A DNA stretch of 63,658 bases, counting the filler, from Octopus bimaculoides (Eukaryota): assembly GCF_001194135.2 (NCBI RefSeq). It is 4 parts of 3 records of this genome, joined end to end, with 100 filler letters (N's around TTAATTAATTAA, not from the genome) between each part and the next. Parts side by side here need not be neighbours in the genome. Positions count along the whole stretch, not along the records: positions 1 to 29,359 come from NC_068997.1; 3 more parts are not named here. The stretch is one strand, 5' to 3'. The notes under the pieces are model-generated. The model searched no databases and was not told the DNA's origin. It was given only the letters and a program-made list of their open reading frames with translations. Positions within the stretch are counted from its first letter, which is position 1. The number at the start of each line of letters is the position of its first letter. A program made the position numbers and the translations under genes. Positions 1 to 63,658 of this stretch are shown in pieces.

Positions 1-108
1 GTATGCATTATACATATATACATATATACATACATTCACTCACATATACCTATACACTTTCATACCTATCTCTCTCTCTCTCTTTATCTATCTATATATC
101 TATCTGTC

Positions 109-150
<42 letters not shown>

Positions 151-170
151 TATTTATGTATGTATATATA

Positions 171-203
<33 letters not shown>

Positions 204-222
204 TTATGCATGTATGTGTGAG

Positions 223-269
<47 letters not shown>

Positions 270-469
270 TTATGGAAATAATCTAATACATATACGTATT
301 TGTTGTGTGTTTGTGTGTGTGCGCGTGCGCAGTTAATATATTAAATCTGTACCAGGGTTTCATATATATATCAAGTAACATTCTGTTCTCCAGAGGTCAT
401 GAAGAAGAGGATCATATGTATTGTATCTTCTCGGTGTTAACCGAAGATGTCTGAATCGTATAACTATTC

Positions 470-521
<52 letters not shown>

Positions 522-2021
522 CCTACCTGTATGTCTGTCTAATCTACTTATATGTATATACGTGTGTATATATGTACTTCCATGCGTGCGTGTCTCTGTT
601 GTATTAACATGGCTGTCTAAATTTTCGTTGGTGGGGATCTTTATAAACAAGAATATAGACAAAGAGCACAATCTTCTTTAGCGCGTTTATTAGAATCTGT
701 TTCACACACACACACACGCGCGCGCGCGCTCGCGCTCGCGCTCACGCACACATACATTCTATATATATTTATATATACACGCAGACATTAATCAAAGTAT
801 ACAATATTATAGATCCATTATGGCCAATGTTACCAATCGGTTTCGCACTAGCTACTAAAACCAGACTTTTCATAACAGCACGGTTAAGTAATACCATCTT
901 CTCTTCAGAGATGGCAGCTATGATGAGCCTTCATATTGTAGCCATATCTGCCATTTCTGGAACGGGGCAGTCATCTTATATATATATGTGTGTGTGTGTG
1001 AGTATATATATGTGTATGCATACATACATATATGCATGTGTGTGTGAGCGTGCTTGCGTATATGTGTCTGTGTCTGTGTATACTCTCACACTTTCACACT
1101 TTCATACATATATACACATACTTGTCTATCTTTATCCATTTCGAAATGGTGTTGCGAATACCTTTTTTTATGCCAAATTAAGACGCACATTTCCCCTCAA
1201 AAATATCTTCCTGGGTCCTGTATGTAAATTTGAGCCTATATTACATACTTTAAGGCACTGAAAATCGTTTTACCCGAATATGCGCTGCTGAAATTGGAGT
1301 GCATCTAAGATGCCCGTACGTCTTTTATGCCATCAGATTATGCCATGGAATACCGTGTTGTCATGAGAGAGTATGGGTTTTTAATAAATTAATTCAATTC
1401 AATTTACTTGAAAATAATTTTAATAATTAAACAGAAATGCGAAGGAAAACAGCAAAATACATCTATGATATGTTTCACTCGTTATATTGCACTTTTACAT
1501 CATAGGAAGAAACCTCGTTATCAATTGGAAAAGCAGAAAAATTGTATACAACGAAGGCAAGCCCTCTTTGGTGGCATTAAAATGACCAGTTCAGAGTAGT
1601 GCAAATGGACGAACAGACAGAGCAATAGACAGAAACATCTCTCTTAGTGAAAAAAAACAAAAAAAAAACAACAAGAAGAAAAATCTATGGAAGGTACGTC
1701 TAAGAGTCAAGGGATTAAATGAAAACCGACTGTGAAGGAAACTGCGTGGAAAAGGTCAACCGTTTGTTTGCTGTGTCAGCAAGTTAGTGTGGCTGGGCGT
1801 TTGCAATGCCAGTTAGACGAGTTCGTTCATTATTGATTAACTGATTAATTCACTTCGCTATTATTTCTATTTATTCCTGACCAAAACTAAATGAAAGATG
1901 GCTGACATCAAAGGCAATGTTACCTTATTACCATAATTGTTATAGTTGTTGTTGTCGTTGTTCTTGCTGTTGTTGTTGTTGTTGTTGTCGTCGTCGTCGT
2001 CGTTGTTGTTGTTGCTGTTAT

Positions 2022-2216
2022 CGTTGTTTACTCCGGTGTCAGATCTGATCGTGTAAAAAGACCGATGATCAAAGACGTTCTTGCCGTGAACATCCAGTCT
2101 CTATAAATATCATGGATTACATTGTTCAAAGTCTTCTTTTATTTAAGACGATATGATGTGATTGGAGAATGATTTGTTAGCTATTTCTAGCAAATCGAGC
2201 AACCACATGAAGGCTA
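2022..2216 (-). mobile_element. SINE-like repeat, family E, diverged
   Basis: Shares tttgttagctatttctagc..tcgagc..accac with copies at 8762, 14160 and 60030; ends in a (GTT)n tail. Confidence 0.65.
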
Positions 2217-2234
2217 CAGCATTGACTCATTTTG

Positions 2235-2412
2235 GAAGGTAATGGATTGGCAGAATCGTTTGAGCATCTGACAATTGCCGTGCGGGGTTTGTTCCGACTC
2301 TTTACATTTTGAGTTCGGGTCTCGTCGAGGTCAGCTTTGCTTTTCATTCTTTCGGGATCGATGAATTTAAATACCAGAAATATACTGGGGACTAATAATT
2401 GATTGTTACCCA
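2235..2412 (+). mobile_element. SINE-A, old diverged copy
   Basis: tggcagaatcgtt head and gaggtcagctttgcttttcattctttcgggatcgat body match the SINE-A copies at 2907 and 26748. Confidence 0.75.
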
Positions 2413-2621
2413 CTCGTTGACTCACAGTGTTGTTATAAGAGAGTCATAATTAAATATCGTCGGAAGAAATAGTAGAGCACCGGGACTTAGTTACGCCTCT
2501 TTACGTCCTGAGTTCAAATTCAACAAGAAACAACTTTATCACTAATCCTTGAAGTACTACGTCCAGAAATCGGTTGAGGGAGGTAAGCGTCTTCCTTTAA
2601 AAATTTGTGGCCACGAGGCCA

Positions 2622-2904
<283 letters not shown>

Positions 2905-2906
2905 AC

Positions 2907-3131
2907 GAAGGCAGCGATCTGGCAGAATCTTTAGCATGCCGGGCAAAATGCTTAGCGGTTTTTCGTCTGTCGCTATGTCCTGAGTTCAAATTCCACCGAG
3001 GTCGACTTTGCCTTTCATCCTTTCGGGATCGATAAAGTAAGTACCAGTTGAGCACTGAATCGATGCGATCAACTGTCCCCCTCCCCACAAAATTCAGGCC
3101 TTGTGCCTATAGTAGAAAGGATTATTATTAT
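2907..3131 (+). mobile_element. SINE-A, full length
   Basis: gaaggcagcgatctggcagaatc head, B-box-like gagttcaaattcc, gaggtcgactttgcctttcatcctttcggg body, ending gtgcctatagtagaaagg(att)n. Confidence 0.9.
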
Positions 3132-3268
3132 TAAAATATTCTTTCTCTTGTTTTATTTCAGATGCCTACGTCATTATCCGGTATATCGCTGTTCCCTAAA
3201 CGAGTGCAGTATTTCTTTGGTCAATAAGAAGGTCTTTGCCTTACATGCCCACATACATACATACATAC

Positions 3269-3327
<59 letters not shown>

Positions 3328-3442
3328 AATTGTTTGTACCTTGTCTATTCTCATATCTCATATCTCGCGTATTTTCTTTTCCATGTGTGCGTGCGTGTGT
3401 GTGTGTGTGTGTGTATGTATATGTCTCTCTCTCTATATATTG

Positions 3443-3482
<40 letters not shown>

Positions 3483-3485
3483 ATG

Positions 3486-3534
<49 letters not shown>

Positions 3535-4080
3535 GTATGTATGTATATTCATACATTTCCTTCCCATGAACATCGTGTATTATGAACTCAAACGTTTTAA
3601 TATGCATACAAGCATTTATTCAAGTTTGTGAGCATTCTCATGTTTTAATCTTTATTTTTATGTTTTTGAATAATTATATTATTGTATCTTTGCGTTTTTG
3701 TGTCTTTGAATTTTTGCATATTTATATCTTCGTATTTGTGCGCTTATATCTTTGTATATTTGTAGTTTTGAATATTTGCATATACATTTAGCTATATATA
3801 TATATTTACATGCACTGGTTTACGTCTACAAGCAGACTCATGTATCCGGGCGTCGCTGCATATATTTGCCTACATTTGTATACAGCTGTATCCATCTCTA
3901 TGTGCATGTATCAGATCATGCAAGCGGATGCGTATATACATGTCTGCATATAAAATTTCACCGGAAGTGTGTTTATGCATACGTCGGTATGTATAAGTGT
4001 TAGGGTGTGTGGGTAAATTGTTTAAATGTGACAGTATGCATAAATACGACGTACTTCTGTATGTGCATGAGTCCGTGATG

Positions 4081-4150
4081 TAGAGTTTGCTTCTCAAACA
4101 CTTGGTTTCAGGTTCAGTCCCACTGTGTGATACCTTGAACACGTGTCTTC
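4081..4150 (+). mobile_element. SINE-B head fragment
   Basis: gtttgcttc..ggttcagtcccactgtgtgataccttg..gtgtcttct matches the SINE-B head at 24112 (minus). Confidence 0.75.
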
Positions 4151-4216
4151 TTTTTCTACTATAGGCACAAGACCTGAAATTTGGGGGTAAGTAGTAAGTC
4201 GATTACATCGACCCCT
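4151..4216 (-). mobile_element. SINE-A 3' fragment
   Basis: ttctactataggcacaagacctgaaattt is the reverse complement of the SINE-A 3' end. Confidence 0.8.
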
Positions 4217-4672
4217 GACAAGATTTTGGCTATGAGGTCGGATGTTGTTCTCGAAGGCACCCATAAAGTGTTTCGCCGAATGAAACCCGCCGGATTCATG
4301 GTTTGGGCGGCAGTATCATCCATCCGATGGTGGAAAATCTTATTTGGTGTTCATTAAAAAGGGGACGATGGTCAATTCGGCAAATTACATGAAAATGTTG
4401 GAGAATAATGTTATGCCATAGGTAACCGAAGCATTTAGAGATGATTACGTGTTCACGCAAGACGGAGCTCCTCAAACGTCCAGTGTGACACAGCAGTGGT
4501 GCAGGAGCCATTTTGTGGGGTTGTGGGACAAGAATGTGTGACTCTTCCTCCAGCCCAGACATCAACCCAATGAACTTCGCTATTTGGTCCATTCTAGAAA
4601 GGGACGCTTCAAGAGTTTCCTACCAAAATATCGCTGCTCTGAAGACAGCCTTAGTCGCATCGTGAGATCGTT
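4217..4672 (+). mobile_element. maT/DD37D-like (IS630-Tc1-mariner) transposase pseudogene, catalytic half
   Basis: Frameshifted translation KPAGFMVWAAVSS..GKSYLVFIKKG..NSANYMKMLENNVMP*V..YVFTQDGAP..TQQWCRSHFVGLWDKNV..SSPDINPMNFAIWSILE. The spacing from QDGAP to NPM(N) fits D37D. Confidence 0.85.
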
Positions 4673-4749
4673 TAAGGGAAGAAAATATTGTGCAGCTGAA
4701 ACCCAGGTGTCATTTTGGTCAGCTGAAAGCAGTTTTGGCAGAAACTTGG

Positions 4750-4833
4750 CAGTACCAGTGAAAGACTGGAGTCGATTACATCGACTCGCCCCTTCTCACC
4801 AAAATTGAGGCCTAGTGCCTCCAGTAGAAAGGT
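4750..4833 (+). mobile_element. SINE-A 3' fragment
   Basis: gtaccagtgaaagactgg...ggcctagtgcctccagtagaaagg. Confidence 0.8.
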
Positions 4834-5541
4834 TATATATAACTGACCAATTGTGTGGTAGGAATCACATAAGGTTAAAAAAAAAAAAAGAGATTTTTGC
4901 TCTTAATTTGAGACGGAAGGGGGAAATTGATACGGACTTCGCAGTGAAACGCATTCATCCATTTACCGTTAGATATAGAGATCGAAATTCGTCAATGGAG
5001 TTGTTTCACTTTTCTTCTCGTTGAAAATGGTACAGATAATATCTAGTATCATTTCACACTCACTACCGTTGTACAAGAAACAACTTCCTGCTCTCTCTCT
5101 CTTTCTCTTTATCTCCCTCTCTTTCTCTTTATCTTTCTCTCTCCCTCTTCCTCTTTCTCTCTCTTTCCTCCTCTCTCTTTGTTTCTCCCTTCTGTCATGT
5201 CTATATAGCTATTCATAGTTAGTTAGATATAGGCATCCAGCCAAAATATAGTCAATTCTTTCGCCATATTGCTTAAATAAGCGACATCAAAGCTCATTTT
5301 TCTTTCGCTTGTTGAAAAAAAATAAATGAATAAACTATAAAAAAAAATGAATAAATAAAAATAAACATAAAGAAATAAAAAAAATTAAAATAAAGGAATA
5401 ATCATGATTAGGGTTTATAATGATTTAGATTGGCAAGAAGCCACAAACCTGTTGGAGAAGAGCTCAGTCAACCGAATCGATTCCATTAGATTACTGATAC
5501 ATACACAGGCATTCATCATACTTGCTTCATGATACGATTTA

Positions 5542-5840
5542 TGTAGCGCGAAACCTATTCTTCATTGACTTCTGTATTTCATGGGATTCAATGAACACAG
5601 AAGCCAGTGGGAAATACATTTTGTGATACGCATATCTATGTTACAGTAGAAGTTTTAGAAACGCAACGTTTCCGTAATGCGGCGTATTTCCGTAGCACGA
5701 AACCTAGTCTTCATTGATTTCCGTATTTAATTTAATTCAATGAACACGGAAGTCAATGGGAAATACGTTTTGTGATACAATTATATACGTTACGGTAGAA
5801 GTTTTAGAAACGCAACGTCTCCCGTAATACGGTGTATTTC
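5542..5840. repeat. Two-copy tandem repeat, ~149-bp unit with internal inverted repeats
   Basis: 5542-5690 aligns to 5691-5840 end to end. Confidence 0.95.
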
Positions 5841-5844
5841 TACA

Positions 5845-6235
5845 TTTTATGTAAACCACATGGAAATAAATAATGAACGGGAAAGTCAACCTCGGCTGGA
5901 TTTTCGCCCAGGAAATGATGTATCCACTTCAAGTAATTCAATGATTTTGTTACCCCACCCCAAATGGAGCTGAATACAATTAGAATTTTTTTCTCTATCT
6001 GGAGATGTGGATCAAACCAGCCTCCAAGCAATTTAACTGGGCCATCTATTTGGAACCCCAAGACGCTGTTGGACGGAATAACCTTACTTATTCAGGTATC
6101 GAGCTACAGGCCTACCAAGTTTTCGTCGTTGATTTTTTTTTGCTTCTGTCATCGTGTCGTAGTTCCTTAGAACGGTACAGATCACTTCGTTGTGTTTGGT
6201 GTCCAATGTGTTTGGTGTCATGTTGATAATCCTGT
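5845..6235 (-). mobile_element. Tx1/L1-clade LINE RT relic
   Basis: Minus-strand remnants KINDENLVGL*LDT and DGPVKLLGGWFDPHLQIEK resemble the Tx1 RT KIN..KS..L.LG and VKILGVWFG..NW region; stops and frameshifts present. Confidence 0.6.
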
Positions 6236-7699
6236 CATCAACATAGACAGGATCGAATCAGGATCGATAACGAAAAGCTTGTCATTTGCTGAAGTTACAA
6301 AAAAAGTTTCAGTCTATCGAACAAAAAATTAACAAAAAAAAACACCCCTCCCAAAGAAAAGTAAACAAAAAACAAAAACAAAAGAGAAACAAAAAAATCA
6401 GTATTTGGGACAAGCTAAGAAACACATCAACAGACTGGTAGAACAATTAGTCCTGATACTACCGCTGCTCCTACATCAAACAAACAACTAAACAGTGATA
6501 GATGCATATATATCGTTGAAGAGAATAGACTAGAGCGATTTTTCCTCTGAACAAGCTGAACTGTGTTTGAAAAGCATCTGAAGAGACAGACTTTATGATA
6601 AAATTTTCACCTGAAGATCTTTCCATTGACTACCTAGGATGCTGATATTTAAAATATTTCTCTCTGTTCTCATTGCAGAATGTGCCCACTTCTGGTTTGT
6701 TTTGTGGCCTTGCAGGATCATGAAAAGCTGTAAGTCCATGGTGATCTCAACCAACTGCATATCGTCAAAGTTTTTCCATTTGCCCTTATCGCCTGCCCAC
6801 ATTCTCTCACGACGGTGACTATAAGCTAGGGATCGACAATCATCACTAACGTCCCTAGCGGTGACCCTTATGTTCTCCCTTCTCAAATACTGTGAAACCA
6901 GTATGGGTTGGTGTCTCGTGTACTATTTGCGCTTGGGCTTTCGCATCCTCCTCCATGATACACATGGTACCAAATACCCTCCCTTTCTGATTGAAGAATA
7001 TTTCACCTAAAATATCAGAAAACGCGTTGGATCTTTTAGTAGATAGAAATACGCCACTGTACTTCTCTCACGGGCGTTTTGAGCTGATTGTGGAAATCTG
7101 GCCTAACTTCAGCGCACAAAATATTTACAAAATGTTTCTTTCAGAAAAAAAAAAAAAAAAATTCTATTAGAGTTTTCCTGTTGGACAAAATATTAGCAAA
7201 ATATATTTTATCGTTGTTCGTGTTTCCAACCGGTGCAACACGTGCAAACGTACTTTTATTGTTGCTGCAGACGATGGCACAATCTATACTCGGTTGAAAT
7301 GTTGAAATAAAATGATTGTTTTCTTTATGTCTGTGTATATTAATAATATTTTGAATGGTAATTTGATTATAAGACTTTTATTTTATTTTGTTTCCTGTGT
7401 ATGAGTTGTATTTTTTAAAATTATTTATTATTATTTTTTTTCTTATTTTCTTTTGGGGGCGTGGTTGAAATGTTTATAGCCATATTTATTTGTCACNNNN
7501 NNNNNNNNNNNNNNNNNNNNNNNNNNNNNNNNNNNNNNNNNNNNNNNNNNNNNNNNNNNNNNNNNNNNNNNNNNNNNNNNNNNNNNNNNNNNNNNNNNNN
7601 NNNNNNNNNNNNNNNNNNNNNNNNNNNNNNNNNNNNNNNNNNNNNNNNNNNNNNNNNNNNNNNNNNNNNNNNNNAAAACCCTCTCGCTTCGACTTCCTT

Positions 7700-7856
7700 T
7701 GTCTAGTACTCAAATAGTACCTATTTTATTCACACCGAAAAGATGGAAGACAAAATCGACCGCGGCACAATTTGAACTCAGAACATAAAGAGCCGTAACA
7801 AATATCGCAAAGCATTTTGTGTTCGATAACCCAAACGATTTTGTCATTTCAACGCC
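7700..7856 (-). mobile_element. SINE-A, old copy
   Basis: gtacctattttattcacaccgaaaagatggaagacaaaatcgacc..tttgaactcagaac. Confidence 0.7.
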
Positions 7857-7873
7857 CGCTTACACAATATATA

Positions 7874-8079
7874 TTCTTTTCTACTCTAGGCACAAGGCTC
7901 GAAATTTTTGGGGAGGGGGGGGCAGTCGATGAGATCGACTCCAGTACGAAACTGGTACTTAATTTATCGATGCCGAAAAGATAAAAAGCAAAGTCAACCT
8001 CGGTGGAATTTGAACCCAGAACGAAATGCCGCTAAGCATTTCGCCCGAATGCTACCGGTTCTGCTAGCACGCCGCCTTC
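7874..8079 (-). mobile_element. SINE-A, full length
   Basis: ttctactctaggcacaagg...ctgctagcacgccgcctt. Confidence 0.9.
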
Positions 8080-8279
8080 TTACACAATATATATTAATAA
8101 TGAAATGTATGAATGAATAAAATAATAGCTAAATACTAAATAAATAATAAATTCTCAATTTGTTTTGTTTATATAATTAAACTGATGTTCTTGGTTCTTC
8201 TCTCCCATAATTGGATTACGTCGTTAACGATTCTTTAAAAATGTAACTTGTTTTCTTTCCACGAAGCATTATCTATCTG

Positions 8280-8312
<33 letters not shown>

Positions 8313-8761
8313 ATTCCTGTTGTGTGAATTCATTATTAAAACAAAATCACGAACAACAACAATGCCTACAACAAAACGATGTCTGGACTGTTAGTTTTTG
8401 GGGATATTGTATTGAATCAGCTAAAAAAAATAACAAGTATATATAAAGAAAATTAAGTAATAAAATAATATGAGAAAATTAATTAGCTATCGGTTTAATT
8501 TTTACTGCTTTCCGGTATTTAAACATCCGGTTATTTATTGTGTGTAGTTTGACTTAATATTTAAATATCCTGGACATTTTGTTCTTTTTCATGGTTTGAG
8601 ATTTAAATATCCGGAGCTGCACGCAGTCAACTACACAGCTGAAAAAATGCATTGTGGGAAAGGAGGCTCCATAATGCTTCAGCAACCACGAAGGAGATTT
8701 TGAAGCGTTTCAAAACCTAAACTGTTAGCTATCCCCCAAAAAATCAAAGAGGAGAGCGTCT

Positions 8762-8960
8762 GCCTGACCGCTTAACCTGCTAGAAAGAGCAGCCAAATTT
8801 CTCTACAATAATACCGTATTGGTTTAAAAAAAGAAGGAATGAAAAGGATACATTGAATAATACATTCTTAGATATACCATGTCTGACAATCGGTTATGAG
8901 TGGAGTGCCTTCGACAATGGCTCTCTTTAAACGGGTTCGATCTGTGTTTAAATAACAACT
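8762..8960 (+). mobile_element. SINE-like family E
   Basis: aacctgctagaaagagcagccaaatt...aaataacaac. Confidence 0.65.
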
Positions 8961-9159
8961 ATCGCAAAACATTGCTTTCATATCTGGGGTAAGCCTCGCT
9001 ATTATTCGATTATCGACAGACGGGGATCAAGTAAGTGATCAAGTAAGTTATTTCTTTATTATCAATTATCAATCAATAAATTATCATCAAGACTTGCGCC
9101 ATTAGAAATACTTTTTACTTCTAATTTCCCTATCAAATCAGCCATCTTTGTGTTGTATC

Positions 9160-9545
9160 TTTTATTTCAGTCATTGGAGTGTGACCATACGAAGCACCGC
9201 CCTGGCGGTTTTAGTCAAACAAATCGATCCCAGTACTTATTTAAAAAAAAAAATCTGGTACTTATTCTATCCATCAGTTTTTGACGAAATGTTATGTTAC
9301 GAGGCAAAGACGGTAACAAGCCAACACAAGTTGTCAAGCGGTGGTGGGGGACAAATATCGGCACAAAGACGCGCGCGCGCACACGCACGCACATATATAT
9401 ACATATACACAATGAGCTTCTTTCAGCGAACCATATTCATTCACAGGGCTTTGGTCTGCTTGGGGCTATGGTACAAGAACATAGCCCAAGGTTCTACACA
9501 GTGGGAATGAACCCGGGTCAAACTTCTTACTACACAACCACGCGT
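9160..9545 (-). mobile_element. SINE-B: tail, internal (CG/CA/TA)n, diverged head
   Basis: ttttatttcagtcattggagtgtgaccat..gttgtcaagcggtggtggggacaaa, then a microsatellite, then gcttctttcag..ggctttggtc..cagtggg. Confidence 0.8.
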
Positions 9546-9699
9546 ATATAATTCAAACTGAATCTCGTGATACAAGTTTCACGCGACTTCGATCTTCATA
9601 TTCAGGTGACATTATATATGCATGCCTGATGGCTATCTACTCGTCAGACGAGCACGACCATCACTGACAAGTGTTAAGAGTCAGCAGTTCTTGTAGTCA

Positions 9700-9804
9700 G
9701 GGTTTTAAGTCCCCAGGCTATAGTAGAATGCACTTGCCCAAGGTGCCACACAGTGGACTGAACATCGGAACCATGCGGTTGGGAAGCAGCCTTCTTATCA
9801 CACA

Positions 9805-9809
<5 letters not shown>
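9700..9809 (-). mobile_element. SINE-B head fragment
   Basis: ggctatagtagaatgcacttgcccaaggtgccacacagtggactgaac...cacacagcca. Confidence 0.85.
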
Positions 9810-9844
<35 letters not shown>

Positions 9845-11172
9845 NNNNNNNNNNNNNNNNNNNNNNNNNNNNNNNNNNNNNNNNNNNNNNNNNNNNNNNN
9901 NNNNNNNNNNNNNNNNNNNNNNNNNNNNNNNNNNNNNNNNNNNNNNNNNNNNNNNNNNNNNNNNNNNNNNNNNNNNNNNNNNNNNNNNNNNNNNNNNNNN
10001 NNNNNNNNNNNNNNNNNNNNNNNNNNNNNNNNNNNNNNNNNNNNNNNNNNNNNNNNNNNNNNNNNNNNNNNNNNNNNNNNNNNNNNNNNNNNNNNNNNNN
10101 NNNNNNNNNNNNNNNNNNNNNNNNNNNNNNNNNNNNNNNNNNNNNNNNNNNNNNNNNNNNNNNNNNNNNNNNNNNNNNNNNNNNNNNNNNNNNNNNNNNN
10201 NNNNNNNNNNNNNNNNNNNNNNNNNNNNNNNNNNNNNNNNNNNNNNNNNNNNNNNNNNNNNNNNNNNNNNNNNNNNNNNNNNNNNNNNNNNNNNNNNNNN
10301 NNNNNNNNNNNNNNNNNNNNNNNNNNNNNNNNNNNNNNNNNNNNNNNNNNNNNNNNNNNNNNNNNNNNNNNNNNNNNNNNNNNNNNNNNNNNNNNNNNNN
10401 NNNNNNNNNNNNNNNNNNNNNNNNNNNNNNNNNNNNNNNNNNNNNNNNNNNNNNNNNNNNNNNNNNNNNNNNNNNNNNNNNNNNNNNNNNNNNNNNNNNN
10501 NNNNNNNNNNNNNNNNNNNNNNNNNNNNNNNNNNNNNNNNNNNNNNNNNNNNNNNNNNNNNNNNNNNNNNNNNNAAAAAAAAAAAAAAAGTTTCAAATTT
10601 TACTCAGACATTTTGTTGTTTTCTCAAAGGAAATCGTATTTACGTTCTTTTTTCTCATTTTTAGTTTTCACGAATTTTAAAAAATTTTAGAAAATAAAAA
10701 AAAAATTTAGAAAATAAAAAATAAGATAAAAACTTAGTAAAAAAAAATACTTATTATTACACTGAAAATTATTTTTGTAATTAATCATAAACCAGAAAAA
10801 ATGGGTTACACTAATAACTATGCTTTTAACTCTCACTTTTCTCGTTCCCCCTCTCTATCTCTCATTTAGATTCTCTCCCTTTTATTTTCACTCTTCTATC
10901 GAATACATTTGACATTGAAATCCAATACTAAGTGAAAAGTGGTATCTTTTTGTCATTGAGATTTATATCTTCCCCAGAGTACGACAATTTATGGTAGTGT
11001 TTTTCTTTATATTTATTTAATTTCTTTATTTATTGCTTATAATAATTATTTGTCCGTTCTTCCCTATTCGATATCGTTATCCTCCGCCTCTTAGTGTGTG
11101 TATATATATATATATGTGTGTATAAATGTATGTGTTTATATATGTATATATATGTGTGTGTGTGTATATAGT

Positions 11173-11235
<63 letters not shown>

Positions 11236-11974
11236 NNNNNNNNNNNNNNNNNNNNNNNNNNNNNNNNNNNNNNNNNNNNNNNNNNNNNNNNNNNNNNNNN
11301 NNNNNNNNNNNNNNNNNNNNNNNNNNNNNNNNNNNNNNNNNNNNNNNNNNNNNNNNNNNNNNNNNNNNNNNNNNNNNNNNNNNNNNNNNNNNNNNNNNNN
11401 NNNNNNNNNNNNNNNNNNNNNNNNNNNNNNNNNNNNNNNNNNNNNNNNNNNNNNNNNNNNNNNNNNNNNNNNNNNNNNNNNNNNNNNNNNNNNNNNNNNN
11501 NNNNNNNNNNNNNNNNNNNNNNNNNNNNNNNNNNNNNNNNNNNNNNNNNNNNNNNNNNNNNNNNNNNNNNNNNNNNNNNNNNNNNNNNNNNNNNNNNNNN
11601 NNNNNNNNNNNNNNNNNNNNNNNNNNNNNNNNNNNNNNNNNNNNNNNNNNNNNNNNNNNNNNNNNNNNNNNNNNNNNNNNNNNNNNNNNNNNNNNNNNTA
11701 TATATATATATATACATATATATGTATGTATATAATACTAATGTATCCGTAATGCGTTTCGTCAGTCACCGTTTCGGTTTTTCCTATCGAAGTAATTTTC
11801 AGTACATTTCCACCATTTATTCCCCTGGGAAAATAATGGACGCCTGCAGCATCCCTTACTCTCTGCCTCATCACCCCATCATCCCATCGAATTCATACAG
11901 AATTAACGCTTAGTATAGTAAAGATAGGCTCATCTGAACCAACTTCGATTCCTAGTCATCATCATCATCATCAC

Positions 11975-12058
<84 letters not shown>

Positions 12059-12500
12059 NNNNNNNNNNNNNNNNNNNNNNNNNNNNNNNNNNNNNNNNNN
12101 NNNNNNNNNNNNNNNNNNNNNNNNNNNNNNNNNNNNNNNNNNNNNNNNNNNNNNNNNNNNNNNNNNNNNNNNNNNNNNNNNNNNNNNNNNNNNNNNNNNN
12201 NNNNNNNNNNNNNNNNNNNNNNNNNNNNNNNNNNNNNNNNNNNNNNNNNNNNNNNNNNNNNNNNNNNNNNNNNNNNNNNNNNNNNNNNNNNNNNNNNNNN
12301 NNNNNNNNNNNNNNNNNNNNNNNNNNNNNNNNNNNNNNNNNNNNNNNNNNNNNNNNNNNNNNNNNNNNNNNNNNNNNNNNNNNNNNNNNNNNNNNNNNNN
12401 NNNNNNNNNNNNNNNNNNNNNNNNNNNNNNNNNNNNNNNNNNNNNNNNNNNNNNNNNNNNNNNNNNNNNNNNNNTATATATATATATATATATATATATA

Positions 12501-12776
12501 TTAGGTTGTCAAGAAAATTCTTGCGGAATATTTAATTTTGGTTTTAAATGATGTATTTTCAAATTAATTTTCGTCAAATTACTTTGATTTTATATATCAT
12601 TCTAAATCCCGTTTTCGCTCTATCTAATCGTGTTACTCCTTTTCTTTTTGAATAATTAGGCCATTTTCTTCTACAACGTTGAATACAACATGGACAAAAA
12701 GTAAATTCGCACAATTTTCTTATTCCAGTTCAAGCTAGGTCGAAAACTGCTGAAACAGCTCGCGATATCAACAATG
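12501..12776 (+). mobile_element. Mariner (Hsmar1/cecropia-like) 5' end, truncated by a SINE
   Basis: TA followed by a ttaggttg.. TIR-like start. ATG at 12690 gives MDKK*IRTIFLFQFKLGRK(fs)AETARDINN, resembling the Hsmar1 N-terminus DKKQIRAIFLFEFKMGRKAAETTRNINN. Confidence 0.85.
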
Positions 12777-12868
12777 AAATAAGTACCAAAGAAGCACTTG
12801 GGTCGATGTAATCGACTTGCCCCGCCCCCACCTCAAAATTTCCGGCCTTGTGCCTATAGTAGAAAGGA
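12777..12868 (+). mobile_element. SINE-A 3' fragment
   Basis: aataagtacc..gggtcgatgtaatcgac..ggccttgtgcctatagtagaaagg. Confidence 0.85.
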
Positions 12869-13384
12869 ATAAATAATAACAAACTTGTAGGCTATAAAGG
12901 GTGTGAGAGTTTGATAAGACCCGAAACTCGTTTCAGTGAAAATCCTGCTTCAGTTGTATTAAGTGAAAATATAACATTAATAGAATCGGTGCATTTCGTT
13001 ACTTCACTTCGTAACATAATAACATAATTAACTGTGTAAATGCTATTTGGTTTAGTGGCTACTGAAGCTCTTATGTGGTTTACTGCATTGCCATTCCGTG
13101 CATTTGTTAGTAAGTTATAATTTAGTGTAGTTTATTGCTTCACTAGTGTCCAGTACAATTTATTGCTTTTGTAGTGTCCATTGCTGTTAGTGGTTACTCT
13201 GCTATGCAACACCGTGCAATAAATTTATCCTCCAGCTTGGTCCAAGAAAGGAAATATTTTCTACGGACCATTAACGAAGGGGTATTATGTATTCTCTCCT
13301 GATATTTATATTTGTTCACAAATATTTCCCGAACAAATCCAAATATATTTGGATACTTACATAGGACCAAGGTCATTCATGTGT

Positions 13385-13654
13385 CCTAGAAATCCTACCG
13401 CCGGAGCTTGACCTGGTTTCCATGGCGTATAATTCACCGAAATCAAAACGCCCTTCCGCGGAACGACACACTTGTCCATCGCAGGTTTAATGTCCTTGTT
13501 ATTGCAAGGATTCATTTATAGCTGAGTGGGCTGGAGCAACATGAAATGATATGTTTTTTGTTCAAGAACACAACGTGCCACCCGGTCCGAGGAACGTAAG
13601 CCCGATCTCACGATCGTCAGTGCAACACCTAAACCACTAAGCCATACGCCTTCA
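13385..13654 (-). mobile_element. SINE-C (tRNA head, CORE-like body)
   Basis: agctgagtgggctggagcaacatgaaatg..caagaacacaac..aaccactaagccatacgccttcac; homologous to 18854 and 33881. Confidence 0.8.
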
Positions 13655-13803
13655 CATATCTCCTACTATCTCCTCTTTGTTATTCACTCATACCAGAATC
13701 GAATGTTGTTGATGCTGTTGTTGTTGTTGTAGTTGTGATTTAGCGTCCCAAGCCAACCTCTAATTCGGAAAACCTATGAACAAAGGCGCTGAAATGAATT
13801 TAA

Positions 13804-14126
13804 GGTACACGGACGGGATGCCGAAAGCACTTTTGCCGAAGGACAAGAAGCCGAAGCCAAGAAGCCGAACGGACACAATGCCGAACACAGACAATGCCGA
13901 ACACAGACAATGCCGAACAGACATAAAACCGAACAGACAAGATGCCGAAAAAACATGCAAAAAATAAAATATATGATAACCATTTTATTCCTACAATATG
14001 ACCGTTTGACAGACTGAATTGATCATTAAACTATGTAGGTAGGGATATTTTGTGTCCGTTCGGGTTTATGTCCGTTCGGCATCTTGTCCTTCTGCAAAAG
14101 TGCATTCGGCATCCTGTCCGTGCACG
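13804..14126. mobile_element. Foldback/MULE-like MITE with ~50-bp TIRs and subterminal 14-16-bp repeats
   Basis: The left end gtacacggacgggatgccgaaagcacttttgccgaaggacaag is nearly the reverse complement of the right end cttgtccttctgcaaaagtgcattcggcatcctgtccgtgcac; tgccgaac units repeat internally. Confidence 0.8.
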
Positions 14127-14159
14127 GAAATTAATCCTTACTTTAATGTAATGTCTATT

Positions 14160-14288
14160 CAGAACTGTGCATTATACTGCGTACCCATTTCTTGCACTTT
14201 TTTTTATGGAACTAGAGCATGATTTGGGGGAAATTTGGCTGCCGTTTCTTGCTTGTGGAGCGACTGCGTAGGTGCTCCTTAGTTGGTT
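14160..14288 (-). mobile_element. SINE-like family E fragment
   Basis: gatttgggggaaatttggctgccgtttcttgcttgtggagcgact..gctcc..gttggtt. Confidence 0.6.
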
Positions 14289-14439
14289 CTACTATCATAT
14301 GCTCTACTTTTCTTTATTTCTGTCTCTTTGTATGTGTCACTTCTTATTCCATCATCCTGTAATTTTTATTTCTTCTGAAGGATAGAATTCAATCTATGAA
14401 AGATAACACCGAAGAGAAATTCTTTCCTTAACTCAAAGC

Positions 14440-15000
14440 ATTTTAATATAAGAATAAAACGACATCAGGCTTCAATGTGTCTTAGAATTTTCTTCAAACA
14501 TACCATTATTCTTCCTCTGGTAACTACCATTATTTTCCGTTTCCATCATCATCCTTGTTAGCCTTGACTGGCTGTGTTTTATTTATTTATTTCCAAGATT
14601 CCAATAAATCTTTCATCGTTTCTTTCAACTCCCCTCCAGCATCTTCCAATCAAATTCTTTCTTTTCGCACCTCCTTAAACCGTCTTATCTGTCAAGATCC
14701 AATAAAAACAAGTTGACAATCAACACTAAATGTTTGGAACACTGGATTGGATTCTGCTACTCAGAACCGTACATAAATCTACACAACACTATATTCTTCT
14801 GATATTTGAACGGGTATAATGGCATTAGAAATATATATCTGGTTTGTCTTCAAGTAGAGACGGTACTATCCAGTTGATATATGATGACAAGGATCGAAAG
14901 GATTACACGTTTAGGAACCAAAGTGTCTATCAATCTACTATTGTTGACTGGAAGATCCACTTATCACTTTGCATATAAACTTGACGTTTCTGTATTATAA
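14440..15000 (-). mobile_element. Highly degraded RTE/BovB-like RT C-terminal relic
   Basis: Minus strand FMYGSE* followed by a KRI..(E)..W..LL..SWK..N-like stretch; many stops. Confidence 0.45.
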
Positions 15001-15561
15001 ACCTAATATTCATCGTGGAGGAAGCCTTTTAATAATACACAAACCTATTAAATACCCTTTTTATTTAAATTTGATTCATGAGGCACCAAAGATTTCGTCA
15101 CACAGCTGCGACCTTGTCACTGACATAGTTCTGCTGCAACTCTGGTACTACGTTAGTGATCAATTCGCAGTTGTGTGATGAACTTTTGACAACTCATGTA
15201 ATAAATGTGAAGTGAGTTTAACGATTGAGTGTTAATAAATGACTCTTGACTATTCCGCAATGGAATTGCTCTAGTTTCAACACATGCACTCATATCAAGT
15301 CATTTGGCAAGAGCAGTATTAACACACGTCGGTTATATATATATATATATATNNNNNNNNNNNNNNNNNNNNNNNNNNNNNNNNNNNNNNNNNNNNNNNN
15401 NNNNNNNNNNNNNNNNNNNNNNNNNNNNNNNNNNNNNNNNNNNNNNNNNNNNNNNNNNNNNNNNNNNNNNNNNNNNNNNNNNNNNNNNNNNNNNNNNNNN
15501 NNNNNNTATATATATGTATATTCTGCGTTAAATGGAGAAGCGGCAACGAGTGAAAATTCTG

Positions 15562-15603
<42 letters not shown>

Positions 15604-15943
15604 TTGATAAGATTAAACCTTATAAGCGATCACCGTGTATTGACTAAAGAAAATAATCTAATATTGAGGCATATAAGCCCTCGAACTTCAAACTAATACA
15701 CCTGCTTGTTGTTTCCTCACCTGCCTTCGCCTTTTGTTTTCTGTATACACACACACCTACACACACATGGGCGCGCGCGCAAGTCAAGTATATTGATACT
15801 ATATTTCTGCGCAAGTCGACGTAGTGCAGTTAATACGTCAAAAATGTGTCTACAAGAATACATAGATACATACACACACGCACGCACACACACACACACA
15901 CACACGCACACACACATATACACGCATACACGCATATTTGTAT

Positions 15944-16221
15944 ATATTCTTTTACTTTTACTTGTTTCAGTCATTTGACTGTGTCCATGCTGGAGCACCG
16001 TCTTGAAGTCATTTTTTAGTCGATGAAATCGACTCCAGTACATATTCTGTCTATCTTTCTATCTATATACGCCAGGCTTCTTTCAGTTTCCATTTACCAA
16101 ATCCACTCACAAGGCTTTGGTCGGCCCGAAGCTATAATAGAAAACACTACCTAAGGTGCAACGCAGTGGGACTGAACCGGAAGCATGCTGTTGGAAAACA
16201 AGCTTTTTACCACACAGCCAT
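15944..16221 (-). mobile_element. SINE-B with internal deletion
   Basis: Tail cttgtttcagtcatttgactgtgtccatgctggagcacc joined to head ggcttctttcagtttcc..ttaccacacagcca. Confidence 0.88.
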
Positions 16222-16897
16222 AGTACATATATGTTATATATACTATAAAAATTCCGTGGCAGTTGTATCCCAATATGTATTTTTTTAATAATTTATCTTT
16301 TATCTTTTACTTATTTCAGCCATGTTGGCTGCCTGGCTGTAGTAAAATATAGACTAGAAGCACTAAGCAGCGAATTATGTAAATATAAACTCATTCGTAT
16401 TTTACTACGGCCGGGNNNNNNNNNNTATAAACTCATTCGTATTTTACTACGGCCGGGCAGCGAAATTTTTTTCCCACGAGAGTTCCGGACCCCAGTTATG
16501 AACTCATTTGCATACAGCAATCAGAGCTCAACTAATAAACTAGTGTCCACCTCGTCACAAAAATACTCCAAGTTCAGCTGAGTCTAGTGGCAATTGTGCG
16601 TTATAGCAAAATCGGACTGTTCTAAACGGGTTGATAGGGGTGACAAATGTGAAATTTAGTGTATAAAGTGAATGGAGAGCCAAATTCTAAGCAAGTCTTG
16701 CGGGTGCCGCCGATACACAAAGTTCCCAGTCTAATCGTTAAAGGCACAATACTGGGTATTAGTATTTTTGGTCAATAACTGATGAAGCATTAGGGTCTTT
16801 GTGTCTATCCGACGTGTACGCTTGGTAGTATTTAATGCATTTTTCATTCATGGAATAACTGAACGCCACGCATCCTCTGTGTGTGTGTGTGTGTGTG

Positions 16898-17147
16898 TGA
16901 GCCCTGGTGTTTGTACCTCCACAGTTTTTGAGAACCGGTGTTGGTTTGTTTACATCCCCGTAATCTAGCACTTTGGCAAAAGTATATTAATAGAATAAGT
17001 ATCAGACTTCATTAAAAAGAAAAAAAACAAACAAACAAAAGACAAAACGGAAATCAGTACTAGAGGCTATTTCTTCGACATAAATTCTTTATGGTGGTGT
17101 GCCCCAGCATGGCCATGCTCCAATGACTGAAACGAGTAAAAGATAAA
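16898..17147 (+). mobile_element. SINE-B 3' half following (TG)n
   Basis: aaccggtgttggtttgtttacatccccgtaa...ggtgccccagcatggcc..aatgactgaaacgagtaaaagataaa. Confidence 0.85.
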
Positions 17148-17460
17148 TGATATGTGTGTGTATGTGTGTGTAGATAAACGATGTTATATATATATATATG
17201 AGTAAAACATTCGTTTCGTAAGCTTTGTGATGTAAGGCAGTATATTTTAGTAGATGTTGTTGCACATTGGGAGGGACATTCAACCAGTAAAAAACAAGCT
17301 CTACTTGTAGTTCACTGATTTATTGTTAATTAATAAATAAATTAATTGCTTAATTAATTATTGATTGCTTTGCCAAAATCGATCACCATAGAGGTCTGCC
17401 TTCCCGCTCTCTGTCCTCTTGCAAACTGCTTTTTTTTTATCATTCATAGCAGGTATTCAG

Positions 17461-17527
<67 letters not shown>

Positions 17528-18853
17528 GTGTGTCTGTGTGTCTGTGAGTACGTGTGCGCGGGGGGGGGATGAGTGTGTGTGTTACGTGTGCGTGCGTGTG
17601 AGTATTACGTGTGTGTGCTTGTGTGTATGTGCAGTTGTAAATGGTTGGTGGTGCCGTATATTTGTCGCGATGTACATGATCCCAGATTTTATATCTTCGC
17701 ACTCTCATANNNNNNNNNNNNNNNNNNNNNNNNNNNNNNNNNNNNNNNNNNNNNNNNNNNNNNNNNNNNNNNNNNNNNNNNNNNNNNNNNNNNNNNNNNN
17801 NNNNNNNNNNNNNNNNNNNNNNNNNNNNNNNNNNNNNNNNNNNNNNNNNNNNNNNNNNNNNNNNNNNNNNNNNNNNNNNNNNNNNNNNNNNNNNNNNNNN
17901 NNNNNNNNNNNNNNNNNNNNNNNNNNNNNNNNNNNNNNNNNNNNNNNNNNNNNNNNNNNNNNNNNNNNNNNNNNNNNNNNNNNNNNNNNNNNNNNNNNNN
18001 NNNNNNNNNNNNNNNNNNNNNNNNNNNNNNNNNNNNNNNNNNNNNNNNNNNNNNNNNNNNNNNNNNNNNNNNNNNNNNNNNNNNNNNNNNNNNNNNNNNN
18101 NNNNNNNNNNNNNNNNNNNNNNNNNNNNNNNNNNNNNNNNNNNNNNNNNNNNNNNNNNNNNNNNNNNNNNNNNNNNNNNNNNNNNNNNNNNNNNNNNNNN
18201 NNNNNNNNNNNNNNNNNNNNNNNNNNNNNNNNNNNNNNNNNNNNNNNNNNNNNNNNNNNNNNNNNNNNNNNNNNNNNNNNNNNNNNNNNNNNNNNNNNNN
18301 NNNNNNNNNNNNNNNNNNNNNNNNNNNNNNNNNNNNNNNNNNNNNNNNNNNNNNNNNNNNNNNNNNNNNNNNNNNNNNNNNNNNNNNNNNNNNNNNNNNN
18401 NNNNNNNNNNNNNNNNNNNNNNNNNNNNNNNNNNNNNNNNNNNNNNNNNNNNNNNNNNNNNNNNNNNNNNNNNNNNNNNNNNNNNNNNNNNNNNNNCAGT
18501 GGCGTATATCCGGATCCCATTGGTGTGCTAAAGGAAATGGTATTACAACTTTCTTTTATTGATCATTGTGTACATGGCGTGATTGGTAAGGGTAGATGTT
18601 GGTTTCTTCTCATTGTATTCTCACTGTGTCCTTCGCTCTTTTCACCTATACTACCGTCTATGTACCTTACGTATTTTATATGGATGCTTCAATATTTCCT
18701 AGCTTCTCATACTGAACAAAATGTTCCTAGTTTTACTGTATAGTTTGAGCGTGATTGTGCACACTTTGCAGTTATTGTCGGTGTAGTTTTATTCTGTCTC
18801 AAATGAGTATGATCTATAAAATAGTTATTTAATGACCTATTAATTAGTTATTT

Positions 18854-18980
18854 GTGAAGGCGCATGGCTTAATGATTAGAGCATCGAGCTCACGATCATG
18901 AGCTAGTGAGTTAGATTCCAGGACCGGACTGTGTGTTGTGTTCTTGAGCAAGACACTTTATTTCACACTGCTCTAGTTTA
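18854..18980 (+). mobile_element. SINE-C 5' part
   Basis: gtgaaggcgcatggcttaatg..gattccaggaccgg..gttgtgttcttgagcaagacactttatttcac. Confidence 0.85.
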
Positions 18981-19372
18981 TACTGGTCGAGCAGTCATTT
19001 TTCTACCAATACCCTCTGCACTCAGTGCCTGATGATGCGCAGACATGCGCTATGGCTGTGTAACCTAGAGAAATTCATGGATTGTGAGCTCTGGTGGTAA
19101 ATCATTTTCAGGAACGTTTTCCAGTAGTTCGGCCCTTTGACGGTGATACATCTTTTAGTGAAAAGAAGACAAGAACTAGTCTTCTATAGAAGGATAACTT
19201 TCACATTAACATATACAAAACTGATGATGGGGAAAGAGCGATGATACTCTCGGGAAACTGTGCGTCAACGAGGACGAACGGCTGGTCTGTTCTGGAGGAT
19301 TTTCGGCTCGAGAACAGTGCGCAGCTTCTAGAATCATGTTTTGGATTATGCTTTGCCCGAAAAGGGCAAGAA

Positions 19373-19466
<94 letters not shown>

Positions 19467-19875
19467 CTGGTATTCATGATAAAAGAGGTTGTGTAGTGGA
19501 CGCGACTGAAAAGACTAGAGAGGACAGTGTCATCTTTGGTTTCTCATCAACTTGAAATGAAGATGGGAAAAGGGATATTTCAGCCTCTGAATATACATTG
19601 AAAGGTGAGTGTGGGTGGCGAGCATAACTCAGGTAACTGAACCTACTCTCAGCATCTGCATGAAGGCTGCAGAAGGATTGCTGGGTGAGGGCAACAGCTG
19701 TTATTAGTCAGGACGATTATGCCTCTATGGGACCTCTAATTGGCTTTAATTGGATGTCTCCTCCACCGTAGGGTGCTTTTTTCATCGTTGCATCAATTAC
19801 CATAGGTACAATTTTCAACCTTGTGTTCAATAATTTCTTAATGTATATGCATAGGTCCTGATAAATCAGTATTCT

Positions 19876-19877
19876 TA

Positions 19878-19946
<69 letters not shown>

Positions 19947-19947
19947 T

Positions 19948-20009
<62 letters not shown>

Positions 20010-20075
20010 GTCGCTGCTTCTGCTGCTGTAGCTGCTGTTGCTGTTGCTGTTGTTGTTGCTGTTGCTTCTGCTACT
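19876..20075. repeat. Compound (CTA)n/(CTG)n/(TTG)n microsatellite
   Basis: Read directly. Confidence 0.97.
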
Positions 20076-20134
20076 GTTATCCACATCGCAGGCAGATACT
20101 GTGTCGTGTTTATGCTCCAAAGAGGAAGTCATGA

Positions 20135-20535
20135 GTAACGACTAACGACTTTTGGGATTCTTTCGTCAGTCCAATTTTCGAGAAGCTTCCTTAAAATCCT
20201 TGCAATTCTATTCGAATGTCGATTCCAGTTTTCTTTGACTGTTGCCACGAATACCCAAGGGCACTGGCACAATGTCGACATATTTTTTTCACGCCCCACA
20301 TTCAAGCAACTTCTCTTTTGTGGTCACGATATTTCTGAATGCTTTTTTTTTTTTTTTGGTTTCGTTATCCCATTCCTTCTCACACTCTCCGTTGCCACCA
20401 GGAGATGTTACGTCAGTTACGGAGCAATGTCTTTTCCTTTGTTGACGATAACAATATCTGGTTCTCTTACCTCAATCAACTGATCGCATTCAGTGTTGAA
20501 ATCCCATAATAACTTCATTATCTTTCATTGCATCA
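20135..20535 (-). mobile_element. R4/Dong-type LINE 3' relic (RLE endonuclease)
   Basis: MKLLWDFNTECDQLIEVREPDIVIVNKEK...RIARILRKLL: the WDF..PD motif of restriction-like endonucleases, frameshifted. Confidence 0.75.
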
Positions 20536-21009
20536 CATTGAGAATCATATCCCCTATAACCTTTGTTCAAATTATATTTTCCACGTAGTTTCTATTAAAA
20601 CAATGCGTGCAATATTGTCGTGCTTCCCTTTGTATTATTTTTATGCAAGTTTTCTACATACTGTCACCATAAAAGCTAATGCATTCACCTGTTTTTTTTT
20701 TCCACCATAAATCGATATAAGGACGATTCAACAAAATGTATCGATACTTTGATATTTCACATATTTTGTACTAAGACCCTCCACCTCCACCTCCTCCTCC
20801 TCCTCCTCCTCCTCGTCGTCGTCGTCGTCGTTGTTGTCGTAATCAGCATCGTCACCGTCTCTCTTTAGTAGTTATGGCGAAAGATGTTTGGTGGACAAGG
20901 CCGAGCGGGTTCTATAACATTCTTGATATACTTACCCCAAGCTATTTTCATCTGAGCTTCTACAACTTACTCATCTGACTAAACCTCGCCTACATTTGTG
21001 CCTGAATAA

Positions 21010-21490
21010 CCAAGGACGTCGAAACAAAATTTGGTTTTTAAAATGTAGAGTAATATTCCTGACGAGAGGCCAAGTCAACAGACTTGAAGATATAGAATTA
21101 CCATTTAAGGAAATCATGAAAAGGATTGATGATACATTGGCATATTGGAGATGAGTGAAGCGGTGGAAAAAGAAAGGAAGAAAAGATTTTCCAAGAATAT
21201 CTCCGAAGACTTAGAGGACAGACACTATGTTTGATTGAGTGCTCATTGAGTTTTCAAGTTTCATTTGGAATGGAATGTGAGGAGGAAGGAATTTGTCAAA
21301 ATGTGGATGACTGAGGCAAAAATGGCTGGGATTGAATTGAACTATGGTAAGCATATACCTACAACCTGGAGAACAACAGTGTGACGAAAGCCTGTGTTCC
21401 TGTTGGTCAGGGAGATCCTGGATCTGAGGGGCTCATTGATTAAGCCTAGTTGGAGATTTTCCTGAATCAGGCGGACTGTATCATCCATGT
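21010..21490 (-). mobile_element. Old L2/CR1-group LINE RT relic
   Basis: Minus strand IVQFNPSHFCLSH..SSIL..ISSSL resembles the post-YADD V.FN.SK...IL..HISSL region; weak. Confidence 0.4.
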
Positions 21491-21694
21491 CTTCACTTAT
21501 TTTGTATGCTATGAATACTTTTTCTTTCTCATTTCCTTCTTCTCTCCCTTTCTTCCACTCATCTTTTTATGTAAATTACCAAATGAATTTTCCCAAATTA
21601 CCAAATAGATTTTAAATTGTTCTTGTAATGCCCCTTTCATCAGATGCCTCAATGACAAACAGAATCATCATCATCATCATCATCATCATCATAC

Positions 21695-21744
<50 letters not shown>

Positions 21745-21849
21745 GTCATCATCATTATTGATGTTGCTGTTGTAACTTGGCATAATCGGTTGAGAGGCGT
21801 ATAGAATCTCTTGTGATATTTAGTTACTGCTACATTCACTTACGCTTCC

Positions 21850-22131
21850 TTTTGTTTAATTGTTTAAACATTCTTTTGTTTAATTGATTACCCTTAATTA
21901 AATATGGCAGCTCAAACAAAACGTGAACAAATTGTAGCATTGAAAATGGCTGGTGTAATGAATTAAGGCCTATGGGGAAAGCAAAAGATAACCATTTTGA
22001 ACTGTAAATATATCTAAAATATTATCAATAAGTATAACAATCAACCTGTAAAATTTCATTGACCAAAACTTAAAATTTTTTATTTTATGATAAAATAAAT
22101 GATTGGGAAATATATATGCGCCGTACCCTGT
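21850..22131 (+). mobile_element. Internally deleted Tc1/maT-like element
   Basis: ATG at 21904 gives MAAQTKREQIVALKMAGVMN (HTH-like start). The 3' end aaatatatatgcgccgtaccctg+TA resembles the TIR at 57063. Confidence 0.5.
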
Positions 22132-22199
22132 ACAACTTTGTACGTTCTGAATTCTCAACCATCACGGTTTACTTACATCCTTGCAGGTTTCACAAAAGA

Positions 22200-23155
22200 A
22201 GTGTGCACCATATATGGAGATCGATCTAATCGAATGTTTCCTCCTTCCAAATACGTGGCCTTGTAGCTACATAGACAAATGATTCGTGATCTGTACTGTT
22301 AACTTAGTCAAGACCAATAAACAAGGTCCCGACTACAGGAGAAACTCGATGAATCTTTCTCGACATGCACGGAAACGTTCCCGGACCGGATTAGCGAATT
22401 TATCAAAAAGGAATTGACAAGTGCAATTATCAATAGCAGAAGGTAGGTCTCGTTAAAAACTAAAATTAAAACAGAATCTGTTAGTTTTATCAGAAATATA
22501 TCGATGTAGAACAGGAGATCAAAAGAGGGAGGTATTCACCTTGATAGAAGAGGTTATCAGAAAAGACAACGGTCCTTGTCGACTTCCTCGTCACTAAACA
22601 CAAAGGATGCATTGCTCGTATGAGGGTACGTTTTTTGAAAGGCGAAGGAAGCAAATTGAGGTAACTAAGCCGCGTCTTGATCTCTCGCAGATTGCAACGA
22701 ATGCGCCTGTCCTATTCCAACAAATGTGAGAGCGAAATTTTTCTTTTTGTCTTTTTTTCTTTTCTTTTCTTTGGTGAACTAGACCCAGCGGACTTTGATA
22801 CCTATCTTGACAATTTTCCACAACTCTCTGCTGAAGACGCAGAATCTTGTGAAAAATAATTTCATTTTGAGCTGATGAAGTAGCAGATCTGTTGAATGGC
22901 TGTGCGATGGGAAAATTGCCGGGACTGTATGGCTTGCCCTATAACCTTCTTTGTCACATGCTGAGTTTTGTCGATGCTGTTTTGGCAGCCGTCTATTTTA
23001 AAACTGGATTGCTGAAATGGTCTCAATCAAGCAATATGTTTAGGATAATGGGAAGAGCTAAAAGAAGGACGCTTGTTTGTGTGATTGTGTGTGCACTGGT
23101 ACCCGAATCACTCTATGTGACTCTTTCTAGCCATATCGAGGATCATTACAAGTTG
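22200..23155 (+). mobile_element. Tx1/L1-clade LINE ORF2 relic (end of the endonuclease to pre-RT)
   Basis: TVNLVKTNKQGPDYRKLDESFL (compare G.WKLN.SLL), SLKTKIKTESVSF, LDNFPQLSAEDAESCE..EVADLLNGCAMGKLPGLYGLPY (compare GK.PG.DG.P.EFY). Confidence 0.72.
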
Positions 23156-23171
23156 TTATGTAGTTCTTCTA

Positions 23172-23270
23172 AGCTGATAGCGTTATGTCGTTGCGGGTCT
23201 TTACGTTATGAGTTCAAAACCCGCCGGTGTCAGTTTACCTTTCATCGTATTATCGACTAACGGTAAACCC
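23172..23270 (+). mobile_element. SINE-A fragment
   Basis: gtctttacgttatgagttcaaaacccgccggtgtcagtttacctttcatc. Confidence 0.65.
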
Positions 23271-23301
23271 CAGTATATTATATATTATATTATATCACAA
23301 T

Positions 23302-23575
23302 GTGGGGATGCATAGCCTAGTGGTTAAGGTGTTGCATGCGAGATCGTGGTTTCAATCCCTAGACCGAACGGTACGTTGTGTTTTCTCTGTAGTCACTTCG
23401 ACACCTGACGCATGGTACACCTGTGCACCTGTTCAGGCAACGTCGATTTGATGGAGAGAATGAGCTAATGAGCAGCATCAACATTTGATCTCTATATATA
23501 AACAAATCGTTTTTGTAGGTCATTCAGCAAAAAAGCTGAACGCTCATACAACATCTGCGATGGGAGAGTCCATCA
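23302..23575 (+). mobile_element. SINE-C variant
   Basis: gcatagcctagtggttaaggtgttg..ggtttcaatccctagacc..gttgtg tRNA-like head. Confidence 0.65.
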
Positions 23576-23584
23576 TATTATATT

Positions 23585-23800
23585 AAGGCGGTGAGCTGGC
23601 AGAATCGTTAGCACGCCGGGTAAAATACTGAGCGGCACTTTATTCGTCTTTACGTCCTGAGTTCAAATTCTGCCTGTGTCGACTTTGCTTTTAATCCGTT
23701 CAGGGTCGATAAAATAAGTACTAATTGAGCTCTGGAGTCAATGCAATCGACTTAACCCCTCCCCTGGAATTGCTGGCCTTGTGCCAGAATTTGAAACCAT
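23585..23800 (+). mobile_element. SINE-A, full length (variant 3' end ..gtgccagaatttgaaacc)
   Basis: aaggcggtgagctggcagaatcgttagcacgccggg..gagttcaaattc..gggtcgataaaataagtac. Confidence 0.9.
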
Positions 23801-23864
23801 TATCATCATTATTGTTGTTGTTGTAGTAACACTCTTCATTCAGATTTCGTGAACTCTGTGGAAG

Positions 23865-23917
23865 TTACGGGGACGCAAACACATCAGCATCGGTTGTCAA
23901 GCGATGTTGGGGGACAA

Positions 23918-23952
<35 letters not shown>

Positions 23953-24112
23953 CATATATACGACGGGCTTCTTTCAGTTTCCGTCTACCAAATCCACTCA
24001 CAAGGCTTTGGTCGGCCCGAGGCTATAGTAGAAGACACTTGCCTAAGGTGCCACGCAGTGGGACTGAACCTGGAACCACGTGGTTGGTAAACAAGTTACT
24101 TACCACACAGCC
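23865..24112 (-). mobile_element. SINE-B, low divergence, with internal (CA)n(TA)n
   Basis: gttgtcaagcgatgttgggggacaaa(ca)n(ta)n cgacgggcttctttcagtttccgtctacc...ttaccacacagcc. Confidence 0.92.
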
Positions 24113-24480
24113 GCTCCTTATTAATGAACCTTACTAACATCAAGTTCTTCTCACTCTTTCCAACTTACCCAACTACCAAAGCAATTGGTATCTCGTTTTT
24201 TATACGGTATGCTTGCCTGATTGATAGTTCATACGTCTACTTTCATTTGCTCGAAGCTACTGGAGCTAGAAGGTCCAAATGGTTTAGAAAGAAATAAAAA
24301 AAAAACATGTTTTTGTTTGTTATTCCAATTTTTTGCTCTTTTTTTTTTTAGTAAATTATTTGCATACATTCTGATCGAAGTCCAACGAAAAAAAAAAATT
24401 AAACAATATTAGTTACAGCAAAAACGAAAGGCCTTAAAAAATTCATGTTCACTTAATAACAATTTCCTAGTTAGACATAG

Positions 24481-24813
24481 ATGATGACGAGGACAACGAC
24501 GACCACAACAACGACAACAACAAAGTTGATGATGACGATTATGACGAAGAAGATGATAATGATGATGATGATGGTAAAGGTAATGATGATGACAGGTGTG
24601 ATGATAATTTCAGTAATCTTTCAAAGAAATTAATGCTATTAGTGATGATGGTGGCGGTGGTGCTAGTTATGACGACGACGACGACGACGATGGTGATGGT
24701 GATGGTGATGATGATGGTGAAAGTAAATAGTGGCGTTAGTTATAGTGGTGATGATGATGATGATTGTGTTGGTGGTGATGATAAAAACTAAGATGGTTGT
24801 GGTGGTAGTGATA

Positions 24814-24854
<41 letters not shown>

Positions 24855-24920
24855 AGTGGCGGTGCTGGTGACGATAGTGACGAGGAGCTTGAGGATGATG
24901 ATAACGATGACAACGAAGAT

Positions 24921-24983
<63 letters not shown>

Positions 24984-25098
24984 AACGGTGATGATGATGC
25001 ACGTGGAGGTTGTGCCTGGCGGTGATGATGACGATGGTGATGATGGCTGATCATGTGGTGATATTGATAAGGATATCAATAACAAAAAGAAAATAAGA

Positions 25099-25180
<82 letters not shown>
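24481..25180. repeat. Mosaic (GAT/GAC/GGT)n plus (AAT)n trinucleotide tract downstream of the Post1 stop
   Basis: Read directly; it gives spurious poly-H/T/S/Y ORFs. Confidence 0.95.
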
Positions 25181-25182
<2 letters not shown>

Positions 25183-25739
25183 CAATAAAACAATCAAAGT
25201 ACGAAAAAAGGACACAAATGTTTATATATTTTTTCCTTTTAAAATTTCTTTCTCTTTTTCTTTGTATTTATTATGGTTATTATTATTATTATTATTATTA
25301 TTATCATTATTATTATTATTATATTATTATCATTATTATTCATATTAATAATATTATCATAGTCATTTGTTCGTATTGTTTTTGTTGTTGTTACTGTTGT
25401 TGGAGGATAATGTTGTTTTTCGTTTTTTTTTTAAATTTTATAATTTTATTTTATTTTATTTTTATTTATTTATTTTTTTCAATTTCCGTCTGTCTCTGTT
25501 TTTTTTTTTTTCTGCCTCCTTTCATACATACTAACATAATCATTAACAACCAGCATTATTTTTTTTTTTATTCCTCCGCTCGTCATTTTTTTTGTTTTTT
25601 TTTCATTGACACCCTATCTCCCTTCCACTTTCTCTCTCCCTCCCTCCCTCCCTCGCTCTCTCTCTCTCTCTTTCTCTCTCACAACTTCTACATCACCAAA
25701 ATCATTGTGTTTATTAACCACACAGGATGTTATGTGACA

Positions 25740-26011
25740 TCAATTCGAAGATTGACCTTTTAAAGTCTCATCCCGTTTTTGCAACTTTTTCGCCTTTATT
25801 CGGCGATTCTGGAACCAAATTTTGATCTGTCGTTCACTTAAGTTAAGCAGTTGTGATAATTCCCAGCGGCGTGACTTTGAGATGTAGGTGGAGATAGCGT
25901 ACTCTCTTTCTAGCTCGGCGATTTGATACTTGGAATATGGTCTTCGGCGTTTCCGTAGAGCGATCGCTGACGGCGGCAGAGCTGACGGTAGATGGATTGC
26001 TTGTTGTAGAT
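25740..26011 (-). CDS. Post1: Posterior Hox gene Post1, terminal coding exon containing the whole homeodomain (homeobox 25958-25779); upstream coding exon(s) not located
   Basis: Minus strand reads the acceptor tctatttttcttcttgcag|AT, then [89 protein letters not shown] (TGA at 25742-25740). It has WFQNRR helix 3, an Abd-B-type N-terminal arm (RKRRRPYSK) and the [13 protein letters not shown] motif characteristic of spiralian Post1. The preceding intron is phase 1. Confidence 0.95.
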
Positions 26012-26506
26012 CTGCAAGAAGAAAAATAGATAAATAAATAAATCAATCAATGACTGAATAAATAAAGTGAATAAGTTATAATAGTAATATTAATGATTAT
26101 GATGATGAGAAGATTTATAATAATAATTATTATATTAACAACACCAATAATAATAACAATAATAATAAGGTTTCTTTTATTGTCCCAAGGCGCTTTTTAT
26201 AAACAATTCCTGGTAACAGGGGCCTCAGTATTTATTTCAATCGGTTATGGAAAATAAGCTTGAAGAAAAACAACATACATTCTCTAAGAGAAAGTCACGA
26301 AAGCACAATGAAGAAAACTCAAAGACCTCGAATAACTATGACTACCAAGTGCTAGCACATTCTTACACTGATTTCCTGCTTATGATAATGATGACGATAG
26401 TAACAACATCAACAACGAATAATAATGATTCCTTTTGCTGACCACACGAATCCAAAATGTCGAGAACAGTACAAAAATTAAATAAGTATTGGGCAAGAAA
26501 CAGTGG

Positions 26507-26607
26507 GGAACTTAGATCTCGTAAAGTGTTGAGAGCGTATTAGGAACTTAGACCTAGTAAAGTGTTTAGATCTGGAGAACTTAGATCTAGTAAAGTATTG
26601 AGAGCGA
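26507..26607. repeat. Three-copy ~33-36-bp minisatellite in the Post1 intron
   Basis: Unit gaacttagatct(c/a)gtaaagt(g/a)tt occurs three times. Confidence 0.9.
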
Positions 26608-26747
26608 CAAATAATAATGTCACTTTAATAAATAGGCAATTATAAATATGATGAATGAATAAGAATGTACAGCATCATATTGTTACATACATTGGATTTA
26701 TAGAGTGCTTAATGTCATAAATTAACTAATTAATAGTGTATTATTTG

Positions 26748-26968
26748 TAAGGCAGCGAGCTGACAAAATCTTTAGTACGCTGGGCGAAACGCTTAACCGT
26801 AATTTGTCCGTCTTTACGACGTTTTGAGTTCAAATTCCGCTGAGGTCGACTTTGTCTTTTATCCTTTCGGAGTCGATAAATTAAGTACCAGTGAAACACT
26901 GGGGTCGATGTAATCGGCTAGTCCCCTTTCCCAAAATTTCCAGGTTCTTGTTCCTAGAGTAGAAATAA
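26748..26968 (+). mobile_element. SINE-A, full length, antisense within the Post1 intron
   Basis: taaggcagcgagctgacaaaatc...gttcctagagtagaaataat. Confidence 0.9.
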
Positions 26969-27441
26969 TATCGTATTATTTTTGTTTTCATAGATTTGTT
27001 GATGGCTAAAGATATTGTTGTATTCCTTTTGAGTGCGCTGTTGGCCAAATACTCGCCAAAAGACGAAGCAAGCAGCGATTTGATCTCAGAACGTAAAGAG
27101 ACATGAGAGAAACTCGAAAGGCGCCTTTCACTGCATGCGCGCATGCACAAACACACACATGCGCGCGCGCACGCACGCATGTATGTATGCATATATACTT
27201 GTATGTATGTATACATAAATTCATTATATACACACACGTCTCTTTCTTTTTCTCTCTCTTCCTGTCTGTCTGTTTCTCTCTCTCTCCCTCTCTCTGTATA
27301 TATATATATCCCTTTAGGTATGTAAGTATCCCAGTTAGAAGAAAAATTGCAGCAAATTTTACCGGAAAAAACTACATAAACACGCTGTTTTCATGATACA
27401 TATAATCACAATAAATGAGTATGAATAAATGCGTGTTTGTT

Positions 27442-27501
<60 letters not shown>

Positions 27502-28637
27502 AGTGTGTGCGTATGTGTGTATGAATGTACGTGCGTGCGAATAATGGCGAAAAACTTAATGGAAACGTCTTGAAACAGAAACGTTTCTAAGATTTAAATC
27601 CTAACTTCGTCTAAACCATGAATCTGGTCTGTATAACACTAAGAGGTTCTTAGGTGTTTGGTCAGATGTGTTTATAGGGGTGGGTGTAGAAGGGGGTGAG
27701 CGAGTGTGATATTGATACTACTTAGAAGAGTTATAAAAGGAAACACCCACTAAATTTACTCAAGAGATTCCCCCACCGCGACCACAAGCCCTACCACCAC
27801 CATCACCACTATCACTACCAAGATCACATCCTTTGCATTTATTGCAAGAAGCCCCTAATAATATCTGTATTTGACAGCAAAGCTTTTGCGATGAAAGGAG
27901 GCGAACGTTTTGACTGTCTATTTGGACAGAAACATATCAATTCCATTAGTAAAAAGAGAGGTGCAAGTGACTGTAAAAAGTTTAAGAAGGAAAGACACAA
28001 AAAAAACAGCAACAACGAGGAGACAAGAAAGTTCAGGAAGAAAAAAAAAAAAAAGAAAAAAAGACAAGAGAAGACGAAACCTCGAAAAGAAGAAAAAAAA
28101 ATCAAGGTAAAACGTAAACCAGAAAGAAGCAAAAAGAAAAAAAAGAAAGAAAAGCTAGCGCAATATTACTGTTTCAATGATGTCAACAACAATTACAAAA
28201 CAAATAAAGAAAGAAAAAGAAGAAGGAGAAAGAGGAGAAAATAAGAAATTGTAAATGAAATGTGTAAGATGTGTGAAAGAAGAAACCATTCTGTTGAAGT
28301 GTATAGTTGAAGCGAAGTTAATGCTGTTTTGAAAGGTCTCTTTACATCAATGAGAGCAGTACAAGTGTGTTTGTGTTAAATACCACAGCCTTCTCTCTCG
28401 CTCTCTCTCTCATTCTCTCACACTCTCTTTCTCTCTTTCTTACTGTTTTTTTTTTTATCTCTCTTATTCTGTATGCTGTATGACCGTGTGTTGTGTGTTG
28501 TGCGTTTGGCAAGAAGAAAGAAAAAAAAAACATAATGAAGATAAATAAAAATCCTCATCCACAAAAAAAAAACTGACATCGATTTCAAAGATCTCTTATA
28601 CATATATACATAGTACATAGGCGCGCGTGCGCGTGTA

Positions 28638-28685
<48 letters not shown>

Positions 28686-29459
28686 TATATCAGCAAAATG
28701 CATGAGTGAATATATATATATATATATGCAAATACATACGTATAATTATATGTATACGTATAATTAGATATTTATAAATATGTATAATTAAATACACATA
28801 CGTGTACACGTGTATAAATATATATATATATATACATATATACATATATATATCGTTGTATATGTAGAAATGATATATATATACGTGTGGGTGTGTGGGT
28901 GTGTGTGCGTATACACACATACATATATCTGTGTCTTTCTTTATACAAATACATATATTGCATGTCTATATATGTGCATATGTATGTGTAGATGTATGTA
29001 AATATATTTATATATATAAATAAATAAAATGTGTTATATAAAAGATATGTAGCCAGATAACTAAGAGATATAAGAAAAATACACCCACATTCAACACACA
29101 TACACACACACACACACACACAGATACATACTTGCTCACATACACGTATATACACAAACAAACAAATCACAGTAACAAGAAACTAATATATAAATATAAA
29201 TAAGATGCTTTCAGAATTGAAATGATATTTTTTCAGTTATTTTGTAAAAAAAAAAAAAAAAAAATACAAGAAAAAATTCAATAAGTTAATAAGACAAAAC
29301 AAAACACACATACGCAACACATACATATAAACATAAACATCAGACGCACACACACACACNNNNNNNNNNNNNNNNNNNNNNNNNNNNNNNNNNNNNNNNN
29401 NNNTTAATTAATTAANNNNNNNNNNNNNNNNNNNNNNNNNNNNNNNNNNNNNNNNNNNN

Positions 29460-29523
<64 letters not shown>

Positions 29524-29540
29524 GTAATAATAATAATAAT

Positions 29541-30729
29541 ATCCCATCCTGAAATGGACACAAGTGAAGATTTACCAATTCAATCGCACTACCCGAAAAA
29601 CAATAACAATGCATGGTGCCCTCCACCTTAAGGCAAATGTACACAGACTCTACATGAAGAGAGGTAAAGGTGGACGTGGGCTGATTAGCATACAGGAGTG
29701 CATCATCAGTGAAAGAAGAAACATGGTAGAATATTTGATAAACAGCAAACAAGACCTGTACAGTATGCTGCTAATGCAGAAGAATTTACCAAAAATGAAC
29801 TTGAGAGTGCTCGTGAATTCCGATCAAGAACAGCCAACGAGAGAGAAGAAACTTTACTCCGTATGGAATTACATGGTCACTTCCGTGAAACCAATAAATT
29901 AAAAGACTAGGAAGCATCATGGAGGTGGTTTAACAAGGGTGACCTAAAAAAAGAAGACTGAAAGCCTAATTATCACTGCCCAGGACCAGACATTGAATAC
30001 CAACTCAGTGAAAAAGAATATATACCACACGAGTGCATCGGACTTCTGCAGAATGTGTGGGAAGTGGATCGAAAGTGTGACTCACATTGTTAGTGCTTGT
30101 GAACGTTTTGCGCAGAAAGAGTACAAGCACAGGCACGACAAGTTAACCCAGAACCTCTACGGCTACTATACCGTAAGTATGGATATGAGATTACGGGTGA
30201 TTGGTACCAACATACACCGGAAAAGGTAGTGGGTGAAAAGGGGAAGGCAAAAATCCTCAGGGACTTTGATTTCCAGACAGACAAAGTGTTAGAACACCGA
30301 AGGCCGGATATATTAACCTTTAGGAGGGACAAACAAGAGTGCCTGATAATCGACGTGGCAGTGCCAAGAGATCAACACATCATCATGAAAGAAAGAGAAA
30401 AAGTTGATAAATATGGAGACCTGAGAATTGAGTTGTGACAGCTACGAGAGTCAAACATAAAGGTTATCCCTATTATTATCGGAACATTGGGTTCAATACC
30501 ACCCAATCTGAAAAAAAACATCTGAAAACCTTAGAAATATCCTACAATCTAGATGTTTAGCAAAAGTCAGCATTACTTGGAACTGCACGCATATTGCGTA
30601 AAGTACTGTCTGTCTGAGATCCTTGTTGTGACTTGACAAACAGTACAAAACCCCGGTACAAGTACAAACCCCCGGTAGACACAATATCTTCAATCAACAA
30701 CCTCACGTTATTGTATACTGTGCGACGTC

Positions 30730-30731
<2 letters not shown>
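29541..30731 (+). mobile_element. 5'-truncated R4/Dong-type non-LTR retrotransposon (RT thumb, CCHC zinc knuckle, RLE, 3' UTR) flanked by (AAT)n
   Basis: Frameshifted: HGALHLKANVHRLYMKRGKGGRGL..KKETESLIITAQDQ..CRMCGKWIESVTHIVSAC..RHD..ILRDFDFQTDKVLEHRRPDILTF..IIDVAVP..KVIPIIIGTLGSIP..LRKVLSV* (stop 30615-30617). Confidence 0.93.
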
Positions 30732-30826
<95 letters not shown>

Positions 30827-30845
30827 TTGATGATAATCACTTATA

Positions 30846-31997
30846 AAATGCCCAAATGGCCTGCACAAGACCTATCCTGTGACAGTCAAGCTCGACTTCT
30901 TCGCTAAACCAACAGGAGAAGAGTTGGAAAAGGCGAGTATCTGGCGCCTTCAAATAACCAGTGCTCCAAGTAAGCTGTACTCGTTAGCCTTGGATGACAA
31001 GAAACCTAGAAGGAACAATCTGAGTTCAAAACCAGAGGAGCAAGGCCCATACCACCTAGGCGGACTACCTTGATAGAGGTGTCTCGATAGCAATACCGAT
31101 TGGTAGTAACCTAAAAACACACCTCATTTGTGAGTGAAAATGCCAAGCAAAAAAGATGGCAATAGCGGTGTGAACGGGATTGGAACTAATGGTGAAAGTG
31201 CCGCACCCGGCAGGCGCCCCACTGTGCAGCAGGATGGACCCGGTCGTAATCCAGCAACTGCTAGCCTTGCTACAAGATATTAATGGAGTAAATAAGTAAA
31301 CATGATGATTATGGAGTGTTACTACTGGAGCACCCCAGTTGATGCGAAAGGCGTGCCCATCAGAGGGTACAGAAAACGAATGCACAGTGAATGGAAGGCA
31401 ATGGGACTGTCTGAAATTACTGAAAAGAGATTATGTGACCAAGTAAGAGCAATACGAAAGAATGGATGGTTAATAGAATGGGAGCTAGAAGCTATTAAAT
31501 GAAGGATACCTGTTGATGCAGGGTATGCGAAAAACGAAAGCGGTGGAAAGGGAGAATCTCTGAAGATAAAAACTCCTTGAACATCGTAGTGTCCATATTT
31601 GTCAGGAAAAGAAATGGAGAACTTAAGAATGAATGGAAAAAGTTAGGAAGATGTATGGTGTAGATACAAAGGCCTGAATATTGTAATTGAAGAACTGAAA
31701 CAGCGCATACATGCAAAAACAAAAAGCTAACTAGGTTTGAAAAACGGATTAAGCAATACCGGCAAAACAAATTGGTACCGAGGATTAATGATGATAAATA
31801 ACGATCCACTGTTTTAGAACTGATATTAGAATGGAAATCCTATGCAAGATTGATGTCTTGCAAAAGCAGCCTTGTTGGGCACAGCGCACATCTTATGGAA
31901 AGTATTACCTGTCTGAGGTCCTTGTTGTGACTTGATAGATAACTAAAGACACCGGTGCATTTTTACCTACACTGTGTTACGAAGGAGCAATAATAAT
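30846..31997 (+). mobile_element. R4/Dong-type element with both ends retained and the RT deleted
   Basis: 5' UTR, then the N-terminal domain [49 protein letters not shown], then KLTRFEKRIKQYRQNKL, then a jump to the C-terminus IDVLQKAALLGTAHILWKVLPV*, 3' UTR and (AAT)n. Confidence 0.85.
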
Positions 31998-32207
31998 CTA
32001 TTCTACTCAAGACACAAGGCTCGAAATTTTGTGGGAGGGAGCCAGTCGATTAGATCGACTCCAGTACGCAACTAGTACTTAATTAATCGACCCCGAAAGG
32101 ATGAAATGCAAAGTCAACTTCGGCGGAATTTGAACTCAAAACGTAAAGACAGACGAAACACCGGTAACTATGTCGGCATGCTAACGATTCTGCCAGCTTG
32201 CCACCTT
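31998..32207 (-). mobile_element. SINE-A, full length, tail-to-tail with the Dong element
   Basis: ttctactcaagacacaagg...ctgccagcttgccacctt. Confidence 0.9.
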
Positions 32208-32675
32208 AATAATAATAATCATAATCATAATAATAATAATAATAATAATAATAGCAACAACAACGTGTGCGTTCGTGGCTTGCATGTAAACATGTACAAA
32301 GACGCACAAACCCATACGCGGGCGCACACATAACACTCCTGCGCAATACACATATGCACACATTAAACCATTTTACTCCCATCAGATGTGACGAGCGATT
32401 CAAATTGCAATGGAGCCAAGTCAAGCGAAAGAAAGAAGAGAAGCGAAGTATAATGTCACATAGTAAAGAATGAAGAGGAGGAGAGAGAGAAAAACAAGCA
32501 AACAAATAAATAGGAAAAGAATACTACGTGAGTGTGGCGATGTAAAAGAGTGGAATATCTGATGAGAGGCGAAAGGTAAATTCTCCAGTAGTGTGATGCT
32601 GTATACAATTACGTTAGAGGCAAACAATTCATAGGCTACAATATATTTTCCTTCTTGAATTCATAATCATGAACG

Positions 32676-32713
<38 letters not shown>

Positions 32714-32760
32714 CATACATACATACATACATACATACATACATACATACATACATACAT

Positions 32761-32791
<31 letters not shown>

Positions 32792-33466
32792 NNNNNNNNN
32801 NNNNNNNNNNNNNNNNNNNNNNNNNNNNNNNNNNNNNNNNNNNNNNNNNNNNNNNNNNNNNNNNNNNNNNNNNNNNNNNNNNNNNNNNNNNNNNNNNNNN
32901 NNNNNNNNNNNNNNNNNNNNNNNNNNNNNNNNNNNNNNNNNNNNNNNNNNNNNNNNNNNNNNNNNNNNNNNNNNNNNNNNNNNNNNNNNNNNNNNNNNNN
33001 NNNNNNNNNNNNNNNNNNNNNNNNNNNNNNNNNNNNNNNNNNNNNNNNNNNNNNNNNNNNNNNNNNNNNNNNNNNNNNNNNNNNNNNNNNNNNNNNNNNN
33101 NNNNNNNNNNNNNNNNNNNNNNNNNNNNNNNNNNNNNNNNNNNNNNNNNNNNNNNNNNNNNNNNNNNNNNNNNNNNNNNNNNNNNNNNNNNNNNNNNNNN
33201 NNNNNNNNNNNNNNNNNNNNNNNNNNNNNNNNNNNNNNNNNNNNNNNNNNNNNNNNNNNNNNNNNNNNNNNNNNNNNNNNNNNNNNNNNNNNNNNNNNNN
33301 NNNNNNNNNNNNNNNNNNNNNNNNNNNNNNNNNNNNNNNNNNNNNNNNNNNNNNNNNNNNNNNNNNNNNNNNNNNNNNNNNNNNNNNNNNNNNNNNNNNN
33401 NNNNNNNNNNNNNNNNNNNNNNNNNNNNNNNNNNNNNNNNNNNNNNNNNNNNNNNNNNNNNNNNNN

Positions 33467-33510
<44 letters not shown>

Positions 33511-33527
33511 CGTCACTGTATTGTTCC

Positions 33528-33860
33528 AAACGTCCCAGCTATCCCGTCTAAAGTGAGGACCATGTACTGCAATAGCTTGAAATTCAAGGGCCCACAGCTA
33601 TTTAACCCCTTGACAAAACATGAGGGATCTTCATGGAGTAGGTGTTGATGTTTTCAAGAAACAACTTGACCTCCTGTTATCCAAGGTCCCAGATGAACCA
33701 ATATCAGGCCAATAGACTCAAAAGATGGCAGAAGTGTCGAACTCCTCCCTAAATAAAAGCCAATCACACAGAATTAACCATTAAAGGGGTGATTACACTA
33801 GCGGTGCTCCAGCATGGCCACAAGCTTAGGGCTGAAACATGTAAACGAATAAAATAATAA
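33528..33860 (+). mobile_element. CR1-group LINE 3' end
   Basis: VPAIPSKVRTMYCNSLKFKGPQLFN(fs)..DLHGVGVDVFKKQLDLLLSKVPDEP is a typical CR1 RT C-terminus (GP.LFN.LP..F...LD..L..VPD.P); 3' UTR ends ggtgctccagcatggccac..ctgaaacatgtaaacgaataaaa. Confidence 0.85.
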
Positions 33861-33880
33861 GAGAATATATATATATATAT

Positions 33881-34192
33881 GCTGAGAACCCTTTCGGTCA
33901 TGACTGACCATGGAATTGCACCTACAAAGTTACCCTCCTAGGTACAAGTCCGGGCAAGGTTGTTTATGGAAGACCAGCTGTCGCCCATGCATACCGGCCT
34001 CCACGCTACCAAGGGAAAGGCAAAGGCCGATACAGCTTGGCACCTCCGACGCCGCAACTCATTTCTACAGCTGAGTGGACTGCAGCAACGTGAAATAAAG
34101 TGTCTTGCTCAAGAACACAACACACAGCCCGGTCCGGGATTCGAACTCACAACCTCACAATCATAAGCTCGACACTCTAACCACTGAGCCAT
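33881..34192 (-). mobile_element. SINE-C, near full length
   Basis: cagctgagtggactgcagcaacgtgaaataaagtgtcttgctcaagaacacaac..gattcgaactc..ctctaaccactgagccat. Confidence 0.88.
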
Positions 34193-34401
34193 TAAATATA
34201 GAGAATATTGCATTAAATATTATGAATATAACATAACATAACATAATATTATATAACATAAATAATTATAAAAACCATAAAAGACCAACAAATTGTTTCG
34301 ATTATATATATAGTCACTTCAGGGTCATGGTTTAGAAAAAGACGAAATTCCGCGTGAAAGATTTATTTTCCTCGCTTTATATATATATATATATATATAT
34401 A

Positions 34402-35630
34402 CAGGGTGCAGTGAATAAATTGTCGTCTAAATTACACAAAAATTAAAATAACAAACTTCTCATTTTAACAGATACATTTACTAGAATTACATTAAAATAT
34501 CTTGAAATACCAAAGAGTAAATTTATTCAATAAAATCACTATTGGCTTCAGTCACGACCTCCAGACAACTTCGGTATCTCCTGCAACTCTTCTAGTCGTT
34601 CCCTTGCTTAAGTTGGTGAATGCTGCCATAATCCTTGCCTTCAGTTCATCTTTGGTGTTACAAGGAGTTTTGTTGGTCCCTCACTCAACTGCGCCCTGCA
34701 CATAATAATCAAGTGGGTTGCATGGGGTGGTCGCAGAAATTGTTTGACAGCCATGACTGGGTTCTTCTGCTCGTGTGGAATGGTGCAGAGTTCTGTTACC
34801 TGACAGGGTCTTCCAGCAGCCACCCCCTTGACCCAGGGAAGCACTACCTCCTCCAGGCACTTAATATAGGCCTCCGTGTTGAGTCTGAGGCTGTGTGGGA
34901 AGATGAATGGAGGCATAACATCGCCATCACTAGTAATCTCTCCAAACACCATGATGTTGACTGGATATTTGATTTTTATCACTCCTGGTACGTTCTGCGG
35001 ACACGGCAAGCCAACAGCTGTTCTGTGTGTTCACTATCTGATCCTGGCTGAAATGTTTCTCTTCTAAGAAAAACCAAAGCATATTTGGTTGAAGGAGATG
35101 CTTGAGTTTGTTCAAAAGCACCGTAGCGCAGTCTTTCTTCTTGTCCTGGGATAAAAAAAAAATTGGCCCTTTCTCATCTTGTATGAGGAATACCCATAAG
35201 AAACTCACACGCTCCCATGTCTCTGGTGATGGACCTGGTTGATTTGTAAGGATCATTGTCAATCATGGCCCGGATCTCACCAGCAAATTCAGTTCTTTTC
35301 TTATAAGAACACTCAGAGTGAGTTTTCCGAGCTGCTGTACCTTCGTAATCACCATTAGATTCATCCAACTCATACCGAATCATCAGATTGCACTATCCTC
35401 AGATTGACACCCAAACACTCTGAAATGTTCGTATTGGAGCTTCCGGTGCGAATGCCAAGCAGTACAGCATGTCGTTTCCAAATTTGTGGCAGTGTGAATT
35501 GCGTCATGGTGCCGTTTTTCTTACTGACGGTGCCCAACTGACCCAATTTGACAAAATCAAAAACAAACAATGCGCATGCACGAAATTAAAAATATTGAAT
35601 GGCGACAATTTACCCGTCGCACCCTCCCTG
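34402..35630 (-). mobile_element. Near-complete maT-like DNA transposon, defective transposase (35507-34523)
   Basis: TA TSDs on both sides. TIRs cagggtgcagtgaataaattgtcgtc and ggcgacaatttacccgtcgcaccct(ccct)g. Remnants MTQFTLPQIWKRHAVLLGIR.., MVFGEITSDGDVMPPFIFP..YIKCLEEVVLPW.., CNPLDYYV..NTKDELKARI..EANSDFIE*. Confidence 0.92.
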
Positions 35631-35784
35631 TATGTATATGTATATGTATATGTNNNNNNNNNNNNNNNNNNNNNNNNNNNNNNNNNNNNNNNNNNNNNNN
35701 NNNNNNNNNNNNNNNNNNNNNNNNNNNNNNNNNNNNNNNNNNNNNNNNNNNNNNGGATAGAGAGAGAGATTATATAAAGCTATG

Positions 35785-35827
<43 letters not shown>

Positions 35828-37347
35828 GCTCACCATGGCTTTATATAATCTCTATTGAGTTAAAATCTTGTTTTTATTATGACTGAAAATTTAAAAAAAC
35901 ATTAACACGTGCATATATATACATATATATTCCATTCTGCAATAAGCAGGCCAAGAGCACACGCGAAGACGGAAAGTGTCGCTGAGGTCACAGATGTGTG
36001 ACGAAAGATTTCCGGACAATGGACATGAGTGAGAATAAGAACAGTAATAAACGAGTAAAGAACGAATATATAGCGCGTATGTTTATTTGGCAAAAAAATG
36101 TAATGACCATCTCGAAATACAATATTTTTTTTCAATACACGACTTCACATCAGGAATCTTGCAATACAAATCCATATATATATACACATATATATATATA
36201 TATATAAATATATANNNNNNNNNNNNNNNNNNNNNNNNNNNNNNNNNNNNNNNNNNNNNNNNNNNNNNNNNNNNNNNNNNNNNNNNNNNNNNNNNNNNNN
36301 NNNNNNNNNNNNNNNNNNNNNNNNNNNNNNNNNNNNNNNNNNNNNNNNNNNNNNNNNNNNNNNNNNNNNNNNNNNNNNNNNNNNNNNNNNNNNNNNNNNN
36401 NNNNNNNNNNNNNNNNNNNNNNNNNNNNNNNNNNNNNNNNNNNNNNNNNNNNNNNNNNNNNNNNNNNNNNNNNNNNNNNNNNNNNNNNNNNNNNNNNNNN
36501 NNNNNNNNNNNNNNNNNNNNNNNNNNNNNNNNNNNNNNNNNNNNNNNNNNNNNNNNNNNNNNNNNNNNNNNNNNNNNNNNNNNNNNNNNNNNNNNNNNNN
36601 NNNNNNNNNNNNNNNNNNNNNNNNNNNNNNNNNNNNNNNNNNNNNNNNNNNNNNNNNNNNNNNNNNNNNNNNNNNNNNNNNNNNNNNNNNNNNNNNNNNN
36701 NNNNNNNNNNNNNNNNNNNNNNNNNNNNNNNNNNNNNNNNNNNNNNNNNNNNNNNNNNNNNNNNNNNNNNNNNNNNNNNNNNNNNNNNNNNNNNNNNNNN
36801 NNNNNNNNNNNNNNNNNNNNNNNNNNNNNNNNNNNNNNNNNNNNNNNNNNNNNNNNNNNNNNNNNNNNNNNNNNNNNNNNNNNNNNNNNNNNNNNNNNNN
36901 NNNNNNNNNNNNNNNNNNNNNNNNNNNNNNNNNNNNNNNNNNNNNNNNNNNNNNNNNNNNNNNNNNNNNNNNNNNNNNNNNNNNNNNNNNNNNNNNNNNN
37001 NNNNNNNNNNNNNNNNNNNNNNNNNNNNNNNNNNNNNNNNNNNNNNNNNNNNNNNNNNNNNNNNNNNNNNNNNNNNNNNNNNNNNNNNNNNNNNNNNNNN
37101 NNNNNNNNNNNNNNNNNNNNNNNNNNNNNNNNNNNNNNNNNNNNNNNNGTGTGTGTGTGTGTGTGCGTGTGTTGTTTTTTGCTTCATTACACGTTTTTGG
37201 AATATTGAAAAGGTAGAATATGGGACGTGTGTCCAGAAAGTGCCAACGTCCGTCAAGAAGCTGTCATTTGGTTGTGAACCAAGCAGACGCCTCAACTATC
37301 ATAAATGTCCTTTTTTAAATAACAACAACAACAACAACAACAACAAC

Positions 37348-37407
<60 letters not shown>

Positions 37408-37719
37408 TATAATAATAATGTTGATGGCGATGATGAGGAGGAGCAGGGGAGGGAGTGGATGAAGAGAAAGGAGAAATTTTCTGGAGGAATGTGTATGACT
37501 GGCTTTCTTTTGGGGATTTTTCTGTGAAATAGTATGCTTTTTATTTATTTATTTATGTATTTATTTATTTATTTTTGGCGAAGGTTTTCGAAAAAATTGT
37601 GTTAAGTTTGCAAGATCCTCGTGAGAAAAGAAGAGCAGTAGAATATAAAATAGGGAAGAACAAGGAATAAATATATATGATGATGATGACGGTGTTTAAT
37701 TATCATTATTATTATTATT

Positions 37720-37763
<44 letters not shown>

Positions 37764-37769
37764 TATCAT

Positions 37770-38290
37770 TATTATTTTCCTTATCACCTTTCAATTCTGT
37801 TTCCATTTCTTGCCGAGTGTCTTCCTGATACCTAGGATAGAGAAACGCACTGTATACATTGGTCGGCCATTAAAATAAACACACCAAATTGTCCATTTAC
37901 AAAGTCATGTGACAGAAAAAGGGGAAGAAAGACAGAGAGAAAAAATAAAAATATAAAAGTAAACAGAAAATAAAATGGAAAAGGGGGAAGAAAATTCACT
38001 GCGACATTGCTCTTCTCAATACATGTGATGTCGCAGAGAAGACAATCTTTTCCTCTTCCTGTATGGATGGTAAGCCAGGGGTCATACTTAAATAATTTTC
38101 AGTTCCTTTTTTGAACATTCCAACTGCTCCTACAATCACTGGTATTGTAACCGTCTTGAGATGCCACATCTTTCCGGTTTCGATGAGAAAATCTTCATAT
38201 TTTCTTAGCTTATCAAATTCTTTTGCTGAGATATTATGGTCACAGGGTATGCTCATGTCAATCAATAAACAGACTTTATTATCATTGTTA
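37770..38290 (-). mobile_element. 5'-truncated R4/Dong-type LINE (RLE C-terminus plus interrupted 3' UTR)
   Basis: CLLIDMSIPCDHNISAKEFDKLRKYEDFLIETGKMWHLKTVTIPVIVGAVG..TSHVLRRAMSQ* (37996); (AAT)n at both ends. Confidence 0.85.
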
Positions 38291-38427
38291 TTATTATTAC
38301 TATTATTGAGTGAGAGAGCAGTGCATGCCATCAAAATGTTATTGGAATGGTATCAAAAGGAACAAACAAATATGTAAACCAAATTGCTGGCAGCCCCAAG
38401 ATAGTGAATAGCAGAAAATCATACTTA

Positions 38428-38547
38428 TATAGGTGCAGGCGTGGCTGTGTGGTAAGAAGTTTGCGTTTCAACCACATGGTTCTGGGTTCAGTTCCATTGC
38501 GTGTCACTTGGGCAAGTGTCTTCTACTATAACCTCGGGTCAACCAAT
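38428..38547 (+). mobile_element. SINE-B head
   Basis: ggtgcaggcgtggctgtgtggtaagaag..gggttcagttcc..gggcaagtgtcttctactata. Confidence 0.88.
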
Positions 38548-38592
38548 CATGATAATACAACGATGGTGATGATGATGATGATGATGATGATG

Positions 38593-39410
38593 AAATGCCC
38601 TGATTGGAAGTGTTACCATATACATTGTTTTGTCTTGGTATAAAAGATGGGCTACAGCAAATATTCTGCTCAATGCCACAGATTTGCTTGTCAGTTGCTT
38701 GACCTTAACCAGTTGAGGATGTCCTTTGGTACCTGACGATATGTACGTCTCTGATCACGAACAGAAGTAGTGGGGAAGCATTATAGTCATGTGTTGAGAG
38801 GAATTCTTTGAGATTTCAATAATTCACCTTCGGAAATATGCTCATCTTCCTTAAACAACCCTTATTCAGGAATCTTTTGAGCGAGATGGGATACTCGACC
38901 TAACGAAAATGTAATTGGGCCCCACCCGCAAGGTCATGCGCTTTTTATCTTGATATGAGTCAATATATTGCGCACATATAGTTGTGATGCATGTGCCTGG
39001 TGTACCCTCATCAGACGGGTAGTCACGATCTGTATACTGGGCTTCGTATGTTTTACCCCAATGTCATTTTGATGGCATGCACTGCTCTGTCACTTAATAA
39101 TAATAAATGCCCTGATGCAGTACCAAACAGTGCGTCTCATGACTTCTAATCTTAACTGACTGGAAGTGTTATGAACATGTTTTGTCTTGGTATAAAAGAT
39201 GGGCTACAGCAAATATTCTGCTTAATACCACAGATTTGCTTGTCAGCTGCTTGACCATAATCAGTTCAGCATGTCCCTTAATGGCTGACGATATGTGCAT
39301 CTCTGATCACGAGTAGAAGTAGTGGGGGAGCATCATAGCCATGTGTTGAGAGGGATTCTTTGGAATTTGAATAATTCACCACTGAAAGCATGGGTGTTTC
39401 GTTCATCATT
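38593..39410 (+). mobile_element. Family F: non-coding ~0.5-kb element, one near-complete copy (38593-39104) plus a head-to-tail 5' copy (39105-39410)
   Basis: Both copies start aaatgccctgat and share ggaagtgtta..ttttgtcttggtataaaagatgggctacagcaaatattctgc..; copy 1 ends gcactgctctgtcactt(aat)n; an isolated 3' end lies at 38307-38338 (minus). Confidence 0.8.
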
Positions 39411-39824
39411 GCTTTCCATACTTAGAGTTAAAGAAGTCTTAATGACTGAAATGGGTGCTAAAATGTTTTTTATGATAAAATTATTTTAGCATTTTCTACC
39501 TTGACTTTTTTCCTTATATATAGATATATATAAATACATATATNNNNNNNNNNNNNNNNNNNNNNNNNNNNNNNNNNNNNNNNNNNNNNNNNNNNNNNNN
39601 NNNNNNNNNNNNNNNNNNNNNNNNNNNNNNNNNNNNNNNNNNNNNNNNNNNNNNNNNNNNNNNNNNNNNNNNNNNNNNNNNNNNNNNNNNNNNNNNNNNN
39701 NNNNNNNNNNNNNNNNNNNNNNNNNNNNNNNNNNNNNNNNNNNNNNNNNNNNNNNNNNNNNNNNNNNCACAGGTATTTCTTTTCTTAACACTGTCACTGG
39801 TAACTGGTAAGCGCCACTGGTACC

Positions 39825-40150
39825 AGTTACAGGAAACTGAAGTGTCTTGAACTGAAAGGGGAGATCATTTTAGATGAGAAGGATCCTTGGAATGAAGACA
39901 TTCTCACACATCATGTTACCTGTAATTATTGTTGCTTCCAACACATGAGACATGGCTGTTTTAACAACCAACCTTGTTCCATTGCAGAGTCTGGGTGCAT
40001 CAATGTTTCTTAACAGCATTATGGGAGCACCTGTTTTCATGATCAGAATGTGTGGCGGAAATCCTGGTGGTTGAAGTAAACTGAGGAATTCCACTGCGTA
40101 ATGCGTTGCCTGTTCTTGATCAGGGACAGAGTCAGTTGATCTGTATGAAC
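39825..40150 (-). mobile_element. Helitron Rep/helicase fragment (PIF1-like helicase)
   Basis: YRSTDSVPDQEQATHYAVEFLSLLQPPGFPPHILIMKTGAPIMLLRNIDAPRLCNGTRLVVK..VLEATIITG..VFIPRI..PFQFKTLQFPV, including the hallmark IMLLRN..LCNGTRL motif. Confidence 0.92.
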
Positions 40151-40613
40151 ATTCAGGCGTAGGCAGATGATAGAGAGAGAGAGAGAGATGGGAGAGAGAG
40201 GGGGGAAGAAAGACAGATAGAGATTAAGATAGAGAGAGAGAGTTACAAAAATCCTTAGAAGAAAGACAACAGAAATCCTTTGAAGACTGTTTCTATGAGA
40301 AACGTGAAGAGTGAAAGCAATATTATTTATTAAAAAAAAAAAAGAATGAAAACCATATTATTGTATCCCAGGTGAAATTATTCATAGATATAGATAGAGA
40401 GGTAGGTAGAGATAGATAGAGAGATAGTATCAGAAATCCTAAGGAGAAAGACAACAGAAATCCTTACCAAGAATGTTTCTATGAGGAACGTGAAGAGTGA
40501 AAATATATAGGAAGCAGTGGCGTTCATATATTTTCCCCAGGAACCAAAAGACAATGCGACTGAAACGAAATAGAAGCGATTAAAATGTAAATATTCATCA
40601 ACAGCGTTATGCA

Positions 40614-40656
<43 letters not shown>

Positions 40657-41886
40657 CTAGCCACAGTTGCTACGTCAGACATACACGTGTGTATGTAGCT
40701 AGCTGCAGTTGCTACGTCAGTAATGGAAGTTGACATTGAAAACCTTTTTAAAGAAGTGAATCATATATATAAAGTAGTATCTATTTTTATTCAAATCACT
40801 ACGATCGCTTTGACCCATCACGCACTGGTACTACAATTGTCATACATCGTAGGTGCCGACGTGTCACTTCAGGTAACTTTTCAAGAAGTACCTAGTTATT
40901 TATTTGCTGTTTCACTTATTTCTATAACAATACATTTTGGTATTTGTAGTGTAACTCTGCGTCTCCATAAAGAGATCATAGTGACTCTTAGTAAAGAGTC
41001 TCACGAGTGCTATTTTCCTTCTCTCATATTATATACGCTGGACTGCTGAAATCTACAGGTCTCTCTCTCTCTCTCTCTATATATNNNNNNNNNNNNNNNN
41101 NNNNNNNNNNNNNNNNNNNNNNNNNNNNNNNNNNNNNNNNNNNNNNNNNNNNNNNNNNNNNNNNNNNNNNNNNNNNNNNNNNNNNNNNNNNNNNNNNNNN
41201 NNNNNNNNNNNNNNNNNNNNNNNNNNNNNNNNNNNNNNNNNNNNNNNNNNNNNNNNNNNNNNNNNNNNNNNNNNNNNNNNNNNNNNNNNNNNNNNNNNNN
41301 NNNNNNNNNNNNNNNNNNNNNNNNNNNNNNNNNNNNNNNNNNNNNNNNNNNNNNNNNNNNNNNNNNNNNNNNNNNNNNNNNNNNNNNNNNNNNNNNNNNN
41401 NNNNNNNNNNNNNNNNNNNNNNNNNNNNNNNNNNNNNNNNNNNNNNNNNNNNNNNNNNNNNNNNNNNNNNNNNNNNNNNNNNNNNNNNNNNNNNNNNNNN
41501 NNNNNNNNNNNNNNNNNNNNNNNNNNNNNNNNNNNNNNNNNNNNNNNNNNNNNNNNNNNNNNNNNNNNNNNNNNNNNNNNNNNNNNNNNNNNNNNNNNNN
41601 NNNNNNNNNNNNNNNNNNNNNNNNNNNNNNNNNNNNNNNNNNNNNNNNNNNNNNNNNNNNNNNNNNNNNNNNNNNNNNNNNNNNNNNNNNNNNNNNNNNN
41701 NNNNNNNNNNNNNNNNNNNNNNNNNNNNNNNNNNNNNNNNNNNNNNNNNNNNNNNNNNNNNNNNNNNNNNNNNNNNNNNNNNNNNNNNNNNNNNNNNNNN
41801 NNNNNNNNNNNNNNNNNNNNNNNNNNNNNNNNNNNNNNNNNNNNNNNNNNNNNNNNNNNNNNNNNNNNNNNNNNNNNNNNNTATAC

Positions 41887-41923
<37 letters not shown>

Positions 41924-42304
41924 TACGTATACACACACACTCATAGAAAAAGATATTTACATTAAAACTGACAAACTGATTTAGATAAACAAATGAACAG
42001 CAATAAAGAAACGAACTACAACTATTGTTTATGTTTTTGTTTCTTCACCAAATATCCCACGAAACAAGAAAGCGCAACACCACCATTTGGTCAAGAAATT
42101 AAAATGAACATAAGTTTATATTATTCGTTCTTACGTACGTTTCGCCATTATGGTTGCTTAGAACCATGCATTGAATGTTCCGTGTGTATTTGGTTCCTTA
42201 ACCTGAACAGATCATCAGGGAACACTTTATTGCATTAAGTTACAGAATATTAATGTCTATATGCATAAACATTATGCATATATGCATATACACACATACA
42301 TAAG

Positions 42305-42590
42305 TAGAGGGTGTCCAAAAAAGTATACACGCACATTGAATATTTATAAAGTCATTGTTTATTAAAATACTCATTCTTTTCATAATTTAATAGAGCCGAC
42401 AGACAGAATTAAAGTTTTTTTACGAATACCTGTTTTCAAACGGATGACCGTTCTAGCCCAGATACCGCTGACAACGCTATGTAGTTGAATCGCAAACATT
42501 AAGAAACTTTCATTCGGTATTTGTAGGCATTCACGTTCACTGGCTGCCCTCATTTCGCCGACTATTGCCGGTTTTATACTGTACATTTTA
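42305..42590 (-). mobile_element. Tc1/mariner 3' end fragment
   Basis: TIR-like ta(c/g)agggtgtccaaaaaagtatacac; minus strand MRAASERECLQIPNESFL(fs)NVCDSTT*RCQRYLG*NGHPFEN resembles a transposase C-terminus. Confidence 0.6.
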
Positions 42591-42685
42591 ACTTTATAAA
42601 TCCCCTAAAAATAGTCTAGAGTTATAAGGCCCGGTGAATGCAAAGAGTATTCTACGGAACCCCTCTGTCCAATCATTATTGTAGT

Positions 42686-42753
<68 letters not shown>

Positions 42754-44042
42754 TGTGTCTTTGTGAGTCAGAAAGAAGAGACAGTGCCCATGGTCATTGC
42801 AGGCCCTCCGAAACTGATAAGTTTGATGCCGTTTATGTTGCGTTTGAACTGTTACAGCTCAACAGCTGCACGAAAGACGTGAGCAAGATGATTCAACAGG
42901 GCAGATTATTCTGGGGCGCAATGACTGGGAATAAGTGTTAGTGCAGTGCCAAAGGTGTTGGGCATACCAATAATGATGAGAGTTTGAAAGACGGGTGGAT
43001 CGCGGTGCCTGAGTGATGCGGTTACGATATCACCTAGCGCCGAAGACTGTTACTTATTTCTCGATCCCTTATTTAGGAATGACAAAAAAAAATCTTGGCG
43101 GAACTTGAAATCGGTGCGCAGTGAACAAAAGCAAATACCTTAAGACATCTTGATGATGCTCTGACAAATCTGCCAGTAGCCGTCTTGAGAATATATAATT
43201 TTATTAAGAATCACTTATAGAATTTTAATTCTATACACAGTAAAGTGGTGTACCGCCGTGTGCAATCTGCCACACACGTACATACATACAAACATTAACA
43301 TACGAACATTAACACGCATACGTCTGCAGAATCACAAGCATATGTTCAAAGATATATACTTACTCAAACATACACACACGTACATACATGCATGCATACA
43401 TACATACATACATGCATACATACATACATACATACATACAAACATACATACATGCATACATACATACATACATACATACATACATACATACATACATACA
43501 TACATACATACATACATACATACACGCACGCACACGTACACACATATGTGCCCAATAACAGATATCGATAATGAAAATTTTTTGAAACTCATCCAATAAG
43601 CAAATCAGTTTTTGGCGCCATCAGCCGCCATTTGATGTACCATAGTACAGAGAAAAATTTGAAAGAAGGAAAAAAACATGAAAAAGTACTTCATAACGAT
43701 ATCTTGGTAATTTCAACTTTGTCGAACATCGTGAAACCATATTAAAATTTCATCATACCCTTCACTGTTTCATTGCAGGTAATGTAGATGCTGTGGAGTT
43801 CATGCCTTTCACAAGATACTTTAGACTGGATGACTTCTATACCTTTGTCATTTACGCATTTTCCAACGATGATAGAAGTGTGTCTTCTTTCTGTTTGAAG
43901 CTGCTTAAAGCTTGGGAATGGAAACAAAATTAGCAAACACGGAGATACATGTTCGATTTCAAGGCACAGCACATTGGGCACGTGTCTTCTAATCAACCGC
44001 GGGAATGTAGGAGAAAGAAATCCTGGAGAATCCACCGTATGT

Positions 44043-44083
<41 letters not shown>

Positions 44084-44588
44084 TGTACATATATTATGTG
44101 TGCATGGGTGTATGCATGTGTGCAGATGACTGTGTGCGCGCGCGTGCGTGTGTATGTATGTGTGCAATACATGTACCAGTGTTCATAAATATATTCGTTT
44201 GTTCAAAACATGGCTTAGAATCTGCTCATTTATTACAGTTCACGCTTATCAGAGATTCGTATTTTCAGGAAACACGGAACATTTACAGATGCAGCGGATG
44301 GGAGCATCAGTTTCTTGTAACTGAATATATATATATATATATGCTTATACATGTATATATATACACTTATACATATTTATATACTTGTATACACATATGC
44401 ACACACAAATATATGCAAGTTCTATATAAGGATGTATGTATAAGTACTTATTTAAATGTGTAGGTGTATATGTATACAGGTAAATGTGTGTGGCGTATGT
44501 GATGTATATGTTGTATTATGAGACGCAAGGTTACATAAGCCCATAGTTATATATTTATATGTGACTGCTTGCGATTCATATATGCTTG

Positions 44589-44622
<34 letters not shown>

Positions 44623-44632
44623 TATTATATAT

Positions 44633-44666
<34 letters not shown>

Positions 44667-45424
44667 TGTATGTATGTATGTATGAACAGACAAACGCTAA
44701 CACTTTTACACATAATGCTATACATATGTGCGTACAGTTATAGCTAATGCACACGTACGCTCTGTCAATATTATATACATGCATGCACACACACACTTTT
44801 GCGTACACACAGACAAACAAACACATACGCGCACACACATGAACGAACAACGTATACGCCTATGTGCGCATGTATGTGCATACTTCCGAAGTTTGTTTTT
44901 TTGTGGGGGGGGGTGATTTTTTTTGTTTTTGTTTTCTTTGGTTTTAGAAATTGGTGCTTTGGCACCAGTAAGGAGTCCCGGCGGAAAATTTGGTCTATCA
45001 ATACGGCCCCGGTAAGTCTCGACAGTGCAAACGCGACGATAAGAACAAAAAATCGATCAATATAACAAACGGACAACCAATCTTAAACTAACATTGGCAA
45101 TTTGTGGAACTGACCAAAACTAAAATAATTATTAGATAAACAACGTAGCCAACAGACTGTTATGTGATGAGCAGAGTTCCATTTTTTATATTTTATTCTA
45201 TAAATATACATCCACCCTACATATTTTTGTTTATTTATCTCATTAGCTATATATCTATCTATCTACCTTTCTAGCTATCTCTGTAGCTATCTTCCAACCT
45301 CTTTCTCTCTTCACATGTGTGTGTGTGCGTGTGTGTGTGTGTGTGCGTGCATGTCTTTCTACACCAGTCTGTCGATTTACCTCACTATTTACCTATAAAT
45401 CTAACCTAACTACTTCTCCTTGAC

Positions 45425-46431
45425 TGTGTGGTAAGAAGTTTGCTTACCAAACACACGGTTCTGGTTTCAGTTCCACGGCATAGCACCTAGGGCAAGTGTC
45501 TTCTACTAGATCCCAGAACCGATTAAAGCTTGTGAGGGGATCTGGTAGGCGGAAACTGAAACAAGCCCATCGTATATATACATATATATACATATATNNN
45601 NNNNNNNNNNNNNNNNNNNNNNNNNNNNNNNNNNNNNNNNNNNNNNNNNNNNNNNNNNNNNNNNNNNNNNNNNNNNNNNNNNNNNNNNNNNNNNNNNNNN
45701 NNNNNNNNNNNNNNNNNNNNNNNNNNNNNNNNNNNNNNNNNNNNNNNNNNNNNNNNNNNNNNNNNNNNNNNNNNNNNNNNNNNNNNNNNNNNNNNNNNNN
45801 NNNNNNNNNNNNNNNNNNNNNNNNNNNNNNNNNNNNNNNNNNNNNNNNNNNNNNNNNNNNNNNNNNNNNNNNNNNNNNNNNNNNNNNNNNNNNNNNNNNN
45901 NNNNNNNNNNNNNNNNNNNNNNNNNNNNNNNNNNNNNNNNNNNNNNNNNNNNNNNNNNNNNNNNNNNNNNNNNNNNNNNNNNNNNNNNNNNNNNNNNNNN
46001 NNNNNNNNNNNNNNNNNNNNNNNNNNNNNNNNNNNNNNNNNNNNNNNNNNNNNNNNNNNNNNNNNNNNNNNNNNNNNNNNNNNNNNNNNNNNNNNNNNNN
46101 NNNNNNNNNNNNNNNNNNNNNNNNNNNNNNNNNNNNNNNNNNNNNNNNNNNNNNNNNNNNNNNNNNNNNNNNNNNNNNNNNNNNNNNNNNNNNNNNNNNN
46201 NNNNNNNNNNNNNNNNNNNNNNNNNNNNNNNNNNNNNNNNNNNNNTATATATATATATATATATTTATGCGTGTATGTGTGTATATCTTTCTAATGTGTT
46301 TGTCGCACACCAACGCTTAACAAGTGGTGTTGGTGTACTTACGTCTCCATGACTTGACGGTTCGGCAAAAATAAACCAATAGAATAAGTACCAGGCTTAA
46401 AAAATAGTACTGGGGTCAATTCGTATGACTT
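45425..46431 (+). mobile_element. SINE-B spanning an assembly gap in its internal microsatellite
   Basis: Head gactgtgtggtaagaag..ggaaactgaaacaagcccatcg(ta)n, N-gap, then (ta)n..tttgtcgcacaccaacgcttaacaag..agaataagtaccagg tail. Confidence 0.85.
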
Positions 46432-46454
46432 GAGAAAAAGCTTGCATATTTCTA

Positions 46455-47335
46455 CTGTTCCATTCGCAGATTGGACATGTACGGATAAGCCGGTCAATCT
46501 CTCTTTCTGTAAAATCCCAGTTTATCCAGATTCACATTTAAGTATTTACTAACAAAACCTAGTACTCTAATTATTATTGGTATGAATATGATTTCATAGT
46601 CTGGATATAGAAGTTGGAGGTTTCGAAGCAGTTGTCCATAGATATCCTCTTTTTCTTTGATTTTCAAAGAGATGTTTATATCTGCAGGGCAGCTGGCCTC
46701 TATGATGGTACATATCTTTTCCCCTCTGTCCCAAACAACAATATCCGATCTGTTAGGTTTACATTTCACAGAAGTTTTGATGGGAATATTCCACCAGTAT
46801 TCCTTGAGTTGGTGTTGAATGTGTTCCATAACAGAGGGATTTTCTAAGTTTATTTCAGTTTCTTTTTTTGTTTTTTTTGTTTTTGTGGATGGCATTGTAA
46901 ACTGCTTTCGCAACAACATCGTGCTGCATAGGGTGATAGTACCGTGACGACATTTTAGGACAGCTGCTAATCACATGCGTGATGCCTTCCACTGAAGCAT
47001 GCAGTTGCACCTTGAGATTACAAGAGCGTCACTGTCTCTCTTGTTCACCAGGTACAACTTTGTGGCAATCTCTTGTTCCTGGATTGCAAATGCAAAGCCC
47101 TCAAAGCGTGATGTGATGTAGCGGTCTTGTGTCCAAGAGAGGCTGCGCTACCTATCAATTCTACTATCTTTCTCAAGCTTCTGGGCAATATACCCATGCA
47201 TAGTCTATATTTTGTATGCTGAGTGCTTTCCTTCCAGGTCTTTTCTGAAGTAAGAGAGCCCAGTTGTTTGGGGGCTGGATAGGAGATCATCAGGAAGACT
47301 GTGCTTCTTGAGAAGCCCACTATCAAGTCGTATAC
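46455..47335 (-). mobile_element. RLE-type (R4/Dong-like) LINE, 3' coding portion
   Basis: ITSRFEGFAFAIQEQEIATK.., EYWWNIPIKTSVKCKPNRSDIVVWDRGEKICTIIEASCPADIN..KEKEDIYGQL..IPIIIRVLG. Confidence 0.85.
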
Positions 47336-47394
47336 TGTTGTATGCATAAGTGTATGTATGTATGTATGGATGGGTGGATGGATGGATGGATGTA

Positions 47395-47522
47395 AGCCGG
47401 GGAGTTGGCAAAATCGTTCAAACTGCACTGAGGTCGACATTGCCTTTCATCCTTTCGGGGTCGATCTAATCGACTTAACCCATCCCCCGAACTTGCTGAC
47501 CTCGTGCCAAAATTTAAAATCA
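47395..47522 (+). mobile_element. SINE-A, internally deleted
   Basis: gttggcaaaatcgtt..gaggtcgacattgcctttcatcctttcggggtcgatctaatcgac. Confidence 0.8.
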
Positions 47523-47523
47523 A

Positions 47524-47561
<38 letters not shown>

Positions 47562-48067
47562 NNNNNNNNNNNNNNNNNNNNNNNNNNNNNNNNNNNNNNN
47601 NNNNNNNNNNNNNNNNNNNNNNNNNNNNNNNNNNNNNNNNNNNNNNNNNNNNNNNNNNNNNNNNNNNNNNNNNNNNNNNNNNNNNNNNNNNNNNNNNNNN
47701 NNNNNNNNNNNNNNNNNNNNNNNNNNNNNNNNNNNNNNNNNNNNNNNNNNNNNNNNNNNNNNNNNNNNNNNNNNNNNNNNNNNNNNNNNNNNNNNNNNNN
47801 NNNNNNNNNNNNNNNNNNNNNNNNNNNNNNNNNNNNNNNNNNNNNNNNNNNNNNNNNNNNNNNNNNNNNNNNNNNNNNNNNNNNNNNNNNNNNNNNNNNN
47901 NNNNNNNNNNNNNNNNNNNNNNNNNNNNNNNNNNNNNNNNNNNNNNNNNNNNNNNNNNNNNNNNNNNNNNNNNNNNNNNNNNNNNNNNNNNNNNNNNNNN
48001 NNNNNNNNNNNNNNNNNNNNNNNNNNNNNNNNNNNNNNNNNNNNNNNNNNNNNNNNNNNNNNNNNNN

Positions 48068-48103
<36 letters not shown>

Positions 48104-48646
48104 CAATAAGAAAAAGGAGGGGAATATGTGGTATTCATCAACTTGCAGACATTTATTGTGTCAAATTACCTGTTTATTTATTAACTAAGAGGACAATAAA
48201 AACAATATATAAACACATGTGACATATTATGTCATATCAGTAATTAAAAGGACATCTAGTGACCGAAGATGGGACAATGCCTTGCGGCTGTTTCAGTCTA
48301 GAGGTGACATGCCTCATTCTATCTATATAACTCCAGTTGGCTGAAGTAATTGATAGATGAAATGGATGAAATAGAGGTACATGTTTGATTCTCTAGGCCT
48401 CTTCAGAGATTTTATAAAGTTCATGAAGTTAATTTACAATATCCAAATATAAACATATAAAAAATCGTAGAAACTCACATATATATGCAGACTTTAACAT
48501 ATATAGATATATATAAATAAACATAAATACATGAATACATATATGTACATTTAAATGTACATACATAAATGTTTATACATGCACACTAATGAGTCAATTA
48601 TTATTGTCATTATACATGAGGAGGACAAATATATATACCCACCCAC

Positions 48647-48677
<31 letters not shown>

Positions 48678-49080
48678 CACATGTATACATAAGCATTCCT
48701 GTACATACATGTTCCCTGGAACATACGCATTAGTTGCATTTGGAAAGGAGGACTGGCGCATTGGTTCCTATCGCTATATTTCCAGCAAAATGTCCAGACC
48801 TATATATATATATATATATCAGAAACCTATAGGGTACGTATGTGTCAGTCCTGTTTCTAAAGGAGGAATTTATATAAAAAATATTTCGTGAGAGTTGGCA
48901 GTATATTGGATAGATATTACCCCTTAGTGGATTGGATTCACAACCTCTAACTTTCTTGCATTATATATATTTATATGTATNNNNNNNNNNNNNNNNNNNN
49001 NNNNNNNNNNNNNNNNNNNNNNNNTTAATTAATTAANNNNNNNNNNNNNNNNNNNNNNNNNNNNNNNNNNNNNNNNNNNN

Positions 49081-49345
49081 ATCGCCTCGGTGAGGCCCAA
49101 TGTACGAAGGTCTTGCCTCACCACCTCAGCCCAGGTCTTCCTGGGCCTACCTCTTCCACGGGTTCCCTCAACTGTTAGGGTGTGGCACTTTTTCACGCAG
49201 CTATCCTCATCCATTCTCACCACATGTCCATACCAGCGCAATCGTCTCTCTTGCACACCACAACTGATGCTTCTAATGTTCAGCTTTTCTCTCAAGATAC
49301 TTACACCCTGACGGGTATTCACATTGACATTACACATCCAACGGA
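49081..49345 (-). mobile_element. RTE-clade LINE RT C-terminal fragment
   Basis: SMLRWMCNV..LREKLNIRSISCGVQERRLRWYGHVVRMDEDSCVKKCHTLTVEGTRGRGRPRKTWAEVVRQDL: the RLRWYGHV..GRGRPRKTW motif. Confidence 0.9.
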
Positions 49346-49451
49346 GCATACTATATATATACATACATACACATACACTCACACACATATATATATATAT
49401 ACCTCTACACACATATATATATATAGATAGATAGATGATAGATAGATAGAT

Positions 49452-49768
49452 GTACCGCCGTACTGGCACATGTGCTGGTGGTATGTGGAAAACAACATTC
49501 GAGCGTGGTCGTTGCCAGTGTCGCCGGATTGGCTCCTGTGCAGGTAGTACATAAAAAACACCTCTTGAGCATGATCGTTGCCAGAACCGTCTGACTGGTC
49601 CCTGTGCCGGTGTCACATAAAAGCACCCACTACACTCTCGGAGTGGTTGGTGTTAGGAAGGGCATCCAGCTGTAGAAACTTTGCCAGATCAGATTGGAGC
49701 CTGGTGCAGTCCTCAGTCAAACAGTCCAACCTATGCCAGCATGAAAAGTGGACATTGATGATGATGAT
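49452..49768 (+). mobile_element. Family D: RTE-like 3' UTR with an internal ~65-bp duplication and a (GAT)n tail
   Basis: aaagcacccactacactctcggagtggttggtgttaggaagggcatccagc..atgccagcatgaaaagtggacatt(gat)n. Confidence 0.75.
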
Positions 49769-50076
49769 AGAGGAAGGAATAGATAGACAGATAGAAAGGT
49801 AGGTAGATCAATGGCTAGATAGTGATAGAGTAGCGCTATCAGTAAAGATCTTGGACCTGGAAGGTAATTAGCATCAAGCATGTGTCCAGTTTGCAAGAGA
49901 TGGCAAAAAGCAGATGATGTTTGGTCAACAAAGATGATTAATCGATGGACGTTATACACTTTGTCCCACATCAAATTAGATAAAGATTTCGATAAAATCA
50001 CAAAACAGCTCATGGTTAAGCAACAAAGATTGCTTATTATGCAGATATAAATTGAAGGGCATAGGGAGTGATATGA

Positions 50077-50120
<44 letters not shown>

Positions 50121-63306: not shown

Positions 63307-63658
63307 ATCTGTCTGTCTATCTATCTGTCTGTCTGTCTGTCTGTCTGTCCATCCGTTCGTCCGTCCATCTCTCTCTCTATCTATCTATCTACCTATCTAT
63401 CTATCTATCTATCTTATCTATCTGATCTGGACGGATGCTAGTCGCATCGGCTCGCAAGTAAGTTGGCCTTTTATATGTCAAAAACTTTGCAGTTTTAAAA
63501 TATATTTGTGGAAGAGGTGTATAAGTCTATACACTTCGACCCTATTGGGTTTTTGTAATAGGAAGTGGCTCCTTCTGGAGTTTATTTCCAAAAGTTTTTG
63601 ATTTTTCTCCGGCTTATTTGCCATATTTCGTAAAAGAAATATGGCTAGGCCTTCACAC

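What the first reader, a model, noticed from the sequence alone, without database searches (positions are those of the whole stretch)
25740..26011. Post1 homeobox exon invisible to the ORF track
Seen: an intact 60-aa homeodomain behind a strong AG acceptor, 2 nt + 90 codons with no internal stop. The track reports only the overlapping wrong frame (25843-26046). Established: [13 protein letters not shown] marks spiralian Post1. Seen: atypical residues (A21-I22-S23-T24 in place of the common LFN-type loop, I54 in place of M54) and no Trp among the 17 complete codons between the acceptor and the homeodomain, whereas many Abd-B-class proteins carry a Trp just upstream. Inference: altered cofactor contact or DNA preference.
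Basis: partly seen in the sequence, partly recalled or inferred. Interest (0 to 1): 0.75.

Follow-up and report, generated by a model that had tools for sequence, protein, structure and literature searches.

The report
Octopus Post1 Hox homeobox exon
This is the last exon, carrying the homeodomain, of the posterior Hox gene Post1 in an octopus genome; it is intact, strongly conserved and already annotated in a sister species, so it is an ordinary known gene.

Summary
On the minus strand an AG acceptor (26013-26012) is followed by 2 nt, 89 sense codons and TGA (26011..25740), encoding a complete homeodomain (Pfam E = 7.7e-21). The bacterial-style ORF list misses it only because the frame has no start codon.

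The Post1 call is supported. The homeodomain is 53-57/60 identical to named molluscan Post1, against 32-34/60 to Post2, 35-41/60 to Abd-B and 31-32/60 to Cdx. In an NJ bootstrap it sits inside conchiferan Post1 in 149/150 replicates and never groups with Post2. The whole exon product is 100% identical to an Octopus vulgaris protein model that splices at the same site. The exon is under strong purifying selection (pN 0.04, pS 0.94 against another cephalopod).

The "atypical residue" inference is not supported as something special here. I54 is in every molluscan Post1 compared, and S23 and T24 in nearly every conchiferan one. No molluscan Post1 compared has a Trp in the linker; they share an invariant Trp 47 residues upstream of the homeodomain, in exon 1. 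Only Y11, I22 and L38 differ from a gastropod Post1.

Exon 1 is not in the window; the O. vulgaris model spans 404 kb. This is a known gene of low interest.

The parts
26012..26035 (-). 3' splice site: pyrimidine-rich tract (tttatctatttttcttcttgc) ending in the AG acceptor at 26013-26012
   Evidence: Read directly. 17 of the 20 bases just before the final CAG are pyrimidines. The tract ...TTTTTCTTCTTGCAG is identical in O. sinensis. The O. vulgaris model P0139 and the transcript contig L002 join exon 1 at this position.
25740..26011 (-). Terminal coding exon of Post1: 2 nt completing a split Asp codon (phase-1 intron), 89 codons and TGA
   Evidence: Translation. 100% protein identity to O. vulgaris P0139. 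96-100% DNA identity to O. sinensis inside the exon, against 70-90% in most flanking 50-nt windows. pN 0.039 and pS 0.937 against cephalopod L002.
25959..26009 (-). 17-residue linker [17 protein letters not shown] containing the IHLPS motif; it has no Trp
   Evidence: I91-H92-L93-P94-S95 are invariant in 14 conchiferan Post1 proteins. None of them has a Trp between the junction and the homeodomain.
25779..25958 (-). 60-residue homeodomain, [60 protein letters not shown]
   Evidence: Pfam PF00046, E = 7.7e-21. Best solved relatives are Abd-B 5ZJQ (3e-21) and HoxA9 1PUF (1.4e-20). 53-57/60 identical to named Post1.
25740..25778 (-). Short C-terminal tail [12 protein letters not shown] and the TGA stop (25742-25740)
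   Evidence: The tail is identical in O. vulgaris P0139 and in the in-frame end of O. sinensis P0068.
25710..25715 (-). AATAAA hexamer 25 nt after the stop codon; a candidate polyadenylation signal (inference only)
   Evidence: Read directly. It is identical in O. sinensis. No transcript end was mapped.

Best explanation
Window 26011..25740 (minus strand) is the last exon of the octopus orthologue of the spiralian posterior Hox gene Post1. It is spliced through a phase-1 intron to an upstream exon that lies outside the window. Together they encode a sequence-specific DNA-binding transcription factor. In this exon the protein consists of a short linker with the family-invariant IHLPS motif, a posterior-class homeodomain and a 12-residue tail. 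Shown: the exon anatomy, the homeodomain, the orthology, the conservation and use of the acceptor in relatives, and purifying selection. Inferred: that the protein binds DNA like other posterior Hox proteins, through the N-terminal arm and helix 3. W48, F49, Q50, N51 and R53 are all retained. Also inferred: that it acts in posterior or lineage-specific patterning. The window comes from an Octopus species about 10% diverged in non-coding DNA from O. sinensis. Octopus bimaculoides is a plausible source, but that is inference.
For: The exon and its translation are; the Pfam homeodomain match is E = 7.7e-21. The closest solved structures are Abd-B, HoxA9 and HoxC9, followed by Hox13; CDX-2 reaches only about 5e-13. 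Proteins named Post1 by their sources are 76-84% identical over the exon product: Antalis entalis, Nucula tumidula and Steromphala varia. Homeodomain identity is 53-57/60 to Post1, 32-34/60 to Post2, 35-41/60 to Abd-B and 31-32/60 to Cdx. The NJ bootstrap gives 149/150 for conchiferan Post1 including the window, and 0/150 for window plus Post2 (reference homeodomains from the supplement of PMC12328838). O. vulgaris P0139 is 100% identical and has the junction FCQR|DLQQ. L002 is a spliced transcript contig with the same exon-1 motif and the same junction base. pN/pS is about 0.04. The exon is 96-100% identical to O. sinensis, against 70-90% in most flanking 50-nt windows.
Against: No transcript data from the window's own species were available, so use of the acceptor at 26011 is inferred from relatives. 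Exon 1 and the promoter are not in the window: tblastn was negative, and the O. vulgaris model spans 404 kb. The O. sinensis copy carries two 1-nt deletions in the assembly. They look like assembly errors, but they could be real. The NJ tree uses only 60 columns. Deeper nodes are weak: all Post1 including Capitella forms a clade in 62/150 replicates, and molluscan Post1 in 77/150.
Confidence: 0.95

Rival explanations
1. The exon encodes a lineage-modified Post1 whose unusual residues (A21-I22-S23-T24, I54, no proximal Trp) change DNA preference or cofactor contact in octopus.
For: The residues are really there. They do differ from Abd-B and Hox9, which have L21-F22-N23 and M54. Tardigrade Abd-B (P0153) and a Hox9-like protein (P0020) do carry a Trp 6-7 residues before the homeodomain.
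Against: I54 is shared by every molluscan Post1 compared and by Capitella Post1. S23-T24 are shared by nearly every conchiferan Post1 compared, and A21 by gastropods and Antalis. Only Y11, I22 and L38 differ from Lissachatina fulica Post1b, and only I22 differs from another cephalopod. The Trp-free linker is family-wide, and all 14 conchiferan Post1 sequences aligned share an invariant distal Trp. PMC6962438 states that no significant modifications were seen in cephalopod Post1 homeodomains.
Confidence: 0.04
2. The exon is a decaying or non-functional homeobox relic: a pseudogene, or an orphan exon left behind when the cephalopod Hox cluster was dispersed.
For: No upstream exon is present in the window. 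The O. sinensis assembly shows two frameshifting deletions. [quoted passage not shown]
Against: The frame is intact. pN 0.039 against a saturated pS of 0.937 over a deep cephalopod divergence indicates strong selection. The acceptor is conserved. There is a spliced transcript contig in another cephalopod (L002) and a spliced gene model in O. vulgaris. Between the window and O. sinensis the exon has only one substitution, and it is synonymous (TAT/TAC); the deletions sit in short repeated-base contexts.
Confidence: 0.03
3. It belongs to another posterior or ParaHox class: Post2, Abd-B/Hox9-13-like, or Cdx.
For: Automatic annotations call the orthologues 'Hox-D9-like', 'Hox-D11-like', 'hox-c11' or 'Hox-A9-like'. 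The best solved-structure match is Abd-B.
Against: Those names are nearest-vertebrate labels. Identity is 32-34/60 to Post2, 33-36/60 to Hox9/10, 34/60 to a Hox13-like protein and 31-32/60 to Cdx, against 53-57/60 to named Post1. The window groups with Post2 in 0/150 bootstrap replicates.
Confidence: 0.01

Closest known systems
Octopus vulgaris 'Hox-D9-like isoform X1' (P0139, 175 aa, assembly GCA_951406725.2)
   Same: 100% identical over all 89 residues encoded here. Same exon junction (FCQR|DLQQ), same stop.
   Different: It comes from another species; the window's non-coding DNA is only about 87-93% identical to the sister species O. sinensis. That model adds an exon 1, which is not in the window, and spans 404 kb. 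It carries an automatic vertebrate-style name, not Post1.
Molluscan Post1: Antalis entalis (P0134), Nucula tumidula (P0133), Steromphala varia (P0137), and Lottia, Crassostrea and Lissachatina homeodomains in the supplement of PMC12328838
   Same: 53-57/60 homeodomain identity. Shared [31 protein letters not shown] (I54), the IHLPS linker and the intron position. Same clade in 149/150 replicates.
   Different: Octopus has Y11 (F in other conchiferans; Y in the chiton and Lingula), I22 and L38 (I elsewhere). Its C-tail is very short. The O. vulgaris model also lacks the N-terminal ~90 residues (MNPYAFRGWHLP...DWKLQ) found in the others.
Spiralian Post2
   Same: Also a posterior-class Hox homeodomain, with the RKKRKPY arm and KRWE in helix 2.
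   Different: Post2 has YQTMVLENEF, ITRQKRWEISCKL and VKVWFQNRRMKRKK. It is only 32-34/60 identical and forms a separate clade in 150/150 replicates.
Drosophila Abdominal-B (PDB 5ZJQ) and human HoxA9 (PDB 1PUF)
   Same: Best solved relatives (E = 3e-21 and 1.4e-20). Shared posterior arm KPY(S/T)K, SK..RWEL (Abd-B) and helix 3 KIWFQNRR.
   Different: They have L21-F22-N23 and M54. Related Abd-B/Hox9-type proteins carry a Trp 6-7 residues before the homeodomain (P0153, P0020). Post1 has none there.
Vertebrate Hox13 (HoxA13, PDB 2LD5)
   Same: Shares ELEREYA (Y20, A21), NLSERQ, and a beta-branched aliphatic residue at position 54: V in Hox13, I in Post1.
   Different: A Hox13-like homeodomain (P0136) is only 34/60 identical, and helix 2 differs (KRRRISATT). 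Hox13 has T46 rather than K46. It does not group with the molluscan Post1 clade that contains the window.

Membership tests
Spiralian Post1 (posterior Hox) | Complete 60-residue homeodomain | tested here: met
   Pfam PF00046, E = 7.7e-21, model positions 1-57 of 57.
Spiralian Post1 (posterior Hox) | Posterior-class N-terminal arm (basic run followed by P7-Y8-S/T9-K10) | tested here: met
   The window has [10 protein letters not shown]. The best PDB relatives are Abd-B, HoxA9 and HoxC9.
Spiralian Post1 (posterior Hox) | Post1-type residues shared with named Post1: [31 protein letters not shown] | tested here: met
   53-57/60 identity to homeodomains labelled Post1 in the database and in the supplement of PMC12328838.
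Spiralian Post1 (posterior Hox) | Groups with named Post1, and not with Post2, Abd-B, Hox9-13 or Cdx, in a tree | tested here: met
   NJ with BLOSUM62 distances and 150 bootstraps: conchiferan Post1 plus window 149/150; window with Post2 0/150. The tree rests on 60 columns, and deeper Post1 nodes are weak (62-107/150).
Spiralian Post1 (posterior Hox) | Family motifs outside the homeodomain: the IHLPS linker, and in exon 1 SCCxxSCSC and N-S/T-W-R | tested here: inconclusive
   IHLPS is present in the window. The exon-1 motifs are present in the identical O. vulgaris protein and in L002. Exon 1 itself is not in the window.
Spiralian Post1 (posterior Hox) | Genomic position at the posterior end of, or split from, the Hox cluster | not testable with these tools
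   The window holds no other recognisable gene.
Spiralian Post1 (posterior Hox) | The exon is transcribed and spliced at 26011 in this species | not testable with these tools
   Only indirect evidence is available: the O. vulgaris model and the cephalopod transcript contig L002 use the homologous site.
Spiralian Post2 | YQTMVLENEF / ITRQKRWEISCKL / VKVWFQNRRMKRKK signature | tested here: not met
   32-34/60 identity; never grouped with Post2.
Abd-B / Hox9-10 type | Trp a few residues upstream of the homeodomain; L21-F22-N23 and M54 | tested here: not met
   There is no Trp in the 17-residue linker, and the residues are A21-I22-S23 and I54. The comparators P0153 and P0020 do have the proximal Trp.
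Cdx (ParaHox) | KDKYRVVYTD arm and RRAKERK in helix 3 | tested here: not met
   31-32/60 identity. CDX-2 in the PDB scores E about 5e-13, against 3e-21 for Abd-B.

The most novel reading that the evidence does not exclude
Two readings are not excluded. (1) Molluscan Post1, octopus included, may have replaced the homeodomain-proximal Trp cofactor motif with a distal invariant Trp (N-S/T-W-R, 47 residues upstream) next to a Cys-rich SCCxxSCSC motif. Combined with Y20-A21 and a beta-branched residue at 54, as in vertebrate Hox13, this could give the whole family a Hox13-like, Pbx-independent binding mode. (2) Octopod Post1 may have lost the ~90-residue N-terminal region that is conserved in other conchiferans. 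Neither reading is specific to this window.
Probability: 0.2. Interest if true: 0.35.

Novelty: already known. Interest (0 to 1): 0.1.

Why it matters
It matters little beyond correct annotation. Post1 is a known member of the cephalopod Hox set. PMC6962438 compared cephalopod Post1 homeodomains with those of other molluscs and reported no significant modification. A sister species carries an identical annotated protein.

Three small points are of practical use. First, the exon is intact in this octopus. Second, the frameshifted O. sinensis model ('Hox-D11-like') probably reflects two single-base assembly errors. Third, octopod Post1 expression has not been described: PMC10509229 could not study it. 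A verified exon sequence and junction would help with probe or primer design.

Tried and rejected
- Exon 1 search. tblastn with the L002 upstream peptide, which contains the conserved exon-1 motif, found nothing in the window or in the O. sinensis locus. The first exon of the O. sinensis model lies in a ~1.7 kb segment that has no counterpart in the window, so it is probably spurious.
- Third homolog search. It returned only vertebrate Hox9/10/8 and Abd-B, and no named Post2. The bait was wrong. Real Post2 homeodomains were later taken from the supplement of PMC12328838.
- Full-text search for Post1 peptide strings: 0 papers.
- Supplements of PMC10675955, PMC5103448 and PMC7878502 held no sequences.
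- PMC4795812, the id I tried from memory for the octopus genome paper, is not held.
- Other features in the window: Rfam gave 0 hits, tRNA search 0, and Pfam nothing on seven non-repetitive ORFs. There is no second homeobox.
- blastn of L002 against the window found no nucleotide match because synonymous sites are saturated.
- The first bootstrap script timed out. It was rerun with 150 replicates.
- The reference homeodomains from the PDF supplement carry machine-reading errors: O for Q, QNNRMK or QNRMRK for QNRRMK, RNTF for RTNF in Hox1, a dropped Y in Lox4 and an extra E in Antp. I corrected these by hand before building the tree. The corrections touch only near-invariant homeodomain positions, not the class-diagnostic residues.
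- No structure prediction was run. It would not discriminate between the hypotheses.

Full report
**What is there**

On the minus strand the sequence reads ...tttatctatttttcttcttgcag|AT CTA CAA CAA GCA.... The AG acceptor is at 26013-26012, and 17 of the 20 bases just before the final CAG are pyrimidines. From 26011 there are 2 nt, 89 sense codons and TGA at 25742-25740.

The product is [89 protein letters not shown]. Pfam Homeodomain matches it at E = 7.7e-21 over the whole model.

In standard numbering the homeodomain is 25958..25779, beginning L1-R2-K3.

The ORF list shows only the two overlapping wrong frames. The list requires a start codon, and a spliced exon has none; that is the whole reason the exon is "invisible". 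A six-frame scan with a homeodomain HMM finds this one homeobox in the window and nothing else.

**Whose genome**

A frameshifted "Hox-D11-like" model from Octopus sinensis (P0068) shares the C-terminal 34 residues exactly. Its N-terminal part matches the two wrong frames of this exon.

The O. sinensis contig (L001) aligns to window 19.8-29.4 kb at 84-93% identity. Inside the exon it differs by one synonymous substitution and two 1-nt deletions. Exon windows are 96-100% identical, against 70-90% in most flanking 50-nt windows.

The window is therefore from an Octopus species other than O. sinensis or O. vulgaris. It has seven N gaps and 36% G+C, typical of a short-read cephalopod scaffold. O. 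bimaculoides is plausible, but that is inference.

**Orthology**

A profile search returned proteins that their sources name Post1: Antalis entalis "hox posterior 1", Nucula tumidula "posterior hox 1" and Steromphala varia "posterior homeobox protein 1". They are 76-84% identical over the exon product. The same search returned an O. vulgaris protein, "Hox-D9-like isoform X1" (P0139), at 100% identity and 100% coverage.

Labelled Post1, Post2, Lox2, Lox4, Antp and Hox1 homeodomains came from the supplement of PMC12328838. I corrected obvious machine-reading errors in them by hand.

| Reference class | Identity to the window homeodomain |
|---|---|
| Conchiferan Post1 | 53-57/60 |
| Chiton Post1-like (Liolophura) and solenogaster Post1 | 49 and 46/60 |
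| Brachiopod Post1 / Post1-like (Terebratalia, Lingula) | 43-45/60 |
| Abd-B | 35-41/60 |
| Post2 | 32-34/60 |
| Hox9/10 | 33-36/60 |
| Hox13-like | 34/60 |
| Cdx | 31-32/60 |

In an NJ bootstrap the window falls inside conchiferan Post1 in 149/150 replicates. It groups with Post2 in 0/150, and Post2 itself is monophyletic in 150/150. Against solved structures the best matches are Abd-B (3e-21) and HoxA9 (1.4e-20), while CDX-2 reaches only about 5e-13.

**Is the acceptor used?**

No reads from this species could be examined, but two independent relatives bear on the question.

- The O. vulgaris model joins ...SYQSFCQR to DLQQAIH..., with the Asp codon split G|AT. That is exactly the AG|AT junction at 26011.
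- A Logan contig from another cephalopod (L002) has an open frame running upstream of DLQQAIH. That frame holds KDDSQRSCCVLSCSCNNQQRINNYDTPWRGAD, the same exon-1 motif as in O. vulgaris. There is no AG at the junction base. It is therefore spliced RNA joined at the homologous position.

Gastropod and bivalve genomic ORFs all begin D/E-(M/V/I)-Q-Q/N, as expected if they share the same phase-1 intron.

Between the window and L002, synonymous sites are saturated (pS 0.94) while pN is 0.039. The exon has therefore been under strong purifying selection across a deep cephalopod split.

**Where is the rest of the gene?**

The exon-1 motif is absent from the window and from 6.6 kb upstream in O. sinensis. 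The O. vulgaris gene model spans 404 kb. The window thus holds only the terminal exon, 3.3 kb of the preceding intron and 25.7 kb of downstream sequence.

Nothing else was recognised in the window: Rfam gave 0 hits, the tRNA search 0, and Pfam nothing on the non-repetitive ORFs.

**The "atypical residues"**

Relative to Abd-B, Hox9 or Antp they are atypical. Relative to Post1 they are the rule.

- Every molluscan Post1 homeodomain retrieved has I54 in RRIKAKK or RRIKEKK, and so does Capitella Post1.
- Nearly every conchiferan Post1 has S23-T24 within [15 protein letters not shown].
- A21 occurs in gastropods and Antalis.
- The octopus differs from Lissachatina fulica Post1b at only three positions: Y11, I22 and L38. 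It differs from the other cephalopod at one (I22 against L22).
- Y11 is also found in the chiton and in Lingula.
- Y20-A21 and a beta-branched residue at 54 also occur in vertebrate HoxA13, which has ELEREYA and V54.

**The missing Trp**

Tardigrade Abd-B has LDWTSQVT|MRKKR, and a Hox9-like protein has SNWLHAKS|TRKKR.

None of the 14 aligned conchiferan Post1 proteins has a Trp in this linker. Instead all share an invariant Trp in exon 1, 47 residues before the homeodomain. The motif is RLNVLDNSWR in most and RINNYDTPWRG in cephalopods, and it sits beside invariant Cys residues (SCCxxSCSC). The linker motif IHLPS is also invariant.

The Trp-free linker is therefore an old family trait. Whether the distal Trp contacts Pbx/Exd is unknown and was not tested.

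**Literature**

- PMC6962438 reports that in the O. bimaculoides assembly no scaffold holds more than one Hox gene. It also compared cephalopod homeodomains with those of other molluscs and observed "no significant modifications" in Post1, among others.
- PMC9635652 places Post1 on the Argonauta Hox scaffolds.
- PMC10509229 could not study Post1 expression in O. vulgaris.

The gene is known; its expression in octopods is not described.

**Verdict**

The functional inference is not supported as a property of this locus. This is an ordinary, already known gene, correctly spotted by eye.

Noticed in passing
L001 (O. sinensis VCDQ01003177.1) about 8012 and 8112, homologous to window about 25957 and 25856: The O. 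sinensis assembly has two single-base deletions inside the Post1 exon. The database model 'Hox-D11-like' (P0068) therefore reads two wrong frames before returning to the true frame. Its first exon (L001 6590-6682) lies in a ~1.7 kb segment with no counterpart in the window. These are probably assembly errors plus a spurious exon.
   Followed up: partly
L002 (Logan SRR25158152 contig), 234-2129 minus strand and 2076-2573 plus strand: The contig joins a spliced Post1 transcript to the antisense of a 631-aa tyrosinase ORF. The first 18 codons of the called tyrosinase ORF are antisense to Post1 exon-1 coding sequence. It is most likely a chimeric assembly of two transcripts; the species is unknown.
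   Followed up: partly
L002 2241-2297: Between the exon-1 end (FCQR) and DLQQ this transcript carries 57 extra in-frame bases that begin with GT (GGGTNMQNRYNSMSLHDLI). That is what use of a downstream alternative 5' splice site would give. The extra bases are absent from the O. vulgaris model and from the other molluscs.
   Followed up: no
P0139 (O. vulgaris) compared with other molluscan Post1 proteins, alignment A2: The octopus model starts at the KSGYESLLYK-type motif. It lacks the ~90 N-terminal residues (MNPYAFRGWHLP...DWKLQ) that are conserved in bivalves, gastropods and a scaphopod. Either the model is incomplete or cephalopods have lost this region.
   Followed up: no
O. vulgaris gene model for P0139 (GCA_951406725.2): The gene range is 403,695 bp for a 175-aa product, so at least one intron is hundreds of kilobases long. 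This fits the stretched cephalopod Hox regions described in the literature.
   Followed up: no
window 25620-25695, minus strand: A GA-rich polypurine tract (gagagagaaagagagagagagagagcgagggagggagggagggagagagaaag) starts about 50 nt after the stop codon and is 82-96% conserved with O. sinensis. Further 3'-flank blocks at 25145-25244 and 25345-25394 are 98-100% identical to O. sinensis.
   Followed up: no
window 24663-25763 and 26040-26260: The exon (44.9% G+C) is embedded in very A+T-rich, low-complexity DNA; the 500-nt flanks are 27.7% G+C. Long ATT/ATA-type runs there produce the poly-I, poly-Y and poly-M pseudo-ORFs in the ORF list.
   Followed up: no
window 7497-7674, 9845-10574, 11236-11698, 12059-12474, 15353-15506, 16416-16425, 17710-18496: There are seven runs of N (assembly gaps), mostly bordered by (TA)n or (TATG)n-type microsatellites. 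The very low G+C values in the composition profile at 10-13 kb and 17-19 kb are artefacts of these gaps.
   Followed up: yes
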